Part shown: in pieces, positions 1-64,000 of the stretch
How positions within the stretch are numbered: the stretch's first letter is position 1
Layout: each line of letters begins with the position of its first letter
Assembly: GCA_964612065.1 (NCBI GenBank)
Contig: CAZTCD010000006.1
Span: 172 to 64,171, forward strand
DNA length: 64,000 nucleotides
DNA from: an uncultured Bdellovibrionales bacterium
Lineage (GTDB): Bacteria > Bdellovibrionota > UBA1018 > CAIPTA01
Direction of reading: 5' to 3'
The notes under the pieces: model-generated
Databases searched by the model: none
The model's input: only the letters and a program-made list of their open reading frames with translations
What the model was told of the DNA's origin: nothing
Translations under genes and position numbers: made by a program

Positions 1-655
1 CTTCCTTCTGCTGTTCTTCGGATAGCTCCACCGGATTCTTGGCCTTATAGCCCAGCTCGGAAGTGGTCACCTTCCAGCCGGCCGAGGAGAGGGCGTTGGA
101 AACAGTATTGAGATCGGTGATCTCGGTATAGAAAACCGCGCCCGCTTTGGCGTCCTTCTCGAGATCGTCTTTGGGCATGGGCTCCACGTTCTGGGCTCCG
201 GCCTCGATCGCGGCTTCTTCGATATCTTTCTCTTCGGTGTGGGAGGCTTCCACGATCCCCACGCGATCGAACATCCAGGCCACGGCCCCAGCATTGCCGA
301 GCTGAGCTTTACGGAAGAGCACGCGGATATCGGAAGTGGTGCGGTTTTTATTGTCCGTGAGGCAATCGATGATCACCGGCACCTTGTGGGGCGCAAAGCC
401 TTCAAAGGTGAGGGTTTCGTAAGTAACTTTTTCATCAAGCAAGCCTGCGCCTTTTTTAATATTGCGCTCGATCGTATCGCGCGGCATGGATTGCTTTTTG
501 GCGGCTTCGATCGCGGCACGCAAGCGTGGGTTGGAGCCGGGGTCAGGGCCTCCGAGCTTCGCGGCCACGGAAATTTCCTTGGCGAGCTTGGAGAAGATGG
601 CGCCTTGCGCGGCGCTTTTGAGACTCTTACTAGCGGCTTTCCATTGTGCACCCAT
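1..655 (-). CDS. yebC: YebC/PmpR family probable transcriptional regulator, partial (3' end runs off the window)
   Basis: Reverse-strand translation from the ATG at about 655 reads MGAQWKAASKSLKSAAQGAIFSKLAKEISVAAKLGGPDPGSNPRLRAAIEAAKKQSMPRDTIERNIKKGAG..., which is typical of the YebC/TACO1 family. It is absent from the ORF track because there is no in-window stop. Confidence 0.7.
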   Translation of the reverse strand, partial: MGAQWKAASKSLKSAAQGAIFSKLAKEISVAAKLGGPDPGSNPRLRAAIEAAKKQSMPRDTIERNIKKGAGLLDEKVTYETLTFEGFAPHKVPVIIDCLTDNKNRTTSDIRVLFRKAQLGNAGAVAWMFDRVGIVEASHTEEKDIEEAAIEAGAQNVEPMPKDDLEKDAKAGAVFYTEITDLNTVSNALSSAGWKVTTSELGYKAKNPVELSEEQQKE

Positions 656-719
656 AGCTTATGGTTTTAGCAAAGGGAGCGGCCAAAGAGAAGGCTTGCT
701 CTCTGCGTTGCTGCGGCGC

Positions 720-1757
720 TCAAAGCCAGCGGCGCCGTTTTAGCTCCGAGAAAATCTGCTCTGCCTCTTTCCGGTGGCCTTCCTGATCCACGTGAGCAGG
801 GTCTGTCCAGTGCTTCCGGAGGGCGGGATCGTCGAAGGCGTGGCTGATGTCGAGGCAGTAGTTCAGGCGGCGGCAGGCGGCTCGAAGATCCGTGTAATAG
901 CGGGCCCATCGTTGCTGGTCCTCACGCACCCATGGCTCATTGCTGTCGAGACCCACTTTGGCCCGAGCCGCCACGAAACTTTCGGGTATGGTGCCGGAAA
1001 ACGGCTGGAGCACTACGAGAAACTTGAGGCCGAATTCCCGGGCCGTGGCCTGCATCATGCGCACATTGTGCTCCCAGCGCTCGGCGGCCGAGAAATGATC
1101 GGGATAGCCGAAGTCCACGCTGAAGAGAGAGTTGTTGGGGCCAACGCTGGCCCGGAGTGCGTAAAACATTCGGAAAAGGCCGGGCAGCAACGAGCCTTCC
1201 GCGTGCTGGGCGTGCATGGGGGAAAAGAGCTCGCTGGTAATGCCGCGGAGGGCGCCCATTCGTTCCGCTGATTGAGTATAGGAAAAAGTATTGTTTCCCG
1301 GAGCATTCAGCACGCCATCGTTGATTCCATCGAGCACGATCACGATATCGGGCCGGAGCGGAACCACATCGCGCTGGAGTTTGATCAGCTCCTGGGTGGA
1401 GTTGTAACCGGACACGCCGCCATTCCTGACCTGGCAGGCCCGCCTGCTGTTTGCTCCGCAAAGCCGGCCCAGCTGCCGCACCCAGTTTTCCGGCATGTAG
1501 AGGGAATCGGTGGTGGATCCTCCGAGCGCTATCAGGCTGAGTGGGCGCCCCTGCCCGAAAGAGTATTCCGTGAAGCTCGGGTTCTTCGACCATCCCAGAA
1601 ACGGATCCAGCACTCTCTGCTCGAAAAAGCTCTGGCGCACCTGATAGCTGTGGCCGAAAGCGGAAAAATAGGCCCGGGATCCAAGTTCGAGCAGGCCGAG
1701 CGTGAGCAGCAAAACTCCCGCGCAAAGCAGAACAACGAATTGCCAATTGCTTTTCAC
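720..1757 (-). CDS. SGNH/GDSL-family hydrolase with N-terminal TM/signal
   Basis: 345 aa. GGSTTD serine block, DGINDG block and the SGNH pattern are present, with an N-terminal hydrophobic segment. It overlaps murF by 4 bp (ATGA). Confidence 0.5.
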   Translation of the reverse strand: MKSNWQFVVLLCAGVLLLTLGLLELGSRAYFSAFGHSYQVRQSFFEQRVLDPFLGWSKNPSFTEYSFGQGRPLSLIALGGSTTDSLYMPENWVRQLGRLCGANSRRACQVRNGGVSGYNSTQELIKLQRDVVPLRPDIVIVLDGINDGVLNAPGNNTFSYTQSAERMGALRGITSELFSPMHAQHAEGSLLPGLFRMFYALRASVGPNNSLFSVDFGYPDHFSAAERWEHNVRMMQATAREFGLKFLVVLQPFSGTIPESFVAARAKVGLDSNEPWVREDQQRWARYYTDLRAACRRLNYCLDISHAFDDPALRKHWTDPAHVDQEGHRKEAEQIFSELKRRRWL

Positions 1758-3127
1758 TCGCGCAAGGCCTTCCAGATATTTTCCATCCGCATGCCGCGGG
1801 ATCCTTTGATCAAGATGCGATCGCCGGGCTTGGCGCTGGTGCGAAGATCAGAAGCCAGCTCTTCCTGGGAGGCGAAATGTTTCACGGAGCCGCTGAAGGC
1901 GCGCCCGCGCAGCTCTTCTTCCAGCATTTTCATTCTTGGCCCGAAGAGGAGCACGTGCTTCACTCCGTGGCGCAGGATCGGATCGGCGAGCCCCCGGTGC
2001 AGCTTTTCTTCGAGCTTTCCGAGTTCGAGCATATCGCCCAGGCACACCCAGGTATCGCCCGCGCTCTTTCCCGCAAAGAGCGTATCCAGCGCGGCCTCTA
2101 CCGAGGCGGGGTTGGCGTTGTAGGTGTCTGCCAGAACCTTGCAGCCCTTCCACTGGTGCACTTCACTCCGGCCTGGAGGGGGAGTGAACGTGGCGAGGCC
2201 TTTTCGCATCTCAGCCACGCTCAACCCGAGGGCGTGAGCGAGGGTGATTGCGCCGAGAAGGTTCATGGCGTTGTGTGCGCCCTCAAGTGGTACGCCGAAT
2301 TTTTCTTTGGTTTCTCCCAGCCCTTCCACTTCGATGAAGAGCTCCTCGCCTTCCACCACGATCCTGGCATGCACATCCGCCTGATTCTTGATTCCGTAAG
2401 CAACCCGCTGCGAGGGCTGAAGGTGGAGGCCGGCCTGGCGGGCGATACGCGCATCATCGAGATTCACGGCGGCGAGGCCTGCGCGCTTGGCGAGCACTTC
2501 GAAGAGCAGGCCCTCTTCCTTTTCCACATTGTCTTCGTCGATCAGCTTCTCGAGGTGCTCTGGACCGATCGACGTGAGGAGGCCCGCATCGGGGCTCACC
2601 AGCTCCAGGTGCTGGATCATCGATCCTGGCTCGTCGATCCCCACTTCGATCACTGCGGCGTCGTGAGTGGGGCGCAGGCGGAGGAGAGTGGTGGGCACGC
2701 CCTGGAATCCGTTTTGCGAAGCCTGGGTGTGCAGCACGTTTTTGTATTTCCCGCGGAAGATCGCGGCGAGGAATTCCTTGCTCGTGGTTTTGCCCGCGCT
2801 TCCGGCCACCGCCACCACCGGAAGAGCAAACTCGCGCCTCCAGGCGCCGGCGAGAGATCTCCAGGCGGCGAGGGTGTCGTGTACCGGAAAGGAAAGCATG
2901 CCTTCCGGGCAGGTGAAATCCTTCCGGTGCACCAGTGCTGTAGCGCCCGCGGCTTTGGCTTTCTCCACATGATCGTGGCCATCGCTGGTTTCGCCTTTCA
3001 GGGCCACGAAGAGAGAGCCTTTGGTGAGCTCGCGGGTGTCGGAGGAAATAAGGGAGATCGGAAGGAGGGGCCCTTGTTCCGGTTGGCCTAGGGCGCCGGC
3101 GATCCAATGCGAAGTAAGAAAGGTCAT
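1754..3127 (-). CDS. murF: UDP-N-acetylmuramoyl-tripeptide--D-alanyl-D-alanine ligase
   Basis: 457 aa with a Mur ligase domain architecture and a GSAGKTT P-loop. It stands alone rather than sitting in a dcw cluster. Confidence 0.8.
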   Translation of the reverse strand: MTFLTSHWIAGALGQPEQGPLLPISLISSDTRELTKGSLFVALKGETSDGHDHVEKAKAAGATALVHRKDFTCPEGMLSFPVHDTLAAWRSLAGAWRREFALPVVAVAGSAGKTTSKEFLAAIFRGKYKNVLHTQASQNGFQGVPTTLLRLRPTHDAAVIEVGIDEPGSMIQHLELVSPDAGLLTSIGPEHLEKLIDEDNVEKEEGLLFEVLAKRAGLAAVNLDDARIARQAGLHLQPSQRVAYGIKNQADVHARIVVEGEELFIEVEGLGETKEKFGVPLEGAHNAMNLLGAITLAHALGLSVAEMRKGLATFTPPPGRSEVHQWKGCKVLADTYNANPASVEAALDTLFAGKSAGDTWVCLGDMLELGKLEEKLHRGLADPILRHGVKHVLLFGPRMKMLEEELRGRAFSGSVKHFASQEELASDLRTSAKPGDRILIKGSRGMRMENIWKALRE

Positions 3128-3228
3128 CTTGGGATTGTAGGCTTTAAAGGGCGGTATAGGCCAGAAGGGGAGAAGGAGCCATAGCGAGGGGATTGGCGGC
3201 CTGGGAGGCGAGCAGAGCGTTAAAACGT

Positions 3229-3390
3229 ATGGTGCGCGGCTAATGGTTGATGGCTCAGAGAGCTCTAAATGAAGGGCACCTGAGCGATATCGCCGCCAGA
3301 GGGCTTCTGATGCAATCTAATGCAAAGTGTCTGATTATAAGGGGGAAAAGGAAATGGAGCTAACCCTGCCAACCATTAACCGTGCACAAT
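3229..3390. mobile_element. MITE-like miniature element carrying the terminal inverted repeats of the IS1595-like element at 21226..22501
   Basis: 3229-3249 reads atggtgcgcggctaatggttg and 3370-3390 reads caaccattaaccgtgcacaat. Each matches the IS IRs (attgtgcgcggctaatggttg and caaccattaaccgcgcacaat) with 1 mismatch. The interior is 162 bp and non-coding. Confidence 0.5.
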
Positions 3391-3613
3391 AAAAAAAAGA
3401 GGCTGCATTCACAGGGGGTGGTAAACCGCACTGATCCTGCAGCCGGAAAGATCAGATGACCGTTCCTCTTAAAGGATTACAATTCCACCTTTAAGAGGAG
3501 GGCCACCACAACCTTACTACTACTTGGATTACTCATGTTGGTGACCACCCCCTTTCTAGAACCGTCTAGGTCCTGTGAACATCTTAGCACCATGCAGAAA
3601 GAGCGAGCAAGGC

Positions 3614-4456
3614 ATGCCACGAAGTATTAACGCATTGATTTTACTTATCTTTTTGTGCTGCGCTGCGGCGTGCTCCTCGGGAGACGCCAAGAAAGACTAT
3701 GCGTGTCTGCACTGGTTTCCCGCCCAGGGAAAGCCCATCGGCGTAATGCTCGTAACGCACGGTTTGAATCTGCGTCCCTCCAAGATGGAAGAGCTGGCCC
3801 AGCGCTATTCCGAAGCTGGCTATGAAGTGCTGCGCCCGAGCTTCACCGGCCACTGTCGTGAGCCCGACGAACTGAAAGAGGTGCGTCCCTCCGCTTGGGA
3901 AAAAGACGCCCGCGAGTTTTACTCCTTGGCGCAGAAAAAAGCGGAGCAGCTCAAGGTGCCGCTTTATCTAACCGCCTATTCCTTCAGCGGCCTCGTCTAT
4001 CATTCGATGAGAAAAGAGCTTCCATTCAAAAAGCGCGTTTATCTCGCGCCGGCGCTGGAAACGAAGTTCTGGTATCCGTTCGCCATTTTCCTCATCGACT
4101 TCGTTCCTTCCTTCACCTTCCGCACCCAGATTCCCGCGGGCTACTACGCCCAGGAGTATTCCGGCTTCCGCTCCGTGCTCGCGATGAACCACTTCCTGCT
4201 TCAGTGGCAGAAAAACGAAAGCGAGCCCGATGATAGCCCCGTGCTGGTGTGGGCCCATCCGGGCGATGAGCTCGTGAGCGCCTCCGGCCTCCAGGAAATA
4301 GCAACGAAGAGAAAGTGGGATTTCCGCGAGCTTTCCATTGAGGGGTGCGGTTTATCCTCCTGCTACAAGCACCTGATCGTGGATTCCGGGGCTCTCGGAA
4401 AGCCGGAGTTTGACCGTTTGGTGAAAGGGTCTCTGGAATTTCTTGTGAAACCCTGA
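3614..4456 (+). CDS. alpha/beta-hydrolase-fold lipoprotein
   Basis: MPRSINALILLIFLCCAAACSS lipobox, then GVMLVTHG...AYSFSG, which reads as a nucleophile elbow. The track ORF starts at 3575, but the internal ATG at 3614 fits a signal peptide. Confidence 0.45.
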   Translation: MPRSINALILLIFLCCAAACSSGDAKKDYACLHWFPAQGKPIGVMLVTHGLNLRPSKMEELAQRYSEAGYEVLRPSFTGHCREPDELKEVRPSAWEKDAREFYSLAQKKAEQLKVPLYLTAYSFSGLVYHSMRKELPFKKRVYLAPALETKFWYPFAIFLIDFVPSFTFRTQIPAGYYAQEYSGFRSVLAMNHFLLQWQKNESEPDDSPVLVWAHPGDELVSASGLQEIATKRKWDFRELSIEGCGLSSCYKHLIVDSGALGKPEFDRLVKGSLEFLVKP

Positions 4457-4588
4457 CCACCCGCCTGCCCAAAATATCTTCATTCGTTCACGGGAACCCA
4501 ATTTTCGGGCCTCCACTTTCGCAATCTGAAACTCCCAAGAAAAGCGGGGCGGCCCTAAAATCCCTTTGTTTAGTGCAACCCCGAGAAA

Positions 4589-4846
4589 GTGAGCAAACAC
4601 GTGAAACACACTGTTCTTTTCCTTGGCCTATTTATTTCTGCTGCGTTCTCCGCAGGGGCCCATGCCGATCCCACCTGCCGCGACTACCCCGCCTTTCTCC
4701 AATGCGTGAAAGGCAAGCAAGGTACCTGGCCGGAATGCCGCGAGCGGCACTGTGAGGGCGGGGAAACCAGCCTGCGTGCTGATGGCCTCCAGGAAAGCGC
4801 GTTGGAGTGCGAACCGGGCAGCCAGTGCCAGACCATCATGGATTGA
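4589..4846 (+). CDS. small secreted cysteine-rich protein (hypothetical)
   Basis: 85 aa, with a GTG start at 4589 or 4601, signal peptide LFLGLFISAAFSAGAHA and 8 Cys in the mature part. Confidence 0.3.
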   Translation: MSKHVKHTVLFLGLFISAAFSAGAHADPTCRDYPAFLQCVKGKQGTWPECRERHCEGGETSLRADGLQESALECEPGSQCQTIMD

Positions 4847-4854
4847 GTGGCGTT

Positions 4855-5748
4855 TTATTTCGAGCTATCGCCGGTTTCGTCGAGCTTATAGCGGCGGCGG
4901 AATAGCCGGCTCATCTCAGCAATCTTGAGCATCATGAAGAAATCGAAGCAGTGGAAGTCCACGTCGAGAGCGGGCTCTCCGTAGAATTTCGCTCCCGCGA
5001 GGATATAGCTCTGGATGAGAGCTGGGATTTCTTTCTCCATGCTTTCATCAGGTTGTACGCGGGGAAGGATGCAGCGGTATTTTTCCGTGGGCATCACGTC
5101 GAGCTCGTCCACGGCCAGGCTCTTGGCCCGAAGGAGGGCCAGCAGGCGGGAGGCCACCACGGCGTCTACGGTATGCACCGAGGCGCATCCGAAAAGGTAG
5201 GCGGTATCGGTTTTGCGAATGTATTCCGCGATTCCCTTCCACAGCAGGTTGATAATGGCGCCCGTGCGGAATTCGGCATGGATGCAGGCGCGGCCGAGCT
5301 CGAGTTTCACCCCTGGCTGGGCCAGCACGCCGGTGAGGTCGAATTCACCCTGGGAGTAAAAACGATCGGAGAAGGTAGAGCAGATCATCCGGTAGGTGCC
5401 CACGATGCGGGCGCTCTTGCGATCGATGATGATGAGGTGGTCGCAGATGGAATCGAACTCGTCGAAATCGAGGAGAGTTTCGTGCTGGCGATCCTGGAGC
5501 TCGCGGTAAAAGATCTCGTGGCGGAGCTTGAGCACTTGGCGGAGCTCGAACGGGCTCTCAGCGGTTTTCAGCACGAAGCTGTCGGTTTGCTGGTGCACAT
5601 GCACTTTGGGCTGAAAGTTCTCGAGGGGGAATTTGCTTTTGCGGAGGGCGCGGGAGGCGCTGAAGTTCCGGAGGGCCGAAAGAGGGGAGCGGGCGGCGTT
5701 CAGCCGGCTCATTGGGCCGAGTTTCTTAGCACGCAGGGCTGACTTCAT
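4855..5748 (-). CDS. GNAT-fold N-acyltransferase (OlsB/putative-hemolysin Acetyltransf_5-like)
   Basis: 297 aa. Length and motifs resemble lyso-ornithine-lipid N-acyltransferase / acyl-HSL-synthase-like GNATs. Confidence 0.45.
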   Translation of the reverse strand: MKSALRAKKLGPMSRLNAARSPLSALRNFSASRALRKSKFPLENFQPKVHVHQQTDSFVLKTAESPFELRQVLKLRHEIFYRELQDRQHETLLDFDEFDSICDHLIIIDRKSARIVGTYRMICSTFSDRFYSQGEFDLTGVLAQPGVKLELGRACIHAEFRTGAIINLLWKGIAEYIRKTDTAYLFGCASVHTVDAVVASRLLALLRAKSLAVDELDVMPTEKYRCILPRVQPDESMEKEIPALIQSYILAGAKFYGEPALDVDFHCFDFFMMLKIAEMSRLFRRRYKLDETGDSSK

Positions 5749-5878
5749 ATGATAGTCTCCTTAACAAGCACAGGGTCTCATACGAATCGGAACCAAGCCG
5801 TCAGTGTTTTGTTTTGTCGGGACAAAGATCCACAAAACCGACTGAAAGCGGAGGGCATTCTGCCCTAAAGGTGACTCA

Positions 5879-6529
5879 ATGATCAAGGCAATAATTTTCG
5901 ACTTGGATGGCACCATAATCGACTCTGAGTCATTGAGTTTTAAGGCGATTTTGGATTGTGCGGCCCGCTGGGGGGTGCCGGTTACCAAAGAAGAAGCGGG
6001 TACAGTAGTGGGTCGCAAGTGGGACGAAGCCTTCGAAATCCTCTTCGCCCGGCATCAAATCCCGGTAAGCCGGGAAGAGGCTACGGCGCAGGTGATCGCC
6101 CATTTTCAGGATATCGTGCGCAAAGAAGTGCTCTTCGTGCCCAAGGTGAAAGAAGCCATCCTGGATTTTTCTCAGCATTTCCGCCTGGCCCTGGTTTCCG
6201 GCTCGCACAGGGCCGATGTGCTCTGGGCTCTCCAAAAACTGGGCGTGGATCATCTGTTTGAGCTGGTTTACGGGGCAGAGGACTATCCCCGGTCCAAGCC
6301 TGCTCCGGACGGCTATCTCAAGGCGCTCGGAAACCTGGAAGTGCTCGCCGAAGACACTGTCGTGTTCGAGGATTCGGTGCCTGGGCTGATGAGCGCCCAC
6401 GCCGCTGGCATCCGTTCCGTGGCCATCACCAGCACCAATCACTTCGGCCACGACCAAAGCCTCGCCGCGGAAAAAATCCGCGACTATGAAGGCGTGGACG
6501 CAGCCTGGGTGAAAAAGCGATTCGGGTAG
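5879..6529 (+). CDS. HAD-superfamily hydrolase (beta-phosphoglucomutase-like subfamily IA)
   Basis: IIFDLDGTIIDSE motif I, then S/T motif II and the K...D motifs. Confidence 0.7.
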   Translation: MIKAIIFDLDGTIIDSESLSFKAILDCAARWGVPVTKEEAGTVVGRKWDEAFEILFARHQIPVSREEATAQVIAHFQDIVRKEVLFVPKVKEAILDFSQHFRLALVSGSHRADVLWALQKLGVDHLFELVYGAEDYPRSKPAPDGYLKALGNLEVLAEDTVVFEDSVPGLMSAHAAGIRSVAITSTNHFGHDQSLAAEKIRDYEGVDAAWVKKRFG

Positions 6530-6539
6530 ATCCCAAGAC

Positions 6540-7646
6540 CTATAGCGAGAGCCGAAAGAACTGCCCGTACTCGTTGGCGTAGTCCTGCGAGATCATCCCA
6601 TATCCGGGGAGGGTTTTCCCTTCAATCACGGCTTCTGCTCCGAAGCCGGTGGTGCCCCAGGAGTTTTTGAAGAAGTAGACGCCCTTCCGCTGGAAGGTCT
6701 TGGTGGAGCCGTCGTCCATCTTCAGGCTGTATTCGATTTCGAGGTCGTCATCATAGCCCACGATCACCACGGAATGCCCGGCCGGCTTACTTCGGCTCTT
6801 GCTGCGATCGAGGGAGCCGCGCTCCGGATAGGTCACGGTTCCTTTTTCCCACAGGCCGAGATCTCTGCCGATCGTGAGCTCGTCGGCGAGCCGGTGGTTC
6901 CAGGCGCCATAGTAGAATTCGATATCGAGGGTGAGGGGAACTCCATAGCTCAGCGTTTCTTTGATCTCGTTGGTGCCCCAGACGATGCCGCTTTCGAAGC
7001 GGCCACGATCGCTGAAAAAGCGGGCGCGGTTTTCCTGGGCTTCCCGTCTGGCGGAAAGGAAGTCGGCATCCAGGGTGGAGAGCTCTTCGTCTTTCATCAA
7101 AAGGAGGGCCGGATCGCGGTGGCCGGTGAGGCAGTTGGCCAGCTTGCGGTCTTGGATGTGGCCGCAGCGCTCGCGGGCGATACCGTCGGAGAGGGATTTC
7201 CAGGTGGCTCCGATATAGGGCATCTTCTCTTCGGCGGGAGCGCCGTAGTCGTGCAGGGCGCGGAAGTTCGCGGGCGAGGTGGAGCCGTCGTCGGTGGCGT
7301 GCTGCGCGATGAGGTATTGCAGGTATTCTTCGGAAAGGTCCGGCGCACTTTCCAACTTCTCTTCCACCACCAGCATGCTTTCGAGCAGGGCAATGGCGGA
7401 AAAGATGGAGCAGGAACCGCGTGCGGCCTGGGTTTTCACTTCGCTCTGCTGGGCTATTACCGGCAGCACATCGCTTTTCTTGGGAAGATTGCTGCGCGAT
7501 CGGCCTTCCAGATCCACGCGTGGGTGAGCCAGCTGCTTATAAGGTGCGTCGAGAAAAGCCTCGCTGGCGAGAGCTTGGGAGAAAAGAGTGGGAGAAAGAG
7601 AGAGCGTGGCGAGCGCGAAAAGTTTCAGCAAAGTGGAGGCGTTCAT
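6540..7646 (-). CDS. secreted papain-like cysteine peptidase (family C1)
   Basis: Signal peptide MNASTLLKLFALATLSLSP. Q...GSCSIFS reads as the catalytic Cys box, AGHSVVIVGY as the His box, and KNSWG as the Asn-Ser-Trp-Gly box. The track ORF extends to 7958, but the SP-containing start is the ATG at about 7646. Confidence 0.65.
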   Translation of the reverse strand: MNASTLLKLFALATLSLSPTLFSQALASEAFLDAPYKQLAHPRVDLEGRSRSNLPKKSDVLPVIAQQSEVKTQAARGSCSIFSAIALLESMLVVEEKLESAPDLSEEYLQYLIAQHATDDGSTSPANFRALHDYGAPAEEKMPYIGATWKSLSDGIARERCGHIQDRKLANCLTGHRDPALLLMKDEELSTLDADFLSARREAQENRARFFSDRGRFESGIVWGTNEIKETLSYGVPLTLDIEFYYGAWNHRLADELTIGRDLGLWEKGTVTYPERGSLDRSKSRSKPAGHSVVIVGYDDDLEIEYSLKMDDGSTKTFQRKGVYFFKNSWGTTGFGAEAVIEGKTLPGYGMISQDYANEYGQFFRLSL

Positions 7647-7734
7647 ATTGGGGTTCCGGGGGCCAGGGGTTAAGGTAACGGGTGCCGCAGAAATACCGCG
7701 GCTTGGAAGCTGGCGCAAGGAGTCACGGGAAGCT

Positions 7735-8697
7735 ATGGGTTGGGCGATTGTTCGGTTCAAAGGAAAAAGCGGTTCAGATACCTGGGGTTGTGCAAAAGAC
7801 GCTTCGGTTTTCCCTCTCAGCACTTCCGCTGACAGCTTGCCGGATCTTTTGGCAATGGACCTGCCGGGCCTATGCGAGAAGGCGCTTTCCTCAGGAGAGG
7901 GTACTCCTCTTGGTGGGCTCGAACTCCTCTCTCCAGTAACGGCGCCCTGCCAGATCATCTGCCAGGGAAAGAATTATCTCGATCACCTGATCGAAACCGG
8001 CGTGAAGCCCAAGAACAAAGATTACAATCTCCTCTTCACGAAGAGCGATTCCTCTCTCGCGCCGGCGGTTGGTACTCTGTGGCGCCCCGAAGGCGTGCGC
8101 CTGCTCGACTATGAGCTTGAGCTGGGGCTCGTGATCAGGAAGGCGATCACCGGGCCTTTGGATATAAATGATTATAATTTGCATGAATACGTGGCCGGCC
8201 TCGTGATGGCCAACGATATCTCCGCTCGCGACGTGCAGATTCCCGAGCGGCAGTGGTTCCGGGGGAAAAGCTTCCGCGGTTTCTGCCCGGTGGGCCCGTT
8301 TTTCTACCTGATGGCCAAAGAAGATTTCGCCCGCCTCTATGATTTTCAGCTTACGCTCTCGGTTGGGGGCGCCGTGAGGCAGAAGGCCTCTACCTCCCAG
8401 CTGATGCACCGGCCTCCCGAAACGCTCTCGTTGATTTCGCGCTCCTTCGATCTGCGCCCGGGCGATCTTCTTCTCACCGGCACGCCCGGCGGGGTTTCGA
8501 TGCGAGTGAAGCCCAAGAGCTTCTGGCAGGAATTGCTGGACCTCCGGAAAACGGACAAGGAAAAGTTCGCGCGCTTTGTGGAGGAGCAGGCTGAGTCCGG
8601 GCGTTATCTCAAGGATTGGGACCGGATCGAGGCCAGAATCCGTACGCCGGGCGGAGAGATCGATCTCGGGGAGCAGCGCCTGGTGGTGCAGGGCTAG
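7735..8697 (+). CDS. fumarylacetoacetate hydrolase (FAH) family protein
   Basis: FAH-domain motifs (GKNY..H, ELELGLVI, PGDLLLTGTPGG). The internal ATG at 7735 avoids overlap with the convergent peptidase gene. Confidence 0.7.
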   Translation: MGWAIVRFKGKSGSDTWGCAKDASVFPLSTSADSLPDLLAMDLPGLCEKALSSGEGTPLGGLELLSPVTAPCQIICQGKNYLDHLIETGVKPKNKDYNLLFTKSDSSLAPAVGTLWRPEGVRLLDYELELGLVIRKAITGPLDINDYNLHEYVAGLVMANDISARDVQIPERQWFRGKSFRGFCPVGPFFYLMAKEDFARLYDFQLTLSVGGAVRQKASTSQLMHRPPETLSLISRSFDLRPGDLLLTGTPGGVSMRVKPKSFWQELLDLRKTDKEKFARFVEEQAESGRYLKDWDRIEARIRTPGGEIDLGEQRLVVQG

Positions 8698-8780
8698 GGC
8701 TTGCGGAAATCCTTTATCTGTAGTAAATTGCTCGGGAATTTTGTTGGCCCATTTACCTGAGTAATTACTGGTAGTTAATC

Positions 8781-9545
8781 ATGCGTCTCGCCCTGGTTTC
8801 CCTAGCTGCTCTTCTTCTTGTTGCCTGTGGCGGTGAGCGTGAACCCGTGCAACGCACTCCCTATTCCTACGCTGGAAATGGAGGGGAGTGGGAGAGCCAC
8901 GCGGTTCCCGGAGCTCCCGAGCAAATAAAACCTGTTTTTAGTGCCCATCCGCGGCCTGCGGTAGAGGGCGCGGCCCAGCTGTCCCCTACGGTTTACTACG
9001 TGCCCAAGATCGATGCGGGGGCCGCCCGCGCGTCAGGATGCCCGCTCCAGGATCTTGGAGACGGCTGGAGCATTTGCGGTTCCGCTTTTGAAGACTGCCT
9101 GCTTCAGGGCTCCTGCTTTGTGGGGCTGGGCAATGGCTGGCGCTATTTTGCCCGGGCCAGGGCCGAGCGCAAACTCGTGGAGCGGAGGGGCCTCCGCTGC
9201 CGCTTTGGCGCTGGTGCCTATGCCTGCCTTTCGCCTTATGTGAGCGTGGCGGCTGATCCGGCCTTCCACCAGTCGGGCGACGTGATCTATGTGCCGGAGC
9301 TCGACGGTAGAAGCGTGCCCTACCTGGGGCGCCACGATGGTTTTCTGGTGGTGCACGATAAGGGAGGGGCGATCAAGGGCCCTCATCGTTTCGATTTCTT
9401 CGCCGGCCATCAGGGCCTGCGCGATCCTAACAACGCCCTCGTGAAGTGGGGCTTCGGGGATAAGAATCGCCTGCGGCAGTATGTGAAGCTGGGCCGTGAG
9501 GAGGCGGAGGCGGTGAGGCGGGAGAAGGGCATTCGTCGGCGCTGA
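8781..9545 (+). CDS. lipoprotein with C-terminal 3D (MltA-like) domain
   Basis: Lipobox LLVACGG. C-terminal GDVIYVPELDG...HDGFLVVHDKGGAIKGPHRFDFFAG matches the three-Asp 3D-domain pattern. Confidence 0.45.
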   Translation: MRLALVSLAALLLVACGGEREPVQRTPYSYAGNGGEWESHAVPGAPEQIKPVFSAHPRPAVEGAAQLSPTVYYVPKIDAGAARASGCPLQDLGDGWSICGSAFEDCLLQGSCFVGLGNGWRYFARARAERKLVERRGLRCRFGAGAYACLSPYVSVAADPAFHQSGDVIYVPELDGRSVPYLGRHDGFLVVHDKGGAIKGPHRFDFFAGHQGLRDPNNALVKWGFGDKNRLRQYVKLGREEAEAVRREKGIRRR

Positions 9546-9550
9546 AATGA

Positions 9551-9580
9551 AAAAGCCGGGCGAACATACCCGGCATTTTC
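9551..9580. terminator. bidirectional rho-independent terminator between convergent genes
   Basis: aaaaGCCGGGcgaacataCCCGGCattttc, with a 6-bp GC stem, an 8-nt loop, and an A-run before and T-run after. Confidence 0.5.
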
Positions 9581-9602
9581 AAGATAGCTGCTGCTGAAGG
9601 AA

Positions 9603-9983
9603 TTACTCGCAGCGATAAGATCCGTAGCCCTCGTTATCTACAACGGTGGCCCATTCGAATTTATTCTGGATGTAGGCACCTTGAACGGGAGCATTCTGTG
9701 CCACCACATTGTACTCGTTATAGTCCTCGTCGCCGGATCCTGCGGTTTTGAGCTCAAGAGTGATGGGCTCCGCCATCGGATTGAGAGGGCGAACGATAAT
9801 GGCGTATTTCGAGTCCCATTTTCCGCTTCGGTTCTTGAAGGCAGTCTTCTGCACTTGGAATCGGGGTGCGCCGATGGGCTGAGGGCTGCTCATGTCCCAT
9901 TTGCAGTCGAGGGTCCACTGCAGGGGGCGGGCGTCGGCGATAGTGGGGGAAGCGAGCAGGCTCGCAAGGATCACGGGAAGCAT
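9603..9983 (-). CDS. hypothetical secreted protein
   Basis: 126 aa with an N-terminal signal peptide and no recognisable domain. Confidence 0.35.
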   Translation of the reverse strand: MLPVILASLLASPTIADARPLQWTLDCKWDMSSPQPIGAPRFQVQKTAFKNRSGKWDSKYAIIVRPLNPMAEPITLELKTAGSGDEDYNEYNVVAQNAPVQGAYIQNKFEWATVVDNEGYGSYRCE

Positions 9984-10090
9984 AGGGTCTCTCCTTTAAA
10001 ACAGGGTTAGTTTAGGTGGGAGAGGTATAGCTTGGTTGATTTAAATGGTCAATGTTTGTTGGGTTAGGTTTTCCTGGGTTTTGGCAAAAC

Positions 10091-10125
10091 AAAAACCCGA
10101 GGGCTTTCGCGCTCGGGTTTTTGGT
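10091..10125. terminator. rho-independent terminator downstream of the RRM-protein gene
   Basis: aaaaaCCCGAGggctttcgcgCTCGGGtttttggttt, a stem flanked by an A-run and T-run, so it can work in both directions. Confidence 0.6.
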
Positions 10126-10136
10126 TTATTAAGCGG

Positions 10137-10236
10137 TCGCGCTTACCAGCGTGCTGCTGGTTGGGCGCGCTTACCAGCGTGCTGCTGGTTGGTCGCGCTT
10201 ACCAGCGTGCTGCTGGTTGGTCGCGCTTACCAGCGC
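10137..10236. repeat. 28-bp direct tandem repeat (about 3.6 copies) overlapping the 3' end of the RRM-protein gene
   Basis: The unit tcgcgcttaccagcgtgctgctggttgg occurs at 10137-10164, 10165-10192 and 10193-10220, with a partial fourth copy (10221-10236) that contains the gene's last codons and TAA stop. Confidence 0.8.
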
Positions 10237-10592
10237 TCCCTACCACCGCCGCCACGGCCGCCGCGATCACCACGGCCGCCACCGCCGCCGTAACCACCGC
10301 CACCGCCGCCGTAGCCGCCGCCACCGCCGCGGGACTCACGAGGAGCCTGAGGGCGAGCTTCGCTTACATTGAGGGGACGACCGTCCATCACCTGGTTGTT
10401 CAGCTTTTCGATTGCTGCTTCGGCTTCAGCATCAGTGCTCATTTCCACGAATCCAAAGCCTTTGCTGCGGCCGGAATCGCGATCCATGATCACCTTTGCG
10501 GATTCAACGGTTCCACACTGGGAAAAGTGCGCCTGAAGCGCGCTGTCCGTTGCCGAATACGGGAGGTTACCTACATACAGTTTCTTGCCCAC
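10227..10592 (-). CDS. glycine-rich RNA-binding protein (single RRM domain)
   Basis: RNP2 LYVGNL and RNP1 KGFGFVEM are present, followed by a C-terminal GGGGYGGGGGGYGGGGGRGDRGGRGGGG tail. Confidence 0.85.
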   Translation of the reverse strand: MGKKLYVGNLPYSATDSALQAHFSQCGTVESAKVIMDRDSGRSKGFGFVEMSTDAEAEAAIEKLNNQVMDGRPLNVSEARPQAPRESRGGGGGYGGGGGGYGGGGGRGDRGGRGGGGRERW

Positions 10593-10903
10593 GATTGTCT
10601 CCTAGAGGCGAAGGTCCCTTCGCAGGAGTATCAGGACGAGCTGTAGTCTCAGAAGTCTCATTGCGAACGGTATCTCTTAACCAATTACTTACATTGCTTA
10701 CGTTTCAATTCGATGTGGGGGAAAATCGAGTGAGGATTTCTCCCCCTCTCAAATCTCTCACACCAAGATAAATCGTATACCACTGCGCTGCGCTATACTA
10801 TAGCAAAAATTGGGCGTTTCCATAGGGAGACGCATCACAGGCCACCGGATCACACAGAAGTTTTTACAGGGGAAAATGTAGCGTCAATGGGTAAGATCCT
10901 GGA

Positions 10904-12574
10904 ATGCAAACCGACTTTTTCCAAAATGGCCCGGAACTCACCAACCAGTACCAGTCCGACGCTACTCTGCAGCAATACCTCCAGCAGAGGTTACCTGCTG
11001 ATTATTGTCGCCAGGCGGAACCGGAGCTGGACCGGATGGGGGAGCGCGCCGCAACCGACCTTCTCGCCGCCAGCGTGAACGCGGAAAACGTGGACCCCGT
11101 GCACACCCCCTTTGATCCCTGGGGCCGCCGCATCGATGAAATCACCATGAGCCCGGGCTGGAACCATATCGCCCGCGTGGCCGCCGAAGAGGGAGTGGTG
11201 GCCACCGGCTACGAGCGAAAGTTCGGCATCCACTCCCGGCTGGTGCAGTTTGCTAAACTATATTTATTTCATCCCTCCTCCGCTTTTGTTTCTTGCCCGC
11301 TGGCGATGAGCGATGGCGCCGCCCGTGCGATCGAGCTCTATGGCGACGAAGAGATGAAGAAAGGCCCCTTTCAGAAACTCATCTCCCGGGATCCTCATGG
11401 TTTCTGGACCAGCGGCCAGTGGATGACGGAAAAAACGGGTGGCTCGGATGTGAGCGGAACTTCGACCGTGGCACGCAAGAGCGATCGAGAGGGATGGTAT
11501 GAGCTGAGCGGCGTGAAGTGGTTCACCTCCGCCACCACCTCTCAGATGAGCATGGCTCTCGCGCGCATCGAAGGGCACGCCGAAGGCTCACGCGGCCTCA
11601 GCCTGTTTTACATCCCCGTGCGCGGCGAAAACGGCCAGCTGCAGAAGATCGAAGTGATGCGCCTGAAGGACAAGCTCGGCACCCGTGCCATGCCTACCGC
11701 AGAGCTCAGGCTGAACGGCACGCCCGCCAAGCTGGTAGGGGGCGAGGGGCATGGAGTGAAGAAGATCGCCTCTCTCTTCAACATCACCCGGATGTATAAC
11801 GCTGTTTGTGCACTCGGCGCCTCCCGCAGGGCTTTGGCGCTGGCTTTGGATTATGCGGGCAAACGCAGTGCCTTTGGCCGGATGATTTCGGAGCAACCCC
11901 TTCATGCCGAAACTCTCGCGGAACTCGTGGTGGAGTTCGAAGGCAATTTCGTGCTCACCTTTCATCTCGCCGAGCTTCTGGGCCGAGATGAGCTGGGCCA
12001 AGCCTCTCCGGAAGAGGGTGCCATGCTTCGGATGCTCACTCCCATTGCCAAGCTTTATACGGCGAAGAGCTGCATGGCGATCACCAGCGAGTGCGTGGAA
12101 GCGATCGGGGGCGCCGGTTATATCGAGGATACGGGAATACCAGCTCTTCACCGGAACGCTCAGGTGTTTTCCATCTGGGAAGGAACCACCAATGTGCTTT
12201 CCCTCGATGTGATTCGCGCGATCGAGAAAGAGGGGGCGTTCAAGCCCTTTGTGGAAGGGATTCTCAAGCGCCTTGCGGATTCGAAAAACGCTGCTCTTCA
12301 GGGTGAAGTGGTTCAGGTGAAGGCAGCGTGCTCCGCCCTGCAGGCCTTTCTCCAGAAGGCGATGGGAGAGGGGCCGGAATTCGTGCAGGCTTCGGCCCGG
12401 CAGTTCGCCTATTCCCTTGCCCGCACCTGTGTGGCTTCGCTCCTGATCGAGCGGGCTCAAGCGGGTGATGCCCGCAGCATCGAGGTGGCGAAGCGCTGGT
12501 GCAGAAACGGGGTTGGCGCACCGGAGGGCGCGAACGAGGCATGGCGCAAGGGCAGCCGTTCGCTCATCAGATAG
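10904..12574 (+). CDS. AidB-like acyl-CoA dehydrogenase family protein
   Basis: 556 aa, ACAD N/middle/C domains, FAD and substrate motifs (TGGSDV, GGAGY..D). Confidence 0.7.
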   Translation: MQTDFFQNGPELTNQYQSDATLQQYLQQRLPADYCRQAEPELDRMGERAATDLLAASVNAENVDPVHTPFDPWGRRIDEITMSPGWNHIARVAAEEGVVATGYERKFGIHSRLVQFAKLYLFHPSSAFVSCPLAMSDGAARAIELYGDEEMKKGPFQKLISRDPHGFWTSGQWMTEKTGGSDVSGTSTVARKSDREGWYELSGVKWFTSATTSQMSMALARIEGHAEGSRGLSLFYIPVRGENGQLQKIEVMRLKDKLGTRAMPTAELRLNGTPAKLVGGEGHGVKKIASLFNITRMYNAVCALGASRRALALALDYAGKRSAFGRMISEQPLHAETLAELVVEFEGNFVLTFHLAELLGRDELGQASPEEGAMLRMLTPIAKLYTAKSCMAITSECVEAIGGAGYIEDTGIPALHRNAQVFSIWEGTTNVLSLDVIRAIEKEGAFKPFVEGILKRLADSKNAALQGEVVQVKAACSALQAFLQKAMGEGPEFVQASARQFAYSLARTCVASLLIERAQAGDARSIEVAKRWCRNGVGAPEGANEAWRKGSRSLIR

Positions 12575-12584
12575 GAAACAGAAG

Positions 12585-13463
12585 ATGAAGGCATCGATTT
12601 TTCTCAGTGTACTCCTCCTCGCCACCAGCTGCGCTTCCGTGAAACGGGAGGCTAAGGAGAAGCTCCCGGCCGGCCTGAAACGCGTTCTGATCCATCGCTC
12701 CCACGACTCCTCCCGGCAACTCGAGCTTTACTGGGTGGAACCGAAAATCTCCAAACCCTGGCCGGCTGTGCTTTATCTCCACGGGATCACCGAGGGGGAA
12801 GTGCAGGGCGGAAGGGTGTTCCATGCCTGGGGGGCCTTGCAGAAAGCCGCAGCCCAGGGCTACCTCGCCTCGGCTGTTTCCTTGCCGGGCTACGGAGGAA
12901 GCAGCGGCCCGCGCGATTTCATGGGGCCCGATTCCCAGGAGGCGGTGGCGGATGCGATTCGCTACCTTCGCCGCAAACCGGAAGTGAAGCAGGACAAAGT
13001 GGCTCTCGTAGGAATCAGCCACGGAGCTTCACTTGCTGCGAAGGTGGGGGAACAGGTGGCTGGATTGGCGGGCGTTGTATTGATTTCCGGGATTTACGAT
13101 CTTGGGGAGATGTATCTTCGCTGGAAAGGCGAGAAGGGGCCGGAGTACCGAGCCCTGGTGGAGAAGCTGGAGCTTGAAACCAATGTAAGCGCTGCCGGCT
13201 TGAACGCGCAGGTGGTACGGGAGCGATCGGTGCTTCCAGATCCTCAGATCCGAGCTCCCACACTGATTTTTCAAGGGGGGCGTGATTGGATCACCTCCGC
13301 TTCTCAAGCCGTAAATCTTGCCGATAAGCTCAAGGCGAAGGGCGTGGAGGCCAGGGCCGTTGTCTACCCCGAAGATGCCCACAATATTCCGGTGGGAGCG
13401 AGGGAGAGCGAGATCGATCCCTTTCTGAGCCACGTACTGGTGGAGCAGCCGCAGGAAGACTGA
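12585..13463 (+). CDS. alpha/beta hydrolase lipoprotein (dienelactone hydrolase / S9 peptidase-like)
   Basis: Signal/lipobox MKASIFLSVLLLATSCAS. GISHGASLAA reads as a nucleophile elbow, with a C-terminal Asp/His region. Confidence 0.55.
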   Translation: MKASIFLSVLLLATSCASVKREAKEKLPAGLKRVLIHRSHDSSRQLELYWVEPKISKPWPAVLYLHGITEGEVQGGRVFHAWGALQKAAAQGYLASAVSLPGYGGSSGPRDFMGPDSQEAVADAIRYLRRKPEVKQDKVALVGISHGASLAAKVGEQVAGLAGVVLISGIYDLGEMYLRWKGEKGPEYRALVEKLELETNVSAAGLNAQVVRERSVLPDPQIRAPTLIFQGGRDWITSASQAVNLADKLKAKGVEARAVVYPEDAHNIPVGARESEIDPFLSHVLVEQPQED

Positions 13464-13556
13464 AACAGTTCGTTATCCGGTTTCAGCTATATACCTGGTA
13501 GCGCCAAGGCACTATTTCCATTCAGAGATGCCGGTTCCCCACCGATAAACATAGGA

Positions 13557-14522
13557 ATGAGTTCCGCCGCGAACAAAATTTCTTCTCCCGCTCCCTCGCG
13601 TGAGCGCCTGATCGCTTTGCGCACTTGGCTGCGCGGAAGAGTGCTCGGGCAAGAGGAGGCCGTGGAGAGCGCCCTGCTGGCTCTTCTCGCCAACGGCCAT
13701 CTTCTCCTGGAAGGCCCTCCCGGCGTGGGCAAAACCTCGCTCGCCCAGAGCATTGCCTCTCTTTTTCAAGGAAGCTTCCGCCGCATCCAGATGACCAGCG
13801 ATCTTCTTCCCAGTGATGTGGTGGGCACCCTTCGTCCCCGCCCTTCCACTTCGGAATTTGAATTCCGCCCCGGCCCGATTTTCTGCCACGTGCTCCTGGC
13901 CGACGAGCTCAACCGCACCAGCGCGAAAACCCAAGCGGCCTTGCTCGAAGCGATGGCCGAAGGCCGGGTAACCGTGGATGGCACCACCTACGATCTTCCC
14001 GATCCTTTTCTCGTGGTAGCCACGCAAAACCCCCAGGAGTACCACGGTGTTTATCCGCTGGCCGAGAGCCAGCTCGATCGGTTCATGCTGCAGGTAACAC
14101 TGGGCTTGCCGGAGCCCGCCGCGGAACTCAAAGTTTACCAGCAATACGCCGCCTCCGAAAAAGCGGTGCAGGTGATGGCCAATCCCCTGAGCCCCGAAGA
14201 GCTTCTTGAATTCCGCTCTCAGGCTAAATCTGTTTTCGTGGAAGAAAGCGTGCTCCGCTATGTGCAGGAGATCGCCCAGGAACTGCGCAAGGTGGAAGAT
14301 GTGGTGCACGGGGCTTCCGTGCGCTCCGTGCTCCAGCTGATAGATGCATCCAAGGCGAAGGCCTTCCTGGAAGGCCGGGATTTTGTGTTGCCCGCCGACG
14401 TGGCCGGCCTGGCTCCCGGAGTGCTGGCTCACCGCCTCTGTTTCCGCGCCGGTGAATTTTCTTCATTGCAGCGGAAGGAGATCGTTCGGCATGCGATCGA
14501 TCGGGTGGACGCTCCGAAGTAA
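13557..14522 (+). CDS. MoxR-family AAA+ ATPase
   Basis: Walker A GPPGVGKT, Walker B DELNR and the typical MoxR length. Confidence 0.85.
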   Translation: MSSAANKISSPAPSRERLIALRTWLRGRVLGQEEAVESALLALLANGHLLLEGPPGVGKTSLAQSIASLFQGSFRRIQMTSDLLPSDVVGTLRPRPSTSEFEFRPGPIFCHVLLADELNRTSAKTQAALLEAMAEGRVTVDGTTYDLPDPFLVVATQNPQEYHGVYPLAESQLDRFMLQVTLGLPEPAAELKVYQQYAASEKAVQVMANPLSPEELLEFRSQAKSVFVEESVLRYVQEIAQELRKVEDVVHGASVRSVLQLIDASKAKAFLEGRDFVLPADVAGLAPGVLAHRLCFRAGEFSSLQRKEIVRHAIDRVDAPK

Positions 14523-15372
14523 GAACCGCCTCCTCGAGCTGTCCGTGGGCGGGCGCTGGTATCTCGCCTTCACCGTTTCGCTCGGCGTGATGGCCATTTA
14601 CTCCGGAAACAACGTTATCTATCTGCTTGAGAGCCTTTTGCTGAGCGCCCTTCTGCTCTCCGGCACCCTTTCGGAGATCACCCTTTCCCGCCTGTCGGTG
14701 CGCAGAGTGGAAGATTATATCCATGCCGGCAGCCCGGGCGAAGACGTTTTCATCGTGGAAAATCTCGGGAGTTTTCCGCTCTACTGCATCGAGCTCGGCG
14801 AGTACCGGGAAAACGAGCGCGAGTTCACCGCCTTCCTTCTCATGCTTCCGGGGAGATCCCGCGTGCGGGTTCGGTCCCGCCAGTTGATCCGCACCAGAGG
14901 GCGGCACCGGTGGAGCGGACTGCTGGCAGCCACCAGCTTTCCCTTCGGCTTTGCGCGAAAGATCCGCTTCATTCCTCACTCAGGCAGCCGCATCGTATGG
15001 CCGGCCCGCCTGGAAGAAAAGAATGCGCGCCCACGGGAATACGCTGCCAAGCGGGGCGAAATCGAGGTTTCCACCGGAGAGCTCAGCCAGGTGGAGCCCT
15101 GGCAGGACGCAAGCCGGGTTCATTGGCCTTCTTCCGTTCGCCTGGGAGAGCTCATGGCTCGGCCACTTCGCTGGATAGAGCCTAGAGACGAGGTGAAGCT
15201 TCAGCTGCGGGATCCCGGCCCTGAGATGGAGCGCCAGATCAGCATGGCCGCCGGTGCTCTCACCCAGCGCGCCGATACCCTGGTGCTCCTGAACAAAGGT
15301 GAGCCGCAGGTGATCCGAGGCGCGAGGCGGGGCCTCGATGCGCTGGCCCTTCTTCCCAAGGAGAGTGCGTGA
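14491..15372 (+). CDS. DUF58 family protein (MoxR partner)
   Basis: Position between MoxR and a transglutaminase, with an N-terminal TM. The internal ATG at 14491 overlaps the MoxR stop. Confidence 0.55.
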   Translation: MRSIGWTLRSKNRLLELSVGGRWYLAFTVSLGVMAIYSGNNVIYLLESLLLSALLLSGTLSEITLSRLSVRRVEDYIHAGSPGEDVFIVENLGSFPLYCIELGEYRENEREFTAFLLMLPGRSRVRVRSRQLIRTRGRHRWSGLLAATSFPFGFARKIRFIPHSGSRIVWPARLEEKNARPREYAAKRGEIEVSTGELSQVEPWQDASRVHWPSSVRLGELMARPLRWIEPRDEVKLQLRDPGPEMERQISMAAGALTQRADTLVLLNKGEPQVIRGARRGLDALALLPKESA

Positions 15373-17255
15373 AGCTGAAGCTGTCTATTTCGCGCACTGG
15401 CTCTGTTACGGCACTCGCGTGTGAGTTCATTGGATTCTCCGCGCTTTGGCTCGCTCCCGATGTGGAGAAGGCCCTCTTTCTGGCGCCTGTATTGGCGGGC
15501 CTGCTTGCGCTCGGGTTCGGCTTCCGTCTTCGTGATTTTTTCCTGCTCCCGCTTCTCGCTGCTATCGTGGTGGGCGGGTACGCGGTTGCTGGAGCCGAGC
15601 CTACCGGAACCTTGCTTGCGAGAGCCATCATCCCTGCTCACGCTCTGCTCTGGCTCGCGCTCGACGAATCGCTTTACCGCTATTGGCGCATAGGTCTCGG
15701 CCTGATTGAGCTCATCCTGGCGGCGATTCTCGCTCCGGAAGCCTATATGTTCGTGCTTATCTTTTTCTTCGTGGTGCTCAGCTCGTTATCGCTTTCCGTG
15801 GCCTTCCTGGAGAGAAATTTCCGGGCCCGGGATCCCGCTTCTCTCTCCCGCCCTGTGCGCCTCTCTTTTCTGAGCGCGGTGCTCACGGTGAGCTTTCTCA
15901 TCTTCCTTTCGAGCCTGGTGATTTTCCCTATTCTTCCCCGCTCCAAGTGGGGAGGGCAGGGTGCGGGCGCCACCACGGGATATGGCGATACCGTGAACCT
16001 TCGTCAGAGCATTCTTTACTGGACCAACCAAAGCTCAAGGCCCGTGGCCTGGATTTTCCGCAAGCCGGGGCAGGATTGGGAGAAAGTGGTTCCGTTTTTC
16101 CTTCTGCGCGGACAAGTGCTCGAAGGGTTCAGGCGCGATGTTTGGCGTTCCGAGGAGAAATTTCCCTCTGCGATCCAGCGCGCCGGCAAAGAAACGGTGG
16201 AGATATTGAGGCAGCCGCTCCCTGCCGATGTGCTTCCTGTTCCTTACGGAGCCGGCCAGCTGAGAGGGGAAAGGAGCCTTGGTGCTGTACGCTACGAAGG
16301 GGGAGAGTGGCATGCCGATGGAAGCCGCTCCCGGAGAGTGAGATATGAAGTGGAGATCGATTCGTTCTCGCGGCGGAGTCTCGGGAACGGCCCCGAGTCA
16401 GGGAATTCGCCCAGCCTCCATCTTCCGGGAAGATCCCTTCGTGAGCTGAAGCAGCTTGCCAGCCGAATCTCTCAAGGCGCTTCCTCGGACGAGGAAAAGC
16501 TGGAGCGGCTGCGTTCCTGGTTCCAGCAGGCGGGCTTCCAATACCAGCTTTCGAGCATGCAAGGCGCGGAAACGGGCCGGCACCCCGTGGAGCAGTTTCT
16601 TTTTGAAACCAAAAAAGGCCACTGCGAGCTTTTCGCCAGCTCCCTTGCGCTTCTGGCGCGTGGGATGGGATTGCCCTCACGCCTGGTGGTGGGATTCCGC
16701 GTGCGCCCTCCCTCCCGGGGAGATGTGCTTACGGTACACAGCTCCGATGCTCATGCCTGGGTGGAAGTGTATACGAACCGGCGCGGCTGGATCACCATGG
16801 ATCCTACGCCGGTGGTGGTGGAGAGGGGATGGGCGGAGGAAGCCTTCGGCGAAATCTACGATGCCCTGAATGCTTACTGGGCTCTTTACATTCTGGAATA
16901 TGAATTCGATTTCGTTTTTTCCATGGATTGGCTGGTTCCGCTAGCCGGCTTTGTGAGCGCGTTGATTCTCCTGGGCGGCATTTACCTGGCTTGGCAGCGG
17001 TTCCGCCAGGGGGAGAGAGGAAGGAAGGCCCTGACTCTGCTCTTCTTGCAGTTTGAGGACGATCTGGTGCACAGAGCGGGGGTATTTCCCGAAACCGCCT
17101 ATCGCACCATTCCTGAGGCCCGGGCGTGGCTGAAGCTCTATAGTGAGCTGCGGTTCGGGCGTGACGAGCCGAATGCGAGCGAGCTTCGGTATCTTCGGTC
17201 TGAGGCCGCCTATGTGCTCGCTAAAGCCTCTTCAAGACAAGCCGTTGCCGGCTGA
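15369..17255 (+). CDS. transglutaminase-like membrane protein (TgpA-like)
   Basis: Multi-TM N-terminus and a TGc core (GHCELFAS...DAHAWVEVY...DPT) as the Cys-His-Asp triad. It starts at a GTG that overlaps the DUF58 stop. Confidence 0.75.
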   Translation: MKLKLSISRTGSVTALACEFIGFSALWLAPDVEKALFLAPVLAGLLALGFGFRLRDFFLLPLLAAIVVGGYAVAGAEPTGTLLARAIIPAHALLWLALDESLYRYWRIGLGLIELILAAILAPEAYMFVLIFFFVVLSSLSLSVAFLERNFRARDPASLSRPVRLSFLSAVLTVSFLIFLSSLVIFPILPRSKWGGQGAGATTGYGDTVNLRQSILYWTNQSSRPVAWIFRKPGQDWEKVVPFFLLRGQVLEGFRRDVWRSEEKFPSAIQRAGKETVEILRQPLPADVLPVPYGAGQLRGERSLGAVRYEGGEWHADGSRSRRVRYEVEIDSFSRRSLGNGPESGNSPSLHLPGRSLRELKQLASRISQGASSDEEKLERLRSWFQQAGFQYQLSSMQGAETGRHPVEQFLFETKKGHCELFASSLALLARGMGLPSRLVVGFRVRPPSRGDVLTVHSSDAHAWVEVYTNRRGWITMDPTPVVVERGWAEEAFGEIYDALNAYWALYILEYEFDFVFSMDWLVPLAGFVSALILLGGIYLAWQRFRQGERGRKALTLLFLQFEDDLVHRAGVFPETAYRTIPEARAWLKLYSELRFGRDEPNASELRYLRSEAAYVLAKASSRQAVAG

Positions 17256-17712
17256 AGAAGCCTGCCGGTTGCCGATCTTCAGCGACGATCTCCCAGTCTT
17301 CCGGAGAGATGTAGTGGGTGAGCTCAAGCGGTTTGCCCGCCTGGCGATTCGAGAAAAGCGGTCCCAGGAGCTTTTTCCATCCAGCTTCCGCGCGCCCTTT
17401 GCCGCTAAGCAACCACAGCCCGCCTGGGCGCAAAACGCGGCGGGCTTCCGAAGCCACCATATAGAGCTGGTCCATGCGGATGCGCTCGAGGAAATTCAAA
17501 GTAAGAGCGAGGTCACGGGAAGCATCGGGAAGCCGCAACGGTAAAGCAGGGTCATGGCTTGCCGGCGAATAGAACTCAAAGGAGCCCAGCCGGAGGAACT
17601 GGCGCAGCCAGGCTTCGTGGCTTTCCGTTCCCCATTCCACAGCCAGAAGATTCTCGTGGGCCTTCATTGGCTCGAGTTGCTGCCGGAAGCCGGAATCGAG
17701 CCAGTGTTCCAA
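17221..17712 (-). CDS. class-I SAM-methyltransferase-like protein, probably truncated (lacks motif I)
   Basis: Contains LERIRMDQLYMVASEARRVLRPGGLWLL (post-II/III MTase motifs) but has no GxGxG. It overlaps the tgpA 3' end by 35 bp. Confidence 0.25.
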   Translation of the reverse strand: MEHWLDSGFRQQLEPMKAHENLLAVEWGTESHEAWLRQFLRLGSFEFYSPASHDPALPLRLPDASRDLALTLNFLERIRMDQLYMVASEARRVLRPGGLWLLSGKGRAEAGWKKLLGPLFSNRQAGKPLELTHYISPEDWEIVAEDRQPAGFFSRQRLVLKRL

Positions 17713-17720
17713 GGGCGGGC

Positions 17721-18344
17721 TCAGGTGCTCACCACCTCGGGTGTGATCACAACAGGGCGATCAGCGGCCACGCGGCGGAAGATGGAGTAGGGGATGAGAA
17801 TCGCCAGCGGAATCGTAAGCAAAAGCCCCACGAACACCATCAAGGCTCCCGAAAAGGCCAGAAGGCCGCAAAAGATCACCATCCCGAGCACCCCGAGGAA
17901 GTTCTCGTGAGCCAGCTTCTGGCTCGCTTTCATGGCGTCCACGAAGGGTACGTTTTTCAGGATCAGATAAAGTTCTGCGAAGATCAGCACTACCACCGCG
18001 TAAATACCAGGCAGGAAGAGGAGCATGAATCCGAGCGAGATCAGAATCGATTTTGCCACACTGAGGGCCAGAAGCTGGGGGGCGATGGGCAGCAGTTTCT
18101 GAAGGCTCTCAAAAGAAAGCCGGTCTCTTCCGGTTCCGCTCTCCGCGGCGAGTATGAAGGCCGCCGGAAGGAAGGAGGAAAACAGGAAGGTGAGCAGTTG
18201 GCCGAGAACCGGCAGGTGGCCTAGCACGAAAACCAGGGCGAAATAGAGAAAGGTGAGTGAAACAAACACCTCGGGGCCTTTCATGAAGATGGCCCAAGCT
18301 TCCTTTAAGGCGTCTCCCAATCGTATTTCGTAAGATTCCTGCAT
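17721..18344 (-). CDS. integral membrane protein (hypothetical)
   Basis: About 5 TM helices. Start chosen at MQESYEIRL. Confidence 0.4.
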   Translation of the reverse strand: MQESYEIRLGDALKEAWAIFMKGPEVFVSLTFLYFALVFVLGHLPVLGQLLTFLFSSFLPAAFILAAESGTGRDRLSFESLQKLLPIAPQLLALSVAKSILISLGFMLLFLPGIYAVVVLIFAELYLILKNVPFVDAMKASQKLAHENFLGVLGMVIFCGLLAFSGALMVFVGLLLTIPLAILIPYSIFRRVAADRPVVITPEVVST

Positions 18345-18532
18345 TTCCGATCTCCCGGCGCCCGTATGGCGCCACCTGTTTTCTTTAGTCCGGAAATAAC
18401 ATGAAGGGGGCTGGAACGGAATTCGAGATCTTAGCAAAGAGCAGGGAACTAGCCTTTTTAGGCCAAGGGACACCCTCCTGAAAGCTCTTACCGGTGTAGT
18501 AGAGGGGAGAAATGGTTTAAGCTTTTTAACTG

Positions 18533-19306
18533 ATGGGAATTCAATACCTTCTCGTTTTGCTGGTGGCTCTTCTGCCTGCCGTTTCAGCCAGGGCCGCTCC
18601 CGATTTCAGCGATCGCCTGCAACTGGAAAAAATCCACGGGCCAAAAGAAGTGAAAGTGATCCGGGCGGCCGGGGCTCGCGAGCAGTTTCTTTCCCAAGGT
18701 GATTCCGTATTCGTGGGCGATGAGATTCAATCCGCGGCCGGGCAGATCGTGGAGCTTTCCGCCTGGGACAAAAGCGCGTGGAAGATCGCCCCTCTCAGCC
18801 GCCTGAAGATCGAATCGCGCAAGCCCGACCGGAAATCCCTCTTCTACTGGACCATGAACCTTCTTCAGGGAGGCATGTGGGGGAAGGTGACCAAAGACGC
18901 CAAGGAAAAGGATGGCTTCCGCCTGAAAGTGAAAACCAGGTATTCCTCCATGGGAATAAGAGGTACGGAATATCTGGTGAGCGGAAACGAATCTCTCTCC
19001 AGTCTCGACGTGATCGAGGGCGTGGTATGGTGGGGCAAGAACGTAGAGTTTCCTCCGGGAAGTTACAAGGAAGTAAGGGCCGGCCAACACGCCGAGATGG
19101 GCCCCGAGGGCAAGGTGGTTCTGCACGGATCCAAAGGCGATCTTGCTGCCCTGGCCAAGGCCTACGGCGTGGTGCCTGGCGAGGATGGAATAGGTCCACA
19201 GGAAATTCATTTCACGAAAGAACAGTGCCGCGACCAGGGCAAGGGATGGAAGGCCACGGACGGATCCAATATGGGTGAATGCACCAGCGAAGGGGACAAA
19301 CAATGA
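18533..19306 (+). CDS. secreted FecR-domain protein
   Basis: Signal peptide. SMGIRGTEYLV is the FecR-like core. There is no adjacent ECF sigma factor. Confidence 0.45.
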   Translation: MGIQYLLVLLVALLPAVSARAAPDFSDRLQLEKIHGPKEVKVIRAAGAREQFLSQGDSVFVGDEIQSAAGQIVELSAWDKSAWKIAPLSRLKIESRKPDRKSLFYWTMNLLQGGMWGKVTKDAKEKDGFRLKVKTRYSSMGIRGTEYLVSGNESLSSLDVIEGVVWWGKNVEFPPGSYKEVRAGQHAEMGPEGKVVLHGSKGDLAALAKAYGVVPGEDGIGPQEIHFTKEQCRDQGKGWKATDGSNMGECTSEGDKQ

Positions 19307-19959
19307 AAGCAGCAGTGATTCTCTGTGGCTCAGGTTTCAAAGACGGAAGCGAAATCCGCGAAGCGGTAGGAGTGCTTTGGGCGCTTTCCCAGGAAGGAGT
19401 GGACGCTTCCTGCTTCGCTCTCGATGAACCGCAAGCCGATGTGGTGAACTGCCTTACCATGCAGGCTGTGGCGGGAGAAACCAGGAATCAGCTCGTGGAG
19501 GCGGCTCGGATCGCCCGGGGAAAGGTTCAGCCCCTTCCGCGCATGAATGCTTTCGAATACGATTTCCTCGTGCTTCCCGGCGGATTCGGTGCAGCGAAGA
19601 ATCTTTGTGACTTCGCCTCCAAAGGATCAGGCGGGAAGGCGCATCCTGAAGTGAGAAAAGCGCTCGAAAGCTTCCGCAATGCGGGCAAGCCCATCGGTGC
19701 CGTATGCATCGCTCCCGCGGTTCTCGCTCTCGCCTTTTCCGGAAAAGGATTGGAGCTTACGGTAGGAGCCAAAGGCGAAGCCTCCGGTGAGATTGAAAAA
19801 CTGGGCCATAAGCATGTGGAGAAGAAGGCGAATGAATGGCACTGCGATCGCCATAACAAGATCGTAACTACCCCCGCCTATATGTACGATAGCGCCCCTC
19901 TTCACGAGATTTTCGCCGGCATCCACGGATTGGTTCGTGAACTGAAACAGCTTCGCTGA
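19303..19959 (+). CDS. elbB: DJ-1/PfpI-family ElbB-like protein (glyoxalase-III-like)
   Basis: KAAVILCGSGFKDGSEI and the nucleophile-elbow region CIAP are present. Confidence 0.65.
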   Translation: MKAAVILCGSGFKDGSEIREAVGVLWALSQEGVDASCFALDEPQADVVNCLTMQAVAGETRNQLVEAARIARGKVQPLPRMNAFEYDFLVLPGGFGAAKNLCDFASKGSGGKAHPEVRKALESFRNAGKPIGAVCIAPAVLALAFSGKGLELTVGAKGEASGEIEKLGHKHVEKKANEWHCDRHNKIVTTPAYMYDSAPLHEIFAGIHGLVRELKQLR

Positions 19960-20966
19960 TGCGGATCGCTCCAGAACATCTCCTGGCCGTTTCAACGGCG
20001 GCTTTTCTCTCTGCCTTCGTATTTCTCGGAGTGCGTGCCCAGCATCGTTTCCAGCTGGAATGGCGGGAGCGCCCCTATACGCGTATGGCGCGATTTCTGA
20101 ACACTTATCGTTCACGAGAGGAATGCGATCTCGAGCTGGCAGTGCGGAGGGAGCTCACTTCCACCATCGTGGATCGCTTCCGCTCAGAGATCCGGGCACT
20201 GTGGAACGAAAGAGGGTCCGGAAATGAGCCTGCCTTTTCGCTTCTGGATTTAGGCAAGATAAAACTCCGGGTGAATCCCAAGGTGGCACCCCAGAGCGGA
20301 TTTGACCGATCGGCGTGGAGCTGGGATGAAGCTTATTCTCTTATTTTGCGCACCCAACAAAACCCCAACCATCCCGACAATCAGCAACGATGGCGGGATA
20401 TTGATTCCATGGTTCGCTACCTTATGGAGAAAGATATCGGCCGCCAGGTGCAGGGAAGAAAGTATCTTCCGCCGGAGGCCACCGAGCACAGTTTCCGCCC
20501 CAATCCGGAGGTGCGAAGAACGGGTGCCAGGGAGTTCACGGTGCGCCTGCAGCCCGGGGATTTCGCCGGCCACGAGGGCACGCTGCAGAAACTCCTCCAG
20601 GATGAATGGCAGGGGAATGGTTGGAAAGTGAAAATCGTTTGGAGCCCTTCGGCCTCCTATCGGATGCTGGCTCATTCCAATTCCAGCCGTTCCTTCGTGA
20701 ATCACAGAAAGAAAACCATGGAGATAGCGAATCTCGCGTGGACCAAAACAGTGGCACACGAGCTCGGTCATATTCTCGGATTCGACGACCATTACTACAA
20801 TGTTTGGAACGCCCGGAATTGCTATTACTCCCAGGAGAGCCGCCTGGCGGATATTATGTCGAACTCGGAAAAAGGAAGGCTTACCCCTCGCCACTGGGAG
20901 TTATTGGATAAGGCCTACCCGCTGGGGGCGGTTGGCCCCTCCGGCCCGTTTTCCTATACCTACTGA
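19959..20966 (+). CDS. HEXXH zinc metallopeptidase (zincin, unknown family)
   Basis: HELGHILGFDDHY. The start overlaps the elbB stop (TGATG). It has an N-terminal hydrophobic segment. Confidence 0.55.
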   Translation: MRIAPEHLLAVSTAAFLSAFVFLGVRAQHRFQLEWRERPYTRMARFLNTYRSREECDLELAVRRELTSTIVDRFRSEIRALWNERGSGNEPAFSLLDLGKIKLRVNPKVAPQSGFDRSAWSWDEAYSLILRTQQNPNHPDNQQRWRDIDSMVRYLMEKDIGRQVQGRKYLPPEATEHSFRPNPEVRRTGAREFTVRLQPGDFAGHEGTLQKLLQDEWQGNGWKVKIVWSPSASYRMLAHSNSSRSFVNHRKKTMEIANLAWTKTVAHELGHILGFDDHYYNVWNARNCYYSQESRLADIMSNSEKGRLTPRHWELLDKAYPLGAVGPSGPFSYTY

Positions 20967-21010
20967 GCTTTCATTTTGACCGGCCGCGAGGCCTGAAGTA
21001 GCCTTTTTGC

Positions 21011-21211
21011 ATGTGGATTTTACTATTTGCTACGATTGCCATGGCCGATGAAGCTCCCACCACTCCCCGTACCGAGGAAACGGTAACGCTCTCTGAAGAA
21101 GCTACCGCTCCTTTGTTCGATCGAATCCGCGGTGCCCATATGCGGGCGATAAAAGATGGAAAAGTGGCGGCTACCGATCGGCAGGAAGCCACTAGCTCCC
21201 AGCAGCACTGA
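21011..21211 (+). CDS. small hypothetical ORF adjacent to the IS left end
   Basis: 66 aa with no domain. It may not be real. Confidence 0.2.
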   Translation: MWILLFATIAMADEAPTTPRTEETVTLSEEATAPLFDRIRGAHMRAIKDGKVAATDRQEATSSQQH

Positions 21212-21225
21212 GAGCTTTAAGCTTT

Positions 21226-22501
21226 TATTGTGCGCGGCTAATGGTTGAAAGCGATCCGCCTCCTAGAGGTAGGATCGCTTCTAGCCACGAATTTCATCCA
21301 ATCATCGCTTAGATTTACCTGACTCAACATAATCCGCATTTTGTAAAATTCGTGGAACTTAAGCACCTTTTCCGCGATCCCTACCCGCATTGCCGGCGAA
21401 TCCAGATGCCTGCGCGGGTCCTCTTTGCTCTTCTTGATAAAGATCGTTCTCATAAAATTCTTCCAGACCATCAAAAGAGTGAAGCTTTCGATCATTCCAA
21501 TCGAATGCTTGGCAAAGGCTATCGTTTCTCGCGTAAAGGTAGGGAGCTGTTGGCGGGTCAACCGGTCCAAATGGTTAATGGCGAATAGTTTATTCCTATA
21601 GTTCCTGGCTTTTTTCGCAGACGTGATGACGTGCTCAATCTTCGTGCCCCTTGGCAGGAGCTCGATCGCTGCCCGGTACGCATAATGATTGTCGCTATGA
21701 AAAATGAGCTCCCCCTCAGATCTGGCGAGCATGCGCTTCAGTATGGAATAGGAAGCGAGTTGGATGGTGTTTCTCGGAAATCTACCATGCATTTTTGCGA
21801 GCTCCTGATCTTGCTGGCGCTGGCCGGGACTCATGCGTCCTTTGCGATTCAGGGGAGAAAAGTTGAAATCGTATAGAAAGTAGGACTCTCGGCCTACCAC
21901 ATGATTGATGTTGTTGGGCTCAAACTGAGAGGCGGAGAAGTTCTCAAGTCCGTCGTAAGCAACGGACTCGCGCACCGTCACATCTTTCGCCTTATGTGCC
22001 TGAAGCAATAGGCCCTGGCGGGCGAGTTCCTGAAAACGTCTCTGCACGGTATCGAGAGAGCATTTTAAGTCCCTGGCCAGACTGCGCCTCGACTGCCCGT
22101 GGCCCTGACGATGGAAGATTTCCTTGTAGGTGGGCTCGGTTCTGTCTCGATAGAAGAGGTAGAAAATGGAGTCCGAGAACACCTTTCCGCAGTTACAGCA
22201 GGAAAATCGGTGTGTTCTATAGGGATAGCGTGTCACTTTGCGCGACCCGTAGCGAACGAACCGTCTACCGTGTTCGCCAGATTCCAACGAGTGCCAGGAA
22301 CATCGAGGGTTAGGGCAATAAGGAGGAGATTCAAAAAGTTCAAAGGGAGCGTCAGTGGAATGAATCATCCGCTACTAGGTGCAAATAAACACCAAAGTCC
22401 GGGATTCTAAACTCTTGAAAACGGACAAAAATGAGCCCTCGAAGGGCAACTTGCCTTAGGTGGCCGTCCAAATGCGCGACAACCATTAACCGCGCACAAT
22501 C
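21226..22501. mobile_element. IS1595-family-like insertion sequence (about 1.28 kb) with 21-bp terminal IRs and an 8-bp TSD
   Basis: Left IR attgtgcgcggctaatggttg (21227-21247) and right IR caaccattaaccgcgcacaat (22480-22500). Flanked by direct repeats taagcttt at 21218-21225 and 22502-22509. Confidence 0.7.
21238..22368 (-). CDS. IS transposase with N-terminal C2C2 zinc ribbon
   Basis: 376 aa. YCPNPRCSWH...CCNCGKVF is the zinc ribbon. It lies between inverted repeats, and the 8-bp TSD is typical of IS1595. Family assignment is tentative. Confidence 0.65.
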   Translation of the reverse strand: MIHSTDAPFELFESPPYCPNPRCSWHSLESGEHGRRFVRYGSRKVTRYPYRTHRFSCCNCGKVFSDSIFYLFYRDRTEPTYKEIFHRQGHGQSRRSLARDLKCSLDTVQRRFQELARQGLLLQAHKAKDVTVRESVAYDGLENFSASQFEPNNINHVVGRESYFLYDFNFSPLNRKGRMSPGQRQQDQELAKMHGRFPRNTIQLASYSILKRMLARSEGELIFHSDNHYAYRAAIELLPRGTKIEHVITSAKKARNYRNKLFAINHLDRLTRQQLPTFTRETIAFAKHSIGMIESFTLLMVWKNFMRTIFIKKSKEDPRRHLDSPAMRVGIAEKVLKFHEFYKMRIMLSQVNLSDDWMKFVARSDPTSRRRIAFNH

Positions 22502-23280
22502 TAAGCTTTCCGGCTTCTCCGGCAGAAGTAGAGCACGAAGGGCGTAGCGGCAAGCCCAGCCAACGAGCCTATCTGGGTGAGAGTAAGCCATTCCACGCCC
22601 AGCATGCCCCGCTCCAGATCGCCGCGGTGGAAATCCATCAGAAAGCGGTAAATGCAATAGCTCGCCACGGTGAAGGTGCCCAGCCATCCGGCTGGTAGGC
22701 GGAGCCTTTTTCGAGCGAGCAGAAGAGCCGCGGTTAGGGCGAGCAGGAAGAACGCTTCGTATAGCTGCGTGGGGTGCAGCGGCAGAGATCTGAGCGGCAC
22801 GGGCACCTGGTTGTGCTCGTGGGAGAATACCCATCCGGTGAAGCCCTGGTAAGGGGCTCCGTAGCAGCAGCCTTGCAGAAAACAGCCGATCCGGATGATG
22901 GCCACGGAAAGGGGCAGGGCAGGGCATAGAGTATCGGCATATTCGAGCACATCGAGCCTTTTCCAGCGCAGCCCCAGCATGAACACGATCCAGGCCGGAA
23001 CGAAGCCGCCAAAGAGCGAAAGGCCACCCTGATTCAGTGAGAGAAGCAGGAGGGGCGATGGAGCGAACTCTTCCCAGTGAGCTGCGGCGTAGAGGGCTCG
23101 CGCTCCGATCAGTCCGGCCACGATGGAAAGAAAGAAGAGATCGATGAGGGGGGCGAGGGCCAGTTTCCTCTTTCTGGCGAGAAGCACAACGGCCACGAAG
23201 CCCAGAGCGTGAGCCAGGGCCAGAAAGAATCCATAGGATTTAACGGAAAATCCGAAGATGGAGAAGAGAACGGGCTGCAT
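22501..23280 (-). CDS. lgt: prolipoprotein diacylglyceryl transferase
   Basis: Lgt signature regions (FSIFGFSV..YG, GGLSLFGG, GCFLQGCCYG, HPTQLYE) are present. Confidence 0.85.
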   Translation of the reverse strand: MQPVLFSIFGFSVKSYGFFLALAHALGFVAVVLLARKRKLALAPLIDLFFLSIVAGLIGARALYAAAHWEEFAPSPLLLLSLNQGGLSLFGGFVPAWIVFMLGLRWKRLDVLEYADTLCPALPLSVAIIRIGCFLQGCCYGAPYQGFTGWVFSHEHNQVPVPLRSLPLHPTQLYEAFFLLALTAALLLARKRLRLPAGWLGTFTVASYCIYRFLMDFHRGDLERGMLGVEWLTLTQIGSLAGLAATPFVLYFCRRSRKA

Positions 23281-23342
23281 GCAAACGGAGCGCGCGGCGA
23301 AGCCCGGAGTGTCCGGAGCTTCCCGCTGCGCTCAAATCAATG

Positions 23343-23588
23343 TTAGTGAGCCGTGTTCGTGGAGGTACCGCTGTAGAGGTACCAGTTGGTGTCGGTGCCG
23401 GTCTGCACGTAAGTGAAGCCGTTGGTCACCGTAAAGTTCGCTGAGCCGGTGCCCGAGGCCGTATACGCCGTTCCGTTCACTGTCACGGTATAGGCGCCGC
23501 TTCCGCCGCCGCCGCCGCCGCAGGCTCCGAACACGATCATCGCAAGGCAGAACCCCGCGAGGCTTGCCAGTTTCAGTAGGTTCTTCAT
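23343..23588 (-). CDS. small glycine/threonine-rich lipoprotein
   Basis: MKNLLKLASLAGFCLAMIVFGACGGGGGGSG lipobox. Confidence 0.35.
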   Translation of the reverse strand: MKNLLKLASLAGFCLAMIVFGACGGGGGGSGAYTVTVNGTAYTASGTGSANFTVTNGFTYVQTGTDTNWYLYSGTSTNTAH

Positions 23589-23644
23589 TGTTCCCACCCT
23601 TTCCCTTTCATTTCCCCTTTTGTCCTGAACTTTCGATCCAAGTA

Positions 23645-24805
23645 TCACATAGCCCGGCCGAGGAGGCCAGGTGTTAGCTTCCGGTATCGCTTGTGCACCA
23701 GCTTGAAGATGGTGTCTTCGCTTCCGTTCAGGATGTCTTTCAGCTCGTCGCCTTTAGAGCCGTCGAGGCCGAGGTAAAGCTTCATCTGGTCCCGTGAAAC
23801 TTCGGCTTTGTTGGGATCGGCGCTCTGAGGCGCCAGCGCAATGGCTGCACCCTCTTCCGCGGAAGCCGGGGCGCGATCCACGCTTCCGTTTTCACCGGTA
23901 GCAGGTGTTTTGCCTTCCTCCGCCGGAGTAGGCGAGTTCGCCAGCATCTCGCCGCCCTGGCCGCCTTTGGAGCGGTGCTGATTGAAGAAGTCCGCCGCCT
24001 CCTGGAGCATCTCGGTTTTCTTCGCGAACGAGAACATGGAATGCACTTTCTCCAGCTTGCTCTTGAAGTCGGAGTTCATTTTCTCGGCCTTGAACGCCAG
24101 AAAACGGCGCTCGAGCTTGTTCATCAGGTCGGGATCATCAAAGCTCAGCCGGGCATCCACGATACTGGCTACGTGATTGGCGAAAGTTTCACGGCTCATG
24201 CCGGTTTTCTTTTCGAACTCGGCGGCCACCTCGCCGGTTTCACCGCGATAGAGGAAGCCCTTGTCGCGCTCGCTCCAGCGCCGTTTGGTGATGCTGCTTT
24301 CGCTATTGGTGCTTTTCCCGGAATAGCCGTCGGGCAGCCTCGCGCCTTCTCTTTCGGGGCCGGTAGGATTCACATAGTCTCCGTTCGCCACGGCTCCGCT
24401 GCCGTTTCCGCCCCCGCCACTCACGGAGGTGAGCCCGGCGGAACCCATCTTGCCGCGGCGGTTGTTGGTCATGGCATCGAGGTCGTCCATGTTTTCGGAA
24501 TTGATGTAGTTCCCGTAGCCTTTATAGCCGTAGTGAATCGCGCCCCCGATATCGAGCGAGGCGAGGCGGCTCATCGCCCGCATGCCGTTTCGGTAGCCCT
24601 CGTCTTCGGAGTCGTGAGAGCCGTTGTAGTAGTTGTTGGAGCCGTAGCCCTGGGCATCGGTCTGATTGATCTCTTTGCCGTTGTAATTGTAGTCGCGGGT
24701 GGGCTGGGCGGTCGCGGGCGTGGCAAGAGAAACGGAAAGAGCCAGCGCCCATCCGATCTGCCAGAAATTTCCCCGAGTTTTCGGAGTTTTGCTCCCACTT
24801 CCCAT
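23645..24805 (-). CDS. secreted hypothetical protein, paralog of 48169..49239
   Basis: Signal peptide. Shares EFEKKTG...DP.L and the C-terminal DTIFKLVHKRYRKLTP with the other copy. Confidence 0.45.
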   Translation of the reverse strand: MGSGSKTPKTRGNFWQIGWALALSVSLATPATAQPTRDYNYNGKEINQTDAQGYGSNNYYNGSHDSEDEGYRNGMRAMSRLASLDIGGAIHYGYKGYGNYINSENMDDLDAMTNNRRGKMGSAGLTSVSGGGGNGSGAVANGDYVNPTGPEREGARLPDGYSGKSTNSESSITKRRWSERDKGFLYRGETGEVAAEFEKKTGMSRETFANHVASIVDARLSFDDPDLMNKLERRFLAFKAEKMNSDFKSKLEKVHSMFSFAKKTEMLQEAADFFNQHRSKGGQGGEMLANSPTPAEEGKTPATGENGSVDRAPASAEEGAAIALAPQSADPNKAEVSRDQMKLYLGLDGSKGDELKDILNGSEDTIFKLVHKRYRKLTPGLLGRAM

Positions 24806-24946
24806 AGTTTCCCCTGAGGGGTTTGCTGCAAAAGTGGTTCCTGCCCCCTAAGGGTGCGGAATCACAAGGGGCGGAAAGCGCAAAATTGTAGATCTTTTAG
24901 ACAGCTGTAAAGAGCTTCGGCGCTGTATCGGAAAAGAAAGGGCTTT

Positions 24947-25708
24947 TCAGCCGAGAATTTCCCTGGAGCGACGGAAAATGGAGTCGAACATGGGCTCTGT
25001 CAGGCGGCCCGTAAAAGTGTTCTGCTGGCTCGGATGATAACTCATCAGGAGGGTGCGCCCGCTGGAGAGAAGCAACTCGGCTCCGTGACCGAACTTCGGT
25101 TTCTTCTGTTTTTCCTCGAGCAGTGGCCAGAGGGAATTCAGCGCGATGCCTCCGAGCACGAGGTAAATTTTCACCTGATCCATCAGAGCAAGTTCCTCGC
25201 GCAGATACGGCTCACATTTCTTGAGTTCGGCGGGCAGTGGTTTGTTATCAGGGGGCGCGCAGTGAGCGCTGGCGCTGATCCAGGCACTCTGAAGGTCCAG
25301 CCCATCTTTGGCGTGCACGGAGCCTGGCTGGTTGGCGAATCCTGCTTTATGGAGGGCGCGGTAGAGCCAATCGCCCGAGCGATCGCCCGTGAACATTCTC
25401 CCCGTGCGGTTTGCCCCGTGGGCAGCCGGGGCGAGGCCCAGGAGAAAAAGGCGGGCCTTCGGATCACCAAAGCTCGGCACGGGTTTGCCCCAGTAGGTTT
25501 CATGAGCAAAAGAGGCGCGTTTTTCTTTCGCCACTTTCTGGCAATGGCGGCGCAAGCGAGGGCAGAGCTCGCAACTTTCGATACGGCGCTGCAGGGCCAG
25601 GAGTTTTTGGGGGGAACTCATCCCAGCAGCCATACCACGGATCTGCTCAGGTTTCTTGGGTTCATGCGCCGCATTGTTCGAGGGCTTCCCAAGCGGAGAA
25701 GGCTGCAT
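24947..25708 (-). CDS. uracil-DNA glycosylase superfamily protein (family-4/5-like, UdgB-type motif)
   Basis: GLAPAAHGANRTGRMFTGD (motif A, GLAPA type), a CxxC near the N-terminus, and a C-terminal HPS motif. Confidence 0.6.
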   Translation of the reverse strand: MQPSPLGKPSNNAAHEPKKPEQIRGMAAGMSSPQKLLALQRRIESCELCPRLRRHCQKVAKEKRASFAHETYWGKPVPSFGDPKARLFLLGLAPAAHGANRTGRMFTGDRSGDWLYRALHKAGFANQPGSVHAKDGLDLQSAWISASAHCAPPDNKPLPAELKKCEPYLREELALMDQVKIYLVLGGIALNSLWPLLEEKQKKPKFGHGAELLLSSGRTLLMSYHPSQQNTFTGRLTEPMFDSIFRRSREILG

Positions 25709-25748
25709 TATCGTTAATCTCTAACGATTTTTCGTGAGGAGGGGCTCC

Positions 25749-27215
25749 ATGAAAAGAGCGCAGGAAATCATTTGCGATAACTTCATCGCAGGCGCTTGGG
25801 TGAAGGGCGAAGCTGGCTCGGCCGAGCAGATTTCTCCGATCGATGGGCATAAGCTCGGCTCCGTTTCTCTGCCTTCCGCCGCTCAGGTGCAGGCGGCGAT
25901 CGTTTCGGCCTCGGAGGCACAGAAAGCCTGGGGAGCACTCCCTCCCAAAGAACGCGCCAAGGTGCTCTTCGATTTCCGCTCGATTCTACTCCGCGAGGCC
26001 GATGCCATTTCTTCCCTGAAAGGCGCGGAAGCCGGAAAAACTTTCGATGAGGCCAAAGCCGGGCTCATGAAAGGGATCGAGGTGCTCGAGTTCGCGCTGG
26101 CGATCCAGAATCTTGATCTTGGTGGCAAGGTGGAGGTGAGCAAGGGCGTATGGTGCGAATACCGCCGGGAGCCCCTCGGAGTGGTGGCGAATATCACCCC
26201 CTTCAACTTCCCCGCGATGGTGCCCATGTGGACCATTCCCATCGCGCTGGCCCTGGGCAACGCCTATGTGTGGAAGCCTTCCGACAAAACCCCTCTCACT
26301 GCCAGACTGATCGCCGATGCTCTCACGGAAGCCGGCCTGCCCAAGGGAGTGCTCACCGTGCTTCATGGAGGGGCGGATACGGTGAATGCCATCATCGACC
26401 ATCCGCTGGTAAAGGCGGTGGGCTTCGTGGGCAGCACCAAGGTGGCGAAGCTCGTTTACCAGCGCGGCACCCAGCAAGGGAAACGGGTGCTGGCGCTCGG
26501 CGGGGCCAAGAACCATATCGTGCTTCTCCCTGATGCTGCCCCCGAGTTGGCGGGCCCGGGCATTTCCGATTCCTTCACCGGCTGCGCCGGCCAGCGCTGC
26601 ATGGCCGCCTCTGTTCTTCTCGCCGTGGGCGATGTGCAGAAGCATATCGATGCGATCGTGAAGCGCGCTTCTTCCCTGGTGCTGGGAAAAACCATGGGCG
26701 CGATCATCACCAAAGAGCAGGCCGCTTTTTTGCGGGAAGCGATCGGCCGTGCGGAAAAGGCGGGCGCGAAGGTGCTGCTCGACGGCCGCAAAGCAGAGCC
26801 CCCCAAGGGAATGGAGAAGGGCAACTGGATCGGCCCCACGGTGCTCGATCTGGTGGCAGCCGGAAGCGAAGCGGCCACGAACGAGCTCTTCGGCCCCGTG
26901 CTTTCGATCATCCGCTGCAAGGATATCAGCGAGGCGATGGCCATCGAGCGAGGCTCCGATTACGGCAACGCCTGCTCGGTGTTCACGAGCTCCGGCTCTC
27001 TGGCGGAGAGAGTGGTGAGAGAGGCGAGCACGGGAATGGTGGGAGTGAACGTGGGCGTGCCCGTACCCCGGGAGCCCTTCTCTTTCGGCGGCATCAATGC
27101 CTCCAAGTTCGGCCATGGCGATATCACGGGCCACCACAGCCTGGATTTCTGGTCGAACGTGAAGAAGGTAACAGTGAAGTGGGAAGCTCAGCAGAATACC
27201 AGCTGGATGGGATAA
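25749..27215 (+). CDS. mmsA: CoA-acylating methylmalonate/malonate-semialdehyde dehydrogenase
   Basis: ALDH fold with the catalytic GCAGQRCMA (Cys), and MMSDH-typical length and motifs. Confidence 0.8.
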   Translation: MKRAQEIICDNFIAGAWVKGEAGSAEQISPIDGHKLGSVSLPSAAQVQAAIVSASEAQKAWGALPPKERAKVLFDFRSILLREADAISSLKGAEAGKTFDEAKAGLMKGIEVLEFALAIQNLDLGGKVEVSKGVWCEYRREPLGVVANITPFNFPAMVPMWTIPIALALGNAYVWKPSDKTPLTARLIADALTEAGLPKGVLTVLHGGADTVNAIIDHPLVKAVGFVGSTKVAKLVYQRGTQQGKRVLALGGAKNHIVLLPDAAPELAGPGISDSFTGCAGQRCMAASVLLAVGDVQKHIDAIVKRASSLVLGKTMGAIITKEQAAFLREAIGRAEKAGAKVLLDGRKAEPPKGMEKGNWIGPTVLDLVAAGSEAATNELFGPVLSIIRCKDISEAMAIERGSDYGNACSVFTSSGSLAERVVREASTGMVGVNVGVPVPREPFSFGGINASKFGHGDITGHHSLDFWSNVKKVTVKWEAQQNTSWMG

Positions 27216-27239
27216 CGATTTAGAACGCAGGAAGGTTTT

Positions 27240-28502
27240 ATGAAACTGGATCCGAACAAGCGCGCCAACCATGTGATTCTCGCCACGCACTCGAGCCTCA
27301 CCTATCCCGATTCCATTCCCTTGCATTGGGGAGCCAAGGATCCTCTCGAACGGGGTCCCGTGGTGGCCACCCTCACCAATCCGCGCATGAGAAACGCGAT
27401 CGGCACCCATTCCGGTTCCTATACCGTATATCGCGCGCTCTCGATCGCGATTGGCAAATACAAGCCTTCTCACCGCCCGGATTTGCACAACACCCATAGC
27501 CCAGCCAAGATCGGCCCTTATGAGCAGTGGTTTGATCCCACCAAGATCGTGAGCCTTGATCCCTGGGGCCTCGATCCCCAGGTGCACTTCAAACCGCTCT
27601 ATGAGAAGGGCTACGATATTCGCCCTACGATCGCCGTAACCCAGGCGCATCTCGAGATTCCGGAGATCCATGATGCCATCGCCAAAGGCCGCCTGAAAAA
27701 AGACGGTACCATCGTGCGAGACCGCGGCGATATCTGCGTGACCAAGGTGGCTCTCGATCCCGTTTGGTACCTGCCCGGCATCGCCACCAAGCTCAAGGTG
27801 GACGAGGGATCCCTCCGCCGCCTGCTGTTCCAGGAAACGGGCGGCATGTATCCGGAGCTGATCACCCGTCCCGATCTCAAAGTGTGGCTGCCGCCGATCG
27901 GATCCTCCACGGCCTATATCTTCGGCAACCCGGAGGATCTGGCGAAGCCCTCGGTGGAGCTCACCTGCCGAGTGCACGATGAGTGCAACGGCTCCGATGT
28001 ATTCGGTTCCGATATCTGCACCTGCCGCCCTTATCTCATGTATGGGATCGAAGACGCCGCCCGCACGGCCCAGGAAGGGGGCGTGGGCATTATCGTTTAT
28101 TACCGCAAAGAAGGCCGCGCTCTGGGTGAGGTTACGAAATTCCTCGTATACAACGCCCGCAAGCGGCAGGAAGGCGGGGATTCGGCTGAAACATACTTCA
28201 AGCGAACCGAATGCGTGGCCGGCGTGGAAGACGCGCGCTTCCAGGAGTTCATGCCCGATGTGCTGCACTTTTTAGGCATAAAAAAAATCCACAACCTGCA
28301 CTCGATGAGCAATATGAAATACGATGCCATCGTATCTGGTGGGATCGAGGTGGAAAACCGCATCTCGATACCTGATGAGCTCATCCCCACGGATGCCCAC
28401 GTGGAGATGGAGGCGAAAAAGGCCGCCGGATATTTCAATACCGAGAAGCCCAAGAGCCGCGAAGAGCTCAAGAAGGTAAAGGGGAGAAAGATCGATGAGT
28501 AG
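27240..28502 (+). CDS. GTP cyclohydrolase II-like protein with about 230-aa non-RibB N-terminal extension (URC1-like)
   Basis: CRVHDECNGSDVFGSDICTCRPY reproduces the RibA zinc site C-x10-C-x-C. The N-terminus lacks DHBP-synthase motifs. Confidence 0.65.
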   Translation: MKLDPNKRANHVILATHSSLTYPDSIPLHWGAKDPLERGPVVATLTNPRMRNAIGTHSGSYTVYRALSIAIGKYKPSHRPDLHNTHSPAKIGPYEQWFDPTKIVSLDPWGLDPQVHFKPLYEKGYDIRPTIAVTQAHLEIPEIHDAIAKGRLKKDGTIVRDRGDICVTKVALDPVWYLPGIATKLKVDEGSLRRLLFQETGGMYPELITRPDLKVWLPPIGSSTAYIFGNPEDLAKPSVELTCRVHDECNGSDVFGSDICTCRPYLMYGIEDAARTAQEGGVGIIVYYRKEGRALGEVTKFLVYNARKRQEGGDSAETYFKRTECVAGVEDARFQEFMPDVLHFLGIKKIHNLHSMSNMKYDAIVSGGIEVENRISIPDELIPTDAHVEMEAKKAAGYFNTEKPKSREELKKVKGRKIDE

Positions 28503-29757
28503 CCCCAAAGGGAATGTGGAAGTGGCGCTCACCGTGCCGCAGGTGGAATATCTTCTTTCTCCCCGCGCCATCCGCGAGCAAGCCAAAGCGATCTTCGATC
28601 GCTGCCAGGGCGCGCCTGATAGCGAAGTAAAGGGCCCGCGAAAAGGCCTCTTCGTTTACCATCCCGAGAAGCTCGAACCCACGGTGCAGTACGTGCTTGC
28701 CGTGATCCGCGAAAAGTACCCTGATCTGAATATCCCTTTTCATTCCCGCTGGAGTCATTTCCAGGTGGGGGGCGTGGATCGATTGAAGGAGCTGCAGGAA
28801 AAGCTCAAAGGCCAGGATCCCTTCGAGGTTGCCCGCTCCAAGATCGATCTTGTGATCCCGAGTGTGCTCCTGGATGCGGGAGCCGGCGCCGCCTGGAAAT
28901 ACCGCGATGGCGGCCAGATGTTATTTCGCTCTGAGGGCCTGGCAGTTGCCTCCTTCCGCCTTTTCATGGCCGGTTGCATGAGCGATGATCGCCGTTCCCT
29001 GCGCACGGACGCCAAGGGGCTTCAGCATATGCCCATGGGCGATCTCATGGATCACTTCCAGGCTTCCGACCGCAATCCCCTGGCCGGCCTAGAGGGCCGC
29101 TATCTACTGTTGAAAAATCTGGCCTCCGCCCTGAAGAATACCGAGGTTTTTCCGGCCGAACGCCCGGGCTCGATCTTCGATTGCTTGCGCAAGCGCCATG
29201 GTACCAGCGTGCCGGCTTTAGGTATCCTGAAGGCCGTGCTGGAGGGCCTCGGCCCGATCTGGCCGGGCCGCCTTGTTTGCAAGGGAATCAACCTCGGAGA
29301 CGTTTGGCGGCATTCTACCCTGAATCCTCTCGATCTCGCGAAATCCCTGGTGCCCTTCCACAAGCTTTCCCAGTGGCTCACCTATTCTCTCATCGAGCCG
29401 ATCCAGGAAGCGGGGGTGCCGGTGACCGGAGTGGAAGAGCTCACGGGCTTGGCCGAGTACCGCAATGGCGGCCTGATTCTCGATTCTGGTCTGATTTCCC
29501 TCAAGGATCCCAGCGATCTGCAGCGCGAATGGAAACCCGATAGCGATCTCATCATCGAGTGGAGGGCTCTCACCATTCATCTGCTCGATCTGATCGGCGC
29601 GGAAGTGCAGAAGGCTCTCGGAAAAAGCCCGGCGGAATTTCCGCTCGCCAAAGTTCTCGAGGGCGGCACCTGGTGGGCAGGGCGCAAGATCGCCCAGGAA
29701 AAAAGGCCCGATGGCGGCCCTCCTTTCAAAATCATCAGCGACGGGACGGTATTCTAA
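28495..29757 (+). CDS. DUF1688-like protein (URC4-like)
   Basis: 420 aa and translationally coupled to both neighbours. Assigned from size and context rather than a strong motif. Confidence 0.4.
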   Translation: MSSPKGNVEVALTVPQVEYLLSPRAIREQAKAIFDRCQGAPDSEVKGPRKGLFVYHPEKLEPTVQYVLAVIREKYPDLNIPFHSRWSHFQVGGVDRLKELQEKLKGQDPFEVARSKIDLVIPSVLLDAGAGAAWKYRDGGQMLFRSEGLAVASFRLFMAGCMSDDRRSLRTDAKGLQHMPMGDLMDHFQASDRNPLAGLEGRYLLLKNLASALKNTEVFPAERPGSIFDCLRKRHGTSVPALGILKAVLEGLGPIWPGRLVCKGINLGDVWRHSTLNPLDLAKSLVPFHKLSQWLTYSLIEPIQEAGVPVTGVEELTGLAEYRNGGLILDSGLISLKDPSDLQREWKPDSDLIIEWRALTIHLLDLIGAEVQKALGKSPAEFPLAKVLEGGTWWAGRKIAQEKRPDGGPPFKIISDGTVF

Positions 29758-30392
29758 TGAGCTCCGGAAAAATCACGATCATCGATCATCCCCTTCTGCG
29801 CCACAAGCTCGGCTATCTGCGGGACAAGAACACCCCGAGCGCCGGCTTCCGCGATCTGGTGAAGGAGATCTCGCGCTCCTTGGCCTACGAGGCCATGCGG
29901 GATTGGAAGGAAGTGAGCCGGGTGCGCATCGAAACCCCGATGGCGCAGGCGGAAGTGGAGCGCATCCAGAATCCACCCGTGATTGTAAGCGTGATGCGGG
30001 CTGGGAACGGGATGCTGGACCCCGTGCTTTCCATGATCCCTTTTGCGAGCGCGGGTTTCATCGGCATCTACCGCGACAAATTCATCCACGATACGGTGGA
30101 GTATTATTTCAAGATGCCCGCTGATACCAAGGGCCGTCTCGCCATCCTTTGTGATCCGCTCATAGCCACTGCTGATACCATGCTGGCCGCCATCGATCGT
30201 CTCAAGAGCTATGAAGTGAAGAGGATCAAGGTTCTGTGCATTCTGATCTCCCGGTTCGCGGTGCAGAGGATCCACCATTTCCATCCGGATGTGGAGATCC
30301 TCGCTCTGAACGTGGAAGAGGAAGTGAACGATCAGGGCTACCTCGTGCCCGGTCTGGGGGATGCTGGTGACCGGCTTTATCAGACCAAGTAG
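29757..30392 (+). CDS. upp: uracil phosphoribosyltransferase
   Basis: IIDHPL...YLRD N-terminus and the PRPP motif ILCDPLIATADT. The start overlaps the previous stop (TAATG). Confidence 0.85.
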   Translation: MSSGKITIIDHPLLRHKLGYLRDKNTPSAGFRDLVKEISRSLAYEAMRDWKEVSRVRIETPMAQAEVERIQNPPVIVSVMRAGNGMLDPVLSMIPFASAGFIGIYRDKFIHDTVEYYFKMPADTKGRLAILCDPLIATADTMLAAIDRLKSYEVKRIKVLCILISRFAVQRIHHFHPDVEILALNVEEEVNDQGYLVPGLGDAGDRLYQTK

Positions 30393-30404
30393 AACGAAAG
30401 GGAG

Positions 30405-31040
30405 GTGGGAGAGATGAGCAGCCGTCCTTTCGTGCTGGGTGTGGCTGGTGGATCCGGCTCAGGAAAAACGTTCTTCGCCAGGGCGCTCCGCCAGGCTTTG
30501 GGTGCCGAGCTTTGCGAGATTATCTACCAGGACAATTTTTACATCGATCAGAGCGCCAGATTCGATGGAGACGGCGGTTCCGTAAACTTCGATCATCCCG
30601 ACAGCATCGACTTTCCCATGCTGGCGTCTTGCCTGGCGCGGCTGAAAGAGGGAAATCCCTGTGAGATCCCCGTTTACGATTTTGTCACCCATACCCGGGC
30701 TCCCGAAACCTTGCGGGTGGAGCCGCGATCCATCCTGATCGTGGATGGCATCCTGATCTTTCACTCACCCGAGGTGCGGGCGGTTTTCGATGAATTGGTG
30801 TTTTTCGATACTCCTGAAGAGATCCGCTTTCAGAGGCGCATGGAGCGCGACGTGAAAGAGCGCGGGAGGAAGCCCGAGGGAGTGAAAAACCAGTTTCTCC
30901 ACCAGGTGAAGCCCATGCACGATCTGTTCGTGGAGCCCTCCAAGGCGCATGCCACGAAGGTAGTCACCGATCGCGGCGAGTTTTCCGCCGTGCTGAAGGA
31001 CTATGTGCAGAAGCTTGGCGGCTCCGGCGGGAACGGCTAG
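30405..31040 (+). CDS. udk: uridine kinase
   Basis: VLGVAGGSGSGKTFFA P-loop and Udk-family length. An alternative ATG lies at 30414. Confidence 0.85.
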   Translation: MGEMSSRPFVLGVAGGSGSGKTFFARALRQALGAELCEIIYQDNFYIDQSARFDGDGGSVNFDHPDSIDFPMLASCLARLKEGNPCEIPVYDFVTHTRAPETLRVEPRSILIVDGILIFHSPEVRAVFDELVFFDTPEEIRFQRRMERDVKERGRKPEGVKNQFLHQVKPMHDLFVEPSKAHATKVVTDRGEFSAVLKDYVQKLGGSGGNG

Positions 31041-31588
31041 TTACACTCCAGCACGAGAGGCGTATTGATCAGGAAGCGGCCGATCAGATTGCCTTCCGCA
31101 TTGAAGTATTCATAAAGGCCGGGCGTGCCGAACTTATTGCCTTTATCGAGCTCGATGGATCGGGCCGAGGCCACTGCAAGGAGGTTCATGGAAGCGGGAG
31201 CTTCGCCCGAGCTTTCGCGGATCAGCAGGAATACGATGCCGAGCTTCGCCATTCCCATAGGATCGTTTGAGGGAACGAGCTCGCTTTCCATCACCTGATT
31301 GGTGCACTTCATGCGGGGGCTGAAGATTTCTCCCGGGGTGGCTTTATCGCTGAGGGAGTTGCAGGCCCGCCACTTCGCTGCAAGGGCAGGAATGTCTTCG
31401 AGGGATCCGGTATGCGTGGCTAAAAATGGAGCGCGATAGCCGTTCCGGAGGATGTACTGCTCTTTGTAGTGAATAAAAGTTTCGCTCACGATCGTTTTGC
31501 CGTCGGGAGCTATTTCGGTAGTTTTGCAGGTGGCGGTGTCGGCGGCCAAGGCCTGAAGTGAGAGGATGAGGGAGAGAAGGAGCTGCAT
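31037..31588 (-). CDS. hypothetical secreted protein
   Basis: Signal peptide MQLLLSLILSLQALAA and no recognisable domain. Confidence 0.35.
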   Translation of the reverse strand: MQLLLSLILSLQALAADTATCKTTEIAPDGKTIVSETFIHYKEQYILRNGYRAPFLATHTGSLEDIPALAAKWRACNSLSDKATPGEIFSPRMKCTNQVMESELVPSNDPMGMAKLGIVFLLIRESSGEAPASMNLLAVASARSIELDKGNKFGTPGLYEYFNAEGNLIGRFLINTPLVLECN

Positions 31589-31773
31589 TTGGGGCCTCCG
31601 AGGGGGAGATTACAGGGGTGGGGCAATTTACAGCTTGTGATCGCTGAATGCAACATTCTGTAAACCGAGACATTCCACAGGGATACAGTGTTTCCGCCCG
31701 CAGGGCTGAACGGCCCGGGAACCGGGTTCCCACGCTGAAACGCACGGGCACTGCGCTTGCGATTACAGGGAGC

Positions 31774-32475
31774 ATGAACAAATCACATTACTTTCTGTCC
31801 TCTGTGACGGTCTATGAAGGCGATAAACTCAAGGTGGCCCTGCACCGGGCGCTGGTATCAAGAAACGGTGTGTATAAGGTATTCGAGGAGAGTGAGGAGA
31901 TCCGCCGCACTTTCCTGGAGGGCCGGATCTTCAGGGTGCGTCTCGACGGGTTGGAATACAGCGCCCGCCTGGTGCGGGAGAGTGGTCCCGCCAGCACTCA
32001 CTATAATCTGAATTTATTTGATGCCGGTGAGGGAAGAGGAGATCGAATCCAGGCTCTGCTGGGCAAGTTCGGCTTCGAAAGCCCCTGGCGGAGAGGGTTC
32101 GCCCGGATTCCCATAAGCAATGTATTCGCTCAAACCGAGGTGCCCGTGGGAGCCGTGCTCGAACGCTTTTCAGGAACGGCAACGGCCGAAGTGAGGAATT
32201 TCTCCTATCACGGGCTTTGCCTGGAACTGAGCTGTGCCAGCCATTCCGTGGGAGAAACCGTGGGCCAGAGAGTGCGCTTCAAGCTGATGACCAGCCGGGG
32301 CACGGTGCTGGAAGCATGCACAGGGAAGGTGGCCAGGATTTATGATGAAGTTGTGTCTCCTGGAAAAGTGAAACGGAGCCTGGGGATACGGCTGGTGGAA
32401 ATGAGCGATACGGCCCGGAAGGCCTATTACGGAATGATTCTCGATGCCTGCAGGGAGCTGAAGGGAGGCTTTTGA
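31774..32475 (+). CDS. possible PilZ-domain protein
   Basis: RRGFARI (RxxxR-like) and NFSYHGLCLE (D/NxSxxG-like) motifs are present. This is a weak call. Confidence 0.3.
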   Translation: MNKSHYFLSSVTVYEGDKLKVALHRALVSRNGVYKVFEESEEIRRTFLEGRIFRVRLDGLEYSARLVRESGPASTHYNLNLFDAGEGRGDRIQALLGKFGFESPWRRGFARIPISNVFAQTEVPVGAVLERFSGTATAEVRNFSYHGLCLELSCASHSVGETVGQRVRFKLMTSRGTVLEACTGKVARIYDEVVSPGKVKRSLGIRLVEMSDTARKAYYGMILDACRELKGGF

Positions 32476-32550
32476 TTCAGGAGGATCGCTGGGCGAAGGA
32501 ATGCCCATTTATTCTTGATTAAATAGGTTCACTATTGTAAAACCCTGCCC

Positions 32551-33048
32551 ATGCGCACTCCTGTGATCCTCGCATTTCTAGCTTTTACTTTCCTGGCTCC
32601 TTCCGCGCCAGCCACTGCCGCCGGCGGCATCGTGCTTCGGGATCCCCACTTCTACGATATCCTCCAGAAGAACTCCCGCATGCGCTGCCTGCAGATGCGC
32701 GATAATCGCTTCGGTTTTCTCGTAGAGCGTGGCGACAGTGACGAGATCCATGTGCACGTAATCACCGATGGAAAAGTGGAAGGCGAGCAGAGCGCCTGGG
32801 TAGGAAACATCCTGGAGGACGATCACACCGGCACCAAGATTGGCCGCTATGAGCGCGAAGGAAAATACGGCCACCGCGTGATTTTTGTGATCGGAAAGCG
32901 CCGCTCTTACGAAAATCACTATCAGCTCCCCGGTATGCTCATGCAGATCACCGAACTTTGGTCGAAAGACGAGAAGGGTGAGGACAAAAAAGACACCTAT
33001 CTCGACGGTACCTTCCGCTTGGCCTGCGAAGCGCCCCTTCCTCGATAA
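32551..33048 (+). CDS. hypothetical secreted protein
   Basis: Signal peptide MRTPVILAFLAFTFLAPSAPATAAG. Confidence 0.35.
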   Translation: MRTPVILAFLAFTFLAPSAPATAAGGIVLRDPHFYDILQKNSRMRCLQMRDNRFGFLVERGDSDEIHVHVITDGKVEGEQSAWVGNILEDDHTGTKIGRYEREGKYGHRVIFVIGKRRSYENHYQLPGMLMQITELWSKDEKGEDKKDTYLDGTFRLACEAPLPR

Positions 33049-33103
33049 AATTCGTCTATAAACTGGCATCACCCGCGGCCTCCGTGATAGGCAGAGCCCG
33101 CCC

Positions 33104-34516
33104 ATGCCTTCCAGAATCCTTTTCTTCATTGCTTTGCTCACGGCCCTGCTCACCTTCGCGGGTTGCGCCAGCGGTTTGCGGGAAACCCGGAGGGAGCCCC
33201 TACGCCGTTCCGAACGAACCGTGGTGCTCTTCCTCGTGGACGGTTTTTCCGTGCAGGCCCTGCAATCGGCCTTGAATCGCGGCCTGATGCCGAACCTCCG
33301 CCGGCATTTTCTCCGGGGAAAGAAAACTTTCTCGCTGGGCCAGGCCGCCTTTCCCACGCAAACCTACCCCAATCTCGCCAGCATCCTCACCACGAGCCCG
33401 ATCGGTGAGCAGCCCGTGGTGGCTAATCACGTGGTGCTGCCAAACGGCAAGCTCGCCGATTACGAGAACGCGAAGGAGCACGACGCTCTCCGTGCCTTGG
33501 TGGAGCCCCTGAGCGTTTTTGCCCGCCTGGAAGCCGAAGGCCGTGAGAGCGCCAGTTTTTCTTATGTGCTCGGGAAGAGCGCTTCCCACCATATGCGAGT
33601 GGGAATCAACGAGGGCCTCGAATACGAAAGGCACGACTATCGGGGCCTCGACGGGCGCCTGCTCGCGGAAATGGGGGATCTGCTGCAATCCCGCGTTTCC
33701 CGTGAGTGGCCGGATTTTATCTATGTGCACCTGGTGGGCGTGGACGCTCTGGCTCATCGGTTCGGCCCGCTCTCTCCAGAATCTCTCGATTACCTCCGCT
33801 GGCTGGACCGGCAGTTGGCTCCGGTATTCTCCCGGCTCCGAAAGGGAGAGAGGGGCCGCAAGGTGGTATCGCTCCTCACCTCCGACCATGGAATGGAGCA
33901 AACCCGCCGTTTTGTGAGCCTGCGGAAGAAAATGATAGGTGCTGATCTCGATCTGGTGGTTACGAACGAAAGCCGTTTCCTGGGCCTTTATCTCACCGAC
34001 CGTAAGAAGGCCGATCGATTGGGCGAAGCCCTGAAATTGGCGAGAGACACTTCCGGCGTGGAGCTCACCGCCTGGAGGCGCGCTGGCGTGCTTGAGGTGG
34101 AAGGGCGGGGAAAGCTATTCCGCTTTGCGCTGGGGCCGGCTGCCTGCGGATTGCCTTTTTCTCTCTCGCTCGAAGGCGGGCCTTTTCGATGTGCCTCTTC
34201 CTTTGATGACGGGCAGGGTACGTATCCCTTTCTCGTTTCGCAGCTGGCCCGTTACTTCGGTGCCGCCGGCAGTGCCGATGCACTCGTGATCGCGAAGCCT
34301 GGCGTTTCTTTCAGCAGAGGAGCCGCAGGAAATCACGGTGGCCCTACGGCGGCCGAAAGCCTGGTGCCCGTACTGATGAGAAACGCCTCCAGCACCGTGG
34401 CCGGTCCGGTGCCTACCTCGGAGCTGTTGAAAGTTCTGGGCCAGCGTCAGGCGTTCCGGCCCACGATCGAAAACATGAAGAGAAATCCCACCGATCGGCA
34501 GGCCAGGGCGCAGTAG
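33104..34516 (+). CDS. lipoprotein of the nucleotide pyrophosphatase/phosphodiesterase (alkaline-phosphatase superfamily) family
   Basis: Lipobox LLTFAGCAS. VVLFLVDGFS and FPTQTYPNLASILTT are the ENPP metal-site motifs. Confidence 0.6.
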   Translation: MPSRILFFIALLTALLTFAGCASGLRETRREPLRRSERTVVLFLVDGFSVQALQSALNRGLMPNLRRHFLRGKKTFSLGQAAFPTQTYPNLASILTTSPIGEQPVVANHVVLPNGKLADYENAKEHDALRALVEPLSVFARLEAEGRESASFSYVLGKSASHHMRVGINEGLEYERHDYRGLDGRLLAEMGDLLQSRVSREWPDFIYVHLVGVDALAHRFGPLSPESLDYLRWLDRQLAPVFSRLRKGERGRKVVSLLTSDHGMEQTRRFVSLRKKMIGADLDLVVTNESRFLGLYLTDRKKADRLGEALKLARDTSGVELTAWRRAGVLEVEGRGKLFRFALGPAACGLPFSLSLEGGPFRCASSFDDGQGTYPFLVSQLARYFGAAGSADALVIAKPGVSFSRGAAGNHGGPTAAESLVPVLMRNASSTVAGPVPTSELLKVLGQRQAFRPTIENMKRNPTDRQARAQ

Positions 34517-34842
34517 CCCAGGCGCAGATGCCATTTTCGAAAATGGGCGGGGGCGGCCGGATTCCGCCATCTCAGTAAACCCAGGGCGAATACGGGAACA
34601 TAAAAGAGTACGGCGAGTGTGGAGGCGCCCACGTGGATTTGTTGCCAGGTGGTTAGCCCGTTTGCCAAAGCTGTGCCTACAGCGTCCCGGCCGAATTCCA
34701 GGAGGAGCACTATGATGAGGTCTAGCCCCATGCCTCCACACATCAAACCCACGTGAAGATCGCGCCGGCTGCGCCGCACGAAAAAGCCGAGGAGCAGAAG
34801 AAGAAAGGCGAAGGAGGCGAACCAAGGGTAAGGGGACTGCAT
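34447..34842 (-). CDS. small multi-TM membrane protein (hypothetical)
   Basis: 131 aa with about 4 TM helices. It overlaps the convergent 33104..34516 gene by 70 bp. Confidence 0.3.
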   Translation of the reverse strand: MQSPYPWFASFAFLLLLLGFFVRRSRRDLHVGLMCGGMGLDLIIVLLLEFGRDAVGTALANGLTTWQQIHVGASTLAVLFYVPVFALGLLRWRNPAAPAHFRKWHLRLGYCALACRSVGFLFMFSIVGRNA

Positions 34843-34939
34843 GAGTGCGAGAGTATGGAGGCCGAATTATTAAGTCAAGATAGAGGAAAGATAGCAGCCC
34901 TATTGTCCTTTCCTCGGCAAACCCGGTTATGATGGAGGC

Positions 34940-35737
34940 GTGAGTGCCTCAATGGAAATCCGCGAGTTCTACGATACACTCTTTGCCTGGCTTTCCGCCT
35001 GCTTGTCCAAGGAGGAGCAGGGATTCATTCTCGGAATCAATGGCCCTCAGGGCTGCGGAAAAACCACGCTCACCAAAGCACTTTGCGAAAGGTTCGCTGA
35101 AAGTGGCAAAAGAGCCCTTTCCATTTCCATCGATGATTTTTACCTGACCAGGGCGGAACAGCTGAAGCTGGCCCAGGATCATGCGCAGAATCCCTATCTG
35201 CAGCAGCGCGGATACCCCGGCACGCATGATGTCGAGCTGGGGGCGCGCACCCTTCGGTCGCTGAAGCATGGAGGTATGAAAGTAAGCGTACCTCGTTACG
35301 ATAAGTCCCTGCATGCCGGGCAGGGCGATCGCCTGCCGGAGAGCGAGTGGACACAAATAGACGGTTCAGTGGATGTGATTCTCTTGGAAGGCTGGATGCT
35401 GGGGTTCAGCCCCGTTGCGGAAGAGCAGTTGCCCGGCGGCCATTTCACCGATGTGAATCGCCTGCTCCTGCCCTACCGGAGCTGGCACCGGCAATTGGAC
35501 GGCTTTCTGCAGCTCGCGCCTGAAGACTATCGCTTCGTGCTCGATTGGCGAGTGGAGGCCGAGCAAAAAATGCGAGCTCAGGGGAAGCCCGGAATGAGCG
35601 ATTCGGAGATTCGCGCCTATGTGGAAAAATTTCTTCCGGCTTATGAAACTTATCTGCCACAGCTGGAGAAAAATCCGCCCTTGATCCGCAACAGGCGTCG
35701 GATCGTGATCGGGCGGAATCGCCTGCCGGTGGGCTAG
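34940..35737 (+). CDS. P-loop kinase of the D-glycerate-3-kinase (GLYK)/uridine-kinase-like fold
   Basis: ILGINGPQGCGKTTL P-loop and a DVILLEGW Walker-B-like motif. Confidence 0.4.
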   Translation: MSASMEIREFYDTLFAWLSACLSKEEQGFILGINGPQGCGKTTLTKALCERFAESGKRALSISIDDFYLTRAEQLKLAQDHAQNPYLQQRGYPGTHDVELGARTLRSLKHGGMKVSVPRYDKSLHAGQGDRLPESEWTQIDGSVDVILLEGWMLGFSPVAEEQLPGGHFTDVNRLLLPYRSWHRQLDGFLQLAPEDYRFVLDWRVEAEQKMRAQGKPGMSDSEIRAYVEKFLPAYETYLPQLEKNPPLIRNRRRIVIGRNRLPVG

Positions 35738-36441
35738 AACTTCGCCGTAAGAGCCGTGGTGAAAACAGTATCCGCTTCCTTGGCCGTGGCCACCGGAGGC
35801 TGGTTGTTGTAGCGGAGCAAGAGGGCCGATTTCACCGAGAAAACGGAGTTCATAGCCGCGCTCAGGGAGAGCTCGGAGTTCAACAGCCAGGCTCGGGTTT
35901 CGGTAAAGTTCGGGATGTATTCGATCCAGAGCTTGGAGGAAACGGTTTCATTGAAATACTTCTCCGCTTCCGTATACAGACGGGCCTTATGGAAGCTTTC
36001 GTTCGTGCCTTTGGTGGTATGCTCGCTGGTGAAGCGATAACCAAGTTCCGCGAACCAGATAAAGTCTTTCTCGGTTTTATAAAAGAAGTGCTTGGCGCCC
36101 ACGTCAGTGTTGTAGCGCTGCAGGATGCCTGCGAACTTATCCCCCTCCACCGATTGCTGGAGGAATACGCTGAGCTTTTCCGAGAGTTCCCGCTCATAGC
36201 GGAGGGCGAGGATCCAGCTCTCTGCGCTCTGCACGCCCTGGCTGGTGGCATATAGCCAGTTGCCGGAGAAGATATAGTTGTTCTTGTCCTGCGTAAGAAT
36301 CGATTTGTTTTTGACCGAGTACGACCGGGTTTGGGTGTTACCGTTGGTCACCACGAGGCCCGCTTCGCTCTCATTTTTAAGCTCGGCGGCCTGAGCGGAG
36401 AAAACTGCCAGGAACAGGGGGAGAATCAGGAGTCTTTTCAT
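35734..36441 (-). CDS. DUF481-like outer-membrane beta-barrel protein
   Basis: Signal peptide, alternating beta-strand pattern and a C-terminal aromatic residue (F). Confidence 0.5.
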   Translation of the reverse strand: MKRLLILPLFLAVFSAQAAELKNESEAGLVVTNGNTQTRSYSVKNKSILTQDKNNYIFSGNWLYATSQGVQSAESWILALRYERELSEKLSVFLQQSVEGDKFAGILQRYNTDVGAKHFFYKTEKDFIWFAELGYRFTSEHTTKGTNESFHKARLYTEAEKYFNETVSSKLWIEYIPNFTETRAWLLNSELSLSAAMNSVFSVKSALLLRYNNQPPVATAKEADTVFTTALTAKF

Positions 36442-36737
36442 TTTTTGGCCACCGTTTCTTCTTTCAGAACCATTTTCGCAAACAGGAACACGATCACGGC
36501 CACGATCAGGAAATCAATCAGGGAGCCGATCACTTTGCCGTAGAGGATGCCACCAGCGCTGAGCTTGCGGATGTCTTCCACGTTGGCAGCCCTGAGTGCC
36601 GGCTGGAACAGGAGCGGCATCAAAAGATCGTTCACCACGGAAGAAACCAACTCGTTCATCTTGCCGCCGATGATCACCGCGATCGCCAGCCCGATCACTC
36701 CATAGTTCTTCAGAAACGCTACAAACTCTTTCAGCAT
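36438..36737 (-). CDS. mscL: large-conductance mechanosensitive channel
   Basis: MLKEFVAFLKNYGVIGLAIAVIIGGKMNELVSSVVNDLLMPLL is the MscL TM1 signature. It is the true 3' part of a 701-aa artefactual antisense ORF in the track. Confidence 0.8.
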   Translation of the reverse strand: MLKEFVAFLKNYGVIGLAIAVIIGGKMNELVSSVVNDLLMPLLFQPALRAANVEDIRKLSAGGILYGKVIGSLIDFLIVAVIVFLFAKMVLKEETVAKK

Positions 36738-36827
36738 GAGATCCCCTAGTCGGATTTGAAATACGATCCCGGAGTACCATATTGCGCAACTGGTCATGCA
36801 AGGGCTTTTGTTATAGAAAAGGCATCC

Positions 36828-38654
36828 ATGGCCGACAATCTCCTTCAATTGCTGCGGGGCGCGAAGTCTTTCGGGGCCCGCTCTCTTTTCCAGGACGCCA
36901 CGTTCTCCGTGAACGAAGGCGAGCATGTGGGCGTGATCGGCCCCAACGGGGCCGGCAAGAGCACGATGTTTCATCTTCTCACCGGCCGCGAAGAGCTCGA
37001 CTCCGGAGAGATCATACGCTCGCGATCCTTGCGCCTGGGCTACCTCAGCCAGCACGATTCCTGGGAGAAAGACGAAACCGGAAATTCCTTTCTGGAGCGG
37101 GTTTCCACTCTCCCTGTTTGGGAGGTGAAGAGCCTTGGCCGCCAGCTTCAGCTCAATGAAGAGCTGCTGAGCAAGCCGGTGATCTCCCTGAGCGGCGGCT
37201 ATCGCATGAGGATCAAGCTGCTCGGGCTTCTCGGCCAGGCTCCGAACCTCATGCTCCTCGACGAGCCCACCAACTATCTCGATCTTGAGACCACCCTTTT
37301 GCTCGAGCGATTTCTCCAGGGCTATTCCGGAGCCTTCCTGCTGATCTCGCACGACCGCGAGTTCCTCCGCCGCACCACCGATCATATTCTCGAGATCGAA
37401 GGCGGGGAGATGACCAAGTTCAACGGAAATATCGACGATTATTTCGAGCAGAAAGATCTCCTGCGCTCCCAGCTCGAGGCCAGCGCCGCCAGCCAGCAGA
37501 AGAAGCGGGCTGAGATCCTCGATTTCGTGGCACGCTTCGGCGCCAAGGCCACCAAAGCGAAGCAGGCGCAGTCGCGATTGAAGCAGCTTTCCAAGATGGA
37601 GTCGATCGAGGTGAAGCCTCTGCCTGTGAGCTCCGTGATCCGCATTCCGCCGCCCGCGAAAACCGGCAAATTGGCCGTGGCGGTGAACACCGCCTCCTTC
37701 GGCTATGGCGAGCGCACCGTGATCAAAAACGTGAACCTGCAGATCCTGCGCGGGGATCACGTGGCGGTGGTGGGATTGAACGGCGCCGGCAAATCCACCC
37801 TGCTCAAAGGGATATCGGGCGCTCTTCCTCCTCAGAAAGGAAGCTTCGAGCTGGGGCTCGGCGTGGAAATGGCTTTCTTCGCCCAGCACGTGATCGAGGC
37901 GCTGGTGCCTGAGCAAACGGTTTATCAATCTCTCGAAGCGGCCGCGCACCGTGATCTTAAGCCACAGGAGATCCTGGATCTCGCAGGCTCCCTGCTCTTC
38001 TCCGGGGATGACGTGCGGAAACCCATTTCCGTACTGAGCGGAGGCGAGAAATCGCGGGTGGCTCTCGGGCGGGTTCTGCTGAAGAAAGCTCCCTGCCTCG
38101 TGCTCGACGAACCCACCAACCACCTCGATTTCGCCACGGTGGAGGCTCTCACCAATGCGCTTCGGGGGTATGAAGGCACCGTAATCGTGGTGAGCCACGA
38201 CCGGGGTTTCATCAAGCGGGTGGGCACCAAGATCCTCGAAGTGGCCAAGGGAGAGGTGCGTCTCTATCCCGGCACTTATGAGGAGTATGTGTGGAGCGTG
38301 CAGCAGGAGCTGGCCGGAGAAGAGCCTCCGGTTAGGTCCGCGCAGTCGTCTCCAGCGGCCTCCGAAAAAGCGCCCAAACCCGCCAACTGGAAAGACGAGA
38401 TCAAGCGTTTGCAGGGAGAGCTGCGGATCGCGGAAAAACGCTTCCAGGAGTGTGAAAAGGAGATGGCCCGCCTTCTGGCGGAAAACGAGGAGCTCAATGG
38501 CCAGCTGGTATCCAGCTCGAGCCCCTGCATGGATGCCGTGCATATCATGAGCGAAAACGGCAAAAGGATCGCGGAGCTGGAAAGCCTCTGGCTGGAGCTG
38601 GCGGAAGAGAAGGAAGAGAAAGCCAAGGCCGTGGCGGCCATGCTGGCAACGTAG
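36828..38654 (+). CDS. ABC-F family ATPase (two ABC domains and a C-terminal coiled coil)
   Basis: Two Walker A motifs (GPNGAGKST, GLNGAGKST), two LSGG signatures, and an inter-domain linker. Confidence 0.85.
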   Translation: MADNLLQLLRGAKSFGARSLFQDATFSVNEGEHVGVIGPNGAGKSTMFHLLTGREELDSGEIIRSRSLRLGYLSQHDSWEKDETGNSFLERVSTLPVWEVKSLGRQLQLNEELLSKPVISLSGGYRMRIKLLGLLGQAPNLMLLDEPTNYLDLETTLLLERFLQGYSGAFLLISHDREFLRRTTDHILEIEGGEMTKFNGNIDDYFEQKDLLRSQLEASAASQQKKRAEILDFVARFGAKATKAKQAQSRLKQLSKMESIEVKPLPVSSVIRIPPPAKTGKLAVAVNTASFGYGERTVIKNVNLQILRGDHVAVVGLNGAGKSTLLKGISGALPPQKGSFELGLGVEMAFFAQHVIEALVPEQTVYQSLEAAAHRDLKPQEILDLAGSLLFSGDDVRKPISVLSGGEKSRVALGRVLLKKAPCLVLDEPTNHLDFATVEALTNALRGYEGTVIVVSHDRGFIKRVGTKILEVAKGEVRLYPGTYEEYVWSVQQELAGEEPPVRSAQSSPAASEKAPKPANWKDEIKRLQGELRIAEKRFQECEKEMARLLAENEELNGQLVSSSSPCMDAVHIMSENGKRIAELESLWLELAEEKEEKAKAVAAMLAT

Positions 38655-38678
38655 GCCCTTTTATGGGAGAAAAGTGCA

Positions 38679-39608
38679 ATGTCGCCGAAAGAAGCCCACT
38701 TTTTCATTCCGGTTTATCTGGACACGGAATCTTTCCTGATCCTTCGGGAGCGGATCCTGGCAGCGATCCCCTCTCCGTGGACGGCTCGTTTTCACCTTCT
38801 GGATGATTCCTCTGGCCAGGACCCGGACCTTTCCGCGGCCAGGGCACTGCCTGATGTTACCGTAGTCACCATGCCTTATAATCTCGGGCACCAGCGCGCG
38901 CTCGTGCATGGGCTTCGTGATTTTCTCTCCGACTCTGATCCTTCCTGCCTGATTGTTACGATGGATGGCGACGGCGAAGACCGTCCGGAAGATCTGCCCG
39001 CTTTGTTCGAAGCCTGGGAAAAAGAAAAAAACCTTCACGCCGTGGTTCTGGCCAAGCGAACCAGGCGCAAGGAAACTCTTGTATTCAAGGCTTTCTATGC
39101 GCTTTACAAAAGAGTCTTCCGTTTTCTCACGGGCACGGTGATACAGACGGGAAACTACGCTCTTTATCACAGCTCCGTGGGGGCCAGGATCCTTCTGCAT
39201 CCCTATTTTGACCTGTCTTATGCCAGCACTCTTTTCGCGCTCGGATCGCGTCTTGTGTTCGTGCCTTGCCCGAGGGGCAGCCGGTATAAGGGGCAGTCGA
39301 GGATGAACTTCTCCCGCCTTGCCATCCACGGCGTGAGGATGCTGATGCCGTTCATGGACCGGATCGCGATCCGGGGCGTGCTGGGGTTCGCGCTTCTCTC
39401 GCTGATCTCCGCCCTGCTGTGTGTGGCACTCGCAGTGGCCCGGATCGGCGGAACGTATCCCGTTCCCAACTGGCTGATCCTCAGTGCCGTTTTCGCCTTC
39501 ATGATGAGTTTCCTTTCCGTATGCAACTTCGCCATCCTGATCACCATCTTCGCGAACGTGCAGGGGGTTGCGATGGCGCGCCTGCAGGCACCGGAGAAAG
39601 CTACGTGA
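38679..39608 (+). CDS. family-2 glycosyltransferase (DPM1/ArnC-like) with C-terminal TMs
   Basis: IPVYLDTES, the DGDGED DXD-type motif and a C-terminal hydrophobic region. Confidence 0.7.
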   Translation: MSPKEAHFFIPVYLDTESFLILRERILAAIPSPWTARFHLLDDSSGQDPDLSAARALPDVTVVTMPYNLGHQRALVHGLRDFLSDSDPSCLIVTMDGDGEDRPEDLPALFEAWEKEKNLHAVVLAKRTRRKETLVFKAFYALYKRVFRFLTGTVIQTGNYALYHSSVGARILLHPYFDLSYASTLFALGSRLVFVPCPRGSRYKGQSRMNFSRLAIHGVRMLMPFMDRIAIRGVLGFALLSLISALLCVALAVARIGGTYPVPNWLILSAVFAFMMSFLSVCNFAILITIFANVQGVAMARLQAPEKAT

Positions 39609-40177
39609 ATCTGGAGTATGTAGGCACCGAGCTCGATCTTTTTTCCCAGGCAGGAAACTGGAAGCGCTATCTCGGAAAGCGCCTGGCTTCCCACTTAAAG
39701 GGACACGGTCCGGAAGTGGAGGCGGGAAATGGGGCCAACACCGCCACCCTCCTGCCTCGCTTTCCCGGAATCAAAGCTTGGACCTGCCTCGGGCCGGATC
39801 CTCGTTTGGCGGGAGAGATTCGGTCCCGAGCGCTTTCTTTTCCCGGTGGGGGAGAGATCTCGGTAAGAACCGGCACTACAGGCGATCTCTCTGCTGAAGA
39901 GCGCTTTCACACCATTCTTTACATCGATGTTCTGGAACATATCGAGGATGAGGCTGGAGAGTTGCAGCGGGTGGTGCGGCATCTCGATCTTCGTTACCTT
40001 GATTCCTTCGGGTTTTTCGCCTCCCTCGCTCAGAGGGGGTTCTTGAAGCAGAAAATGCCTTCGATGGCTCAAGTCAAAGTATGGGACCGTTTTATGGTGC
40101 CCGTTTCCCGTGTTCTTGACCCTCTTTCCGCCTTTCAGTTTGGAAAAAGCCTGCTTGGAGTCTGGCAGAAGGAGTAA
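39605..40177 (+). CDS. possible SAM-dependent methyltransferase-like protein
   Basis: ILYIDVLEHIEDE motif. The GTG start is uncertain. Confidence 0.3.
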   Translation: MNLEYVGTELDLFSQAGNWKRYLGKRLASHLKGHGPEVEAGNGANTATLLPRFPGIKAWTCLGPDPRLAGEIRSRALSFPGGGEISVRTGTTGDLSAEERFHTILYIDVLEHIEDEAGELQRVVRHLDLRYLDSFGFFASLAQRGFLKQKMPSMAQVKVWDRFMVPVSRVLDPLSAFQFGKSLLGVWQKE

Positions 40178-40186
40178 AGAGGGGAA

Positions 40187-41245
40187 ATGTCGTCGTCTAC
40201 GATTTCCGCATTGGAAGCTCTGCGTGCGCTGATGGAGCAGCCCGGGCGCGTGAGTGCGATAGATGTTCGCTCCGAGGGGGAGTTCGCAGAGGCCGCCGTG
40301 CCGGGTTTTTGCAATCTTCCCATTCTCACGGATCCCGAACGCCACGAGGTGGGCACCTGTTACAAACAGCAAGGGCAGGAAGCGGCCATTGAGCTCGGCC
40401 ACAGGCTAACAGGCCCCCATAGAAGCGAACGCACCGAGGGATGGAGGCGCGCCCTCGAAGAAGCCGAGATTCCCCTCGTAACTTGTTTCCGGGGAGGGCT
40501 GCGGTCACAACTTGCGTGCTCCTGGATCGAAGAAGCGGGTCAGAACACCCTTCGTGTGGACGGCGGTTATAAAGCGATGCGGGGGGAGCTGAAGGGCCAG
40601 GTAGACCGCGCCCCCGAATTGGTCGTGCTTTCGGGACCCACCGGCTCCGGGAAGAGCGAGTTGCTGCGTGGTCTAACTGCTCCTTCTCTGGATCTGGAGG
40701 CTTTGGCGAATCACAAGGGCTCGGCCTTTGGTGGCTCTCTGCTTGGCCCCCAGCCTGCCCAAGCCACTTTCGAAAACAGCATTGGAATGGCGCTGATGAA
40801 GCGAACGCCTTCCCTCGTGGAAGACGAAAGCGCCATGATCGGTCAGCTCTGCGTGCCTCTTTCTCTCCGCCAGCGCATCTCTTCCGGCAAGGTGGTCCGG
40901 ATCCGGATGGAAGCCGGCGAACGTGCCGGGCGGATCTATCGCGAATACCTGCTCGGCCCGATCGCCCAGGGGGTGCATCCGGAACAGCTTGCCTCTCATT
41001 ACCAGCAGGCCCTCCGCCGGATCGAGCGAAGGCTCGGTGGATTGGCCACCGCCGAAACAGCGAAGAAGATGAGCGAAGCCTTCCATCTTTCTTCCGAAGA
41101 GGCTCACCGGGAATGGATCGCGGATCTTCTCGCTCTTTACTATGACAAGGCTTACGAGTACTCATTCAGGAAATTGCCCAGGGAAACCGTATTCGAAGGA
41201 GAATGGAAAGAATGCAAACAGTGGATCCAAGAACGATTCGCCTGA
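40187..41245 (+). CDS. selU: tRNA 2-selenouridine synthase
   Basis: Rhodanese domain with the active Cys (CFRGGLRS), then the P-loop SGPTGSGKS. Confidence 0.75.
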   Translation: MSSSTISALEALRALMEQPGRVSAIDVRSEGEFAEAAVPGFCNLPILTDPERHEVGTCYKQQGQEAAIELGHRLTGPHRSERTEGWRRALEEAEIPLVTCFRGGLRSQLACSWIEEAGQNTLRVDGGYKAMRGELKGQVDRAPELVVLSGPTGSGKSELLRGLTAPSLDLEALANHKGSAFGGSLLGPQPAQATFENSIGMALMKRTPSLVEDESAMIGQLCVPLSLRQRISSGKVVRIRMEAGERAGRIYREYLLGPIAQGVHPEQLASHYQQALRRIERRLGGLATAETAKKMSEAFHLSSEEAHREWIADLLALYYDKAYEYSFRKLPRETVFEGEWKECKQWIQERFA

Positions 41246-42276
41246 CTGAAACCGTGCAAAAGGGCGGTTGCGCCGCCAAGCTTCCCGCCGGGCAGCTTCG
41301 CTCCATCCTCCAGAAGCTTCAGCTCCAGCGCCCGAAAGAGCTTTCGGTGGGAACCGAGCATATGGACGACGCCTGCCTCTGGAGCCTCGGAGGCGGGCAG
41401 AGCCTCGTTCAAACCCTGGATTTTTTCACGCCCATCGTGGACGACGCCTACGATTTCGGCGCGATCGCCGCCGCCAATGCTCTTTCGGACGTTTACGCCA
41501 TGGGTGGTTTGCCCAAGATCGCGCTTTCGATACTCGCGTTTCCTTCGATGAGCCAGCCAATCGAGCTCCTTGAACCCCTCCTTCAGGGCGCTGTGGACAA
41601 GATTCACGAAGCGGGCGCATGCCTGGCCGGTGGCCACACCATCGACGACGACACTCTCAAGTTCGGCCTTTCGGTAACCGGCTTCGTACCTACCGCCCAG
41701 GCTTGGGCCAATTCCGGCGCCAAGCCCGGCGACAAGCTCGTGCTCACCAAAGCGCTGGGAACAGGCACCATTACCTCGGCGCTGAAGAGGCGGGAGCATG
41801 AGGAGGCGCATCTGGCCGCGGCGATTGAAAGCATGAAACAGCTGAATAGGGCGCCCGAGCTGCTGGAGGAAGAGAGCCGCCTCGGTTTGATCCACGCAGC
41901 CACGGATATCACGGGCTTTGGTTTCGCGGGCCATGCTCTGCAGATGGCCCGCGCCAGCGGCGTGGCATTGAAGATCAGCTCTTCGGCCCTCCCGGTATTG
42001 CCGGGTGCTCTCGCGTATATCGAGAAGGGCGTGCTCAACCGCGCCCACAAAACAAATCTTGATTATGTAAAAGATGAGGTGGATTTCAGCTCGCTCTCCG
42101 ATGCGGCCCGCTGGCTTCTGATGGATCCTCAAACTTCGGGCGGCCTGCTCCTTTCTGTGCCTGGGGGAAAAGCCGATTCCATCGCTGGCAAGCTCCGCGC
42201 TCGATTCCCCTATGCCGCGGTGGTGGGAGAGGTGGTGCCCTATGCCACAGGCGAGAGGGTGAGCGCCGAAGCCTGA
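41203..42276 (+). CDS. selD: selenide, water dikinase (Cys-type)
   Basis: N-terminal KGGCAAK glycine-rich active site (Cys rather than Sec) and an AIR-synthase-like fold. Confidence 0.85.
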   Translation: MERMQTVDPRTIRLTETVQKGGCAAKLPAGQLRSILQKLQLQRPKELSVGTEHMDDACLWSLGGGQSLVQTLDFFTPIVDDAYDFGAIAAANALSDVYAMGGLPKIALSILAFPSMSQPIELLEPLLQGAVDKIHEAGACLAGGHTIDDDTLKFGLSVTGFVPTAQAWANSGAKPGDKLVLTKALGTGTITSALKRREHEEAHLAAAIESMKQLNRAPELLEEESRLGLIHAATDITGFGFAGHALQMARASGVALKISSSALPVLPGALAYIEKGVLNRAHKTNLDYVKDEVDFSSLSDAARWLLMDPQTSGGLLLSVPGGKADSIAGKLRARFPYAAVVGEVVPYATGERVSAEA

Positions 42277-42579
42277 GGGCTGGAATGTTTCCTGCATTTC
42301 CTCGCATGGCCTGTCGCCATCGAGGTTTGTCTATGCGGAAAACTGCACGGAAGAAAAAAACGGCTTGGGAATGGATCAAGGATTTCGTGGAAGACTTCCG
42401 CGTATGGGACCGCCGTTCTCGCCGGGCCCGGGACTCTTTGAGTCCTGCGGCTTAGGTTTTTTGTCTCACAATTTCCGTCATCCTCTTGCAGTGGAGCATT
42501 GCGAAAGATCCTTTGCTTTGAAATCCGGGGATTTTTTCCCTTAGAATAGGGGCGGCCCTGGACAACTGAGGAGGTTCCC

Positions 42580-42927
42580 GTGAAAGCCTTGTATCTGATG
42601 CTCTTGTTTCCCTTTGTGGCGGAAGCCGGAGAGTTTCCGCACTGCCGTGCGGAGATGAATAACGAAGTGAATGAAGTGCTGGCCACCACCGAGTGGGAAG
42701 AAGACGTATATATTGGTTCGATCAGCGATGGTGCGAATCCGGCGGTTCTGATCTCCACCAGTGCTGGAAACGAAAAAATCATGTCACTGTGGGTGCGTGA
42801 TAAGTCGGAGCGCTATCCGAATGGAATGTTCTCTTTCGTAGATCTTTCCAATGGCAAGGATCAGTACCTCCGCTTTTATATGGCCAATGGCTTGTCGGTG
42901 GGAGTAACCTGCCGCTGGGCGGATTAG
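42580..42927 (+). CDS. hypothetical secreted protein
   Basis: 115 aa with a signal peptide. Confidence 0.3.
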   Translation: MKALYLMLLFPFVAEAGEFPHCRAEMNNEVNEVLATTEWEEDVYIGSISDGANPAVLISTSAGNEKIMSLWVRDKSERYPNGMFSFVDLSNGKDQYLRFYMANGLSVGVTCRWAD

Positions 42928-43014
42928 CCCGAATGCAGTGAATTGGTGTGGCAAGGCGGGCCGGGGCTCCTGGCCCTTTCCTTGCGGATGTGAATCTTAA
43001 ACAGACGGAACCCT

Positions 43015-43947
43015 ATGAAAGACCCGTATTCCGTTCTTGGTGTATCAAAAAGCGCAAGCCAGGATGAAATCAAGAATGCCTATCGCGCCATCGCCAAGAA
43101 AAATCATCCTGATCTGAATCCTGGAAACAAGGAAAAAGAAGCCAAGTTCAAAGAGGCCGCCCATGCCTATGAGCAGATCGGCACTCCCGAAGCCCGCGCC
43201 AAGTTCGACAGAGGCGAAACGGAGGAGGCATTTCAGGGCGCCGGAGGCAGCGGGGCGCGCAGCGGTCCATTTTACTATCAGACTGGCGGGCAGGCAGGCG
43301 GGCCTGGTGGGCGCTATTCTTACGATTTCGGCCAGGGGTTCGACGAGGATATTTTCGAGAATCTCTTTCGTGGGGGAGGCCGGGCTGGCGCACGCGGAAG
43401 GGGCCAGGCCCAGGACTGGCCGGGCGAGGACCAGCTTTTTCAGATGGAAGTGGATTTCCGCGATGCCGTGCTGGGAGCGGAACGGGAGATCACCCTGCCC
43501 GGGGCGAAAAAGCTCAGCGTGAAAATTCCTGCGGGCTTGGAGAGCGGTACCCGGTTGCGTTTCCGCGGCCAGGGCGGCCCGGGGCATGGGAAAGGCCCTG
43601 CCGGTGATGCCTATGTGGAAGTGCGGGTGAGGCCGCATCCTCTCTTCACTAGAAACGGCCAGGATCTCGAAACCGAGGTGCCCATTGCTTTCTATGATGC
43701 CCTCAGCGGAGCGGAGATCGCTGTTCCCACGATCGAGGGCAGGGTGGCGCTTCAGGTTCCTCCGGGCGTTTCCACCGGCAGCCGGCTGAGAGTGAAAGGG
43801 CATGGAGTGGCATCAGCCCGGGGCGAGCGAGGCGATTTGTATGTACGCCTCAAAATTGCGATGCCGAAAAATCCTTCGGCCGATTTGCAGTCGGAAGCCA
43901 GGGAGTGGAAGAAAAAATTCTCCTATGATCCGGGAGGGCAGTCGTGA
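43015..43947 (+). CDS. cbpA: curved-DNA-binding DnaJ homolog (J-domain, no zinc finger)
   Basis: J-domain HPD (KKNHPDLNP), a G/F-rich linker and a DnaJ C-terminal domain. Confidence 0.75.
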   Translation: MKDPYSVLGVSKSASQDEIKNAYRAIAKKNHPDLNPGNKEKEAKFKEAAHAYEQIGTPEARAKFDRGETEEAFQGAGGSGARSGPFYYQTGGQAGGPGGRYSYDFGQGFDEDIFENLFRGGGRAGARGRGQAQDWPGEDQLFQMEVDFRDAVLGAEREITLPGAKKLSVKIPAGLESGTRLRFRGQGGPGHGKGPAGDAYVEVRVRPHPLFTRNGQDLETEVPIAFYDALSGAEIAVPTIEGRVALQVPPGVSTGSRLRVKGHGVASARGERGDLYVRLKIAMPKNPSADLQSEAREWKKKFSYDPGGQS

Positions 43948-44210
43948 AGCGGAAAGAATTGATGGAGCTTCGGGAGGCGGCGGAGCATTGTGGTATTCCG
44001 GAAGAGATGATCGAGCGCTTTATCGCATTCGCCTGGGTGCAGCCCAGTGATTCGGAGCGAGGCCTTTTGGATGAGTGCGATCTTTCTCGTTCACGCCTGA
44101 TATGGCAGCTTCAGGAGGATTTTGGTGTGAATGACGCGGGTGTGGATCTCATCCTGGAGCTGGTAGACCAGCTTCACCAGCTGCGCTCCGCGCTGGAGCA
44201 AATGCGCTAG
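43944..44210 (+). CDS. cbpM: chaperone modulator CbpM-like (MerR-fold)
   Basis: 88 aa, overlaps the cbpA stop, with the typical size and position. Confidence 0.55.
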   Translation: MKRKELMELREAAEHCGIPEEMIERFIAFAWVQPSDSERGLLDECDLSRSRLIWQLQEDFGVNDAGVDLILELVDQLHQLRSALEQMR

Positions 44211-44351
44211 ATCGAGATTTCTCCATGGGGGCATATAGCCTCGTTTTCATTTAGCTTTCTCTTTCTCCCAGCTCCAGTGCAGGATTAAGACTTCGTTCAG
44301 CCAGGAAATTGCATTTTACATATACTCCTGAATGTAAAATGATCTGAGCTT

Positions 44352-45512
44352 ATGCCGAATCCCCAGAGCCCCCCGCTGAGCGACTCGCAGAAATCCGAAG
44401 CCCGGTTCAGGGCGATCTACGAAAACGCCCCGTTCATGATCAATTCCTTTCGCCAGGATGGAAAGCTCGCATTGTGGAACAGGGCCTGTGAGGAGCAGCT
44501 CGGATATTCCATGGCGGAAGTAAATGAGGCCCCCGATTCTTTGGGCCTCTTTTACCCTGAACCTGAGGTCCGCCAAAGGGTGATGGAAACCATCTTCGAG
44601 AAGGATGGAAAATTTCGCGAGTATAAGGTTCTGCGCAAAGACGGAAAATATGTTTATCAGATGTGGGCTAATTTCGCTCTTCCCGATGGAAGCGCCATTT
44701 CCGTAGGCTACGATATCACCGAAATGAGAGAGAACCGCGAGAAGCTCAGCCGGATGAACCAGTGGCTCGAGGAAGAGGTTGTGGCTCGCTCCCGCGATGC
44801 GGATGAGCAGAGATCGAAATTGTTTTTCGCCTCCAAATTCGTGGCTCTGGGAGAAATGGCCGGTGGCGTGGCCCATGAAATCAACAATCCTTTGGCCGTG
44901 ATTTCAGGTTATGCCAGCCAGCTATCGGAAATGCTGTCCAAACCGTCTTTCGATCACGAAGCCGTGGAAGAGATGCTGGCCAGTATCCGCAATTCCACCA
45001 ATCGGATTACGAAGATCATCGCGGGATTGAGGAATCTGGCCCGGGACGGCAGGCGGGATCCCATGGTGGAATGCCGGGTGCTCGATGTGATCAACGATGC
45101 GCTTTCCTTCTGCCGTGCCCGTTATTCCGCGGCCGGAGTGGAGCTCGAGCTTTCACTGGAAGAAAGGGATGCCAAGATCAGGGGCCGGCCCGTGGAGCTG
45201 GGGCAGGTGCTGCTCAATCTCCTGAACAATACCTTCGATGCGGTAGACGGCTCGGCCGATGCTTGGGTTCGATTGCGTCTGGCGGGTGACGATAAAAATA
45301 TTTTCATATCAGTAACTGATAGTGGGCCCGGCGTTCCGGAGCACCTGAAGCAAAAATTATTTCATCCCTTCTTCACCACCAAGCCTGTGGGAAAAGGAAT
45401 GGGGCTGGGCCTTTCCATTTCGAAGGGAATACTAGAGGCACATGGAGGTACCCTCGAGCTTCGAGATGAGGGAGGCCACACCTGCTTTATAGCAAAAATT
45501 CCTCGCTTCTGA
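44352..45512 (+). CDS. cytoplasmic PAS-domain sensor histidine kinase
   Basis: PAS domain, HisKA box VAHEINNPLAV and HATPase N/G boxes. Confidence 0.75.
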   Translation: MPNPQSPPLSDSQKSEARFRAIYENAPFMINSFRQDGKLALWNRACEEQLGYSMAEVNEAPDSLGLFYPEPEVRQRVMETIFEKDGKFREYKVLRKDGKYVYQMWANFALPDGSAISVGYDITEMRENREKLSRMNQWLEEEVVARSRDADEQRSKLFFASKFVALGEMAGGVAHEINNPLAVISGYASQLSEMLSKPSFDHEAVEEMLASIRNSTNRITKIIAGLRNLARDGRRDPMVECRVLDVINDALSFCRARYSAAGVELELSLEERDAKIRGRPVELGQVLLNLLNNTFDAVDGSADAWVRLRLAGDDKNIFISVTDSGPGVPEHLKQKLFHPFFTTKPVGKGMGLGLSISKGILEAHGGTLELRDEGGHTCFIAKIPRF

Positions 45513-45513
45513 C

Positions 45514-46560
45514 TCAGGGCCTCGGCTTCGAGCGTAGAATGCAGTGCACGGCTCCGCCTGATCCGGTCAGATCGCTTACGTCGATATTCACCACGCGGAA
45601 CCCAAGTTTCTCATAGAGAGCGGCGGCTTCCCGGTCCTCCGGTATGCCGTAGTTCGGGAGCAGCACATAGCCATTGAGAAGGAACGCGTTCGCGTGCGTG
45701 CGGTAATCCATGCTGCCGGGGCTGCGAACCGGAATCCGGTGCACCTGGTAGCCCAGGGCCTGGAGGGTGGCGGCGTTCCGGTTCACGATCTCTCGATTGC
45801 GGGGATGATCCACGAAATCGCCCACGATGAAGGTGTGGTCGTTAACCATCTTTGCGAACAGATCGATGTGGAAGGTGATGTCGTCTACCATTGAGGCGAG
45901 CACCACGAGATCGCGGCAGCCAAGATTGGCTTCCATCAGGCGGTTCACCTCTTCTTTGGAGAGCTGGGGGTTCTGCTGGTAGATTCGGCTGGTGGCGAAA
46001 CAGCGGCCTTTTCCGTCGGAGATGAAGTTGCCGCCTTCGTAGGCCATGGAAACTTTCCGGTTGCGCAGGCCTTGGGCGGAGGCGAGGCGCTCCGGCACGA
46101 GATCATCGTTGCGCCGGTTGTAGCGGTTATAGGTGAAATCGTTGCTCACGAGCGCTCCGCTGCCGTCGAGGGAGTAGAAGGGGCCGTAGTCCTGGTACCA
46201 GAAGGAGTCGTGGCTGATCACCATTGGCTTGAAGCGGGATTCTGATCCGCCTTTTTGTTTCCAGGAGTTGAGCAAGGATCTCGCTTCCGATGAGGAGCGC
46301 ACGAGCACCACGAGATCGGCGCCATTCTCCACGGTGCCCACCAGTTCGCTTTGCATGCGGCGGAAGGTTTCCGCTGTCATCTGGAGCTCGGTGGCTGGCG
46401 CGAATTCCGGAGGTGTGGCGAAGGTTTCTTCGCGCCACTCCCTGGCGGAGGCTTGTGGCGCGCCGAAGAAGATGCCTGCGTTTCGGTGGGCGGGATTTTC
46501 GGCCGCCTGGGCCGGGTGCAAAGAAAGAAACAGAATACAGAACGAGAGAGTAGCGCGCAT
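45514..46560 (-). CDS. secreted agmatine deiminase / Porphyromonas-type peptidyl-arginine deiminase family protein
   Basis: Signal peptide. GGNFI, HIDL and the catalytic GGAVHCI (Cys) are present. Confidence 0.6.
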   Translation of the reverse strand: MRATLSFCILFLSLHPAQAAENPAHRNAGIFFGAPQASAREWREETFATPPEFAPATELQMTAETFRRMQSELVGTVENGADLVVLVRSSSEARSLLNSWKQKGGSESRFKPMVISHDSFWYQDYGPFYSLDGSGALVSNDFTYNRYNRRNDDLVPERLASAQGLRNRKVSMAYEGGNFISDGKGRCFATSRIYQQNPQLSKEEVNRLMEANLGCRDLVVLASMVDDITFHIDLFAKMVNDHTFIVGDFVDHPRNREIVNRNAATLQALGYQVHRIPVRSPGSMDYRTHANAFLLNGYVLLPNYGIPEDREAAALYEKLGFRVVNIDVSDLTGSGGAVHCILRSKPRP

Positions 46561-46671
46561 ATCGCCTCCTTGCGTGTTTCGCGTGAGGAAATCGTTTCAC
46601 GAAACAAGAGAGGGCGATAGAGAGTGGAGAAAGGCGTCAGCGTTGGTAAGAATTTCTCAGGCGATCACCCG

Positions 46672-47754
46672 CTACCGTGTGCTGGTTTTTTCGGCCCGGT
46701 TCGCGTCGCTGAAATGAAAGATCGCGAACGAGGCCAGCCAGTGCGTGCCTCCATAGCCGGAATCAAACATCAGCGTGATCCCCTTTTGGGCATGGGCCTC
46801 CGCGCTTTCGAGGAGTAGTTTTCTCCGCGGGGAGTTTTTCGCCAAGGTAAGCGCCACGGCTTTCATCGAGGCTGCCTTCTGGAACATCAGGCCGATCTGG
46901 TGGCCGAGGAACGGATCCTTGATGTCGTTGGGCACCACGGGCGTGAGGATCGGATTTCCCTTTTTGATATGGCCGAGCATGGCCGCCTCCCATTTGCCAT
47001 AGGCCTTGGCATCGAGCACACGGCGCATGAGATCCGCTTCGATGAAGCAGGGAGAGATGAAATCGTAGGGGCCTGGTTCGAATTCCACCGGGCAGTGCTT
47101 ATCATTCAGAAAAAAATCTTTCGCGCGGGCCCGGATTTTCTCCTTCAGGGCCTGGTGCCCTGAGCTGTCCGCGTAATCGAGCAAATGCATCATGGCATAG
47201 GCGGTATTGTCGTGGGTGCCCACCCGGTTGGGGCGGTTCAAGCGGTCGAGGCTGGCAAGGTATCGCTCCACGAAAAGATCGGCGATCGGCTGAAGGGTGG
47301 CTCTCCATTCCATGGCTTTGGGATGCTGGAAGGAATCGAGCTCTTCCAGGAGGCGGAAGAACCAACCGTAGCCATAGGGATTTTCGAATCCTTCCTTGGT
47401 GCGGAGAAACTTCAGCTCGCCCTCGATGTTTTCTTTGGTCAGGTGGCGCGAAAGGGTTTCTTCAATCTTGCCCGCGAGTTCCATCCCGGGGAAGGTTTTC
47501 CACACACGCAGCATGGCCCAATGGCCGTGCACAGCGGAGTGCCAATCGTAGCAGCCGTAAAAAGCGGGATGCCTTTCCTTGGGATCGATTTTGCCCTCAA
47601 AGCGCTCCCAATAGTTGGGGAGCACGGTATCCACGCAGTGAAGAGAAAGCTCCACGAAGCCGGATGCCATCTCTTTTCCCCATTGGGCTGGAGGAGCGGC
47701 AGCATAGGTGGACGCAGATAAGAGTACGGATAAGAGAATGGAAGAAAAGCTCAT
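46672..47754 (-). CDS. secreted DUF2891-like protein
   Basis: Signal peptide and the FYGCYDWHSAVHGHW motif. Confidence 0.4.
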   Translation of the reverse strand: MSFSSILLSVLLSASTYAAAPPAQWGKEMASGFVELSLHCVDTVLPNYWERFEGKIDPKERHPAFYGCYDWHSAVHGHWAMLRVWKTFPGMELAGKIEETLSRHLTKENIEGELKFLRTKEGFENPYGYGWFFRLLEELDSFQHPKAMEWRATLQPIADLFVERYLASLDRLNRPNRVGTHDNTAYAMMHLLDYADSSGHQALKEKIRARAKDFFLNDKHCPVEFEPGPYDFISPCFIEADLMRRVLDAKAYGKWEAAMLGHIKKGNPILTPVVPNDIKDPFLGHQIGLMFQKAASMKAVALTLAKNSPRRKLLLESAEAHAQKGITLMFDSGYGGTHWLASFAIFHFSDANRAEKTSTR

Positions 47755-47817
47755 AGGCAGGGATTTTGAACCATCCCTGCCTGCAAATCAATTTTCGCCT
47801 GAGTTGCCGGATTACGC

Positions 47818-48051
47818 CTATTTGATCACGCCGCCGAGCAGGTAACCCATACCGCCACCGGCAATCGCGCCAATCGTGGCTCCCATGGCTCGATCGCCTC
47901 TGCTGGAGAGCGTGTGGCCGAGGTAAGCTCCGATGCCGGCGCCACCGATCACCATCAGCCCTTTTGCCAGCTTGTCATCGGCGCATCCGCTGGTGAACAG
48001 GAGGCTGCCAGTGATGAGAGAGAGCGCTAAAAAACGGCTTATATTCTTCAT
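47818..48051 (-). CDS. glycine-zipper lipoprotein (17-kDa antigen / YMGG-like)
   Basis: Lipobox LLFTSGCA and GxxxG repeats (IGGAGIGAYLG...GATIGAIAGGGMGYLLGG). Confidence 0.5.
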   Translation of the reverse strand: MKNISRFLALSLITGSLLFTSGCADDKLAKGLMVIGGAGIGAYLGHTLSSRGDRAMGATIGAIAGGGMGYLLGGVIK

Positions 48052-48168
48052 TTATTCTCCTGAAAGCAGCCTCCCGAGCCGCATTCCCTATTTTATCAGG
48101 GGAAGAGGCCGCAACAAGATGTCTCCTGGGAGATACACCCCGGAAATCCCTCCAGATTTCAGAGAAGC

Positions 48169-49239
48169 ATGGCGATATCTAAGAGGAAGAGGAGGGGGAT
48201 TTTGCGCCCTGGAGCAGCCATAGTATCGCTGATATGCCTCACGTGGATGCAGGCGGGCCTTTCTGTGTCCTTCGCGGGCGCGGCTCCCGCTCTCGATCTT
48301 AATCAGGTGGAAGCGCAAGAAGTGGCGGCAAAAGCGAATGCCATGGGCGCCGATCAGAGCCTCCAGGCCTCCACCACGAAAGCGATGCAGGCCCTCATCC
48401 AATTCAGTGATTCCGATCTCACCGGCGCGGTGAAGAGCGCTTACCATGCCTATGGCTCATTCAAGACCGCGGAAGATCTCGACAGGGTTCGCAAACGGAA
48501 TATCCTCACCAAGGCGGGGATGGGCTCGGATGGCTCCGTGAGCGTAAGCGAGGAAGACGCGGCCTTTCTCGCCTCCCGCACTTCCTATCGAAGGGTGGAC
48601 GCTTCCTTCCTCGCCCAAGGGGAGGCTTCCAAAATCGCCGATGAATTCGAGAAGAAAACAGGCATCAAGCGCAAGGATTTTCTCGATCAACTGGCCGGGG
48701 TTTCCGAGGCGAAGCTTTTTGTCAGCGATCCCAAGCTCGCGGAAAAGGTGAGCTCGGATTTCAATTCCTTCGTGGAAAAAATCCCGAATGCGGAGTTCAA
48801 GGCGAAGGTGAAAAGCGCCGTAGCTCTGATCCCTGATCTCACCAAGAGCCAGCTTCTGATGCAGGCCGTGCAGAAGGCCGTACAGATCGCTTCGAAAACC
48901 ATGCCTTCCGCCTCGGATCTTCAGCTGGCCGAAAACGTGCGAGTGGGCCCTCCGGCGGAGAAAAAGGTGGAAGAGGTGAGAGCGCCCGCGGGAGTTGCGG
49001 CAGCCCCGGAGGCCGCGCCAGAGGAGAAAGAAGAAAAAGAAGCAAAGGACGAGGAGCTGGAGATCGCGCCCAGGGTGAATCTCACTTCCGACCAAATGGC
49101 CCGCAGCTACGGGCGGGAAACCGGCGATCCCGTGCTGGGAAGCGTGGTGCGGGCGGCGATGGGCGAGGCCAGAGACGAAGAGACGATTTTCCGGATCGTT
49201 ACCAAGCGTTACCGCATCCTAACGCCGCAGCTCCAATAG
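48169..49239 (+). CDS. secreted hypothetical protein, paralog of 23645..24805
   Basis: Shares EFEKKTGIKRKDF...DPKL and the C-terminal ETIFRIVTKRYRILTP with the other copy. Confidence 0.45.
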   Translation: MAISKRKRRGILRPGAAIVSLICLTWMQAGLSVSFAGAAPALDLNQVEAQEVAAKANAMGADQSLQASTTKAMQALIQFSDSDLTGAVKSAYHAYGSFKTAEDLDRVRKRNILTKAGMGSDGSVSVSEEDAAFLASRTSYRRVDASFLAQGEASKIADEFEKKTGIKRKDFLDQLAGVSEAKLFVSDPKLAEKVSSDFNSFVEKIPNAEFKAKVKSAVALIPDLTKSQLLMQAVQKAVQIASKTMPSASDLQLAENVRVGPPAEKKVEEVRAPAGVAAAPEAAPEEKEEKEAKDEELEIAPRVNLTSDQMARSYGRETGDPVLGSVVRAAMGEARDEETIFRIVTKRYRILTPQLQ

Positions 49240-49240
49240 G

Positions 49241-49612
49241 CTATTTCCACTTCGAAGCGTCTTTGCAGTCCGCGGTCGCCAATTTTCCCTTGGTTTGCTC
49301 TGCCTCGAATCTTCCGCCGGCGCAGTTGCCGAGCTTCTCTCCCCAGGATTGGCCGTCGGCGGGTTGTTTGAATTTCTCCGGCATCTCTTTATCCAGATCC
49401 GTAATGCAGGTGCTTAGCGCGGCGGTGGCGGCCTTTTTGCAGCTCTCTTCTGTGCCTTGAAAGCACTTTCGAAAATAGGCTTTCTCTCCGCAGAAAGAGG
49501 CGGGCAAGCCAGCCTTGAAGGCTTCCAGAAATTTCGTCTTGGTAACCATGATCGTGGTTTCCGCAGCGAAAGAGGGAGAGGAAAGAAGCAAAGCGGCAAT
49601 TAGAAATCTCAT
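49241..49612 (-). CDS. hypothetical secreted Cys-containing protein
   Basis: Signal peptide MRFLIAALLLSSPSFA. Confidence 0.3.
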   Translation of the reverse strand: MRFLIAALLLSSPSFAAETTIMVTKTKFLEAFKAGLPASFCGEKAYFRKCFQGTEESCKKAATAALSTCITDLDKEMPEKFKQPADGQSWGEKLGNCAGGRFEAEQTKGKLATADCKDASKWK

Positions 49613-49734
49613 GCTCTCAGGATAACGCGGCTGCAAAAGGGTTCAATCCGGAAAATTGTCTTCTTAAGGATATTTGACGGAATCTTTCCCCTTCTTTCGT
49701 TCCGCTCGCTCCGGTTTGATGGTATCGAAACCGG

Positions 49735-50205
49735 ATGAAACTAATTCCTTCGATTCTTGTGATGGCTCTTCTTGCTTCCACTTCCGCTTTCGGGGCTGAC
49801 CGTATACCGCTCCGGATTAAGGCGGAGTTCACCCGCTTGCGCGCTCTCGTGGAGAAGCTTGAACCCGAATTCGTGGTAGGCGGCTACCTGAAGGGCAAGA
49901 AATATGGCGACCACGAGCTTCTTTGGAAGCTGGCCGGCGAACCAGGCGAAGCCGAAGTGATCCGCATTTTTCGAGATAAGGAAGGAATGAAGAGCTTTGA
50001 AATCACCTTCCACCATAACGATCATATCGTTAAGGGGCGTGAGGTGATCCGGCGTTTCGTGGGCCCCGGCATTTCCGGCTGGCGCAACGATACCATCGAT
50101 TCCCAAACGCTCGAGTACCTGGGCTCGCAGGGAGCCAGGCGTCCTATGCTCGATAGCCGGGATAGAGAGATCCTGAAGCAATGGGATATCGAGCTTTTCG
50201 AGTGA
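49735..50205 (+). CDS. hypothetical secreted protein
   Basis: Signal peptide MKLIPSILVMALLASTSAFG. Confidence 0.3.
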   Translation: MKLIPSILVMALLASTSAFGADRIPLRIKAEFTRLRALVEKLEPEFVVGGYLKGKKYGDHELLWKLAGEPGEAEVIRIFRDKEGMKSFEITFHHNDHIVKGREVIRRFVGPGISGWRNDTIDSQTLEYLGSQGARRPMLDSRDREILKQWDIELFE

Positions 50206-50227
50206 AAGCGCCGTTAAGCTGAGCAAA

Positions 50228-50677
50228 ATGGCGAAATCCAAATCGAAGCAGAAATCGAAAAAGGCGGAGCACTATCCCACCTATGTGCAAAAGGTGAAGG
50301 GAAAGGGCTGGGGAGCGTTTTGTCCCAGAAAAATCCCTAAAGGCACGGTGTTCGATGTGACCACGCTTCTCGTGCTCACGGCAAAAGAAGCGAAGCTGAT
50401 GTCGGGCTCTTCGCTCGAACCCTATTGGTATGAGTTCGGCACCAAGGGGAGGGCGATCGCTCTCGGCCTGGGTTCCATCATGAACCACTCCGACAAACCC
50501 AACTGCAGCTATCATTTCTCGAAGAAGCGCCGCACCCTCCGGTTCTTCGCGCTCCAGGACATTCCGCCTAACGAGGAGCTCACCCACGACTACGGCTGGA
50601 CTTCGGCCGCCTATAAGGCCTATGGGATCATCCGTCATCAGGAGCCGAAGAAGAAGAAGCGCCGCAAGCGGCGCTGA
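50228..50677 (+). CDS. SET-domain protein (putative protein-lysine methyltransferase) with Lys-rich tails
   Basis: GKGWGAF is the GxG motif. Together with NHSDKPN (the NHSxxPN pattern) and EELTHDYG (ELxxDY) this makes a canonical SET core. KSKSKQKSKK is at the N-terminus and KKKKRRKRR at the C-terminus. Confidence 0.65.
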   Translation: MAKSKSKQKSKKAEHYPTYVQKVKGKGWGAFCPRKIPKGTVFDVTTLLVLTAKEAKLMSGSSLEPYWYEFGTKGRAIALGLGSIMNHSDKPNCSYHFSKKRRTLRFFALQDIPPNEELTHDYGWTSAAYKAYGIIRHQEPKKKKRRKRR

Positions 50678-50735
50678 ATTTATTGAGGTCCGGCGCCGGA
50701 GTGGATAGTTTGGATTTGCTCTATAGAGGAATGAG

Positions 50736-52001
50736 ATGAAAGAGCTAATCACCGTTGCCATTCAGTGGCTCGAACAACACGATCTAACGAGCACCTCATT
50801 GATTCTTCTCCTTTTCCTCGTACCCAGGATTTTGAATCGCTTTGGGATTCCTCTGGCTGTGGGTGCCTTCGCGATAGGAATGGTTTTCTCCCTGGAGGCG
50901 AGCTACTTTCAGGCCGAGCAGGTGGTTCCCACATTCGCGTTTCTTGGTATCGTGTCTCTCTTTGCATTTGCTGGCCTGGAGGTGGATCTTGACGAGCTTA
51001 AAGCCCGCTCCAAAATGCTTGGCACTCTCATGGTGCTCCGGCTTTTGCTGATCCTTGGTGCCGCGTGGTTGGTGGGCAATATACTTCAGATCGGCCCTGC
51101 GGCTTCGATTCTGTTCGCGCTCGCGGTGGTAACCCCATCCGCCGGCTTTATTCTCGATTCTCTGCAGGAATTGAAAATTGCGCCGGAACAGAAAGATCTG
51201 ATCAAGGTTACAGCGATTTCCAGCGAGCTGATTGCGCTAGGGGCCCTCGTGCTGGCTCAGGCCAAGAGCCCGCTTTTAGGTGTAATCTCGCTCTCTGCAA
51301 TTCTCGTGATTGCATTGTTTTTACCCAAGGTTTTTCGTTTGTTCGCCACGGGTGCCAGCAAGGTATCGAGCGGAGCCGATTTCACCTTCCTTTTGCTGCT
51401 CGCCGTTCTTCTCGGCACCATCACGAAGAAAATGGGTGCTTACTATCTGGTGGGCGCGTTCATCGTTGGGTTTGCGCTTCGTCTTTATCAGAGAAGCGAG
51501 CGATCGGGTTCTTCGCACGAGCTGATGTCGGCCGTGCGCTATTTTTCCGCTTTTTTCATGCCTTTCTATTTTTTCTATGCGGGGATCAAAACCGGTTTTT
51601 CCGTATTCACGGGAAGCGGAATTCTGATCGGCGTATTGCTCGCTCTTGTGATTGCGCCTTTTAGATTGTTCGTGAGCTTCGCTCACCGGAAGTTTATTTT
51701 GAAAGAGGCTTCGCCCGAAGCTTTTACGGTTTCCACGAGCCTGCTTCCCACGCTTGTCTTCGGGCTGGTACTGATTGATATACTCGAAGATTCTTATCAG
51801 ATCCCGCAGGAGCTGATTGCGGGCCTCACCGTTTATACTTTACTGGTAACCACGCTGCCGCCGCTCATCTTGCGCTACACACTAAAGAGCAGTGCATATG
51901 CTGAAATTGCCGAAACGGACTCTCCCATGGAGTTTCCGCTGGAGCATGGCTGGGGAATGGGACGGGGGCGAGTGATGACCGAGAAGGATCCGCGAGATTG
52001 A
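50736..52001 (+). CDS. cation:proton antiporter family membrane protein
   Basis: 421 aa with about 12 TM helices and Na+/H+-exchanger-like organisation. Confidence 0.55.
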   Translation: MKELITVAIQWLEQHDLTSTSLILLLFLVPRILNRFGIPLAVGAFAIGMVFSLEASYFQAEQVVPTFAFLGIVSLFAFAGLEVDLDELKARSKMLGTLMVLRLLLILGAAWLVGNILQIGPAASILFALAVVTPSAGFILDSLQELKIAPEQKDLIKVTAISSELIALGALVLAQAKSPLLGVISLSAILVIALFLPKVFRLFATGASKVSSGADFTFLLLLAVLLGTITKKMGAYYLVGAFIVGFALRLYQRSERSGSSHELMSAVRYFSAFFMPFYFFYAGIKTGFSVFTGSGILIGVLLALVIAPFRLFVSFAHRKFILKEASPEAFTVSTSLLPTLVFGLVLIDILEDSYQIPQELIAGLTVYTLLVTTLPPLILRYTLKSSAYAEIAETDSPMEFPLEHGWGMGRGRVMTEKDPRD

Positions 52002-52970
52002 TCAGTCCTTCTTGAAGTTCGCAGCGTCGATCAGGGAGTTCACCAGCACGAGCACCTTTTCCTTCGGGCCGCTGTCTTCCGAGCCCAGGGCATGGATCGC
52101 CCGGTTGAACTCCCGGAAAAGAGTGAGCGCCCTTTCGTGCCCTTCTCGGCTCAGGCTGAAAACGCTGAAGCCGATCAGGGATCCCTGAAGAGGTTTCTCC
52201 GGAAGCCGCTCCACGGATTTCGCTGTTTCGGAAAGCCAGTGCAGGATCATGTTCCGCATGCGGAGCTTGTCGGCGCGGTAGTCGATGGCGATCTCGATCG
52301 ATTGGTATTTGCCGTTCTTTTTCTCCACCATGCCTGCAGCTTCGAGCTCGGATAGAGCCGAAGCCACCGCTTTCGGGCTGAGCCCGGAGGCGTGGGAGAG
52401 TATCTCCACTTCGTGTTTCGGGCTGCTCTGGTACTCCTGAAGCAGGAGCGCTTCCATAAGCGAGTCGAGGTAAGGCATGGAATAGGCGAGCTCCCGCTGA
52501 TGCCTGAAGATCGAATATTCTTTGGCCAGCGAAGGCACTTTCGACAGCTCCACCAACGGTTCCAGAAAGCTCAGAAGATTCACGCCTGAGCGAAGGAGAA
52601 GATACACATCAAGAAAAGTGGGCTCTGCCTTGCCGCTCAGCCAGCGTGAGATCTTGGAGCGATCGAGGCGGGTGGATTTGGAAACCAGGCCGATGGGTTT
52701 CCCGGCGAGCAGCGTTTTTGTGAGAGGCCCTGTGGCCCGAAGATCGCCTTTATAGCCCAGGTAGAGCTCCACCTGTTCGCGCAGCGGGAGCTTGCGCACC
52801 TCACAGACCGAAACAAAGTCGCTCCAGAGCAGGCGCCTCTCGCTTTTCTCCCAGCGAGCCACCTGATTGAAGGAATAGCCAAGCTTCGCGCTCAGGGCGG
52901 AAGAGGACAAACGCCCTCGAAGGGTACGTAAGAGATCCGCCTGAATTTTCTGTAAGTTAGCCGCGGCCAT
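52002..52970 (-). CDS. hypothetical protein with N-terminal HTH-like region (TIGR02147-like)
   Basis: LSAKLGYSFNQVARWE reads as an XRE-like HTH. This is a weak call. Confidence 0.3.
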   Translation of the reverse strand: MAAANLQKIQADLLRTLRGRLSSSALSAKLGYSFNQVARWEKSERRLLWSDFVSVCEVRKLPLREQVELYLGYKGDLRATGPLTKTLLAGKPIGLVSKSTRLDRSKISRWLSGKAEPTFLDVYLLLRSGVNLLSFLEPLVELSKVPSLAKEYSIFRHQRELAYSMPYLDSLMEALLLQEYQSSPKHEVEILSHASGLSPKAVASALSELEAAGMVEKKNGKYQSIEIAIDYRADKLRMRNMILHWLSETAKSVERLPEKPLQGSLIGFSVFSLSREGHERALTLFREFNRAIHALGSEDSGPKEKVLVLVNSLIDAANFKKD

Positions 52971-53083
52971 TGGAAATTATTTTAACCAAAATTGCTTACG
53001 GGTGTGCAATTTCGGAAGGGAAACAAGGGGGGAGCCTTTACCTTTCTTGCCTACTTATGACTTGCTGAGTTAATCCACAGTGC

Positions 53084-53629
53084 ATGACCCTGAATGTCCA
53101 CGATACGGGGACCCAGGAAGCTACCGCCGGGGGGCTGGTAGTTTTCTCCGTACGTGGACATACCTGTACCTTGCCGAACGCCCACTGGTACGCGGGCGCT
53201 TTGCAGTCACTACGGCCTCCTCATTCACCCTTAGGGGGGGAAGAACCCCAGGTGCTTTGGCTCCTGGAGGAGAATGAGGAAGCGGCGCGAGTTCTAGGGG
53301 AGCTTGCGCCGGGCGTTGCTCTGGTGGGAATCGAGACCCTGAATTCCCAGCGCCCAGTCGTAGTTGTATCCGGACCTTCGGCAAGGTGCAGGGCCCTTTT
53401 ATCCTCGGCTCGGGCGGCGGAAGCCCTGAGTATCATCCTTGAATCCAGCGCCACACAGGCTGTTGCTCCTTCGGACGAGGGCGAGATCCTGATTTTGGGC
53501 GGCGGGCCCGGCGAAGCCGCTTGTTTGGCGGGAATCATTTGCTCGCTTTGGCGTTTGTCAAAAAGCAAAAGGAGAGCCGATGTGCTGGAGGCGCTGCTGG
53601 AGTTGGCGCATACCTCTTCCCGTACCTAA
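53084..53629 (+). CDS. hypothetical protein
   Basis: 181 aa with no domain recognised. Confidence 0.25.
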   Translation: MTLNVHDTGTQEATAGGLVVFSVRGHTCTLPNAHWYAGALQSLRPPHSPLGGEEPQVLWLLEENEEAARVLGELAPGVALVGIETLNSQRPVVVVSGPSARCRALLSSARAAEALSIILESSATQAVAPSDEGEILILGGGPGEAACLAGIICSLWRLSKSKRRADVLEALLELAHTSSRT

Positions 53630-53643
53630 TGCTGCTAATGCGC

Positions 53644-55842
53644 CTAGTGCAGGTTTTTCTCCACGGTTCTGAGAAGAGCCTCGTGTTGTACGGGCTTGGT
53701 GAGGAAGTCGGTGAAACCGATCTGCAAAGCCTTGGTTCGGTGTTCATTGAGAGCATGAGCGGTAAGGGCGATGATCGGCATGGTCATTCCTTCCTCTCTG
53801 AGCCTCCGGGTGGCTTCGTATCCGTCCATCTCGGGCATTTGGATGTCCATCAGGATCAGGTCGAAATCCTTTGCCCTGGCTTTGTCGAGGGCTTCCAGCC
53901 CGTTTTCCGCCACGGACACGTCGGCTCCGCAATCCTTGAGGTAGGCTTCGATCCACACCACATTGTCGGGAGAATCTTCCGCCAGGAGGATCTTCGTTCC
54001 GGGCGGGATCTGGCAAGGAGCTTCCGAGGCGTGCGCGGAACCCTCGGATAAAGAGGCTCCTTCAATGTGGAGGGGAGCCGCCGCATTCGCCTGGAAGGTG
54101 ATTTCGAAAGCGGAGCCTTTGCCCGGATGGCTGTGCATGAGCCTCACTTCCCCCCCGAGAAGGTGGGAGATTTTCCGGGAAAGAGAGAGGCCGAGGCCGG
54201 TGCCGCCGTACTTTCTGGTGTGGCTGTTGTCGCCCTGGGTGAAATCGTTGAACAACTGCTTCTGCTGCTCTTCCGACAACCCGATCCCGCTATCGGTAAC
54301 CGTGATGCGCACCAGATCATTGTCGTAGGGAAGGAGGCGCACTTCGATCGAGCCTCCATGGGTGAATTTCACCGCGTTGCTGATCAGGTTCGAAAGGATC
54401 TGCCTCACGCGCACGGGGTCGCTGTTGATGATGGTGGGGCTGCCGTGCACTTTGGTGAGCCTGAGGTCCACGCCTTTTTCCAGGGTGCGGGGGCTGAACT
54501 CCTCCACGATCGATGAGGCAAGATCGGGCAGGGAGAAGTCGATTTTCTCGATCACCAAACGGTTGGCCTCGATTTTGGAAAAGTCGCGGATGTCGTCAAT
54601 CAGCCGGAGGAGCTGCTGGCCGTTTCTCTTCACGATCTCCCAGGAGCGCGAACGATCGGCGGGCGGAACTTTTTCTTTCGAAAGAAGATCGGTAACCCCG
54701 AGCACCACGCCAAGAGGGGTGCGAAGCTCGTGGCTCATATTGGCGAGGAATTCTCCTTTGGCTTTGTCTCTAGAGCGAAGCAGATCGGAGGCCGTGAGCA
54801 GCGAGGAGCGAAGCTCTTCGAGCTCGCGGATCCTGGAATTCGGGATCTGCGGAGTGCGGCCTCTGGCCAGTGTGGCAGCTCCGTTGGCCCCGGCCCGGAT
54901 AGATTTTTTCAGCCAGCGGGAAAAGTAAAACGCGGTAAGGCCCGAGAGAAAGAGGATGAAGACGCCGGCAAGGATCACGGTGAGGTGGGTTTGCCGGGCG
55001 GTGGCGTCCAGATAGTCTCTGGGCACGGCTACCGCGGCATACCAGCCTGATACCGGGGCCCGGCGGTAGGAGGAATAGGAGCGCTCTCCTTCGAGAGTAA
55101 AGGTGGAGTGAAGGCCGTGGTCGGATTCTTTGAAGAGATTTCTGAGCGTTTCGGAGGCGGGCGCCCCCACGAATTTCTCTGGGGATCTGGAGCGTGCGCC
55201 CAGGATTCCTTCCGGATCCACGATGGCCCGCACTGATTCTCCGGGGGCCTGGGAGAATCGCTGCACCAGGGTATGGAGCGCGTTCGTGGAAATCACCGCG
55301 GAGAGGATGTAAACAACTTTTCCTTTGCCGTTCAATACGGGAACCCTGATGGCGAAGGCATGGGTGAAATCGGTTTTCAGTTCCGGCGGCAACCGGATCA
55401 GCTTGCTCACGGTGGGTTTCGCGTTCAGCGAAAGCTCGCGAAGGCTATCGGGTTCGAGAGCGGGCCCGAGCCTTTGCCCGAAGGGGAGGCGGGCGTTCAG
55501 GAGCCAATCCCCATTGGCCGAGTGGAGGAGGATGCTGCTCCAGGTGGGCTGAGAGCGGAGGATTTCGGAAAGCTGGCGGTGGAAGGAGCGCCATTCCTGC
55601 TCCCGAAGAGGCACCGAGCGGCTGATCGCTTCGAGGGTGCGGATCGTGGAAACCACTTCCTGATCGAAAGCGAGGGCCAGTTCATCGGCGGTTTTGCGAA
55701 GAAGGCGCTCACTGGTTTCGCGCTCGTCTCGAAGGAGGCGGTTGGTCACGGCCACGGAAAAGATCAGCACCGGCAGCACGGCGAGGGCTACGATGGCGGT
55801 AAAGTAGGATTGGAGTGATAGGTTGATCGAGCGCCTGGCCAT
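53644..55842 (-). CDS. hybrid sensor histidine kinase / response regulator with periplasmic sensor domain
   Basis: TM, periplasmic domain, TM, then HisKA (MSHELRTPLG), HATPase and a C-terminal REC domain (DLILMDIQMPEMDG). An alternative start lies at 55875. Confidence 0.8.
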   Translation of the reverse strand: MARRSINLSLQSYFTAIVALAVLPVLIFSVAVTNRLLRDERETSERLLRKTADELALAFDQEVVSTIRTLEAISRSVPLREQEWRSFHRQLSEILRSQPTWSSILLHSANGDWLLNARLPFGQRLGPALEPDSLRELSLNAKPTVSKLIRLPPELKTDFTHAFAIRVPVLNGKGKVVYILSAVISTNALHTLVQRFSQAPGESVRAIVDPEGILGARSRSPEKFVGAPASETLRNLFKESDHGLHSTFTLEGERSYSSYRRAPVSGWYAAVAVPRDYLDATARQTHLTVILAGVFILFLSGLTAFYFSRWLKKSIRAGANGAATLARGRTPQIPNSRIRELEELRSSLLTASDLLRSRDKAKGEFLANMSHELRTPLGVVLGVTDLLSKEKVPPADRSRSWEIVKRNGQQLLRLIDDIRDFSKIEANRLVIEKIDFSLPDLASSIVEEFSPRTLEKGVDLRLTKVHGSPTIINSDPVRVRQILSNLISNAVKFTHGGSIEVRLLPYDNDLVRITVTDSGIGLSEEQQKQLFNDFTQGDNSHTRKYGGTGLGLSLSRKISHLLGGEVRLMHSHPGKGSAFEITFQANAAAPLHIEGASLSEGSAHASEAPCQIPPGTKILLAEDSPDNVVWIEAYLKDCGADVSVAENGLEALDKARAKDFDLILMDIQMPEMDGYEATRRLREEGMTMPIIALTAHALNEHRTKALQIGFTDFLTKPVQHEALLRTVEKNLH

Positions 55843-56069
55843 TGGGTGTCCGCAGCTTATTCTGGGAGAAGCCAAAACTCACGGCTAAGTTGTGGGAAGA
55901 ATAGGGGAATTATGCCTCTATAAATTATAGAGGAACCAGGTGTCGGATCCTAGTGGTGTGAATTCATGAATGATTTCGAGCATGCTGGCTCTTGAGCATT
56001 TCCTGACACAGCCGCTGTGCTTTTGCGATAGAAAGGTGCCACCCGAAACCCCTGTATGGAGACCTATAT

Positions 56070-56342
56070 ATGAAGTCTATGATCGCTCTCTTTGCTTTAC
56101 TCGCCCTTCCCGTTAGCTCGGCTTTCGCTACGAGCTATGTGACCTTTCCCCAAGCTGCCTGCAATGGCGGGGGCGGAGGTTGGGGACCGCTGAAAGTGGA
56201 AGCCAATGCCTGCGAAGAAGTAGGCACGGGCTCTTTCGAGGTGAACGAAGGTGGCCACTGCAATGGTTACCGGGATAGCGTGATCTATTGCCGCAATGGG
56301 AAGATCTCTGGCTACGAGCTCAAAGATTGCTTCTGCGATTGA
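56070..56342 (+). CDS. small secreted cysteine-rich protein
   Basis: 90 aa with a signal peptide and 8 Cys. Confidence 0.3.
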   Translation: MKSMIALFALLALPVSSAFATSYVTFPQAACNGGGGGWGPLKVEANACEEVGTGSFEVNEGGHCNGYRDSVIYCRNGKISGYELKDCFCD

Positions 56343-56493
56343 TCTCTCTTGGGAAAACTTGTCCTACGAGCTGCGAATTTGGCCCTTCGTGCCCGCTGCT
56401 CGCCCTGGAAAAATGCCTCCAGGCTGGTTCGGCTCTTGCACTCAGCCCATGCTTAATGGTTGAAATGAGCCCATCACCAGCTTCGGGGGTTTT

Positions 56494-57270
56494 ATGAGTT
56501 TTTCTTCGTGCATGAAAATTTTTCCGGTGCTTGCGCTTCTCGCGAGCGGCGTGGCACAGGCCAAGCCCTACGAGGTGAGCACTCTGCTGGGCAGCGCGAA
56601 TATGGATCTGCCTTGGGTAAGAGAGGCCGTAAAACACGAGGTGGCGCTCACCCCGGTTCGCAATTGGACCGATCTCACTACGGGAGTGGTCTATTTCGCC
56701 AGCCGAAACGGCACGGAGGCGATGCAAACCATTCAGGTGGTGCAGGATGGGGGCAACGCCCTATTGAAAGACGTATTTGATGCGATCGATATCGCGGCCC
56801 GCGACTCCTCGATCGTGGTGGCCCCTCTGGCCGGAGATTCCCAGGAAAAAATGTGCGAAAAGATGTCGGAAAAAACCGACACCGCATTCCTGGTTTCGCT
56901 GGGAGAGCAGGGTTATACGCTGAGCCCTCTCTACACGCGCTGTGCTTCCCGGAACATCCTTTTCGTTACGGTACTCAACCCCGAGCTCAACGGCCTGGCT
57001 GAGTTCGCCACCTATGGGCCTCTGGTTCGCCTTGCCACCCCGGGGCGTGAGCTGGCCGCTCCGGTGGACAGAGACGGGCGCAGGGTTTCTTTTCTTTCCG
57101 ATATTTTCGGTATGTCGGTGGCGGCCGGGCAGCTTTCTGCCTATCTGCGCGAGCATCCGAACCTGAGCGGAGCCGCTCTCATTCACGGATTTCTTCAGGA
57201 GCAGCCGGTGCTGGAAGCCTTGAGAGGCAAGATTCCCGGCGCGCGGGCCATCCGGGCCTACGAGAAATAG
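56494..57270 (+). CDS. hypothetical secreted protein
   Basis: Signal peptide. There is weak GMSVAAGQL similarity to the S8 Ser box, but no Asp or His boxes. Confidence 0.3.
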   Translation: MSFSSCMKIFPVLALLASGVAQAKPYEVSTLLGSANMDLPWVREAVKHEVALTPVRNWTDLTTGVVYFASRNGTEAMQTIQVVQDGGNALLKDVFDAIDIAARDSSIVVAPLAGDSQEKMCEKMSEKTDTAFLVSLGEQGYTLSPLYTRCASRNILFVTVLNPELNGLAEFATYGPLVRLATPGRELAAPVDRDGRRVSFLSDIFGMSVAAGQLSAYLREHPNLSGAALIHGFLQEQPVLEALRGKIPGARAIRAYEK

Positions 57271-57285
57271 TAGCCAGCGGCTTTG

Positions 57286-57332
57286 AAAAAAAATCCCCTA
57301 CCCATACAAAGGGCAGGGGACTTTTGCTTTTT
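57286..57332. terminator. bidirectional rho-independent terminator
   Basis: aaaaaaaaTCCCCTACCCatacaaaGGGCAGGGGActtttgcttttt, a roughly 10-bp stem flanked by an A-run and T-run between convergent genes. Confidence 0.55.
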
Positions 57333-57337
57333 GGGCT

Positions 57338-58384
57338 CTAGATCGATTTGGTGTCGATCACGAATCGATAGCGCACATCGCTTTTCAGCACCCTCTCATA
57401 GGCCTCGTTTACCTGGCCCGCCTGGATGAGCTCGATCTCGGGCGTGATATCATGCTTCGCGCAGAAATCGAGCATCTCCTGGGTTTCCTTGATCGAGCCG
57501 ATCAAGGAGCCGGCGAAATTCCTTCTCTTCATGATGAGGGGGAAGGGGTGGAGGGAGTAGGGCTTGTCGGGCGCGCCCACCGATACGAGGGTGGCGTCGA
57601 GCTTCAGGAGCCCGAAGTAGGAGGCCAGATCGAGATCCGCCGAGGAAACCGTATTGATAATGAGATCAAAGGTGCCGGCGTATTTTGTGAAAACGCTCTT
57701 ATCGTGCGTGCTCACGAAGTGATGAGCGCCCATTTTCAGCGCGTCTTCCCGCTTCTTCTCTGAATGGCTCAGTACGGTGACTTCTGCGCCCATCGCCTGC
57801 GCGATCTTCACTCCCATATGGCCCAGGCCGCCGAGGCCCATGATGGCCACTTTTTTTCCCGGCCCGGCTTTCCAGTGGCTCAAGGGGGAATAGAGGGTGA
57901 TGCCCGCGCACAATAGAGGGGCGGCTTTATCGAGGGGAAGAGAGGCCGGGATCTTCAGCACATAGTTTTCGTCCACCACGATCACGTTGGAGTAACCTCC
58001 CTGCGTGGGGGTGGCGCCGTCTTTCTCGAAGCCACCATAGGTGGGGTTCATTCCTTTCAGGCAGTAGTTGTCGAGATCGTTCTTGCAGTGCTCGCACTCT
58101 CGGCAGGAGTCCACGAAACAACCTACGCCCACATGATCGCCTGCTTTGTATTTTGTAACTTTGGGGCCCACGGCGCGAACCGTGCCGGCGATCTCGTGGC
58201 CTGGCACCAGGGGATAGTTGGCCTGCCCCCATTCGCTGCGCACGGTATGGATGTCGGAATGGCAGATGCCGCAGAAGTGGATGTCGATCACCACATCGTG
58301 GTCTTTGGGGGCGCGCCTTTCGAACTGGTAAGGGGCGAGCGGCTCTTTCGCGGAGAAGGCGGCGATGCCTTTGGCTTTCATCAT
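57338..58384 (-). CDS. Zn-dependent NADP alcohol dehydrogenase (YahK/cinnamyl-ADH-like)
   Basis: GHEIAGTV zinc motif, CGICHSD, and a GLGGLGHMG Rossmann fold. Confidence 0.85.
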
Positions 58385-58485
58385 GATGGGGCTCCTGTTG
58401 AGGGTAGGGCAACAACGTAACTCGAAAATTCCTGCTGGTGAACTATTGCCGGGCTCTGCCGGCCGGACAAGATTATTCTATCTGC

Positions 58486-59337
58486 ATGAATGATCAAAAT
58501 TCCAAGCCCAAGGGCGAGCCAAAGGAAGGTTCCGATGCGGGTGAATCCCTGGAGGTGGAGCTTCCAGAGGTTCGGGAAGCAGCCCAGGAAGCGGAAGGCG
58601 GCTCCCGATCTTCCATAGTTCAGGATCGCAAGGAAGCGTTTAAGAGAGATATTCAGGCGTTGGAAACCCATCGCAGAGAGTTCTCTGAAGCATCGAAGAG
58701 CGACCGCGAATCCACCCGTCTCTCACTTCCTCAGCTGTTGTGGAAGCTATTCCTGGCTCTGGGGGCCCTGAGTTTTGCGTATTTTCTTTCTCAAGCTGTG
58801 CTGGACCCTATCAGCTTCCGGGAGGGGGCTGGAATCCTCGTGAGGCTCGCCTTCCAGTTGGCATTGAGTGCTTCGGTGGCCGGCATTCTGTATCGCGTGC
58901 ATCAGGCGTCTGCACCTCAGGCGCAGCGAAATCTCGAGCGGGCCATCATTGCATTGGGTCTGCTCCTTTCGCTTTTGGCGTTGCTCTTTGTATTTGGCCT
59001 CTTTGACTACAGATCCCGCAAAGTTTGGGGCACGGGGCCCTTTCTTCTTTCCTTGGGAGCACAGATTGTCGGTTTGGTGCTGCTGGTTAAACTGAGGATT
59101 TGGCTGCGAGCGCAGATCGATTTTGCCGATTTGCTTCCCCGTTGGATAAGGCCGGTGATGTACCTTACTGAGGGGGTGATCCTTTACCTCTTGCTGGGTA
59201 TGCTGGCCCAAAGTGTGTTCCATATTCAGGTGCCTGCCCTGGTGTTTGGGCTCTTTCGGAATCCACCAGCTCTCTTTCTCTTCCTGGTGCCTTTTGGCGG
59301 CTATTTTTTTCTGAGAAAAATGGTGGGGGAGATCTGA
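58486..59337 (+). CDS. hypothetical membrane protein
   Basis: Acidic N-terminal region followed by about 5 TM helices. Confidence 0.3.
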   Translation: MNDQNSKPKGEPKEGSDAGESLEVELPEVREAAQEAEGGSRSSIVQDRKEAFKRDIQALETHRREFSEASKSDRESTRLSLPQLLWKLFLALGALSFAYFLSQAVLDPISFREGAGILVRLAFQLALSASVAGILYRVHQASAPQAQRNLERAIIALGLLLSLLALLFVFGLFDYRSRKVWGTGPFLLSLGAQIVGLVLLVKLRIWLRAQIDFADLLPRWIRPVMYLTEGVILYLLLGMLAQSVFHIQVPALVFGLFRNPPALFLFLVPFGGYFFLRKMVGEI

Positions 59338-59391
59338 AGAGGTGATTCTCGCTAAATTGACACGCGGTGGCCAGGGAGGGATCATACGAGG

Positions 59392-60558
59392 ATGGCCTAC
59401 AAATGCACCCGGCGGGATTTCCACAAGTGGCTTGGTCTCCTGGCCCTTGAGTTGGCTCTACTGCCCGGCTGCACCAGGCTTCGAAAAGTCACCGGCTTGG
59501 AAGAGGGAAAAGATTTTCGGCTACTGCTGGCTTCGCCCGATGGGAATGTAGGTATCTTCGAAAGCAAAAAGCAAAGCATTTCCACCATCTCTTTGGGCTG
59601 GGCGGGTGCGCATGGTTTTTTATCCTTGGATCGGGGCGCTAGGGCGCTGGTAGTGGGTAAGCATGTGCCTCACCTCGCGGATCTGGAAGTAAAAACCGAT
59701 ACTCCCGTGATCCGCCGAACAGTGAGTCCGTATAAGCCGGGAATGAACTTTTATGGCCATGCAGCCTTTAGCCACCGATATGGCGCTGTGGTCACCTCTG
59801 AAGCGGCCGGTGGCGTGGAGGGGATGCTGGTGATTCGTGATCCCGCAACATTGAAACCGTTGCGGTCGATTTCCTCGCATGGGCGTGACCCGCACGATCT
59901 TGCCATCTTCGATTCCCTGGGGCTGATCATGGTGTGCAACGGTAGGTCGATGGAGAACGGTGTTTCCAATATCGCGATTGTAGAGCTGGAATCGGGCAAG
60001 CTTTTGCATTCGATCGAAGCGGAAGATAAATACGCTTTGTTTGGTCATTTTTCTCCGGCCGGCCCGGCGCAGCTCGTGGCGAGCACCCAAAAGAAGAAAA
60101 TCACCCATCAGAGAAAATTGGAAAGACTCAGAAAGAAAGCAAGGAAAACCAAGGATTATGAGAGGCTCGTCCGATTGCATATGGAAATGGACAAGCTTCA
60201 GAGGCCGGAACCCTCGTTTACGTATGTGGCGGGCGTGGACGGATCTTTGAGTCGTTTGAACGTTGGCGATCATTTTCGCGATTCTATTTCCGGTTTCAGC
60301 GTGTGTACGGAGGGCGGGGTGGCTGCAGTTACGCATGGTCCCACCCAGGGAGTTGCGTTCTATCGTATCTCGGACCAAACCCTGATTTCGTTCAGTAAGA
60401 TCCCTGAAGGCTCTCCCTTGGCGATTTCCGGATTGCCGAACGGAGATTTTCTCTGTGGCACCGGTACAGGTGAGATATGGCGGTTTCCGGCCCCGGCCTT
60501 TGCCTCTCCGGTGCTGGTGGCGCAGGGAATCTCGAGCGAGCATTCGCTTCTTCTTTAG
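59392..60558 (+). CDS. Tat-signal protein, DUF1513-like beta-propeller
   Basis: TRRDFHKWLGLLALELAL is a twin-arginine signal. Length and composition fit DUF1513. Confidence 0.4.
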   Translation: MAYKCTRRDFHKWLGLLALELALLPGCTRLRKVTGLEEGKDFRLLLASPDGNVGIFESKKQSISTISLGWAGAHGFLSLDRGARALVVGKHVPHLADLEVKTDTPVIRRTVSPYKPGMNFYGHAAFSHRYGAVVTSEAAGGVEGMLVIRDPATLKPLRSISSHGRDPHDLAIFDSLGLIMVCNGRSMENGVSNIAIVELESGKLLHSIEAEDKYALFGHFSPAGPAQLVASTQKKKITHQRKLERLRKKARKTKDYERLVRLHMEMDKLQRPEPSFTYVAGVDGSLSRLNVGDHFRDSISGFSVCTEGGVAAVTHGPTQGVAFYRISDQTLISFSKIPEGSPLAISGLPNGDFLCGTGTGEIWRFPAPAFASPVLVAQGISSEHSLLL

Positions 60559-60760
60559 AGATTGCGCTGCGCATTATGTTTTGTCGTCGATAAAACGGTG
60601 TCGTTTTGATTCCGGAACGCAGTGCGAGTGACACCATTTTCTCCGTTCTCCAGGCTTCTACTCTCGAAATTAGGCCAGCAGAGTTGGAACGCTGTTTGCG
60701 TTGGCAGCAGGGCGCGCTTCGTTATCGTTCGTGTTCATCAAATTTTTTTCGGAGGAAGAA

Positions 60761-61408
60761 ATGAAACTCTTGGTTCTGTTCGCTGCCCTGGCCACCACTG
60801 CATCCGCTACCGCTTATGCGAGAGACGTAAACCTGCCAAGCAGGGTTTCGAGAGTATGCGTGGGGAAAACTCAAAACATTCTGCAGAACCGGGTGCAGGT
60901 GAAGCGTTGGTTCGTGAACGGCCGCACCAGCAATCTCAGCACTTTCTATTATCCCGGGCGCTTTGCGAGCTTGAAGCTGGATGTGGACGAAGCCAATGTG
61001 GTGGCGAGCTGCAAAAAGCCGGGCCGTGAGAACTTTCAGTTCCAGTTCCGCCTGAACTACGCGGATCCCAATACCTACAGAGTGATGGTGAGGCTCGATT
61101 GCGTGCCCTGCGCGAAGGCGGGTGCGAAAGAGGCCCGAAAAAAGATCGCTGCCGCACGGCAGCTGGTGAGGGTGGAGCGCCCGGATCCGAGACGGAATCA
61201 GATGGCGATGAAGCAGTTGCAGCTGGCGCATGCGGAGCTTTCCTCTCTGCTCGAGAGTGAAGATCTCTCCCCTCGCAGCCGGGCGGAGCTCAGAAAGCTT
61301 ATGGGGTATTTCGGCCAGCTGATGCAGCTGGTGCGAGAAGGCGCCGGAAGCTCCGGCCAGGCCCAGGAAATCTTCCAGATCCTTGAGAGAGGCCTGGCTC
61401 AGCTTTAA
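60761..61408 (+). CDS. hypothetical secreted protein
   Basis: Signal peptide MKLLVLFAALATTASATA. Confidence 0.3.
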   Translation: MKLLVLFAALATTASATAYARDVNLPSRVSRVCVGKTQNILQNRVQVKRWFVNGRTSNLSTFYYPGRFASLKLDVDEANVVASCKKPGRENFQFQFRLNYADPNTYRVMVRLDCVPCAKAGAKEARKKIAAARQLVRVERPDPRRNQMAMKQLQLAHAELSSLLESEDLSPRSRAELRKLMGYFGQLMQLVREGAGSSGQAQEIFQILERGLAQL

Positions 61409-61740
61409 CGAATTCCGCCGGAGATTCACCCATGACGAAGGCAATCAGCCCCCTGATCCTTGCCCTTGGCCTGCTGGCCGGCTGAAGCTGCGTGCGCTTT
61501 CCGTTTTTTTTCGCGGCGGCGAAAGCATTCATCGTGGGCCCGTAGAAATCGCGGAACAGGTACAGCTGCCTTTGAGCACGAAAGGGAACTGTTGACGAAT
61601 GGTGGGCTTATCCCAGGGCAGGGTGCGGGCGGGCCATTCTGGGCTGCTGTGAAAGGTTCCAGAGTAAAGGTGAGTTTAAGAGATCAGTTCAGCGGGGAAA
61701 ATCAACCGCGGGGCGGAACCCGCTGGCTGAGGCTCATCCG

Positions 61741-63597
61741 CTACATCGAGGAAGAGCCGAGGCCCTGCTGTATTCCCTGTGCCGAGGTAAAGGAGCGGAT
61801 CCTTGTGAGGCGATCCTTTCTCACCGCAGGTGTATTTCGCCCGTCGGCTGTTTCCCATAACGAGCCGGTATGAGGCACATGGGTGGCCAAAGCGTAGCGG
61901 GCCGGATTGTCGCCCACGGGAATACCGTGAAAGATGTTCATTTCGTTGATCCCCACCTGCCATACGTAGGGGAGGTTCTCCCGGAGGAACTCGAGGGTCT
62001 GCTGGAAATCTTCCTCTTCCTCACCGGGGAAGCCCACGATCACGTTCAGGTTCACTTTGATCCCGGCCTCATGGGTGTTTCGAATCACTTCGCGGGCGAT
62101 ATCCACGGTGGTCCGCTTTTCCATCCGGTCCACCACTTTTTGCGATCCCGATTCGAACCCGTAAGAGAGGTACTGGCAGCCCGAGCGGGCCATTCTCTCG
62201 AGGAGCTCCTGGGTCATCCGTTTGTCTACGCGGGCTTGGCCCCGCCAGGTGAGCTTTCGGCCGGAGGCCAGGATCAGGTTCGTGAGCTCGGAGAGCACGT
62301 CGAAGTTGCCGTTCACCAGGGAGTCGTTGAAGCAGATGTGCTCCACGCCGAAGGTGTCGATGAGTTTGAGGATCTGGCGGAAAGCGCGATCGGCAGGGCC
62401 CGAGCGGAACTTCTGCCAGAATCGCGATTCGGAGCAGAACGCGCATCTCGCCACGCAGCCTCGGGAGAGCATCACGGGGAGCGTTTTGGGTTCTTTGTAG
62501 AGGCTGAGATCGAAGTCGCTGAAATCGGGGTCTGGAACCGCCTGGAATGGAAGAGAGGCTCTCGGAGCTTCCGTCACCAGAGTGCTGTCGTGGCGTTTAT
62601 GTACCGTTCCGGCGCAGCCATCGGGCCCGTAGCCATGATTCCAGCGTTTCAGGAGCTCAAGGAGGGTGCCTTCTCCTTCCCCGATGGCCACCACGTTGAT
62701 TTCCGATTCCGGAAGGCGTTCAAGAATGTAAGGGAGGTTTGAGGCTGCCATCTCGGGGCCGCCGCATACGATCTTCAGATTCGGCAGGCGGGCGCGGCAG
62801 GCACGGGCCACGGCATTCAGGCAGGGCAGGGAGGTGTAGAAGGCGGTGAAGCCGAGCACGGCCGGCTGTGCGGAGCAGATCTGGTTGGCGAGGTTCTCTA
62901 TGGCTTCGCGGAGCTGGGGCAGGATTTCGGCCTCGAAGAGCTCCGCCTCGCGAAAGTAGCGGGCATTGGTGTGCGACCATATATCCTCGCCCCCGATGCG
63001 AAGATTGCGCAGCACGTGCCAGGCGGCGATATTGAAATCGTGCACGGAGGCTTCGATGCCTTCGGCCCGGAGCGCTGCTGCCAGATAGGAAATTCCCATG
63101 GGCGGGAAGCTCGGGTCCCAGGCCGGAAGCGCCACGAGGGCCGTGCGCACCTGGGTGCGAGCCTCCGGCGTGAACTCGCCCGGAGATTCGAGGGGCACGG
63201 CATTCAGCTTCTCGATGGAAAAGGAAAGCTGCGGATCCGCGGGATGAGGGAGCACGCCCTCTTTTCGGTTAAAGCGGAATTCGAGGGTGCGGAGCTCTTC
63301 GGTGCCGGACTCGGGTAGCTCGAAGTATCCTTCGAGGCGGCGGTTGGCTTCCGTGGCCTCGAGCAACAGGCAGGTTTTTTCTCCCTGGCGCAACTCCACG
63401 GTGGTGCCAGCCACGGGAACGAAGAGGCGGTAATAGATTCGAAGGCGGCGGGATGGATTCCGGAAAGAAATCTGCTGCCGTTCTCCGAGCGCCCAACGCC
63501 ACGCCCGCCCACTTTCGCCCTCGATCGGGCGAAAGCCTGCGGTGGTGATTGAGGGATTCTCGTGAAGCGCCAGCTCCCATTCTGCTGCCATGGCCAA
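61741..63597 (-). CDS. B12-binding (class B) radical SAM protein with about 150-aa N-terminal extension
   Basis: FPPMGISYLAAALRAEG is the B12-binding domain. MLSRGCVARCAFC is CxxxCxxC, the radical-SAM 4Fe-4S site. Confidence 0.75.
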   Translation of the reverse strand: MAMAAEWELALHENPSITTAGFRPIEGESGRAWRWALGERQQISFRNPSRRLRIYYRLFVPVAGTTVELRQGEKTCLLLEATEANRRLEGYFELPESGTEELRTLEFRFNRKEGVLPHPADPQLSFSIEKLNAVPLESPGEFTPEARTQVRTALVALPAWDPSFPPMGISYLAAALRAEGIEASVHDFNIAAWHVLRNLRIGGEDIWSHTNARYFREAELFEAEILPQLREAIENLANQICSAQPAVLGFTAFYTSLPCLNAVARACRARLPNLKIVCGGPEMAASNLPYILERLPESEINVVAIGEGEGTLLELLKRWNHGYGPDGCAGTVHKRHDSTLVTEAPRASLPFQAVPDPDFSDFDLSLYKEPKTLPVMLSRGCVARCAFCSESRFWQKFRSGPADRAFRQILKLIDTFGVEHICFNDSLVNGNFDVLSELTNLILASGRKLTWRGQARVDKRMTQELLERMARSGCQYLSYGFESGSQKVVDRMEKRTTVDIAREVIRNTHEAGIKVNLNVIVGFPGEEEEDFQQTLEFLRENLPYVWQVGINEMNIFHGIPVGDNPARYALATHVPHTGSLWETADGRNTPAVRKDRLTRIRSFTSAQGIQQGLGSSSM

Positions 63598-63784
63598 AAC
63601 GATAGCCCGGAAGCTCGGCTGGCCACAGGGAATTTCATTTGACTGGGGGTGGTGCGGCGCGTCCGTCGGTGCGTGGTGGAAACAAATTTAATTTATTGGT
63701 GGAGGAGGGGGCATTTCTTGGCCTCCCCCAAAACGTTTAAAGCCTGCCCCGCCCTGTGGTTGTAGGGGGCCTCCTTTATGCTCA

Positions 63785-63952
63785 AATCGCCCAAAAGCCC
63801 CGGATTTGCTTAAAAATGGCCAAAAAACCCATATTTATCTAAAAAAATGCTAAAAACTCCAGAATTTATTTAAAAATAGCCAAAAATCACACTATATTTA
63901 ATTTAATGGCCAAAAAACCCAGAAATAGATCAAGGAAATTGCCAGAAAGCCC
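63785..63952. repeat. AT-rich array of six degenerate direct repeats phased at about 30 bp (consensus aAAtgGCCaAAAAaCCC)
   Basis: Copies start at about 63785, 63814, 63843, 63873, 63903 and 63936, and each has two A-tracts around a G/C core. It lies 190-355 bp upstream of the radical SAM start in an otherwise roughly 60% GC context. Confidence 0.6.
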
Positions 63953-64000
63953 AGAGCCGCTTCCTCCGCTTCTTTTTCCTCCAGAAGACAGAAGTCAGGA

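Follow-up and report, generated by a model that had tools for sequence, protein, structure and literature searches.

A solitary MITE-like element with insertion-sequence ends upstream of murF, probably an immobile relic of transposition

The intergenic region between murF and an alpha/beta hydrolase gene, in the 64-kb stretch of DNA analysed here (the window), holds a short sequence whose two ends repeat those of an insertion sequence (IS) elsewhere in the window. The locus raises three questions: (i) whether the short sequence belongs to the family of that IS, (ii) how it came to lie where it does, and (iii) whether it still moves or acts on its neighbours. A sequence-only reading had taken it for a miniature inverted-repeat transposable element (MITE) that the IS could mobilise in trans. 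The reading reached here is that it is probably a solitary, non-coding and non-autonomous derivative of the IS family, similar to type II MITEs, which was inserted by transposition and is now likely an immobile single-copy relic. The features of the locus are as follows.

1754..3127, minus strand: murF, with all three Mur-ligase domains; lies 101 bp downstream of the element and shares its strand
3228..3391, minus strand: the whole non-autonomous element; its canonical IRL-to-IRR orientation is on the strand of murF
3228..3249, plus strand: IRR-type end, TATGGTGCGCGGCTAATGGTTG
3250..3369, minus strand: core, 120 bp, non-coding, 49% GC, unique in the window
3370..3391, minus strand: IRL-type end, TATTGTGCACGGTTAATGGTTG, with one mismatch against the IRL of the resident IS
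3392..3575, minus strand: conserved unannotated transcription unit (the RNA unit) of ~184 nt (~180), with a predicted promoter at 3576-3612
3575 or 3614..4456, plus strand: alpha/beta hydrolase gene, with the conserved RNA block between it and the element

Under the boundary convention of the IS the element measures 164 bp (3228..3391), and the 162 bp of the earlier reading correspond to 3229-3390. Its left end (3229-3249, ATGGTGCGCGGCTAATGGTTG) agrees with the IS end at 21227-21247 (ATTGTGCGCGGCTAATGGTTG) at 20 of 21 positions, or at 22 of 23 when the adjoining bases are included; its right end (3370-3390, CAACCATTAACCGTGCACAAT) agrees with the IS end at 22480-22500 (CAACCATTAACCGCGCACAAT), likewise at 20 of 21. 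The 18-nt repeat pattern GTGCGCGGYTAATGGTTG, searched with at most three mismatches, occurs at four sites in the 64-kb window, all of them ends of the element or the IS, against 0.01 expected from shuffles, and relaxing the search to six mismatches adds no site in the window. An inverted-repeat search recovers two 22-nt arms, 3228-3249 and 3370-3391, with a spacer of 120 nt. The structure described by the sequence-only reading is thereby confirmed: both IS repeats recur with a single mismatch each, in inverted arrangement around a 120-bp non-coding core with no open reading frame (ORF) above 38 aa, and the gene coordinates agree with a position between murF and the hydrolase.

These counts also bear on an origin outside transposons, in which the repeat would be a chance or functional one, such as a protein-binding site or an RNA hairpin, upstream of murF. 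The strong hairpin predicted for an element transcript (-54 to -59 kcal/mol, z -3.5 to -4.5) would suit such a role, yet the fold is almost wholly pairing between the terminal repeats, a 21-bp match to both IS ends is expected only 0.01 times, and the element is missing from all three relatives that keep murF and the RNA block. This origin is so improbable as to be effectively refuted.

The two arms can be told apart at position 12 of the repeat. The left arm has a C there, as does the IS end in which the stop codon (TAG) of the transposase lies, and the right arm has a T, as do transposase-proximal ends. The element thus has one end of each IS type, and the two are oriented to each other as they are in the IS. 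A T-to-G change at position 3 of the IRR-type end (ATGGTG against ATTGTG) is absent from all 8 full-length IS ends examined and is the sole variant unique to the element; the right end, GCACGG included, has the sequence of the functional IRL of L016, a full-length relative of the IS. In size (162-164 bp, against 1276 bp for the IS) and in its terminal repeats (20 of 21 at each end, two different IS ends represented) the element agrees with what is expected of a MITE.

The IS in the window has the following features.

21226..22501, minus strand: resident IS, putative autonomous partner, 1276 bp, with 22-bp repeats at 21226-21247 and 22480-22501
21238-22368, minus strand: transposase ORF, 376 aa, its stop codon inside the terminal repeat
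21218..21225, plus strand: left copy of the target site duplication (TSD), TAAGCTTT, a perfect 8 bp; right copy at 22502-22509
Predicted empty lgt site of the IS: GAAAGCTTAAAGCTC

The outer limit of the IS lies one base outside ATTGTG, a position held by T in 8 of 10 family ends. A second line of evidence comes from a contig of a sister sample (L028, Logan DRR438490, 99.3% identical, equivalent to window 23764-22472), in which the sequence continues from lgt into the IS for exactly 30 bases before the contig breaks off. In Logan assemblies, which are built with k=31, no 31-mer occurs twice within an accession by construction (PMC12424806). A stop after k-1 bases is the signature of a repeat boundary in a de Bruijn graph, from which window 22501 follows as the first base of the repeat; together with the T at the outer position this supports an IS boundary there. 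Since the contig ends in this way, the strain behind L028 appears to carry the IS at the same lgt site, and the IS appears to be present in that sample in more than one context. With an intact ORF, a perfect TSD and more than one apparent context in the sister sample, the resident IS has the look of an active element.

The insertion fell on the stop codon of lgt (22501-23280, minus strand). In place of the ancestral TAA, which was part of the target TAAGCTTT, the gene now ends in a TAG composed of the terminal IS base and two TSD bases, and the length of the Lgt protein is unaltered by the insertion.

The transposase has 476 homologues, mostly metagenomic, some of which carry the JGI label 'IS1 family'. 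Its scores stay below the NCBIfam cut-offs for ISL3 (25.1 against 180 bits), IS1 (19.4 against 100) and the Zn-binding variant of IS256 (16.9 against 150), and these weak matches all lie in the N-terminal part. In Pfam no family model reaches its cut-off and the matches are to helix-turn-helix (HTH) models, with DDE_Tnp_IS240 matching weakly in 8 of 37 homologues; tblastn against PLSDB (72,556 plasmids) finds no relative, and a sequence-profile search of the PDB gives no family assignment. An AlphaFold model built with 37 homologues has a pLDDT of 86 and a pTM of 0.88, and its best Foldseek matches in the PDB are the transposase of ISCth4 (IS256 family), retroviral integrases and the MuA core. 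The residues D139, D226, N265, D268, R272 and E281 are invariant and all present in the resident IS, and the N-terminus combines CxxC...CxxC with an HTH. The confident model, the integrase, MuA and ISCth4 fold matches and the conserved acidic residues argue for a member of the DDE/RNase-H superfamily with a predicted zinc-finger and HTH N-terminus. The conserved N265-x6-R272 motif is similar to the DDN(K/R) variant of IS1595-type enzymes. The IS shares an N-terminal zinc-finger plus HTH transposase and an 8-bp TSD with IS1, IS1595, ISL3 and the Zn variant of IS256; unlike IS1, ISL3 and IS256_Zn, it has a transposase below every curated model score. As no curated model fits this transposase, the IS family would count as uncharacterised, or at least uncurated.

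The terminal repeat identifies this family rather than the individual IS, because it is nearly identical across diverged relatives. Three further full-length members were compared: L012 (3867-5121) and L016 (3870-5152), with transposases 68% and 62% identical to that of the window, and L027 (335-1608, Logan DRR438491), with 79.6% nucleotide identity to the window IS. The 21-bp repeat is nearly invariant in all of them and in the window IS. The C at position 12 of the left end is otherwise found only in the transposase-distal end of the resident IS, and by this marker the element is closest to the resident IS among the family members examined. The earlier claim that the element derives from this same IS therefore stands in part: the repeats match and the C at position 12 is specific, while the core is unrelated and the repeat is family-wide. 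Given that conservation, the donor or the mobilising transposase need not have been the window IS. L027 is a second, distinct member of the IS family and comes from the same sample as the 99.3% strain L024; a truncated protein (P0029) of the same 90% cluster is encoded on a 54.7-kb NCBI contig. Exact-protein look-ups returned no record for P0029, nor for the 376-aa transposase, MurF or P0001. There may thus be two IS types in the community, or in the genome itself, that could act on ends of this kind.

Between its ends the element has nothing in common with the IS. Its ORFs are all non-ATG and 21-38 aa long, none starts with ATG, and the transposase finds no tblastn match within it, so that it lacks coding capacity as a MITE would. 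Local alignments of the core with the interiors of the window IS, L012, L016 and L027 score inside the shuffle distributions, and similarity restricted to the terminal repeats is the type II pattern. Nor does the core significantly resemble the native intergenic DNA of relatives. A native intergenic origin for it was considered and rejected, as 10 of 300 shuffles did as well as the best stretch of 77 bp and the other comparisons were worse.

The same alignments weigh on decay in place, whereby a full-length member would have inserted at the locus and then lost its transposase gene by deletion, never moving as a short unit. A single copy without an intact TSD fits such an old event. The 120-bp core is close in length to the 111-134-bp leader (IRL to ATG) of full-length members, so that IRL, leader and IRR together give about the size of the element, and on the IRR side the match may extend 6 bp into the C-terminus of the transposase (GCC ATC AAC CAT TAG against GCT TTC AAC CAT TAG). 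Against this, the core has no significant similarity to the leader or interior of four members, among them the resident IS that shares the IRR variant, and on both sides the match ends at the inner edge of the repeat or not more than a few bases from it. Decay in place is a possible course of events, though an unlikely one, and because of the unrelated core we tentatively favour movement as a short unit over shrinkage in place.

Comparison with relatives, reached through homologues of the hydrolase (loci L024, L025, L026 and L029), suggests when the element arrived. L024 (Logan DRR438491) aligns collinearly to window 3085-7713, with 99.33% identity, and carries the element with 162 of 162 positions identical; since this assembly is independent, the element is not an assembly artefact. 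L025 and L026 show 70-81% identity to the window in aligned stretches (murF ~77%, hydrolase region 70-76%), and the hydrolase of L029 has 55% protein identity to that of the window. The element is missing from all three of these lineages. BLAST homology of the window to L025 and to L026 breaks off near the start of murF and begins again at window 3392, immediately beyond the element tip. In the junction alignment the window reads ...CACAAT|AAAAAAAAGAGGCTGC against CAAAAAAAGAGGCTGC in L025, and L029 has the same T-tract junction as L025 and L026. In an empty allele the block-side sequence ...GCAGCCTCTTTTTTT would be joined directly to sequence on the murF side. The flank on the murF side (3128-3227) aligns to no relative, and the boundary of the element is confirmed on one side.

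Absence from three relatives, a breakpoint at the tip of the repeat and presence in L024 together mark the element, on these comparisons, as probably a lineage-specific insertion, not an ancient conserved feature. The comparison of the locus in relatives that the earlier reading had proposed thus goes against the ancient remnant that it had named as a refuting outcome. The sole close strain (99.3%) also bears the element, and the insertion would date from after the split from the relatives at ~77-80% nucleotide identity and before the split of the 99.3% strains.

The insertion point has a character that recurs in the family. In all five independent family insertions (the window IS, the element, L012, L016 and L027) one end adjoins a T-rich run that has 6-9 T among its last 10 nt; in three of the five (the element, L016 and L027) a G+C-rich hairpin precedes this run, so that the two form an intrinsic terminator. 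About 2% of window positions have such a T-run. Finding at least 5 of 10 flanks at one has a probability of ~1e-6 at the genome-wide rate, or 2e-3 at a 5-fold higher intergenic rate, which suggests that the IS family prefers the distal edge of terminator T-tracts. That the element has this family signature is indirect evidence that the transposition machinery of the family placed it.

The duplication expected of such an event is another matter. Under the IS boundary convention the 8-bp flanks of the element (TTAAAACG against AAAAAAAG) match at 5 of 8 positions in low-complexity sequence. No intact 8-bp TSD is thus present at the element, as the sequence-only reading had observed and unlike the perfect TSD of the resident IS; a perfect TSD is found at the window IS only, the other full-length copies having none. 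In this respect the element departs from the usual MITE, and its flanks would hold no direct record of the transposition event.

The number of copies separates a relic from an amplifying MITE. The window holds one copy, also when six mismatches are allowed in the repeats, and among the fetched loci the core matches L024 and no other. An exact scan for the repeat in 185,579 species genomes, a set that excludes the source genome, returned 11 singletons in unrelated taxa, with neither a transposase nor a partner repeat, and these are consistent with chance. In JGI metagenomes a scan for paired repeats 105-135 bp apart gave one match, L023, inside a coding region; with that location and a bare pattern match it was rejected as a copy and attributed to chance. 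Both scans required exact repeats, and the paired scan this spacing, so that diverged copies or copies of other sizes would escape them. Together, the window (the part of the source genome covered), the fetched loci and the genome and metagenome scans contain no second copy. The k=31 Logan contig L024 passes both junctions of the element unbroken, which suggests a single context for the element, as a second identical copy should break the contig. It is thus likely that the element is single-copy genome-wide.

In Methanoregula MAG contigs (L005:7837-7858 and L008:7940-7961) the right end of the element is matched at 21 of 21 to 22 of 22 positions. The match stands by itself beside an A-run in an archaeal intergenic spacer, with no partner repeat or transposase within 8 kb, and is probably due to chance, given the size of the collection scanned.

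An active multi-copy MITE family, whose other copies would lie beyond the 64-kb window and depend on the resident IS for mobilisation in trans, would account for two nearly intact repeats and for a target site with the family signature; the resident IS seems functional and, in the sister sample, apparently has more than one context, and prokaryotic MITEs range from 1 to 22 copies by strain (PMC10969869). Such a family should nevertheless have left more traces than one copy in 64 kb, no paired-repeat element of this size in the JGI metagenomes and only chance matches to the repeat in 185,579 genomes. The unbroken k=31 contig of L024 is a further difficulty, as any repeat of more than 31 bp that recurs in different contexts should interrupt it, and the element has no TSD and one mutated terminal base. 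An active family is quite improbable, and the central claim of the sequence-only reading, that the arrangement is the hallmark of a mobilisable MITE, is not borne out.

The preferred reading of a solitary relic would run as follows. The element keeps the two 22-bp ends that the family transposase must recognise, around an unrelated 120-bp core. It would have arrived in this lineage by transposition, most likely through a transposase that a resident-type IS provided in trans, and would have landed at the outer edge of the terminator T-tract of a conserved ~180-nt RNA gene upstream of murF. Because it is apparently single-copy, has no intact TSD and carries a mutated terminal base, its present state is more likely that of an immobile relic than of an amplifying MITE. 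Mobilisation in trans, present immobility and any effect on murF are what we infer from the sequence.

The RNA unit adjoining the element is better conserved than the genes around it. Its counterparts lie at L025:4780-4963, L026:4861-5041 and L029:~2163-2341. Identity over 3392-3575 is 98.4% in L025 and 88.6% in L026, against 70-81% for the flanking genes, and the block occurs in L029 as well. In four of four lineages it is preceded on the minus strand by CCTTG(C/A)T(C/T), an 18-nt variable spacer and TGnTAnnAT, so that the predicted promoter is of a conserved type with a -35 and an extended -10. Its terminator, GGCTGCA...TGCAGCC followed by a T-run, touches the element with its T-tract. The predicted fold of the transcript is a rod (-70.8 kcal/mol, z -4.2) in which the 5' GGGGGUGGU pairs with the 3' ACCACCCCC, and an apical 12-bp hairpin shows one compensatory change. 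GGGGGUGGU doubles as the Shine-Dalgarno (SD) sequence of an ORF that is 19 codons long and has the same length in the relatives. In the folding model this SD would be sequestered by the 3' anti-SD in the rod, with the terminator as the alternative fold. The unit lies upstream of murF on the same strand in every case (window, L025, L026 and L029) and has no Rfam match; it looks like a candidate sRNA, or a leader or attenuator upstream of murF.

With the element on the murF side, in the orientation of murF and with its promoter motif facing that gene, and with the RNA block intervening toward the hydrolase, any regulatory effect would most likely fall on murF, not on the hydrolase. The promoter or terminator that the sequence-only reading envisaged for the hydrolase has to give way to this geometry, as an RNA gene of ~184 bp lies in between and the TATAAT motif faces the other way. 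The feature in question is the following.

3334..3339, minus strand: perfect -10 hexamer TATAAT in the core, with a weak -35 (TTAGCT, 18-nt spacer) at 3363

As a motif match the hexamer reads toward murF. Scans of the element for terminators and promoters at default stringency return nothing, and the TATAAT surfaces only when the -35 is relaxed; the element itself has no match in Rfam. Any read-through transcript toward murF is predicted to form a hairpin with a 21-bp stem. An element-wide hairpin transcript, for which the earlier reading had proposed a folding check, was looked for in this way and set aside, as the fold consists essentially of the stem of the terminal repeats and small local hairpins.

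A bolder reading joins these observations to the target-site preference. It proposes a new IS family with a Zn-finger/HTH DDE transposase that homes to the edges of terminator T-tracts as a 'safe-haven', and a miniature element between the RNA unit and murF that replaces or uncouples the ancestral control of murF, for example through the TATAAT at 3334-3339 or the 21-bp leader hairpin. We consider it rather unlikely as a whole.

Among known systems the element is one more IS-derived miniature element, of a well-known class. Gene-adjacent MITEs such as Correia in Neisseria and RUP in pneumococcus supply promoters, terminators and RNA hairpins (in part PMC10969869). Like them, the element adjoins a gene: it lies 5' of murF, which is essential, would fold into a strong hairpin if co-transcribed and has a perfect -10 facing the gene; Correia and RUP have tens to hundreds of copies and measured effects on expression, whereas the element offers a motif match. 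Type II MITEs resemble their parent IS in the terminal repeats and nowhere else, as the SM elements of Sulfolobus do (PMC10969869). The element resembles them as a 164-bp non-coding intergenic sequence whose repeats match a co-resident IS around an unrelated core, and differs in lacking a known second copy, an intact TSD, observed mobility and presence/absence polymorphism between close strains. It would stand at the low-copy extreme of type II MITEs, or represent no 'family' at all. MITEAba12 of Acinetobacter, 113 bp long and IS-derived, has 1-22 copies per genome in the account available (PMC6382973 via PMC10969869). According to that account it is likewise non-autonomous and reliant on the transposase of a co-resident IS, and is single-copy in some genomes; unlike the element, MITEAba12 is described there as seen to transpose, with defined TSDs and many copies across its host family, and the parent IS families are unrelated.

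The element helps to fix the ends of a rare, uncurated IS family (22-bp repeats, 8-bp TSD) and is one of the five insertions that show the bias toward terminator T-tracts. Its boundary also led to the conserved unannotated RNA gene, which is probably the more interesting object in the region; this RNA unit and the terminator-edge targeting of the IS family are the leads most worth following.

The element further marks a variable spot directly upstream of murF. A remnant of the ykuD (L,D-transpeptidase) gene found there in one relative, possibly of its signal-peptide part, was sought to the left of the element, and the best tblastn match (22 aa, E=0.095 in a 300-bp target) was too weak to be accepted. 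Between the RNA unit and murF, L025 carries that ykuD gene (4187-4702), L026 an unrelated 209-aa hydrophobic ORF (4144-4773) and L029 just 65 bp (2098-2162); the window has 101 bp of unalignable DNA (3128-3228) together with the adjoining element.

Follow-up and report, generated by a model that had tools for sequence, protein, structure and literature searches.

Five adjacent genes on the plus strand of an uncultured Bdellovibrionota member (positions 25749-31040) raise the question of whether this bacterium encodes a route for breaking down uracil and uridine, and what the products of that route would be. The genes lie within a 64-kb stretch of DNA, all of which was analyzed (hereafter the window). 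Every gene product has a strong family match. Judging from sequence, we read the locus as a bacterial URC (uracil catabolism) operon, and assign a probability of roughly 85% to the whole of the route proposed below.

Organization of the locus

The gene order is aldehyde dehydrogenase (aldh), URC1, URC4, upp, and udk. Family profiles match all five products and bear out the identities given in the first-pass annotation (mmsA, a URC1-like gene, DUF1688, upp, and udk). The same annotation described the genes as packed and co-directional. The coordinates hold, as do the junctions of +24 bp (aldh/URC1), -8 bp (URC1/URC4), and -1 bp (URC4/upp, at TAATG) read from the sequence, but the last gap, given there as 12 bp, depends on the start of udk: it is 12 bp from the GTG at 30405 and 21 bp from the ATG at 30414. 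The functions had also been called "fused into one operon"; the locus does appear to be one operon, but of separate genes and not of fused proteins. A 760-aa open reading frame on the opposite strand (25986-28268) was rejected as a shadow ORF, as no family supports it and its GC content by codon position follows the wrong pattern. At the other end, udk and a convergent gene (31037-31588) overlap at their stop codons.

Genes related to URC1 are encoded in at least 593 species genomes. Of the 50 related loci whose flanks were long enough to compare, 33, mostly from Bdellovibrionota, have the exact order aldh-URC1-URC4-upp-udk, so the recurrence of this synteny, which had been put forward as a check, is found. 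All five genes are colinear within 6.5 kb, with tight junctions, in 35 loci, and the five-gene loci include those of Bdellovibrio bacteriovorus Bd16, Bdellovibrio sp. qaytius, and Bacteriovorax sp. DB6_IX. The genes flanking the five-gene block are not conserved among related loci. Because the order is kept in 33 of 50 loci while the flanking genes vary, the arrangement is not due to chance. More broadly, in about 70 of 80 related loci, as in ours, the URC4 gene adjoins the genes for URC1 and uracil phosphoribosyltransferase (UPRTase), and a URC1-URC4-upp core is also present in Acidimicrobiales, Rhodospirillaceae, Verrucomicrobiales, and Cellvibrionaceae.

Co-directional genes, short or overlapping junctions, and an order kept across genomes together make the locus operon-like, as first proposed. 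We infer co-transcription from gene packing and synteny only, because the locus has no promoter or terminator signals above chance and a search for a conserved upstream motif found none.

Predicted entry of pyrimidines and ring opening

Two salvage-type enzymes would supply the pathway. The uracil phosphoribosyltransferase gene upp (29757-30392), in the role of yeast URC6, is assigned by NF001097 (232.1 bits, cut-off 114), TIGR01091 (214.5 bits, cut-off 208.35), and Pfam UPRTase. The Pfam match begins at residue 75 of a long open reading frame, which fits a start at the ATG at 29757, overlapping the URC4 stop codon. The uridine kinase gene udk (30414-31040, alternative start GTG at 30405), in the role of yeast URK1, matches NF004018 (213.8 bits, cut-off 180) and Pfam PRK (122 bits), but falls below the cut-off of the older TIGR00235 model (179.8 versus 220.3 bits). 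A GGGAGG Shine-Dalgarno sequence lies 9 nt before the ATG at 30414 and is better spaced for this start than for the GTG. Based on these family assignments, Udk would phosphorylate uridine using ATP and Upp would join uracil to PRPP, both yielding UMP. We predict that UMP is then converted to UTP by housekeeping UMP kinase and nucleoside-diphosphate kinase encoded outside the operon.

The second gene (27240-28502) encodes a GTP cyclohydrolase II paralogue of the URC1/UrcA type. Pfam identifies a GTP_CH_N domain (PF12471) at residues 10-199 (265.7 bits) and a GTP_cyclohydro2 domain (PF00925) at residues 225-375 (54.7 bits). The protein scores 722 bits against NF005536 (cut-off 403), a model whose description reads "GTP cyclohydrolase II". 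It matches PDB entries 7EJ3 and 7EEV over residues 5-419 (E 1.5e-167); along the entire protein, identity is 61-62%. These structures, released in 2021 and 2022, bear the title "UTP cyclohydrolase", contrary to the initial statement that the bacterial enzymology of the URC1/URC4 step is unknown. We take them to be the bacterial UrcA of Zhang et al. (ACS Catal 2021). The two-domain architecture is common to these proteins and ours, as are the zinc-binding cysteines. The zinc motif C-x10-C-x-C of RibA, noted at first pass, is indeed kept as C249/C260/C262, and 47 homologues as well as the PDB enzyme have all three cysteines unchanged. The URC1-like protein is thus almost certainly the same enzyme as bacterial UrcA; the structures come from a different organism, and the activity of our protein is predicted from the likeness.

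In uracil breakdown, UrcA is reported to hydrolyze UTP by a two-step reaction (PMC9499338), and PMC12507026 refers to a bacterial URC pathway, citing Zhang et al. 2021. The 61-62% identity to enzymes titled UTP cyclohydrolase argues that the substrate is UTP and not UMP, the compound at which ring opening had first been placed. Our protein, a zinc enzyme of GTP cyclohydrolase II descent, would open the uracil ring of UTP by the two-step hydrolysis shown for the 61%-identical bacterial enzyme. Ring chemistry suggests that the C4-C5-C6 fragment leaves as malonate semialdehyde while urea stays on the ribose phosphate. If the reaction resembles that of GTP cyclohydrolase II, pyrophosphate would also be lost, giving 5-phosphoribosylurea.

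Predicted fates of the ring fragments

The release of urea is attributed to the product of the third gene (28495-29757). It matches DUF1688 (PF07958) at 456.8 bits, with residues 19-420 covering all 420 positions of the profile, which confirms the first assignment, and close homologues carry the NCBI name "URC4/urg3 family protein". We propose that URC4 is a Qng1-like N-glycosidase that frees urea from (5-phospho)ribosylurea, on the basis of its predicted fold, of conserved residues, and of the yeast pathway, in which the step from ribosylurea to urea is assigned to URC4. On the same grounds, URC4 would cut the ribose-urea bond to yield urea and ribose-5-phosphate. The fold of the predicted URC4 structure is common to Qng1 (DUF2419; PDB 7UGK and 7U07), a queuosine-5'-phosphate N-glycosidase that acts on a nucleoside 5'-monophosphate. 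Its leaving group is a deazapurine, whereas that of URC4 would be urea.

The two proteins belong to different Pfam families. The Qng1 family, PF10343, gave no Pfam match to URC4 even at E 10, and an HMM search of URC4 against the Qng1 PDB sequences also gave no match. A profile-profile comparison (hhalign) returned an E value of 1.4e-4 with a probability of 52%, which is marginal at the sequence level. Identity is about 15%, and URC4 is about 80-100 residues longer. In the profile alignment, as distinct from a coordinate superposition, URC4 K290 and Y322 align with Qng1 K199 and Y232, which belong to the HhH-motif Lys and Asp-Tyr of that family. Glu321 stands in place of the Qng1 nucleophile Asp, a residue present in 3 of 150 representatives, and the general-acid Asn72 of Qng1 is replaced by Ala or Gly. 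The C-terminal Phe of URC4 is near-invariant; Qng1 ends in an aromatic residue that places its carboxylate in the active site. URC4 is probably a distant homologue of Qng1 and not a Q_salvage member.

Both Asn72 and the nucleophile Asp are replaced in URC4, so its chemistry need not match that of Qng1. The route could therefore be of the URC type while URC4 does other work, acting on free ribosylurea after a phosphatase, acting on a tri- or diphosphate intermediate, or assisting ring opening. In a literature-based model of the yeast pathway, URC4 acts on ribosylurea and no phosphate is mentioned (PMC7530994), and the URC4 structure is a prediction and not a solved one. We regard such a role as unlikely, but as the most serious competitor to glycosidic release of urea from a phosphorylated intermediate.

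The first gene (25749-27215), with GGAGG 6 nt upstream of its ATG, would deal with the three-carbon fragment. Its product scores 412 bits against Pfam Aldedh. The best NCBIfam model is TIGR01722, CoA-acylating methylmalonate-semialdehyde dehydrogenase, at 430.4 bits, just below the cut-off of 448.5; the next model reaches 262 bits. Among PDB sequences, the top ten (302-356 bits) all belong to (methyl)malonate-semialdehyde dehydrogenases, and the next aldehyde dehydrogenase class scores 196 bits. Arg301-Cys302 and Asn169 are kept and invariant. Position 268 is Ala, so the general-base Glu268 is absent. At position 124, the carboxylate-binding Arg is replaced by Lys in 48 of 48 Bdellovibrionota operon copies. 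The roles given to residues 124, 169, 268, 301, and 302 follow the literature on the B. subtilis enzyme. The MmsA/IolA (ALDH6) family provides the best structural and profile matches and shares Arg301-Cys302, Asn169, and the missing Glu268, but the operon enzyme differs in its Lys124 and in falling just below the TIGR01722 cut-off. In other pathways for pyrimidines, beta-alanine, and inositol, the ALDH6 family takes malonate semialdehyde to acetyl-CoA.

The dehydrogenase makes sense as a malonate semialdehyde sink, as had been suggested: with CoA and NAD+, it would convert malonate semialdehyde to acetyl-CoA, CO2, and NADH. This step is predicted from the family assignment and from two lineages in which such genes have become linked to URC clusters independently. 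It is improbable that the enzyme instead oxidizes another aldehyde, or forms malonate without CoA, and is merely co-located. The score below the trusted cut-off and the uniform Lys124 would fit such a role, as would the recorded end product in yeast, 3-hydroxypropionate rather than acetyl-CoA (PMC3869809). However, the closest structures are exclusively CoA-acylating enzymes, the invariant residues and the missing Glu268 are as in that family, and dozens of genomes have this gene at the head of the operon. Furthermore, Cellvibrionaceae show an independent linkage of URC genes to a canonical Arg124 malonate-semialdehyde dehydrogenase gene, in another position and orientation.

Overall, the route most likely turns uracil or uridine into urea, ribose-5-phosphate, and acetyl-CoA. 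The pathway was initially called complete, and the genes do extend down to urea, but no urease, urea carboxylase/allophanate hydrolase, urea amidolyase, or uracil permease was identified in the 64-kb window. Given the lack of urea-degrading genes nearby, we speculate that the cluster may serve recovery of carbon and energy from pyrimidines as much as nitrogen supply.

Comparison with known systems

RibA, the GTP cyclohydrolase II of riboflavin synthesis, is homologous to the URC1-like protein in its C-terminal catalytic domain and C-x10-C-x-C zinc site. Our protein differs by an additional N-terminal domain of 200 residues, and its gene sits in a context of pyrimidine metabolism rather than riboflavin. 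As initially described, this extension has no DHBP-synthase match; it is the GTP_CH_N domain. The protein also fails all RibA/RibBA models (39-57 bits versus cut-offs of 148-764; for example, 56.9 versus 148 for NF001591, 44.8 versus 205.85 for TIGR00505, and 48.7 versus 569 for NF006803), and the RibA models in particular (45-57 versus 148-206) uphold the earlier claim that it is neither RibA nor RibBA. The idea that the cluster joins a riboflavin-type GTP cyclohydrolase II gene to pyrimidine salvage genes, with no catabolic role, draws on the "GTP cyclohydrolase II" label that the closest homologues, like NF005536, carry at source and on the classical salvage functions of Upp and Udk, but it is effectively refuted by these family scores and the titles of the nearest solved structures, E. 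coli RibA being only 17-18% identical, the URC1-like gene invariably adjoining URC4, and the window containing no rib genes.

The URC reading is instead matched by fungal systems. S. pombe has a uracil-induced cluster of urg1 (GTP cyclohydrolase II family), urg2 (UPRTase), and urg3 (DUF1688) (PMC2174524). The core trio of a GTP cyclohydrolase II paralogue with GTP_CH_N, a DUF1688 protein, and a UPRTase is common to our locus, to S. pombe, and to Lachancea kluyveri (URC1, URC4, URC6, URK1, URC8, and URC3,5). In yeast also, a uridine kinase feeds the pathway, the products are urea and a C3 unit, and the genes are clustered. The Bdellovibrionota genes differ in what appears to be a single bacterial operon with a bacterial-type Upp (NF001097), and genes for urea amidolyase (URC3,5), a regulator (URC2), and a permease are missing from their surroundings. 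In yeast, 3-hydroxypropionate is the end product on record, whereas here the C3 product is predicted to reach acetyl-CoA via the CoA-acylating dehydrogenase.

The first-pass annotation regarded the pathway as characterized only in fungi. This does not stand: according to PMC3869809, with reference to Andersen et al., conservation of URC1, URC4, and their gene organization in both bacteria and fungi was reported in 2008. Because the pathway, the bacterial gene cluster, and the key bacterial enzyme have already been described, the operon is a new example of a known pathway and not a discovery.

A probable five-gene operon for uracil catabolism

As the first-pass annotation had proposed, the region 25749-31040 carries five co-directional genes. 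They lie on the plus strand, and each has a strong family match. The first (25749-27215, +) encodes a dehydrogenase of the CoA-acylating (methyl)malonate-semialdehyde type (Aldedh, 412 bits). Its top NCBIfam model is TIGR01722 (CoA-acylating methylmalonate-semialdehyde dehydrogenase), which it matches with 430.4 bits, under the cut-off of 448.5; the runner-up model scores 262 bits. Next come a URC1-type cyclohydrolase (27240-28502, +), with GTP_CH_N at residues 10-199 and GTP_cyclohydro2 at residues 225-375, and URC4 (28495-29757, +), for which the earlier assignment to DUF1688 was borne out by an end-to-end match of 457 bits. Upp (29757-30392, +) and Udk (30405 or 30414-31040, +) were identified by family matches. 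In gene order the junctions are +24, -8, -1, and then +12 bp with a udk start at 30405 or +21 bp with one at ATG 30414; the latter is better placed behind a GGGAGG ribosome-binding site. The five genes are presumably co-transcribed.

Two alternative gene calls were rejected. The longer upp reading from GTG 29559 (277 aa) was discarded, since its 66 N-terminal residues overlap URC4 and fall outside the Upp profile match. Shadow ORFs are common in GC-rich DNA, and we regard a 760-aa ORF on the strand opposite the dehydrogenase and cyclohydrolase genes (25986-28268, -) as one of these; no family model supports it, and its GC content peaks at codon position 1 instead of position 3.

The cyclohydrolase retains the zinc motif noted previously (C249-x10-C260-x-C262). 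It matches NF005536 with 722 bits (cut-off 403) and falls far under the cut-offs of all RibA/RibBA models; these family scores rule out a riboflavin reading of the gene and agree with the original view that the protein is neither RibA nor RibBA. Over residues 5-419 it is 61-62% identical to PDB entries 7EJ3 and 7EEV (E 1.5e-167), both titled "UTP cyclohydrolase." Its structure model is moderate (pLDDT 67) and was used only for retrieving PDB entry titles. Literature searches for the codes 7EJ3 and 7EEV returned nothing, and searches for phosphoribosylurea, Urc1p, Urc4p, and UrcB returned nothing relevant. PMC9499338 describes two-step hydrolysis of UTP by UrcA in uracil breakdown, and PMC12507026 places the URC pathway among bacterial pyrimidine degradation strategies. 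In Schizosaccharomyces pombe, urg1 (GCHII family), urg2 (UPRTase), and urg3 (DUF1688) are clustered and uracil induced (PMC2174524); Andersen et al. 2008 is cited in PMC3869809. Identification of the locus with the URC pathway was thus correct, but three accompanying statements are out of date, namely characterisation of the pathway in fungi alone, its unknown enzymology in bacteria, and UMP as the substrate for ring opening; according to the UrcA work and the structure titles, that substrate is UTP.

Homologues of the 27240-28502 product are still publicly named "GTP cyclohydrolase II," as is the NCBIfam equivalog model NF005536, and this label would likely propagate a wrong function. Close homologues of the third gene product already carry the NCBI name "URC4/urg3 family protein." The annotation offered here corrects the misleading name, as these "GTP cyclohydrolase II" homologues would be UTP cyclohydrolases of pyrimidine catabolism.

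Conservation and surroundings of the module

In a scan covering one genome per species, relatives of the cyclohydrolase turned up in at least 593 genomes. The five proteins were placed by tblastn in the best 80 of these at least 593 loci, and all ORFs were separately clustered. Among these 80 loci only the five module genes recur; flanking genes do not. The exact order aldh-URC1-URC4-upp-udk recurs on one strand in 33 of the 50 loci that have enough flanking DNA. In 35 of the best 80 loci all five genes lie colinear and tightly joined within 6.5 kb, and five-gene loci in this set are mostly from Bdellovibrionota, the predatory phylum to which Bdellovibrio belongs. The arrangement is not due to chance, and throughout Bdellovibrionota the whole URC module is conserved as a putative operon of five genes. 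The nearest relatives of the window's proteins are from Bdellovibrionota MAGs, which places the window in an uncultured member of this phylum. Among cultured bacteria the module is carried by Bdellovibrio bacteriovorus Bd16 (locus L036); further carriers are Bdellovibrio sp. qaytius (L029), three Bdellovibrio sp. HCB strains (L026, L039, and L040), and Bacteriovorax sp. DB6_IX (L041). A URC1-URC4-upp core also occurs in Acidimicrobiales, Rhodospirillaceae, Verrucomicrobiales, and Cellvibrionaceae.

Six Cellvibrionaceae loci (L060, L063, L065, L068, L072, and L073) have the URC core with a divergent dehydrogenase gene upstream and, directly downstream, a second, convergent upp-like gene whose product is 38-39% identical to the window's Upp. 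This cluster design differs from that of Bdellovibrionota. Three clusters of the Bdellovibrionota type (four or five genes, 68-71% identity) are on contigs labelled otherwise, as Pseudomonadota, Flavobacteriaceae, and Candidatus Sericytochromatia MAGs (L046, L054, and L057); the labels may reflect mis-binning or horizontal transfer.

The flanking genes of the window, including a UDG-like gene, a PilZ protein, and hypothetical proteins, were left out of the module because they are unconserved beside it in other genomes. The UDG-like gene (24947-25708, -) belongs to the uracil-DNA glycosylase superfamily (family-4-like; Pfam UDG, 88 bits) and is divergent from the operon, with start codons 40 bp apart as the ORF is called. 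Its true start may be an internal Met, as the domain begins at residue 78. It was not found beside the operon by tblastn and context analysis of the best 80 of at least 593 loci. Located 2-4 kb downstream of the operon are genes for a type I nucleotide pyrophosphatase/phosphodiesterase (33104-34516, +) and a second, weak PRK/uridine-kinase-like P-loop protein (34940-35737, +), with a possible link to nucleotide scavenging. Farther along, a 701-aa ORF (36438-38543, -) has an MscL domain confined to its last 100 residues and overlaps a gene for a clear ABC-F ATPase (36756-38654, +; ABC_tran, 168 bits), so the minus-strand ORF is mostly shadow and the real mscL is short.

A promoter and terminator scan found sites no more numerous than in shuffled controls, an Rfam search of the window gave no matches, and no k-mer was common to more than 6 of 45 upstream regions. 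Between the start of the UDG-like gene and the Shine-Dalgarno sequence ahead of the dehydrogenase gene there is a perfect 7-bp inverted repeat (ATCGTTA-N5-TAACGAT, 25710-25728). It is a candidate operator; a repeat of this length can occur by chance, and no motif is common to the other loci.

Predicted kinship of URC4 with Qng1

The searchable literature and the PDB yielded neither a solved structure nor a biochemical assay of DUF1688 (PF07958). By sequence, URC4 matched nothing meaningful in the PDB, either as a single sequence or as a 48-sequence profile, and against Pfam at E 10 it matched DUF1688 only, not the Qng1 family profile. From 48 homologues AlphaFold2 produced a confident model (pLDDT 92.3, pTM 0.90). 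With this model Foldseek retrieved only chains of Qng1, the queuosine-5'-phosphate N-glycosidase (E 2e-9 to 2e-7, target-normalised TM 0.71-0.77). An initial hhalign comparison of URC4 with just two aligned Qng1 sequences fell short of significance (E 0.15). Profile-profile alignment of 30 diverse URC4 and 30 Qng1 sequences gave E 1.4e-4 over 284 columns, a value reached only with deeper profiles on both sides. For one Qng1-family protein (P0355), the precomputed Pfam matches include PF07958 as well as PF10343 (Q_salvage), which independently hints at a relationship between these families at the sequence level.

Qng1 cuts the N-glycosidic bond of queuosine-5'-monophosphate using the Lys of its HhH motif (K199) and an Asp (D231, followed by Y232), and its invariant C-terminal Tyr places a carboxylate in the active site (PMC9881137). 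Activity was lost in a Qng1 tagged at the C terminus. In the profile-profile alignment, URC4 LLDAGAG..W (D127) is paired with Qng1 VLDAVNFCFW (D69), PFHKLSQW (K290) with RFYKRAQI (K199), and LAEYRN (E321, Y322) with FADYK (D231, Y232). The URC4 residues D127, K290, E321, and Y322 are invariant in 69 of 69 homologues from several phyla, all of which end in TVF. Across 150 URC4 representatives (41-56% identity) a C-terminal Phe is present in nearly all, and the E321 position holds Glu in 141 sequences and Asp in 3; Qng1 homologues have a C-terminal Tyr (120/120). The general-acid Asn72 of Qng1 is not kept in URC4.

From the modelled fold we infer that URC4 may be the N-glycosidase of the pathway. 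The substrate of Qng1 suggests, by analogy, that it would act on 5-phosphoribosylurea, releasing urea and ribose-5-phosphate. No paper tying DUF1688/URC4 to Qng1/DUF2419 was found in the searchable literature, and the fold kinship may already be recorded elsewhere. The Qng1-like predicted fold is the most useful new point of this analysis; together with the named candidate catalytic residues, it makes URC4, the pathway's one uncharacterised step, directly testable.

Fate of the C3 product and the proposed pathway

The ten best PDB sequence matches of the dehydrogenase are all (methyl)malonate-semialdehyde dehydrogenases (302-356 bits), followed at 196 bits by the next ALDH class. Arg301-Cys302 and Asn169 do not vary, and position 268 lacks Glu, as in the CoA-acylating family. 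Position 124 is Lys in 48 of 48 Bdellovibrionota operon copies (among loci L002-L058), whereas canonical malonate-semialdehyde dehydrogenase has Arg there. Arg124 is found in the URC-linked dehydrogenases of Cellvibrionaceae (L060, L063, L065, L067, L068, L072, and L073), whose genes have another position and orientation. Lys124 may be the hallmark of a subfamily adapted to malonate semialdehyde, and the five-gene form with this dehydrogenase and Udk is typical of Bdellovibrionota. Because a dehydrogenase is linked to URC genes independently in two lineages and in two arrangements, the data support malonate semialdehyde as the bacterial C3 product and the dehydrogenase as its sink.

In the proposed pathway, uridine would be converted to UMP via Udk, and uracil and PRPP to UMP via Upp. 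UMP would be converted to UTP by housekeeping kinases. UrcA would open the ring of UTP to give malonate semialdehyde and a ribosylurea nucleotide, from which URC4 would free urea and ribose-5-phosphate; the dehydrogenase step would yield acetyl-CoA, CO2, and NADH. The UrcA step, shown for a relative, is carried over to the window protein by analogy, and the putative roles of Udk, Upp, and the dehydrogenase follow from family assignment. For URC4, both the reaction and the phosphorylation state of the substrate are presumed, as is the physiological role. Nitrogen supply is as plausible a role as provision of carbon and energy. The whole 64-kb window contains no gene for a urease, a urea amidolyase, or a uracil permease, and no rib genes.

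In a bolder reading, to which we give a probability of about 40%, URC4 is a distant relative of Qng1 and HhH DNA glycosylases and the missing N-glycosidase of the URC pathway, converting 5-phosphoribosylurea to urea and ribose-5-phosphate via Glu321, Lys290, and the carboxylate of the invariant C-terminal Phe. In Bdellovibrionota it would be coupled to the Lys124-subclass dehydrogenase and Udk, so that surplus pyrimidines would be burnt to supply carbon and energy in the form of acetyl-CoA and ribose-5-phosphate, leaving urea as a waste product. The locus itself is a correct, well-supported annotation of an already known pathway. Linkage of the dehydrogenase suggests a route to acetyl-CoA, unlike the yeast route, which leads to 3-hydroxypropionate.

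Follow-up and report, generated by a model that had tools for sequence, protein, structure and literature searches.

A phased direct-repeat array with predicted curvature at the putative promoter and 5′ end of an AbiEi-like/Fic gene

Close to the end of a 64-kb stretch of bacterial DNA, which was analysed as a whole and is called the window here, an AT-rich set of short repeats lies next to a B12-binding radical SAM gene. The question raised by this locus is what the repeats are for, and to which gene they belong. An earlier reading made from the letters alone (the sequence-only reading) took them for a site array of an oligomerising regulator, or a nucleation site for a nucleoid protein, placed upstream of the radical SAM gene. 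Our analysis points instead to the gene on the other side, which runs out of the window. The explanation that we put first, tentatively and at a little under an even chance, is that the array is a predicted multi-site, pre-bent promoter-operator together with the 5′ end of an AbiEi-like/Fic gene.

The six repeats with a period of about 30 bp that had been described from the letters were recovered where they had been placed, both by a repeat search of the 64-kb window and by TRF (period 30, 3.7 copies, score 86). They are head-to-tail copies of one unit, and so form a tandem repeat, with unit-to-unit spacings of 30, 30, 30, 30 and 32 bp; units 1, 2, 4, 5 and 6 came from the repeat search as copies, while unit 3 was added by a 48-nt family at 30-bp spacing (Table 1). 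With up to three mismatches AAATGGCCAAAAAACCC has five matches against 0.24 expected, a number that none of 100 shuffles reaches, and within the 64-kb window these matches are confined to the array. The same is true of a 12-nt core position weight matrix (PWM), for which all hits in the window above 14.5 bits fall in the array. The array is also the sharp AT island that it was said to be, having a GC content of 26–28% in 100-bp windows against 54–60% across the window in 4-kb blocks, although the surrounding GC content, given earlier as roughly 60%, is corrected to about 58% for the window. The strongest tandem repeat of the window is found elsewhere, at 10135–10330, where a near-perfect 28-bp unit is present in 3.6 copies with 97% matches and is followed by a CCG/CCACCGCCG-type tract with periods of 3, 9, 21, 24 and 27.

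Each unit is made up of a conserved core and a spacer. The core, aAAtnGCcaaAAAnccCa, is 18 nt long and has a mean pair identity of 0.76, while the other 12 columns, which form the AT-rich spacer, have a pair identity of 0.34 against the 0.31 expected from base composition. The conserved columns are clustered within the unit (p=0.0016, column permutation). Positions G9, C10 and C20 are invariant, which places G/C flanks, and not A-tracts alone, among the best-conserved positions of the unit. The combination of a conserved core, saturated spacers and a pitch that has been kept fits a selected array of binding sites, and not a young uniform or neutral duplication. All six units are direct; an inverted-repeat search of the array gave no inverted repeats, and the sole palindrome in the units is the 6-nt TGGCCA of units 2 and 5. 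The array is not a CRISPR, given cores that are only about 76% alike, spacers that are short and AT-rich, and an overlap with both a promoter and an open reading frame. Rfam at the gathering threshold gave no match anywhere in the 64-kb window, which likewise yielded no tRNA or tmRNA, and the array and its vicinity gave no terminator. A reading of the repeats as mini-ORFs or peptides, in which units 2 and 3 would encode MAKKPIFI and MLKTPEFI, each followed by a stop codon, was rejected as these are not conserved in L022, a contig of a closely related strain.

The array is periodic on a finer scale as well. Each unit has three A/T-tracts phased at 10 bp, giving about 15 tracts in all, and the 30-bp pitch corresponds to three helical turns, so that all of the cores are on the same face of the DNA. 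The power of AA dinucleotides at a period of 10.0 bp is 4.98, compared with 0.25 ± 0.26 in shuffled sequence, and none of 1000 shuffles reaches 4.98; the array is the top-ranked segment of the 64-kb window for 10-bp AA periodicity. The A-tracts are not restricted to the region upstream of the −35 element, but are also found across the core promoter and in the coding sequence. Using a wedge model with Bolshoy-type parameters, the ratio of end-to-end distance to contour length is predicted to be 0.60 for the array, where the window as a whole averages 0.953 (sd 0.036). No other 150-bp segment of the 64 kb is predicted to be as curved, and none of 500 composition-matched shuffles equals it. Tracts repeated about once per turn and a predicted curvature well above background are what is expected of phased A-tract curved DNA, and the DNA of the array is predicted to be intrinsically bent. 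On these points, namely same-face phasing, paired A-tracts and intrinsic curvature, the sequence-only reading has held up. Second in curvature within the window is 24720–24900 (ratio about 0.64), where T-tracts in phase (aaattt..gagtttt..agtttt..tagttt..ggttt) lie at and upstream of the 5′ end of a minus-strand ORF, 23645–24805; this segment was rejected as another copy of the array, its sequence being unrelated.

Table 1. Features at the repeat array and its surroundings, in window positions.
Feature	Start	End	Strand	Description
B12-binding radical SAM gene	61741	63591	−	divergent neighbour; nothing ties the gene to the array
Non-repetitive intergenic part	63592	63783		55–58% GC; contains ATTTAATTTATTGG at 63686–63699
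Repeat unit 1	63784	63813	+	AAATCGCCCAAAAGCCCCGGATTTGCTTAA; GC-richer distal unit
Repeat unit 2	63814	63843	+	core AATGGCCAAAAAACCCA, same as the core of unit 5
Repeat unit 3	63844	63873	+	tail holds the −35-like hexamer TTTAAA (63869–63874)
Sigma70-like promoter	63869	63898	+	TTTAAA-18-TATATT; −10 ends 7 nt before the ATG
Repeat unit 4	63874	63903	+	core (63879–63890) in the promoter spacer; tail with the −10-like TATATT (63893–63898)
Repeat unit 5	63904	63935	+	32 bp; holds ATG 63906; core is codons 2–5 (AKKP)
AbiEi-like N-domain/Fic gene, 5′ end (31 codons)	63906	64000	+	runs off the window end
Repeat unit 6	63936	63952	+	core only; codons 11–16 (KLPESP); the periodic signal stops there

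Counted from the ATG at 63906, the array reaches from −122 to +47. The sole sigma70-like match between 63400 and 64000 lies within units 3–4 and is aimed at the Fic gene, as scored against a sigma70 consensus that may not apply to the host lineage. In L022 this promoter is conserved and is stronger (TTGAAA-18-TATATT, 10/12). There is no Shine-Dalgarno sequence before ATG 63906, and the mRNA of the Fic gene would be leaderless or near-leaderless, starting at about the ATG. The view that the array was something other than a simple promoter was not borne out, since a sigma70-like promoter lies inside it. The sequence-only reading had also named, as evidence against its own proposal, an array that runs on past the window end into coding DNA, and this is in part what is seen: units 5–6 are codons 1–16 of the gene that leaves the window.

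The open reading frame that begins at this ATG continues to the window end, 48 bp after the array, and in L022, which extends 176 bp past the window end, it is open for at least 100 codons. The homologs P0075 and P0142 start with MAKK/MADKK, which supports ATG 63906 as the gene start, and have a similar basic tail of about 18–20 amino acids that is followed in close homologs by an invariant LPPLLFP...KIRKIGPRLYT motif. More distant homologs are full-length, at about 490 amino acids, and end in an SxxxEG inhibitory-helix-like motif (FFEAYFSNFIEGTEF) and a Fic domain with HPFxDGNGRxAR. No Pfam or NCBIfam model matches the N-terminal ~170 amino acids of the family. Against the PADLOC AbiEi HMMs, P0076 gave E values of 6.4e-8, 6.4e-7 and 6.2e-6 with the match starting at profile position 23, and the C-terminal half matches the PADLOC SoFic/PDC-S04 Fic defence candidates at about 1e-16. 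The ORF in L022, the homologs and these PADLOC matches together identify the gene leaving the window, by similarity, as an AbiEi-like/Fic fusion that is divergent from the radical SAM gene. In structural comparisons the top Foldseek match of the N-domain in the PDB is AbiEi (6y8q), which is a weak match (E=0.07, TM 0.28), and a sequence search of the PDB with the family protein gave no match. The AF2 model (pLDDT 86.6) has one helix and a beta-hairpin, compared with the three-helix winged helix-turn-helix of AbiEi, and the DNA-binding module of the encoded protein may be truncated relative to AbiEi.

This family has more than 200 members in metagenomes, most of them annotated as hypothetical, and a scan of viral contigs found no relatives. 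Many members are broken. In L026/L027 (L026:2100–2676) the gene is split into a 110-aa N-fragment and an 85-aa Fic C-terminal fragment, in L025 (508–1944) into proteins of 172 aa and 294 aa, the latter a Fic protein, and at the P0171 loci, L045 (521–1489) and L046, the genes are truncated at the 5′ end and have no native start region. These decayed or split members suggest the frequent inactivation of a costly or toxic gene. A 72-aa N-terminal fragment in L028–L030 (L028:4233–6340) is followed by an AAA_14/DUF4143 ATPase gene with no Fic domain and has a BrnT toxin gene just upstream, a context that looks like a defence or toxin-antitoxin island with module shuffling.

The DNA between the array and the radical SAM gene, and the radical SAM gene itself, have features of their own. 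ATTTAATTTATTGG, in that half of the intergenic DNA which is GC-rich and lies closer to the radical SAM gene, is conserved in L022 and matches ATTTAATTTAATGG (63896–63909) at 13 of 14 positions from a distance of 210 bp. ATTTAATTTAATGG is the −10-to-ATG segment of the Fic gene, and ATTTAATTTATTGG could be a second promoter or a binding element for the divergent gene. The full radical SAM protein is covered by just its four closest homologs (52–98% identity), nearly all others covering no more than about 75% of it, and genomic tblastn matches to this protein begin near residue 140; the enzyme appears to have an N-terminal extension of about 140–150 amino acids that is specific to a small clade.

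The 12-nt core PWM, which was built from the window alone, was tested from −130 to +60 on the coding strand of homologs of the Fic gene in other lineages. Compared with other windows of the same locus, the p values are 0.0012 for L025, 0.0007 for L026, 0.0034 for L043, 0.011 for L044 and 1 for L028, which combine by Fisher's method to 5e-7. Compared with composition-matched (dinucleotide) shuffles, in a test designed after the data had been seen, they are 0.12, 0.019, 0.001, 0.41 and 1 for L025, L026, L043, L044 and L028 respectively, and combine to 0.002, or to 0.083 when the related L026 and L043 are counted once. A 20-nt PWM of the whole unit showed no enrichment upstream of homologs. Taken together, these scores are no more than suggestive of a core motif shared across lineages.

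Periodicity and curvature can be followed without reference to the motif. The clearest case is L044, from a genome of 67% GC, in which four 22-nt direct repeats spaced by 30, 31 and 31 bp stand directly upstream of a homolog whose N-domain is 47% identical, within an A-skewed island of 39–41% GC. The conserved core of these repeats, CTACCTAGAAACGAT, is largely not A-tract, and the invariant positions CC-N-A-N-AAA-C align between the cores of L044 and of the window. When loci were compared with themselves by a motif-free method, L044 and L026, each with lag 31 and z about 5.5, and L035 (lag 77) had their locus-wide top peak at the gene start; this was not so in L025, L028, L032, L038 or L041, and L025, L028, L032 and L038 have no periodic array. 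The gene start is the most curved 120-bp segment of its locus in L044 (1/900), L026 (1/361), L022 (1/651), L035 (1/807) and L043 (1/81), and ranks 6/243 in L025, but such ranks against whole loci overstate significance, as promoters are generally AT-rich and curved. We consider it better supported by these comparisons that an architecture of repeats and predicted curvature recurs with the Fic-family gene, and do not claim a robustly shared motif. A distant clade of the AbiEi-like/Fic family has a different set of repeats upstream: at L035:3734–3901, and at the same positions in L037, L040 and L041, there are three direct copies of TTAT-N7-ATTCCTGC at spacings of 77 and 72 bp. TTAT and ATTCCTGC are invariant in all copies at the four loci while the DNA between and around them drifts, and these repeats resemble a conserved cis-element whose motif and pitch are not those of the array.

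A much closer comparison is possible with two Logan contigs, L022 and L023, from a closely related strain in which the radical SAM protein (P0001) is 98% identical. The lineage is also present in the sequencing runs DRR438490 and DRR438491. Pairwise alignment shows that L022 has five units where the window has six, the two differing by one clean 30-bp indel; the 30 bp absent from L022 correspond to about 63829–63858. The array thus varies in copy number between close relatives in the manner of a VNTR. Between the window and L022 the divergence at fourfold-degenerate sites is 7.9% for the radical SAM gene and 1.5% for the DUF1513 gene; for intergenic DNA outside the array it is 13.6%. Array units 1–4 differ by 9.8%, and codons 1–18 of the Fic gene by 11.1% with five amino-acid changes, whereas codons 19–31 are identical. 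Purifying selection on the array is not detectable between these two strains, given 9.8–11.1% against 7.9% at the fourfold sites of the radical SAM gene, although the counts are small. Across 59392–64000 the divergence from L022 climbs steeply toward the Fic gene, which could reflect a recombination boundary or a hypervariable region beside that gene. L023 (1–60) stops inside the array, and L022 (1–300) some 240 bp past it. Short-read assembly probably fails at the AT-rich repeat, and this may be why protein databases have no Fic gene from this lineage.

Several other explanations of the array have to be weighed against an operator of the Fic gene. The one implied by the sequence-only reading is an upstream activating or regulatory array for the radical SAM gene, acting on a divergent promoter from a distance of 190–360 bp. 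The distance itself was given correctly, the array lying 193–361 bp from the radical SAM ATG at 63591, and the two genes share one divergent intergenic region, across which bent DNA can aid looping to a distant promoter. Position is however all that speaks for this explanation, and the claim that the array serves the radical SAM gene is not upheld, as the array overlaps the promoter, the start and codons 1–16 of the Fic gene. No minus-strand promoter-like site was found near the array, and the 12-nt core PWM found the motif and array absent upstream of radical SAM homologs, including a 52%-identical one that has a different upstream neighbour. The nearest named relative of the protein, at 52% identity, is from an Oligoflexia MAG, and a scan of a genome collection with the protein gave identities of 32% or less. 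As the architecture instead tracks the Fic-family gene, a role for the radical SAM gene is quite unlikely, and that gene is probably a bystander. A stronger competitor, though still one we regard as somewhat unlikely, is that only the shape of the DNA matters, the array being a promoter element or nucleoid-protein target that the product of the gene itself does not bind. It might then be an upstream curved-DNA or UP-like activator, a promoter sensitive to supercoiling or temperature, or a nucleation site for silencers of the H-NS/MvaT/Lsr2 type. The strength of the 10-bp A-tract phasing, the top-ranked curvature, and the sharp AT island in GC-rich DNA, seen both here and in L044, favour this, as do a gene-start curvature common even to the L035 clade despite its other motif and spacing, and a winged helix-turn-helix that looks truncated in the model of the encoded protein. 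Curved DNA with UP-element-like A-tracts is known upstream of promoters, as in the plc gene of Clostridium perfringens, where A5–6 tracts are phased per helical turn beside the −35; such curved elements consist of about three tracts, and a repeated core of specific sequence is not known from them. The array resembles them in having A/T-tracts phased at the helical turn and a predicted static bend, and differs in having about 15 tracts in six 30-bp units with G/C-flanked cores that pass through the promoter into the ORF. A purely shape-based element also sits less well with the invariant G9, C10 and C20, with spacers that are at random identity while the pitch is kept, and with an L044 core that is mostly not A-tract.

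The variation in unit number raises a different possibility, which is that the array is a neutral minisatellite in which slippage or unequal recombination duplicated the gene start (−10, ATG and first codons) and the copies are now decaying. The clean loss or gain of one 30-bp unit between 98%-related strains is what such a process would give, and the 17-nt core of unit 2, ATG included, is identical to that of unit 5. Strain divergence within the array that is no lower than at synonymous sites, five amino-acid changes in codons 1–18, and the fact that both Logan contigs break at or shortly past the array all agree with it. Against this, the 18-nt core is conserved next to spacers at random level whose length has been kept (p=0.0016), and arrays of 30–31 bp with predicted curvature recur at homologous genes whose proteins are only about 47–56% identical; we therefore judge a neutral origin unlikely. 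Finally, directly repeated cores at a fixed spacing and helical phase in AT-rich, bent DNA recall the iterons of R6K, RK2, P1 and the lambda origin, which have a pitch of about 22 bp and bind an oligomerising protein encoded next door. The likeness is one of architecture only. A scan of 14 proteins of the window found no Rep or Par domains, their functions look chromosomal, and the genes that flank the array are those for the radical SAM and AbiEi-Fic proteins; the nearest DnaA box (TTWTNCACA) is at 50284, about 13.5 kb away, GC skew is positive throughout the window with no change of sign, neither a DUE nor a replicon context is present, and a pitch of 30 bp exceeds what is typical. It is thus extremely improbable that the repeats are iterons for replication from an origin of a plasmid, a chromosome or an integrated element, and we rejected this reading for want of Rep/Par genes, a nearby DnaA box and a skew switch. 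Of the earlier proposal the iteron form falls away, while a site array for an oligomerising protein is still the best reading.

Known systems with related proteins give some idea of how an operator of this kind might work. AbiEi is described as a monomeric winged-helix antitoxin (PMC7319586, which cites Hampton et al. 2018). It recognises a pair of 23-bp inverted repeats in the promoter of its own gene, where it bends the DNA and represses transcription. In Mycobacterium tuberculosis the homolog Rv2827c occupies four 23-bp repeats arranged in tandem between −1 and −131 (PMC7319586). The array is like these operators in having several repeats of about 23–30 bp within about −130 of the start, over the predicted promoter of a gene with an AbiEi-like domain. 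In the known systems one monomer binds each repeat, the DNA is bent and autoregulation is negative; binding to the array is a prediction. There are also clear differences. The AbiEi and Rv2827c sites are inverted with gaps of 3–13 bp, while the ~23-bp inverted repeats of an AbiEi operator are absent from the array, whose six units are all direct at a strict 30-bp pitch. Here the curvature is predicted to be independent of protein, the repeats continue into the first 16 codons, and the winged helix-turn-helix looks truncated in the AF2 model. The partner of AbiE is a separate DUF1814 nucleotidyltransferase toxin, in place of which there is here a fused Fic domain. For the Fic part, CccR, a class II Fic protein, acts as a repressor of its own promoter by way of inverted repeats at −35/−10 (PMC9755527). 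Like CccR, the product of our gene would be a Fic protein with its own (here predicted) DNA-binding domain and with repeats at the −35/−10 of its own gene, and the SxxxEG inhibitory helix motif is common to CccR and the full-length homologs. The helix-turn-helix of CccR is however C-terminal, and its operator is one inverted-repeat pair, AGATAATCAT-N26-ATGATAATCT, with no tandem array or A-tract phasing. SoFic is reported to be a Fic protein that defends by abortive infection (PMC12249575). In the literature searched we found no fusion of an AbiEi-like domain to Fic whose control region is made of direct repeats with phasing and curvature.

On the basis of these analogies the Fic gene is probably autoregulated by its own product. 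From the conservation of the cores we infer that a protein binds them, and the start of transcription, the identity of the binder and repression of the Fic gene are likewise put forward here as expectations of the model. The core of unit 4 would sit in the promoter spacer, that of unit 5 just past the predicted start and that of unit 6 another 30 bp further on; a core in the spacer and a core after the start are classic positions for a repressor. Several copies of a DNA-binding protein would fill the cores cooperatively along one face of the pre-bent DNA, and the bound protein would occlude RNA polymerase at units 4–5 and so repress the toxin-like gene, with units 1–3 adding cooperativity or wrapping. 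The best candidate for the binder would be the protein that the gene itself encodes, which would act by way of its AbiEi-like N-domain and its basic, disordered tail. When whole 30-bp units are gained or lost, as in the six and five units of the two strains, the phase would be kept and the system retuned. A more far-reaching version, which we think very unlikely, has the DNA as a scaffold on which the AbiEi-like/Fic protein polymerises along one pre-bent face, keeping the (AMPylating) Fic toxin domain inactive until a change in topology or occupancy under phage or stress releases it. If true, it would be a single-polypeptide, DNA-gated toxin-antitoxin or defence module with a set-point tuned by the number of 30-bp units.

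The promoter-operator explanation has consequences of its own. At the level of annotation it corrects the logic of the locus, in that the array probably belongs with the Fic gene. If it is true, there would be an undescribed family in which an AbiEi-like N-domain is fused to a class-II-like Fic domain, and whose control region is a series of direct repeats at a three-turn pitch on intrinsically bent DNA with a copy number that varies between strains. The inverted-repeat operator logic of autoregulated toxin-antitoxin and abortive-infection modules would then extend to an iteron-like architecture, and one protein and 170 bp of DNA would make a compact system in which to see how the shape of the DNA and the number of sites govern how strongly a potentially toxic Fic enzyme is expressed.
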